Below, piece by piece: positions 1-15,669 of a stretch of 15,669 nt of DNA. Source of the DNA: Salpingoeca rosetta (lineage: Eukaryota; Protista; Choanoflagellata); NCBI GenBank assembly GCA_033442325.1, contig JAWQFM010000015.1, positions 699,190 through 714,858 on the forward strand, read 5' to 3'. Positions within the stretch are counted from its first letter, which is position 1; each line of letters opens with the position of its first letter. The position numbers were made by a program, and so were the translations under genes. Under the pieces are notes generated by a model. It did not search any database and was not told the origin of the DNA. It saw only the letters and a program-made list of their open reading frames with translations.

Positions 1-1
1 C

Positions 2-82
2 AAACGCAGTTTCAGAAGAGCACGCTCGACACATAAGGTCAAAGACCTCAAAGCGTTAAGGCCTGATGGCGGGAGAGTGTAG
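2..82 (+). CDS. Probable C-terminal tail of a retrotransposon pol ORF (partial, enters from the left edge)
   Basis: Frame 2 is open from the window edge (KRSFRRARSTHKVKDLKALRPDGGRV*), reads through the purine tract and stops at TAG 80-82, just inside the putative LTR. This arrangement is common in LTR elements. No domain is recognisable in 26 aa. Confidence 0.35.
   Translation, partial: KRSFRRARSTHKVKDLKALRPDGGRV
65..77 (+). other. Polypurine tract (PPT) candidate of the LTR retrotransposon
   Basis: GATGGCGGGAGAG directly abuts TGTAGTGA at 78, the canonical PPT-to-TG junction at a 3' LTR. Confidence 0.5.
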
Positions 83-472
83 TGAGACAGCACTACAATA
101 CAAATCCTGAACTAAAGTGTCGTGAAGGAGTGTCAAGGCCGAACTTAAGGGTATCAAGGCATAGTCCTCCCGGAGTTCAGGACCAACACAGATTCCGAAC
201 CACACAACAGAACGGAACTACCACTCCTCACCAAAGGACACCAACACCCAAGATCCGACCCCCTTGCTCGTCTCTCTTGACCTTGTGCCTGTCTCTACTT
301 TCCTTGCTTGATTGTTGTCACTTATCTTATCACTCCACTTATCTCATCGCCCCATCCTATTACCCTGTCTTCTTTACTTGCGACTACGTCTCCCGCACAG
401 TATACAGCAAGACCCTACTCTAAGTCCCAGTCAAACACTCTTACACACACACAGACCAGTCACATCACAACA
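78..472 (+). mobile_element. Putative 3' long terminal repeat (~395 bp) of an LTR retrotransposon
   Basis: Begins TGTAGTGA right after the PPT and ends TCACAACA (465-472), whose reverse complement TGTTGTGA matches the start at 7/8 positions. Composition changes abruptly after 472. The 5' LTR and left target-site duplication lie outside the window, so they are unverified. Confidence 0.55.
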
Positions 473-1028
473 GTTGAGGCTGCAACGGGGGAAGGGGGAA
501 GGGAAAATGGTCGCTTGAGCACAGCTGTTGCGGTTTGTTGCAGCAAGCAGCAAAGTGTTGTGTCTGTAGTAGGCTGCTGTGTCGGTGTATCTGACAGTGC
601 AGTAGGCTTGCGGACAACAGAGAAGGAATGTGTGTGTCCCAAGCTGTTTTGTGGGCGGGGTTGGGGTGTGCGTTGCACAGTGTTGCTGTGTGTGGATGTC
701 TTCTTGTTGAGTCAGGTCGGCTGGTGTTGTTTCGGATGTGTCAGTTGGAGTTGCTGCGAAGTTTCGAAGTCGCTGCTGGTGTTGGTGTCAGTGCGAACGT
801 GTGTGTGCTTTCGTGGCTGGTGGAGCTGACACAGACTTCTTGGGGGTTGTGTAAAATGCGCCAAAAGGAGGAAGCAACAACACAACAACACAACACAACT
901 CAGCAACTCGGTCCTTTTTGAAGCAAGCTGCAACATGTCTTGTGGTCCGCGCAACACGCTGCGTGTCTGTGCGTGGTCGTGCATCTTTGGCGTCATCTGC
1001 GCTTGCCGGACGCAAATAGAGTGGAAAT

Positions 1029-1043
1029 GTTCTGGAAGATTCC
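1029..1043. promoter_or_regulatory. Heat-shock element: three perfect inverted nGAAn pentamers
   Basis: gTTCt-gGAAg-aTTCc, followed by an in-phase near-match aGTAa (1044-1048). Matches the HSF trimer consensus. Function not shown. Confidence 0.45.
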
Positions 1044-1397
1044 AGTAAATTTTCCGCAAGCAGTGTGGACGATCGCGACGATTCGTTACGGCTTGGAGAT
1101 GGTGACTCATGCGTGATGACGTGGAGGTCTGGAAGTTTGGAAGTGGAGTGTGTGTGTGCTGCGTCATCATGCCGTGCTATTATGAGCCATGCATGCATGT
1201 GCATCGTCGTTTACTCACTCAGAGGTGTGCATGATGGTGAAAAGATGATGGAAAGATGATGATGTGTACATTGGAGAGACTGGACTGTTCTGTTGGACTG
1301 GAGGAATGAATAGAAGAACAACAAGGAATGACGCGATGTGAGTCACATCACTACATCAATGTCCCTCCTCATGTGTGTCACGTGTGTGTCGTGTGTG

Positions 1398-2248
1398 TCA
1401 GTGGAGGGCGTTCATGTGCATGCGCACGGCCCATCGCAGGGGCAGGCGTTTCTTGGTGGTGGGAACAACGTAGTCGTTGCGTTGGATGGGCTTGTTGCGG
1501 GGCCGCTGGTACGGTTCCTCCTGGTTGTGTTTGGGGGTTGGGGATGTGGGTGGGTGTGGGTGAGAGAGGGGCCTCGAAGGGGAATGGACGTGGTAGTGCA
1601 TGCGCACACAGACACAGACACACACACACACACACACACAGACACAGACACAGACACACACACACACACACAGACACGCAAGTACCTTTTGGTCTTCGAG
1701 CTGCTGCCTGACGCGGCGGCGGAGTTGGGCGTGCGCATCTTCACCGGGTGCCTTCTGCCGCTTCCACGCCTCTCGGTACCGCGACGCACGCGACACAATA
1801 TCTGCAAAGATCATGGCCGTGGCGGTGATGGTAATGGTGATGTGGTGGTGGTGGTGGTGGTGGTGGTGGTGAGGGGGGTTGGGGTTTGAAGGAGAGCTGG
1901 TAGTTGCCATTGCAATCAAACACGCAATCAAGTCCATATGCACGCACACGCACATACACAGAGACACGCACACATGACACACATGACACACACACACATA
2001 CACACACACACGCAATTCTACCTGTCTTTGGGCGGGTGGGCTTGACGCGCATGTCGCGTGGCGGGATGAAGGAGGTGCGGTCTGCGAGCGGTTTGATCTC
2101 CTCCACATCCGGGACCGGCGGCAGCGGGTGGCCTTGAAACCCCTCGCTCTGGGAGGAAGTGGGGGGGGGGAGTGAAATGAGGGAAGGTGAGGAAGGTGGA
2201 AGGGTAGAATGAGGAAGGTGAGATGGCAACATGTAGGAGTGCGTTATC

Positions 2249-2283
<35 letters not shown>

Positions 2284-2963
2284 AGCTGTACCGAGGCGTT
2301 GCTGATGTCGAGGTCGTACGGGTATCCGAGGTCCTCGTCCGCGTACAGGTCCACTTCGTCAGGGCCAACGTCCGAATACAGATCAGACTGCACCGTCATG
2401 TTCTCCATCTGTTATGGGGCGGGGTATGAAGGGGGTAGTGGGGTTTGAGGTGTGAGGATCGTGCCTTTTGTCAGGTTGCTGTGGTGGTGGTTCGTCATGG
2501 AGCAAAGCACACAAGCACACACACACACACAAACACATGACAGCAGTGTGGTCTGTATGCGTACGTCGTCCAGAAGATCGAGCAATCCGTCCTTCTCTTC
2601 TTGCACATCGTGCGCGACAGAGTCGAGGACCTGTGTGCGTGTCATAGAGGTTCAAGGAGAATGGGTTAGGCAAACATGGGGGAGAAGACAAGGCGCAAGT
2701 GCACAGACACAGACACAGACACACAGACACACAGACACACAGACACACAGACAGGCACACACATACACACAACAGACAGACACACACACACACACCGATC
2801 CATCCATCATGACTGTCTTGCGCCGTCGTGCGCCCATGGATGCCTGGCTGGTATTCAATGGTCGCAGCACATCAGCGCGCTTGCCTTTGGTGGTGGGAGG
2901 CAGTGAGTGAGGATGAGGATGAGGGAAGGGTGATGTGCCAGTGGCGAGACGACAAACACACGT

Positions 2964-3023
<60 letters not shown>

Positions 3024-3681
3024 ACACACACACACGCACACGAATACACAAGCACAAACACAGACACAGACACAGGTGCGCACACCTGGCGTGTGTCTTC
3101 TACTGCGGCGGTGCGGTTGTTGTGATTGTCTGCTCTGTGGCTGATGAGGGGAAGGTGCTTCGTGCTGGTGAGGTAATCGGTGGGCTGTTGATGTTGACGT
3201 TGATGGGGCAGATGCTGAGGTTGAGGAAGCAGAGGAGGACGGGCGACGCCTTGCCGAGCTTGTGCTCGTGTTCTCGCTGCCCTGTGCTTCATCGCTGCCC
3301 TCTGTTTCCTGCAGCGCCAACCTCACCAAGTCTTTGGTTGAAAGAGTGGAGAAGGACGATGACAGGATGGGTGAAAAGGGAGAACGGGGGAAGTGGGGGG
3401 GGGGGAAGGGACAAAGTAAGGCACGTTCGTGTTGAGGAGGTGGAGACAAGGAAGAAGGTAGTGCATTAGTGTAAGCACGGCAGACACGCAGACACACAGA
3501 CACAGACACACAGACACAGACACACACAGACACACACAGACACACACACACAGACACAAACACAGACACACACACAATACACACCTTGTGTAAAGTCGCT
3601 GAGTACGTCGTCGGGGACGTTGTAGTAGCCGAGTTGCGCCAGCTGTCGCCGCACATCCCGCACCGTGAACCACACAGCCAT
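1398..3681 (-). CDS. HYLS1: HYLS1-like centriolar/ciliogenesis protein (hydrolethalus syndrome 1 family), 8 exons, 326 aa
   Basis: Exons on the minus strand: 3681-3585, 3331-3086, 2884-2796, 2630-2565, 2408-2292, 2148-2022, 1801-1686, 1520-1398. All introns are GT-AG; 981 nt, in frame. The C-terminus SFIPPR..KTDIVSRASRYREAWKRQKAPGEDAHAQLRRRVRQQL..RNDYVVPTTKKRLPLRWAVRMHM matches the HYLS1 C-terminal box (DPV-RY--Y---W-----PGE--H--LRW-VR..N-Y-VPT-KKR--LRW-VR). The N-terminus MAVWFTVRDVRRQLAQLGYYNVPDDVLSDFTQDLVRL resembles the N-terminal helix of long HYLS1 homologs. Confidence 0.9.
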
Positions 3682-3793
3682 CTTCGCGCTGCTGTTTTGG
3701 TTTTGGGGAATTGAAAGTTTGGGCGATTGGTGAGTGTGGTGGTGAATTTTCGTAGGAACGGACAACGACGAGCAGCAAAGCAAACAAACCAAC
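3682..3793. promoter_or_regulatory. Compact bidirectional promoter between HYLS1 and the ZFAND2B-like gene
   Basis: Only 112 bp separate the two divergent ATGs (3681 minus, 3794 plus). Contains an inverted CCAAT (ATTGG 3726-3730), a two-unit nGAAnnTTCn (3743-3752) and an RFX half-site-like GTTGTCC on the minus strand (3760-3766). Confidence 0.7.
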
Positions 3794-5853
<2,060 letters not shown>

Positions 5854-6598
5854 GCGTGTGAACCAGTACTATCATGCATTGCCATGCACCTGTCCCTTCC
5901 CTTGCTTGTCCACTGTTACTTTTTTTTTTTCCTTGTATATTTTGCCGTGTTTCGGCTTGGGCGCACAGGAGAAAGGCGAGAGCAAACACGCGATGCACAG
6001 ACAACACAACATGGCACGGAAAGGGGATACAGAAGGGGGAGACAGAGAGACAGAAGGGAGGCAGAGGGAAGCAAGGAAGGAAGGCAAGGAAGAAAGAGGG
6101 GGAAGAAACGCACGAGAAAACAGAAGGGAGACAATACGAAGGAAGGGGGAAATGTAACGGGAGGACATTCACACGTTCAGTTCACAACACCAACGACAAA
6201 CAAAACAGCAAGAAACGTGCATCGCAACATGAGAGCAGACACCGCCCTGCACTGCCCAAGCGCTTGGGGCTTTTGTTGGGGGTTTGTGTTTGGGGGGGGG
6301 GGGAGGGGAGGAAAGAGAAAAGAAGAGGGGAGGGGAGAGGGGAGGGGAAGGGTTGCTTATTACAAATGTAGAATCACATCAAATAGCATGGGGTACAGTT
6401 AGAATAGCACATGCCTACATCCTCCACCGAGTACATCTCAGGCGGGCACGGACGGTTGGCCGAACGAGGGAAGGCAAGGGGGCGGAGGGGAAGAGAGAAG
6501 AGAGAACAAAAACAAAGGGGGGGGGGCTGGAGGCTTCGATTACAAGAGACAGGTGGACAGACGTACAGTCACACATACAGACAGACAGACTCGCGCAC

Positions 6599-6734
6599 CA
6601 CAAGAACAAAAGAACAATAACAACAAGAGCAACAACAACAAGAACAAGAACAAGAACAAGAACAAGAACAACAAGAACAAGAACAACAAGAACAACAACA
6701 ACAACAACAACAAGAACAACAACAACAACGAATA

Positions 6735-6792
<58 letters not shown>
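6599..6792 (+). repeat. Compound (AAC/AAG)n followed by (CA)n microsatellite in the convergent 3' intergenic region
   Basis: AACAAG/AAC triplet runs at ~6599-6729, then an uninterrupted CA run at ~6737-6792. Confidence 0.9.
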
Positions 6793-6795
<3 letters not shown>

Positions 6796-6821
6796 TCAAC
6801 CAGCATCACTAAAGCCAGAGC

Positions 6822-8549
6822 TCATGCAATGTGCTGGATGCGGCGATCAAGGACGAACTTGGGCACTGCAAAGCGCTGCCCGTCCGGCCAATAAAACTGC
6901 CGGCTCGTCGGCGTCTCTGCCCGGGGCTCGCACGACAGTGGCGATGATGATGACGGGCGTGGGGGCGACGTGGGTGGCGGCGCTGGTGCATGTGCCTGCG
7001 AGTCGTGTTGGCTGCGGCCTTGCAGGTGTTGCAGCAGTTGCATCGCGTGAAGTGGCTGCTGGTGGTGGTGCTGGTGTTGCCTGGTGTGGTGCTGCTGCGT
7101 GGGTGGCGCCTTTCCTGGCGATGACATCACTGCTCGTGTCGCTGTCACCTTTGCACGGGACCGCCGCACGTCCGCGTTGCCGCTGCTGTCGCTCTGCGAT
7201 CGCTGATCAAGATGGGCAGCCCCATGCTTCGCCCCTCCACGTCCACGTCCACGTCCATACGAATATTTCTGGTACTCATCCTGCTTCTGGTGCTGATCTG
7301 GCTTCTGTTGCTTATCACTACCACCAACGCCAATACCATCACCACCAGGTGTGGCGGCAACGGCTGGGCCGCCGTTGGTTAAAAACTGCAGCAGGTGCGT
7401 TCCCTCCAGCGATGCCCCCACACCACCACCGCCACCAGTGTGTCTGCTGTGTTCGCGGGCTTTGGAGCCGCTGCTCTTTGATCGCGGGCGGATGTCATCC
7501 CCGTTCGATGCGGTTGCCTTTCCTTTCGCGCGGCTCTTGCCTGGTGTCGTCTTGCCTGCAGTCGCCGTGGCGGCCCTCCTTGATCCTGATGCCGATGACC
7601 TTGATGTTGATGCTGCTGCTGATGATGCCGGCGCTGATGATGGCACGTGACCGGGCCGCTCGCTGCCCTGTGCGTTCTTCTCGCGCCTCTTCTTTGCTCG
7701 CTTGGCCTTTGTGGGCGTCTTGGAGTGGCGGGAGGTCGTGGCGGCCTTGGGTTGTGTCCGCTCCGTCTGCTGATGCTCCTGTTGTTGTGCTGTCTGCTGC
7801 TGCTGTTCGTGTTGTTGTTCGTAACGATGATGATGATGATGATGATGCGCGTGACCTGCTGCGGTCGTCGTAGTCCTGGTTACTGGCGCGGTTCCATACT
7901 CGTTGTACAGGTGGAGCGGCGGTCGCGTCGGCGCCATCGTCGTCATCGCTGTGGCCACGGCGGTCTTGATCGTCTTTCCTGACGACGATCGCGGGGATGG
8001 GCGGTGGTGGCGCGTGCCGTTGGTTCGCACCTTTGATGGGGAGGTGGCGGTTGCAGTTGCGGGTGGTGTGATGGGAGAGGCATCTTCTTGCGCCATCTGC
8101 TTGTGATGAGTCACGGCGACGGAGGTACTGGGCGCGGTGGAGGGGGACGAGGAAGGGGACACGGCGAGCGAGGTGAAGGGGACAGAGGCAACGTCGTAGC
8201 CAAGCGGAATCTCAAAGGGCGAGGAGTAGGCGGTGTTGCCGGCGCTGCCGCTGCTCCCCACGGCGATGGACGAGATGGGCCCATTGCTCATGGGGTCGCG
8301 GAAGAACTGGTCTGGGCGGCCGTGCGGCTGCTGGTGGCGCGGGCGTTGGTGATGGGTGCGAGGGTGCGATGATGGTGCTGGGGGTGGTCGTGGTGCGGGG
8401 CCCTGTGCGGGGCGAAACGGGCTGCGGTGCGGACTAGGGTGCGGCAGGGCCGGGTGAGCTGGGCCAAAGGGAGGCGTGAACACCGAAGGTGGCGGGTACG
8501 CAGAGTGCTGTCCGCGCATGGCGGGATATTGCTGGTGGGGATGTGACAT
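6822..8549 (-). CDS. Hypothetical, largely disordered Pro/Ser/Thr/His/Gln-rich protein (~575 aa from ATG 8549; start uncertain)
   Basis: The frame is open from 8687 to 6822 (621 codons), lacks the dinucleotide microsatellites that mark introns in this window, and has triplet-type repeats typical of its exons. No recognisable domain. A candidate upstream intron at 8840-8666 (AAG|GTGAGC...TTGCAG|AC) suggests a spliced 5' leader. Confidence 0.65.
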   Translation of the reverse strand: MSHPHQQYPAMRGQHSAYPPPSVFTPPFGPAHPALPHPSPHRSPFRPAQGPAPRPPPAPSSHPRTHHQRPRHQQPHGRPDQFFRDPMSNGPISSIAVGSSGSAGNTAYSSPFEIPLGYDVASVPFTSLAVSPSSSPSTAPSTSVAVTHHKQMAQEDASPITPPATATATSPSKVRTNGTRHHRPSPRSSSGKTIKTAVATAMTTMAPTRPPLHLYNEYGTAPVTRTTTTAAGHAHHHHHHHRYEQQHEQQQQTAQQQEHQQTERTQPKAATTSRHSKTPTKAKRAKKRREKNAQGSERPGHVPSSAPASSAAASTSRSSASGSRRAATATAGKTTPGKSRAKGKATASNGDDIRPRSKSSGSKAREHSRHTGGGGGVGASLEGTHLLQFLTNGGPAVAATPGGDGIGVGGSDKQQKPDQHQKQDEYQKYSYGRGRGRGGAKHGAAHLDQRSQSDSSGNADVRRSRAKVTATRAVMSSPGKAPPTQQHHTRQHQHHHQQPLHAMQLLQHLQGRSQHDSQAHAPAPPPTSPPRPSSSSPLSCEPRAETPTSRQFYWPDGQRFAVPKFVLDRRIQHIA

Positions 8550-9051
8550 GCGTTGTTTGCATGTGCGAAATTGTTGTTGTTGTTGTTGTTGTGTGGCTGT
8601 GGATGTAGCGTTGGTGTTGGTGTTGGTGGGGGGGGGGATTGGGGAACCAGGATGAGGAAGAAGGTCTGCAATGAAATGACCATACACGCCAAATATGATG
8701 GTTTGTGTGAGTCAGATGGATGGTTTCAAATCATGTCGCACAACAACGAAACAAAAAAAAAAACGTAAACAAGCAAAGAGACACACCAACGCGTGTGGTG
8801 ATCGTTGCGTGGCTGGGTGTGCGTGCACGCACGCGCTCACCTTGTGTGGGAGAAATGGAGGGTAGTTGTGGATGTGTGTGCGTGTTTGCTCTGGTGTGGG
8901 GGGGGGGGAAGCACAACAGAAGATACACACGGACGATTGATGGTGGGGGGGGGGTTATCAGGGTTGGTTTGTTGTTGTGTGGAGGCACACGGACGGATAA
9001 AGCGACACACACACACAAGCAAGAAGAAAAGGCGAACAACGCAGCAACCGA

Positions 9052-9105
9052 CCAATCCGGAAAATTATATGAAGACATTCGCCATTTATCCGTAACCTCG
9101 CCAAT
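9052..9105 (+). promoter_or_regulatory. Paired CCAAT boxes in the divergent promoter of the two long single-ORF genes
   Basis: CCAATCC at 9052 and at 9101, flanking an AT-rich AAAATTATAT (9061-9070), about 140-200 bp upstream of ATG 9247. Confidence 0.35.
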
Positions 9106-9246
9106 CCTGGGTTGGTTGCGTTGTGTTGTGGTTTGGCATGCGAGAACAAGAAGCCACCCACCAAGCGAGCGAGGAGGAGCCAAGAAAGCAACAAAGACAA
9201 ACGGACGACAAGGACGACGCGCAGCCGCAGCAGCAGCAGCAGCGCG

Positions 9247-12200
9247 ATGCGAGCAAGACGCACGCTGGTGGCTGTGGTTGTGGCTGTGGCGGTGATCGCC
9301 ATGGCAGTGACGAGCGTGCAGGCGAGGGTCTTGGTGGGACAGGGACCAAAGGCGCCGAAGACCGATTTGGCGTTTCACAATGAACAGGCGCCAGGCGCCT
9401 CCGCCGCCACCACAACCACAACCAATACCACCACATCCACCAGCACCACTGTGGCGACGACTGTCATGCAGCCACAACACCGCATGGTCGTTTCAACAAC
9501 CGCAACCACAACAGCAGCAACCACCACAACCACAACTGCTGCTGCCAACAAGAAGACAGCCGCAACCACAGGTGCAGCAACCACCACCACAACAACCGCA
9601 ACCACCACCACCACCACAACAACAACCACAGCAGCAGACGTCAACAAGACAACAACGACGACGGAGCAGAGGTTCAACATCTTTGGTGATTTCCGTCCCA
9701 ATCCACCAACAACTACCACGCGAGCGCGGGCAACGACCACCGGGACAGCGTCCGATCGCGTTGCAGACAAAACGCCAACGACAACAACAGATGGGCTTCG
9801 GCCATTCGTTGGTGGCACCACCACAACGGGCGTGCGGCCACCACCGCCCGATGCACTGACAACGATTACCACGGCAAAACCAGCGGCGCCGCCACCACAC
9901 ACAACAACAACAACAACAACAACGACGACGACGACAACAACAACAGACCGACATCCACAGGCAACAATCACGCGCATTTCCTCCAGCACGAGCGCCAACA
10001 ACGAAGGTCTGACCGTTGCTCCAACCCCGCCAACCACGGTCCCTGACGACAGGCCTCCGCGGGATCCGGGGCTGTTGGGATCGGAGTGGGTTGCCATTGG
10101 CAGTGTTGTGGGCATTGTGGGCCTCATTGTGGGCATCTTCCTCATGCTTCGCACCCGCGGGAGCAGGCGCCAGGACCGCTACCACCTGCCGCAGATTGAG
10201 CTGCACCACCTCCATCAGGGTGGCAGTCGTCATGCACATGGCCACAGACACAGTGCTGGCAGCGGGGGTGCAGGCCGCGGCAACAAGTTTGCACCCTACA
10301 TCGATGGGGACGCATCTGTGATTGCGGACACGGCGGTCGTGGCGCCCGTGCCCGTGACGATCCAGCCGGAGCATGGCGATATGCGCACACGCCCACACGC
10401 GCACGCCCACACGCCGCAGTTTGTTGATGCAGACGGGCGCCCGGTCGCGAAGCGAACGAAGAAGGGCAGTGGCGATGGTCGCAGTTGTGTTGGTGGCAAT
10501 GGTGAAGATGGGTTGGCGGTGCAGGGCGAGTTGTTGCAGCAGCAGCACGAGCACATGATGTCCATCTTCACCGACATGCTGCCGACGTTTGGCGATGGCG
10601 GGAGCGGAAGCATGCTGCACGATCACCAGCGCCAGCAGCCGCATCAGCACAGACACATGCACAGGCAGCACCAGCTGTTGCACTCGTGCGAGTCTGAGGT
10701 GCAGCTGCTGCCGCCCTCACCGTCGGCATCCCCGCTTGACGAAGCGATGCCATTGTGGCCGGTCGTATCGGCCTCATCCACATCCACTATGACAACCACC
10801 ACCACGACTGCCTCCATGGCAACCAGCACCAGTCACACCACCGCCACCACCGCCAGCACCAATCACACCACCGCCAGCACCAGTCACACCACCGCCAGCA
10901 CCGGTACAGCTACGGCGGGAGTGACAGGGGCGGCGCCTGCGCTGTGCGATTCACTGCTGTCGCTTGGGTGCGTGGACGATGCGTGGGACGTGGGGAAGGA
11001 GGATGGCGCGGGGAGTGGTGGTGATGGGCAGGGTGTTGATGGAGGTGATGACAGGGTAATGGAGGGTGGCTGCGCGAAGCGTGCCAGCAGCACAGGTAGT
11101 GGGAGCCATGCAAGCAGCGGCAGCAGCCCAGGCAGTGGGGTGTCCGTGAGCGGTGGCAGTGGTGTTGAGGGAGGTGCACGGGATGCAGGGCGAGAGGCGT
11201 ACTTGGAGATGGCGCTGGCGCTGCTGGCAAAGGTCAACGCGTACAACAGCAGCCGATACGGCGACACGCCCAGCGACAGCGACAGCGACGCAAAGGAGGC
11301 GAGCGACGACGCGCACAGCCACAGCACGGGCACCAACGACAGCAGCACGAGCCCTGTGCTGGAGGAGGCAAGCGATGGTGTGCACGAGGGCGTGCATGAT
11401 GTGAGTGGAGTGGCGACGGACCCGCGGGTGCTGGAGGTTGACGCTGCGCTGCTGCTGTCGTGCGCGTGTGTTCTCGATCGCATGGACGGCCTGTGCGCAG
11501 CAGCGAAGCTGCACCCCGTGCTGGACGTGACGAGCAACGACGGTGATGGTGATGGTGATGGTGATGTTGATGGTGATGGTGATGATGGTGATGGTGTTGG
11601 TGCGGCTGCTGAGGAGGAGGAGGGGATGAGAAGTGTTGACGGGAATCGTGCTGGTCGTGCACAGCAGCGTGATAAGCAAGAACAGACGACAACGACAGCA
11701 CCAGCGGCAATGCTGGCGAGAACAAGGGCGAAAATGGCCAAGACGGGCCTGCTGCGGGTAAATGTACTGCAGCTGTTGGCCAAGGGTCGGTTATCGCACA
11801 GCGTGGGCAAGGCGCTGCTGCACTTTCTCAAGACCAGCGACATCATAGCCACCCCCGCATATGTGGACGAGTGTGACACGAGCGGACACACGCCGCTCAT
11901 GAATGCGTGCATGCTTGGGCACGAAGACGTGGCGGCCGTTCTCGTGCAGCGGCTGGGCGCCAACGTCATGATGCAAGACGGATACGAGCGCACGTGCCTG
12001 CACCAGGCGGTCATCTACCAGCAGCACGCCATTGTGTCGATGCTGCTGCTGCTGCGGTGGCAGCAGTCTGCGCGGGGCATGTACGCGTCGCTGATCCACA
12101 CACGCGACCGCAACGGGTGGCCGCCGCTGATATGGGCGGTGGTGCTGGAGGATGCGCGCAGCGTCACGGACCTGGTTGGCGCGGCGCACCACGACGCAGG

Positions 12201-12519
12201 CACGGGCACCTCGCGCATGCCGGTGGTGGACAAGGATGCGCTGACGACGCGCGCAGGCAGCACGTGCCTGCACGTGGCGGCGGAGCGCGGGCTGGTGGAG
12301 ATGGCGCGAACCATCTGCGATGCGTGCACGCGCACGTCGCTCATGATGCTGCTGCACCTGAAAGACAGCCAGCGGCAGGACGTGTTTGCGGTTAACGCGT
12401 GCAAGCTGCACGATGCGCAGCAGCATGGCGCCCACGCCGACGCGCACCACACCAGCACCCACGCGCACATTGGCCGCATCCTCATGCAGGCCAAGCAGCG
12501 CGTCTTTACTGCGACGTGA
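9247..12519 (+). CDS. Intronless type I membrane protein: signal peptide, Thr-rich mucin-like ectodomain, TM helix, NLS-like motif, C-terminal ankyrin repeats (~1090 aa)
   Basis: ATG 9247 gives a classic signal peptide (MRARRTLVAVVVAVAVIAMAVTSVQA). Poly-Thr/Pro stalk at ~9400-10050. Hydrophobic helix WVAIGSVVGIVGLIVGIFLML (10087-10149) followed by basic RTRGSRR. Basic cluster RPVAKRTKK (10438-10464). Ankyrin consensus units at ~11863-12330: DTSGHTPLMNACMLGHEDVAAVLV, DGYERTCLHQAVIYQQHAIVSMLL, DRNGWPPLIWAVV, TRAGSTCLHVAAERGLVEMARTI. Confidence 0.85.
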   Translation: MRARRTLVAVVVAVAVIAMAVTSVQARVLVGQGPKAPKTDLAFHNEQAPGASAATTTTTNTTTSTSTTVATTVMQPQHRMVVSTTATTTAATTTTTTAAANKKTAATTGAATTTTTTATTTTTTTTTTAADVNKTTTTTEQRFNIFGDFRPNPPTTTTRARATTTGTASDRVADKTPTTTTDGLRPFVGGTTTTGVRPPPPDALTTITTAKPAAPPPHTTTTTTTTTTTTTTTDRHPQATITRISSSTSANNEGLTVAPTPPTTVPDDRPPRDPGLLGSEWVAIGSVVGIVGLIVGIFLMLRTRGSRRQDRYHLPQIELHHLHQGGSRHAHGHRHSAGSGGAGRGNKFAPYIDGDASVIADTAVVAPVPVTIQPEHGDMRTRPHAHAHTPQFVDADGRPVAKRTKKGSGDGRSCVGGNGEDGLAVQGELLQQQHEHMMSIFTDMLPTFGDGGSGSMLHDHQRQQPHQHRHMHRQHQLLHSCESEVQLLPPSPSASPLDEAMPLWPVVSASSTSTMTTTTTTASMATSTSHTTATTASTNHTTASTSHTTASTGTATAGVTGAAPALCDSLLSLGCVDDAWDVGKEDGAGSGGDGQGVDGGDDRVMEGGCAKRASSTGSGSHASSGSSPGSGVSVSGGSGVEGGARDAGREAYLEMALALLAKVNAYNSSRYGDTPSDSDSDAKEASDDAHSHSTGTNDSSTSPVLEEASDGVHEGVHDVSGVATDPRVLEVDAALLLSCACVLDRMDGLCAAAKLHPVLDVTSNDGDGDGDGDVDGDGDDGDGVGAAAEEEEGMRSVDGNRAGRAQQRDKQEQTTTTAPAAMLARTRAKMAKTGLLRVNVLQLLAKGRLSHSVGKALLHFLKTSDIIATPAYVDECDTSGHTPLMNACMLGHEDVAAVLVQRLGANVMMQDGYERTCLHQAVIYQQHAIVSMLLLLRWQQSARGMYASLIHTRDRNGWPPLIWAVVLEDARSVTDLVGAAHHDAGTGTSRMPVVDKDALTTRAGSTCLHVAAERGLVEMARTICDACTRTSLMMLLHLKDSQRQDVFAVNACKLHDAQQHGAHADAHHTSTHAHIGRILMQAKQRVFTAT

Positions 12520-12707
12520 TTGATGTGTGTATTGGTGTGGTTGATGTGTGTATTGGTGTGCGATAGTGTGTGCGTGTGTGTGTGGTGTGTGTGTGTGTGT
12601 GTGCGATAGTGTGTGGTGTGTGTGTGTTGACATGACTGTGAGCGAAAGGTGTTTGCCTGCCAGGATTTTGTGACCCGACATGATAATTCGTAGCGCGACT
12701 GGACCAG

Positions 12708-12718
12708 AATAAAATAAA
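12708..12718 (+). terminator. Overlapping AATAAA hexamers: candidate poly(A) signal of the ankyrin receptor gene
   Basis: AATAAAATAAA lies ~190 bp after the stop at 12519 and ~85 bp before the USO1 ATG. It could instead be an AT-rich promoter element of USO1. Confidence 0.35.
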
Positions 12719-12803
12719 TTCTTCTACTGCAGCAGAGAGGCAACGGCTGGTGTCTGTTGTGGAGCTGTTGTGTTTGGCACCCGAGAAAGTGAAAGGAGCG
12801 AGG

Positions 12804-14923
12804 ATGAGCTTTCTGTTTGCTGGCAAGGCCGACGAGCCTGAGCCAACGCCAGCCGATATGGTGTGTGTGTGTATGTGTACGACGGAAGGTGTTTGGGGGA
12901 GGAGAGCTGTTCTGAGGGATGGGTGCTGGTGTTTTTGAGAAGGATGTTCTTCATGTCTGGATGACTGGATGACTGAATGACTGAATGACTGGCGCATGCA
13001 TCTGTCTCGCTCCCTCACACACTTATGCACATGCACGCTGTAGGTGGAGAAGCTGCTGACGCGGCTGAGCACGGCAGTGAACCTGGATGACAGGCGTGGG
13101 GCCGTGCGCGGGCTCAGGCTGTACAGCCAGAAATACAAGGTGCGTGGTTGAGAGTGTGTGCGCGTGCGTGCGTGCGTGCGTGTGTGTGTGTGTGAGTGTG
13201 TGAGTGTGTGTGAGTGTGTGTGAGTGTGTATGTGTGTGTGTGAGTGTGTGCGTGTGTGTGAGTGTGTGCGTGTGTGTGAAACAGAGTGCGTGTGCGTGTG
13301 TATGTGCGCCTGAGAGACGGTGTGAGTGGGTACATTTTAGATGTTGGACGCTCATGAAGCCCCACTGTCCCTCGTTCTACAGGTGGTTGTGGGCAGTCAG
13401 GCCATCATGGCGCTGGTGGACGTGCTGAAGGACGATCGAGCGGACGTGGAAATGTGCAACCTGGCGCTGGAGACGCTCATCAACCTCACCGCCCCAGACA
13501 AGGAGGTGAGGCACCACCGCGAAGAGGAGAGTCATGAGGCAAACCAGGAAGAGGAGAAACACAGGAGATGCCATCAAGCGAGCGCATCAGTGGTGAGGTT
13601 TAGCAGGTAGAATATGCGCAGCTCACGGTCAACTGCTTTGCATTGTCCCGACAGTATCCGGAAGGAGAGACCCCACCTGACACGGACACGGGCGTCATGT
13701 TCACGGAGATGTTTGTCAAGGAGCCGGTGGGTTTGTTGCTGGGGGCGGGGGTGGTGGTTGAGGTGGAAGTGGTAGAGAGGATTGGAGGAGGTCCCGGGAG
13801 AGAGGACTGCTGCTGTGTTGGGGTGTATGTGTAAGCGCATATGCGTGTGTTTGCAGTGATGAGTTAGCTTCCTAACATCTCGTCGTGACTGCTCGCTGCT
13901 GAATCGCTTGCACAGGACCACGTGTTGCTGCTGCTGTCACTGCTGGAGGAGAAGGACCTGCACGTGAGGTGGGGAGTGAGGCTGTGTGGTCGCTGTTTGA
14001 TTGTATGCTGGTTGCTGTGCAGTTTGCATGTTGTGTGCTGCTTGTGGTGTTTGTGAAACGTGTATTGCGTGTTGCGTGCTCAGAGGGTGCGACATGGGTG
14101 CATCATGGGCGCTGATAATGTGATGGTGATGTGACGGCAGGCTGAACACGGTGAAGCTGCTCACAAATCTCTTCAACAACCGGCCAAAGCTGCTGCAGGT
14201 GAGAGGCGTGGGGTGAAGTGAAGTGACACGTGTGTGTGTGTACGTGCGTGTGTGTGCGTGTGAGTGTACGTGCGAATGTGTGCGTGTGAGTGTACGTGTG
14301 TGTGTGTACGTGTGTGTTTACGTGTGTATGTGCGTGTGTTTAATGTGCGTGTGTATGTGCGTGCGTGGATGTGTGCATGAATCCTCTCACGCCTGCTTCC
14401 ATGTGCGGCAACGGTTGTGTAGGAGAGCATCATGCTTGAGCCCGTTGCGTGTGCGCGCCTGATGGACCTGCTACAGGAGCGTAGAGACATCATCAGGAAC
14501 GAGGTGTGTGTTGTGTGTACATATGTATACTCTTGTGTGTGTGTGTGTGTTCGTGTGTGGGGACTTGTGTGTACATCGCGTGCGTGCCTACGTGTGGGGA
14601 CACCAGGCATGGAACCAGTGTGGGAAAGTGTGGGTAGTGTTCAAGGGAGACGGAGTGACACACTTTGATGATTTCAACACATTGACACGCACGCACACAT
14701 ACAATCATGCGCATGCGTGCGTTGCAGGGCCTGCTGCTGATGATTGGACTGACGAAAGGCAACACGCAGATCCAGAAGTTGGTGGCGTTTCAAAACGCAT
14801 TTGAGGAGACAGTCAACATCATTCAGGAGGTGATGTGTACATGCGGGCGCAGTAGTAGTGTGAACGGGAGGGGCAGTGGTGTGCTTTGTGTGTGTGTGTG
14901 TGTGCTTTGAGTGTGTGTGCTTT

Positions 14924-14977
<54 letters not shown>

Positions 14978-15664
14978 GCGCTGATGAGAGGAGGGAAGGA
15001 GTCGGAAGGGCAAACCCCACGACCGCTTTTCTCACATGCTGCAACGTACGCGCATGTATCCATGTGCACGTGTGTGTTTGATGGCGTGTGACAGGAGGGC
15101 AACAGCGAGGGCGGGATCATCGTCGACGACTGCCTGAAGCTGCTCCTCAACCTCGTCATCGACAACACCTCAAACCAAAACTTCTTCCGGGAGTCCAGGT
15201 GTGTGTGTGTGTGTGTGAGTGCGTAAGAGTGAGTGAGTGAGTGAGTGAGTGAGTGCGTGAGTGAGTGAGTGGGCGAGTGAGTGCGTGAGTGCGTGAGTGC
15301 GTGCGTGCGTGCGTGAGTGAGTGAGTGAGTGAGTGAGTGGGTGAGTGAGTGAGTGAGTGAGTGTGAGTGTGTATGTGTGTGTGTGAGCGTGTGTGTGCGT
15401 GTGTGTATTCTTGGGGTGACGTTGTTGAAGGGGAGAGCGAGTTTGTACGTCTGTTTGCTTATATTCACACTCAAATCCGCCACGCTCATTCCCTCCCCCT
15501 GGCCCCCATGCCATGACCACCGCTGCACCAGTCTGTTCCCGCGGCTGGTGCCGTTTTTCCAGCAGACGGACCCTGCGGCGGAGGAGTGGGGCCAGCAGCG
15601 CGTCAGGAACGTCGTCAAGATGCTTGAGTTCATTCGCGTCTTCGTTGCCCCAGCCGTCTCCCAG
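12804..15664 (+). CDS. USO1: General vesicular transport factor p115/Uso1, N-terminal armadillo head (partial; continues past the window)
   Basis: Exons: 12804-12860, 13044-13139, 13383-13505, 13655-13726, 13916-13968, 14141-14198, 14423-14503, 14728-14829, 15095-15198, 15532-15664 (last boundary provisional). GT-AG and in frame. Family motifs: LDDRRGAVRGLR, RLMDLLQERRDIIRNEGLLL, IQKLVAFQNAFE, EGNSEGGIIVDDCLKLLLNL..NTSNQNFFRE. Confidence 0.95.
15227..15370 (+). repeat. (GAGT)n/(GCGT)n tetranucleotide microsatellite in USO1 intron 9
   Basis: Directly visible; produces many copies of GTGAGT. Confidence 0.9.
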
Positions 15665-15669
15665 GTGTT

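Follow-up and report, generated by a model that had tools for sequence, protein, structure and literature searches.

The gene at 9247–12519 (+) of the window, i.e., the whole stretch of 15,669 nucleotides analyzed, is from the choanoflagellate Salpingoeca rosetta. The ORF is exactly the one annotated publicly for this genome. We consider it about an even bet (probability of roughly 0.5) that the gene encodes a lineage-specific O-glycosylated surface protein whose ankyrin domain docks a cytosolic partner and which works as a scaffold while staying anchored in the membrane. As judged by sequence comparison, its likeness to Notch is one of layout only, and sequence kinship was not found. The question behind this gene is how membrane receptors gained nuclear or cytoskeletal outputs before animals.

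Gene structure and transcription

The S. rosetta gene is real, expressed, and intronless, and it is transcribed into one mRNA with the following features:

9097..9246, + strand: 5′ UTR; the transcript start is placed at ~9097–9115 by the first positions of two RNA-type contigs (X17, 9097; X19, 9115)
9138..9383, + strand: out-of-frame upstream ORF (uATG at 9138, 81 codons) within the transcribed 5′ end, overlapping the main start codon
9247..12519, + strand: single-exon coding sequence of 1090 codons and a stop codon, identical to the publicly annotated gene in GCA_000188695.1 (scaffold GL832969.1)
12520..12731, + strand: 3′ UTR, containing a (GT)n microsatellite and, at 12708, AATAAA; ends of RNA molecules cluster at 12704

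The reading frame is open from 9112 to 12519, and its earliest in-frame ATG, at 9247, gives a protein of 1090 aa. At this composition, the probability that 1135 codons stay open by chance is about 4e-19. In reverse-stranded RNA-seq, for which the opposite-orientation reads on the minus-strand upstream neighbor provided an internal strand control, stranded depth rose from ~0 before 9073 to 12.8 in the bin 9073–9213, and sense-strand coverage was unbroken from ~9100 to ~12700 (15–87x; ~0 upstream). No GT..AG joints were found in the RNA reads across the gene. The two joints listed, 9244>10836 and, on opposite strands, 10859/12060, were attributed to cross-mapping and not to splicing on account of their non-canonical ends and short sides of 19–23 nt; they fall in CAG/CACCGC repeats, and each recurs in a run that is probably DNA (X3). 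One RNA-type contig covers 9951–11532, from before the transmembrane (TM) helix deep into the tail, and contigs and reads break within the gene, as at the (GGTGAT)n repeat, only because the tool skips repeats.

Because the sense coverage is continuous and without splice joints, the TM and ankyrin parts lie in one transcript. The initial annotation had raised separate transcripts for these parts as the outcome that would count against it; continuous sense-strand RNA and the single public gene call place both parts in one gene. An annotation artefact, in which two genes, one for a small membrane protein of the mucin-like type and one for a cytosolic protein with ankyrin repeats, were read through as one ORF, is extremely improbable. 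RNA depth is ~1.5–2x higher in the 3′ half, and weak pile-ups of read starts or ends occur at 10704 and 11868 (8 molecules each), but the 1090 codons contain no stop, the sense coverage is gap-free, the contig at 9951–11532 spans the TM helix, and the public annotation has one gene model.

By gene order from PTSG_05947, the locus tag would be PTSG_05950. PTSG_05949, 05950, and 05951 are not mentioned in the literature searched or in the supplement of Richter et al., and the literature searched gave no description of the protein, in agreement with its having been called undescribed.

Stalk, membrane helix, and cytoplasmic tail

The initial annotation had described a signal peptide, a Thr/Pro-rich, Cys-free ectodomain of ~250 aa, one TM helix, a basic cluster ~95 aa into the tail, long disordered linkers, and at least four C-terminal ankyrin repeats. 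This architecture was borne out, with a signal-peptide-like N-terminus, in the following features:

9247..9327, + strand: signal-peptide-like N-terminus, residues 1–27 (MRARR, a hydrophobic core of 16–17 residues, and TSVQA followed by R)
9328..10086, + strand: mucin-like ectodomain, residues 28–280 (253 aa), encoded by imperfect ACC/ACA repeat DNA
10087..10155, + strand: TM helix, residues 281–303
10156..11748, + strand: cytoplasmic low-complexity linker, residues 304–834 (~530 aa), rich in His, Gly, Ser, and Asp
10450..10464, + strand: basic cluster KRTKK, residues 402–406, a candidate NLS
10744..10926, + strand: cytoplasmic Thr/Ser-rich tract, residues 500–560 (39% Thr)
11542..11602, + strand: (GGTGAT)n repeat, coding for an acidic (Asp-Gly)n tract
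11749..12357, + strand: ankyrin-repeat domain, residues 835–1037, an N-cap repeat plus four repeats
12358..12516, + strand: C-terminal His/Gln-rich segment, residues 1038–1090, with two long predicted helices (pLDDT 40–66)

Besides the N-terminus, where Kyte-Doolittle hydropathy peaks at 2.66, the TM helix (2.67) is the sole hydrophobic stretch of the protein. A type I topology fits because the outer flank of the helix is acidic (DDRPPRD) and the inner flank is basic (RTRGSRRQDR). From the small residues at positions −1 and −3, the signal peptide would be expected to be cleaved after TSVQA. The N-terminal hydrophobic core is long and could serve as an uncleaved anchor, which counts against the scaffold reading.

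The ectodomain consists of 36% Thr and 50% Ser, Thr, and Pro, with Thr runs of 4–15, two N-x-S/T sites, and a low-complexity segment at residues 230–280. It lacks Cys altogether, and the protein has its first Cys at residue 414. With this composition, it is probably densely O-glycosylated. No folded domain was found in the ectodomain, and neither SEA, NRR, nor any other juxtamembrane cleavage-control domain was detected, only Ank families passing the Pfam threshold on the whole protein. Tandem repeat units (VNTR) were absent from the PTS domain, in which TRF gave only short imperfect arrays (periods of 3–33 nt, ~2–17 copies) that correspond to the homopolymer-like Thr runs. The Thr-richness is partly a compositional habit of the genome and does not prove a mucin role, because the cytoplasmic tract at residues 500–560 is as Thr-rich as the stalk; a 21-nt tandem repeat is present at 10845–10902. 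Given this tract and an ectodomain devoid of folded domains, a sensor role of the ectodomain would be purely inferred.

The linker is probably disordered. The pLDDT in the AlphaFold model was 28–52 at residues 630–820, and no Pfam family reached the threshold in residues 304–830. Extra degenerate ankyrin repeats at ~640–765, helix-like by eye, were rejected, as Pfam returned nothing there and pLDDT was within this same range. The cluster KRTKK lies 99 aa past the TM helix and ~430 aa from the ankyrin domain, which it does not flank. It is the single match to K-K/R-x-K/R in the whole protein, and as a candidate NLS it carries little weight because such a motif also arises in 11% of shuffled tails.

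Ankyrin domain and comparison with Notch

Pfam Ank_2 matched at 2e-13 in the whole protein, and in the C-terminal 290 aa Ank_2 (6e-18), Ank (3e-14), and Ank_3 (3e-12) all passed the curated cut-offs. AlphaFold predicted four confident helix-pair repeats at residues ~883–1037 (pLDDT mostly 85–97) and an N-cap repeat at 835–863 (pLDDT 60–67 in model 1 and 72–86 in model 2), and these 4+1 stacked helix pairs have the fold of the ankyrin superfamily (helix-turn-helix-loop, ~33 residues). Foldseek matched five-repeat DARPins at a TM-score of ~0.8 normalized to the target and many ankyrin structures with a probability of 1.00. The best sequence matches of the ankyrin block were of the consensus type, namely DARPin fusions (up to 83 bits), ANKRA2/RFXANK, gankyrin, and IkB-beta. 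The fold and the five-repeat number are shared with ANKRA2/RFXANK, gankyrin, IkB, and designed DARPins. Those proteins are soluble, whereas the S. rosetta module is tethered to a membrane anchor by a long disordered tail, and it differs from generic five-repeat modules by insertions in repeats 2 and 3. On these matches, the domain is generic and has no sign of descent from a Notch-type ancestor.

Animal Notch receptors and the Notch-like genes of Mylnosiga fluctuans and Monosiga brevicollis share with the S. rosetta protein a signal peptide, then one TM helix, then ankyrin repeats on the cytoplasmic side, as well as a basic cluster in the tail. In Notch, seven ankyrin repeats are separated from the TM helix by a linker of ~100 aa, whereas the S. 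rosetta protein has five repeats ~530 aa from the membrane. The RAM region of Notch, just after the membrane, carries a hydrophobic-W-hydrophobic-P motif, and an EGF domain requires six Cys. EGF, LNR (PF00066), NOD, and NODP gave no Pfam match to the S. rosetta protein even at E<=1–10, and the ectodomain cannot hold EGF, LNR, or NOD because it is Cys-free. A regular expression for the RAM motif found no match in the tail, where the sole W-P is LWPV at residue 504, with the wrong spacing. Notch chains were absent from the best 60 sequence matches (phmmer) and the best 50 PDB fold matches (Foldseek), and no Notch or LNR-bearing protein was among the significant word-search matches of the ankyrin block. 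Among these matches, the sequence of the block appears no nearer to Notch than to any consensus ankyrin.

The Notch-like topology proposed in the initial annotation held, in that one TM helix precedes ankyrin repeats in the cytoplasm, but the suggested kinship with Notch was not supported, given the absence of EGF, LNR, NOD, and RAM, the five repeats, and the generic ankyrin matches. A stalk-TM-ankyrin layout can come from generic parts without Notch ancestry, and architecture by itself should not be taken for homology.

Notch receptors are defined by EGF, Notch/LNR, TM, and Ank in that order (PMC6040629, PMC2770060). An M. brevicollis gene encodes a signal peptide, one EGF, two LNR, a TM helix, and three ANK (PMC2770060), and in M. 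fluctuans the EGF-Notch-TM-Ank order is canonical (PMC6040629); the published ankyrin/Notch trees are not resolved (PMC6040629). It is very improbable that the S. rosetta gene is a true but degenerate Notch homolog, i.e., a choanozoan EGF-LNR-TM-ANK gene with its ectodomain swapped for a Thr-rich stalk. Choanoflagellates carry such genes, as these two species illustrate, and the TM-then-ANK order is shared with the S. rosetta protein, but the Pfam and RAM results, the Cys-free ectodomain, the repeat number, the linker length, and the lack of Notch among the significant sequence and top PDB matches all stand against it.

Relatives and possible mode of action

An exhaustive phmmer search with tail residues 304–870 gave 0 matches in 1.84 billion representatives. 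Word-based searches returned 12 generic ankyrin matches (<=65 bits) for the ankyrin region in the full-length size class and two weak matches for the ankyrin domain alone, and the clusters returned by the ESM Atlas were all generic ankyrins. A 1125-aa bacterial-type ankyrin array, caught in a metagenome scan via the pattern NGWPPLIW, was judged unrelated. No ortholog or paralog was found with the tail searched exhaustively and the ankyrin block by the word-based method only. The 15-billion-protein collection itself does not include this protein, which is contained in the ESM Atlas and the NCBI assembly; a control search showed that proteins of S. rosetta are represented in the database, as is at least one protein from a EukProt transcriptome. 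Because a control with the neighboring HYLS1 gene recovered only two true relatives, the word-based search is insensitive below ~40% identity, and a diverged ortholog could have slipped through because the exhaustive search covered only tail residues 304–870. Taken at this depth of search, the gene is most likely a lineage-specific or species-restricted orphan. The neighboring 565-aa gene is a low-complexity orphan, too.

The gene might be young and fast-evolving, with only the ankyrin domain functional, the Thr, His, and Asp-Gly tracts being by-products of trinucleotide and hexanucleotide repeat expansion, and the N-terminal hydrophobic segments serving only to tether this domain to a membrane inside the cell (ER, Golgi, or vesicles) and not to build a surface sensor. 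We regard this as possible, if on the unlikely side. The DNA of the stalk and tail consists of imperfect ACC/ACA, CACCACCGC, and GGTGAT repeats, Thr tracts lie on either side of the membrane, GC3 is 0.58 for the stalk and a higher 0.82 for the ankyrin part, as if their histories differed, the non-ankyrin tail is without a homolog in the exhaustive search, and the 565-aa neighbor is of the same kind. However, the 3.3 kb ORF stays open through all repeats and is steadily expressed, the combination of zero Cys with a Pro/Ala/Thr mix in the ectodomain is typical of functional mucin-like stalks, and the charges flanking the TM helix are well ordered.

MUC1, CD43, and fungal Msb2/Hkr1 are likewise type I proteins. 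Their ectodomains, too, are rich in Ser/Thr/Pro, lack Cys, and should be O-glycosylated and extended, and their cytoplasmic tails couple to intracellular partners, as proposed for the S. rosetta tail. The tails of these transmembrane mucins and sialomucins are ~70–125 aa long and have no ankyrin repeats, whereas the S. rosetta tail is long and bears them. An SEA module for autoproteolysis is present in MUC1, and Msb2 carries a conserved domain next to the membrane, but no SEA-like or Msb2-like juxtamembrane domain was detectable in the S. rosetta protein, and its stalk, unlike those of mucins, has homopolymer-like Thr runs in place of long tandem repeat units. Release and nuclear entry of the tail have been reported for MUC1 and CD43.

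In the scaffold reading, the signal peptide would send the N-terminus into the secretory pathway, and the 253-aa Thr/Pro/Ala-rich segment, facing the lumen or the outside and densely O-glycosylated, would stand in the cell coat as an extended stalk of the mucin type. The protein would be anchored by its one TM helix, and the disordered tail of ~530 aa would bear the compact five-repeat ankyrin domain in the cytoplasm, where its groove may bind one or more cytosolic partners, cytoskeletal or signaling, beneath a glycocalyx patch. Such a scaffold would resemble transmembrane mucins and sialomucins in linking a glycosylated stalk to cytoplasmic adaptors and would not need cleavage. We infer glycosylation, surface localization, and signal-peptide cleavage. 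Further points against this reading are that, with no orthologs found, no part shows a sign of purifying selection, and that a linker of 530 aa exceeds what is usual in a simple docking protein and would fit a released fragment just as well.

A cleavage-activated receptor, convergent with Notch (or with CD43 or MUC1), would shed its stalk, have its TM helix cut by an intramembrane protease, and send its tail via KRTKK to the nucleus, where the ankyrin domain would be a co-regulator. In its favor, the elements are arranged as required (type I topology with one TM helix, then a basic cluster and, C-terminally, ankyrin repeats), the long flexible tail suits a released fragment, and the gamma-secretase subunits are ancient, with presenilin, nicastrin, and APH1 reported in Holozoa (PMC2770060). 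We nevertheless consider it unlikely, since a basic motif of this kind is expected by chance in 11% of shuffled tails and KRTKK is remote from the ankyrin domain, a RAM-like motif and a membrane-adjacent cleavage-control domain such as SEA or NRR are absent, and the ankyrin repeats are generic. A Notch-independent convergent pathway from mucin to nucleus, in which the glycosylated stalk, once strained or shed, would allow cleavage within the membrane and the released ankyrin tail would modulate transcription in the nucleus, is decidedly unlikely. If the tail were found to be released, the protein would represent an independent invention of Notch-like logic.

For the scaffold reading, a comparison is available within the same group of organisms. 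S/T-rich stalks of choanoflagellate surface proteins have been read as O-glycosylation sites within the glycocalyx (PMC8011033). The choanoflagellate Sema-FN1 (PMC8011033) resembles the S. rosetta protein in its type I topology and S/T-rich membrane-proximal stalk; it has folded ectodomains (Reeler, Sema, FN3, and SEA) and no ankyrin tail, whereas the stalk of the S. rosetta protein constitutes its entire ectodomain.

Transcript and gene structure

The longest ORF of the window by far spanned 9112–12519 (+) with 1135 codons, the runners-up having 621 and 529 codons, and the chance of this many codons staying open was approximately 4e-19, as computed from the window composition (56.8% G+C, stop probability of 0.037 per codon). 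Its first in-frame ATG, at 9247, gives a protein of 1090 amino acid residues. An exact-sequence look-up retrieved the identical protein as a single-exon public gene call on scaffold GL832969.1 of GCA_000188695.1, and the ESM Atlas contains it letter for letter. A second in-frame ATG at 9301 (residue 19) has a Kozak-like context (GCCATGG) stronger than that at 9247, and a start at this site would cost the protein its signal peptide. The 5′-UTR also contains an upstream ATG opening an 81-codon out-of-frame ORF (9138–9383 (+)) that overlaps the main start.

Raw reads of the stranded RNA-seq run X24 were compared with window 8650–12850. The sense depth was 0 up to 9072, 12.8 in the bin 9073–9213, and 15–87 per bin up to 12738, and the minus-strand gene upstream was covered by reads in the opposite orientation only, providing an internal control of strandedness. 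The runs X17 and X19 were taken as RNA because their depth was zero in the first bins of the intergenic DNA upstream. Their contigs covered 9097/9115–9569, 9667–9886, 9951–11532, 11631–12559, and 12628–12731 (X17) or to 12709 (X19), and the gaps between them coincided only with repeats skipped by the mapping tool. The contig 9951–11532 links the end of the stalk, the transmembrane (TM) helix, and about 460 residues of the tail. RNA molecule ends accumulated at 12704, beside AATAAA at 12708.

No GT..AG joints were reported in the RNA reads over window 8650–12850. Two listed joints were rejected as introns: they had non-canonical ends and sides of 19–23 nt in CAG/CACCGC repeats, and both recurred in X3, a run behaving as DNA, indicating cross-mapping. 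The continuous sense coverage, the contigs, and the lack of GT..AG joints indicate that a single intronless transcript carries both the TM and the ankyrin part; the refuting outcome named in the initial annotation, separate genes for the two parts, was not observed. The depth was modestly higher over the 3′ half, and an additional internal transcript start retains a small probability on account of two weak pile-ups, each of eight molecules. That two genes are artefactually read through as one ORF has, given this continuity, a next to negligible probability.

Protein architecture and the Thr-rich stalk

Features of the protein encoded at window 9247–12519 (+)
Residues 1–27: signal-peptide-like N-terminus (MRARR, a 16–17-residue hydrophobic core, and TSVQA-R; hydropathy up to 2.66)
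Residues 28–280: stalk, with 36% Thr, 50% S+T+P, and nine Thr runs of 4–15
Residues 281–303: TM helix, the sole hydrophobic stretch besides the N-terminus
Residues 304–834: linker rich in His, Gly, Ser, and Asp, containing KRTKK at 402–406
Residues 500–560, window 10744–10926 (+): cytoplasmic Thr-rich tract (39% Thr), partly encoded by a 21-nt tandem repeat
Residues 835–1037: ankyrin repeats, found by Pfam and in an AlphaFold model

Hydropathy, composition, Pfam, and AlphaFold confirmed the previously noted architecture of a signal-peptide-like N-terminus, a Cys-free Thr-rich ectodomain, a TM helix, and an ankyrin C-terminus. The TM helix is flanked by DDRPPRD on the outer side and RTRGSRRQDR on the inner side, which indicates an N-out, C-in orientation. 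A Pfam scan of residues 304–834 found no family reaching the threshold. In the C-terminal 290 residues, Ank_2 (6e-18), Ank (3e-14), and Ank_3 (3e-12) each exceeded the curated cut-off. An AlphaFold model had a mean pLDDT of 74.9 with an alignment of 13 rows and contained four confident helix-pair repeats (blocks with pLDDT 85–97) plus a weaker N-cap repeat, whose pLDDT rose up to 72–86 in a second, longer model. Degenerate repeats resembling these by eye at about 640–680 and 720–765 were rejected, having no Pfam support and, in the second model, a pLDDT of 28–52 across 630–820.

The composition of the stalk is truly mucin-like; it has no Cys and two N-glycosylation sequons. S/T-rich stalks of other choanoflagellate surface proteins have been interpreted as O-glycosylated and embedded in the glycocalyx (PMC8011033). 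Three observations qualify this picture. Imperfect ACC/ACA repeats make up the coding DNA of the stalk, and the cytoplasmic tract at 500–560 matches the ectodomain in Thr-richness. CA/GT microsatellites are dense across the window in introns and intergenic DNA, where they create many long spurious ORFs (HTHTHT, CVCVCV). Taken together, these observations indicate that the Thr-richness is partly a mutational habit of the S. rosetta genome, and the cytoplasmic tract warns against calling every Thr tract of this genome a mucin. An (Asp-Gly)n tract in the tail is likewise encoded by a repeat, (GGTGAT)n. A fast-evolving gene whose repeats are by-products of expansion, with its anchor perhaps on internal membranes, is a possible but rather unlikely explanation, set against the Cys-free, mucin-like ectodomain.

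Relation to Notch and other ankyrin proteins

In practice, a Notch protein is one in which EGF repeats come first, followed by a Notch/LNR domain, a TM helix, and Ank (PMC6040629; PMC2770060); of these, the present protein has only the TM helix followed by Ank. EGF, LNR, NOD, and NODP gave no Pfam match even at E≤1–10, and the Cys-free ectodomain leaves no room for disulfide-built domains of the EGF/LNR type. A RAM-type motif (hydrophobic-W-hydrophobic-P) was sought in the protein and not found. In contrast to Notch, its five ankyrin repeats lie about 530 residues away from the membrane.

The best solved-structure matches by sequence were DARPin fusions (≤83 bits), ankyrin-1/2, tankyrase, MIB1, and NompC, and the best fold matches were five-repeat DARPins (TM-score of about 0.8 normalised to the target), ANKRA2/RFXANK, gankyrin, GLP, and IkB-beta. 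No Notch chain was among the best 60 sequence matches or the best 50 fold matches to solved structures, and no LNR-bearing protein was among the significant database matches of the ankyrin region. Published trees of the ankyrin repeat family are unresolved (PMC6040629). The Monosiga brevicollis gene encoding a signal peptide, EGF, two LNR, a TM helix, and three ANK (PMC2770060) and the EGF-Notch-TM-Ank gene of Mylnosiga (PMC6040629) have a fuller Notch layout. The suggested kinship with Notch therefore appears unsupported at the sequence level, and a degenerate but true Notch homolog, for which the order of TM helix and Ank would speak, is very improbable.

An exhaustive phmmer search of residues 304–870 against 1.84 billion representatives gave no matches. 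When the ankyrin region was used as the query in word-based searches of two size classes, all matches were generic ankyrin proteins (≤65 bits), and a metagenome scan gave a single unrelated ankyrin array of bacterial type. The 15-billion-protein collection lacks the target protein, though its neighbour PTSG_05947 is present, and empty searches there require a control. The HYLS1 ORF nearby, searched as a control, showed that proteins of S. rosetta are represented in the collection, along with at least one from a EukProt transcriptome. HYLS1 is a widely conserved ciliary protein, yet just two true relatives of it were recovered, which indicates that word searching lacks sensitivity below about 40% identity. 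The non-ankyrin parts are thus taken as orphan sequence, and the ankyrin block has no close ortholog or paralog in the collections searched, while a diverged ortholog may exist. No description of the stalk-TM-ankyrin combination was found in the literature searched; the combination is unusual, yet built from generic parts in one species.

Basic cluster, proposed role, and neighbouring genes

The initial annotation had read the basic cluster as a nuclear localisation signal. KRTKK is present, but KRTK, the sole K-K/R-x-K/R match in the protein, is of a kind arising in 11% of shuffles of the 787-residue tail, and windows of five residues with at least four basic ones occurred in 10% of them; the cluster has little weight as such evidence. 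Pfam found neither a SEA domain nor any other cleavage module next to the membrane. Cleavage followed by nuclear entry, which would make the protein a Notch analogue by convergence, is accordingly unlikely, despite the TM-Ank order.

The preferred reading, with a probability of roughly one half, is that the protein stays in the membrane as a type I glycoprotein whose stalk lies in the cell coat while the ankyrin domain docks cytosolic partners. The analysis shows the gene structure, the expression, the topology features, and the ankyrin fold; glycosylation, localisation, and partners, like any proteolysis, are inferences. The stalk would be O-glycosylated and placed within the coat, the ankyrin domain would bind its partners on a long flexible tether, and the protein may behave as a transmembrane mucin or sialomucin carrying its own adaptor domain.

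Neighbouring genes in the window
1398–3681 (-): HYLS1-like centriole/cilium gene PTSG_05947 (HYLS1_C, 9e-24), with introns
3794–5853 (+): ZFAND2-like gene with two zf-AN1 domains and introns
6822–8519 (-): divergently transcribed gene for 565 residues, with a high content of Gln, His, Pro, and Ser and a strong basic cluster (KAKRAKKRREK)
12804–15669 (+): USO1/p115, vesicle-tethering factor

The 565-residue gene matched no Pfam family and is another low-complexity orphan; it has an upstream region of about 730 bp (8520–9246) in common with the stalk-TM-ankyrin gene. The RNA coverage was nearly level from the 3′ end of the latter (about 12704) to the start of USO1/p115. The USO1/p115 exon at 14686–14907 matched PDB p115 chains (E 2.7e-5), and the introns of this gene are packed with (GT)n/(GTGC)n microsatellites.
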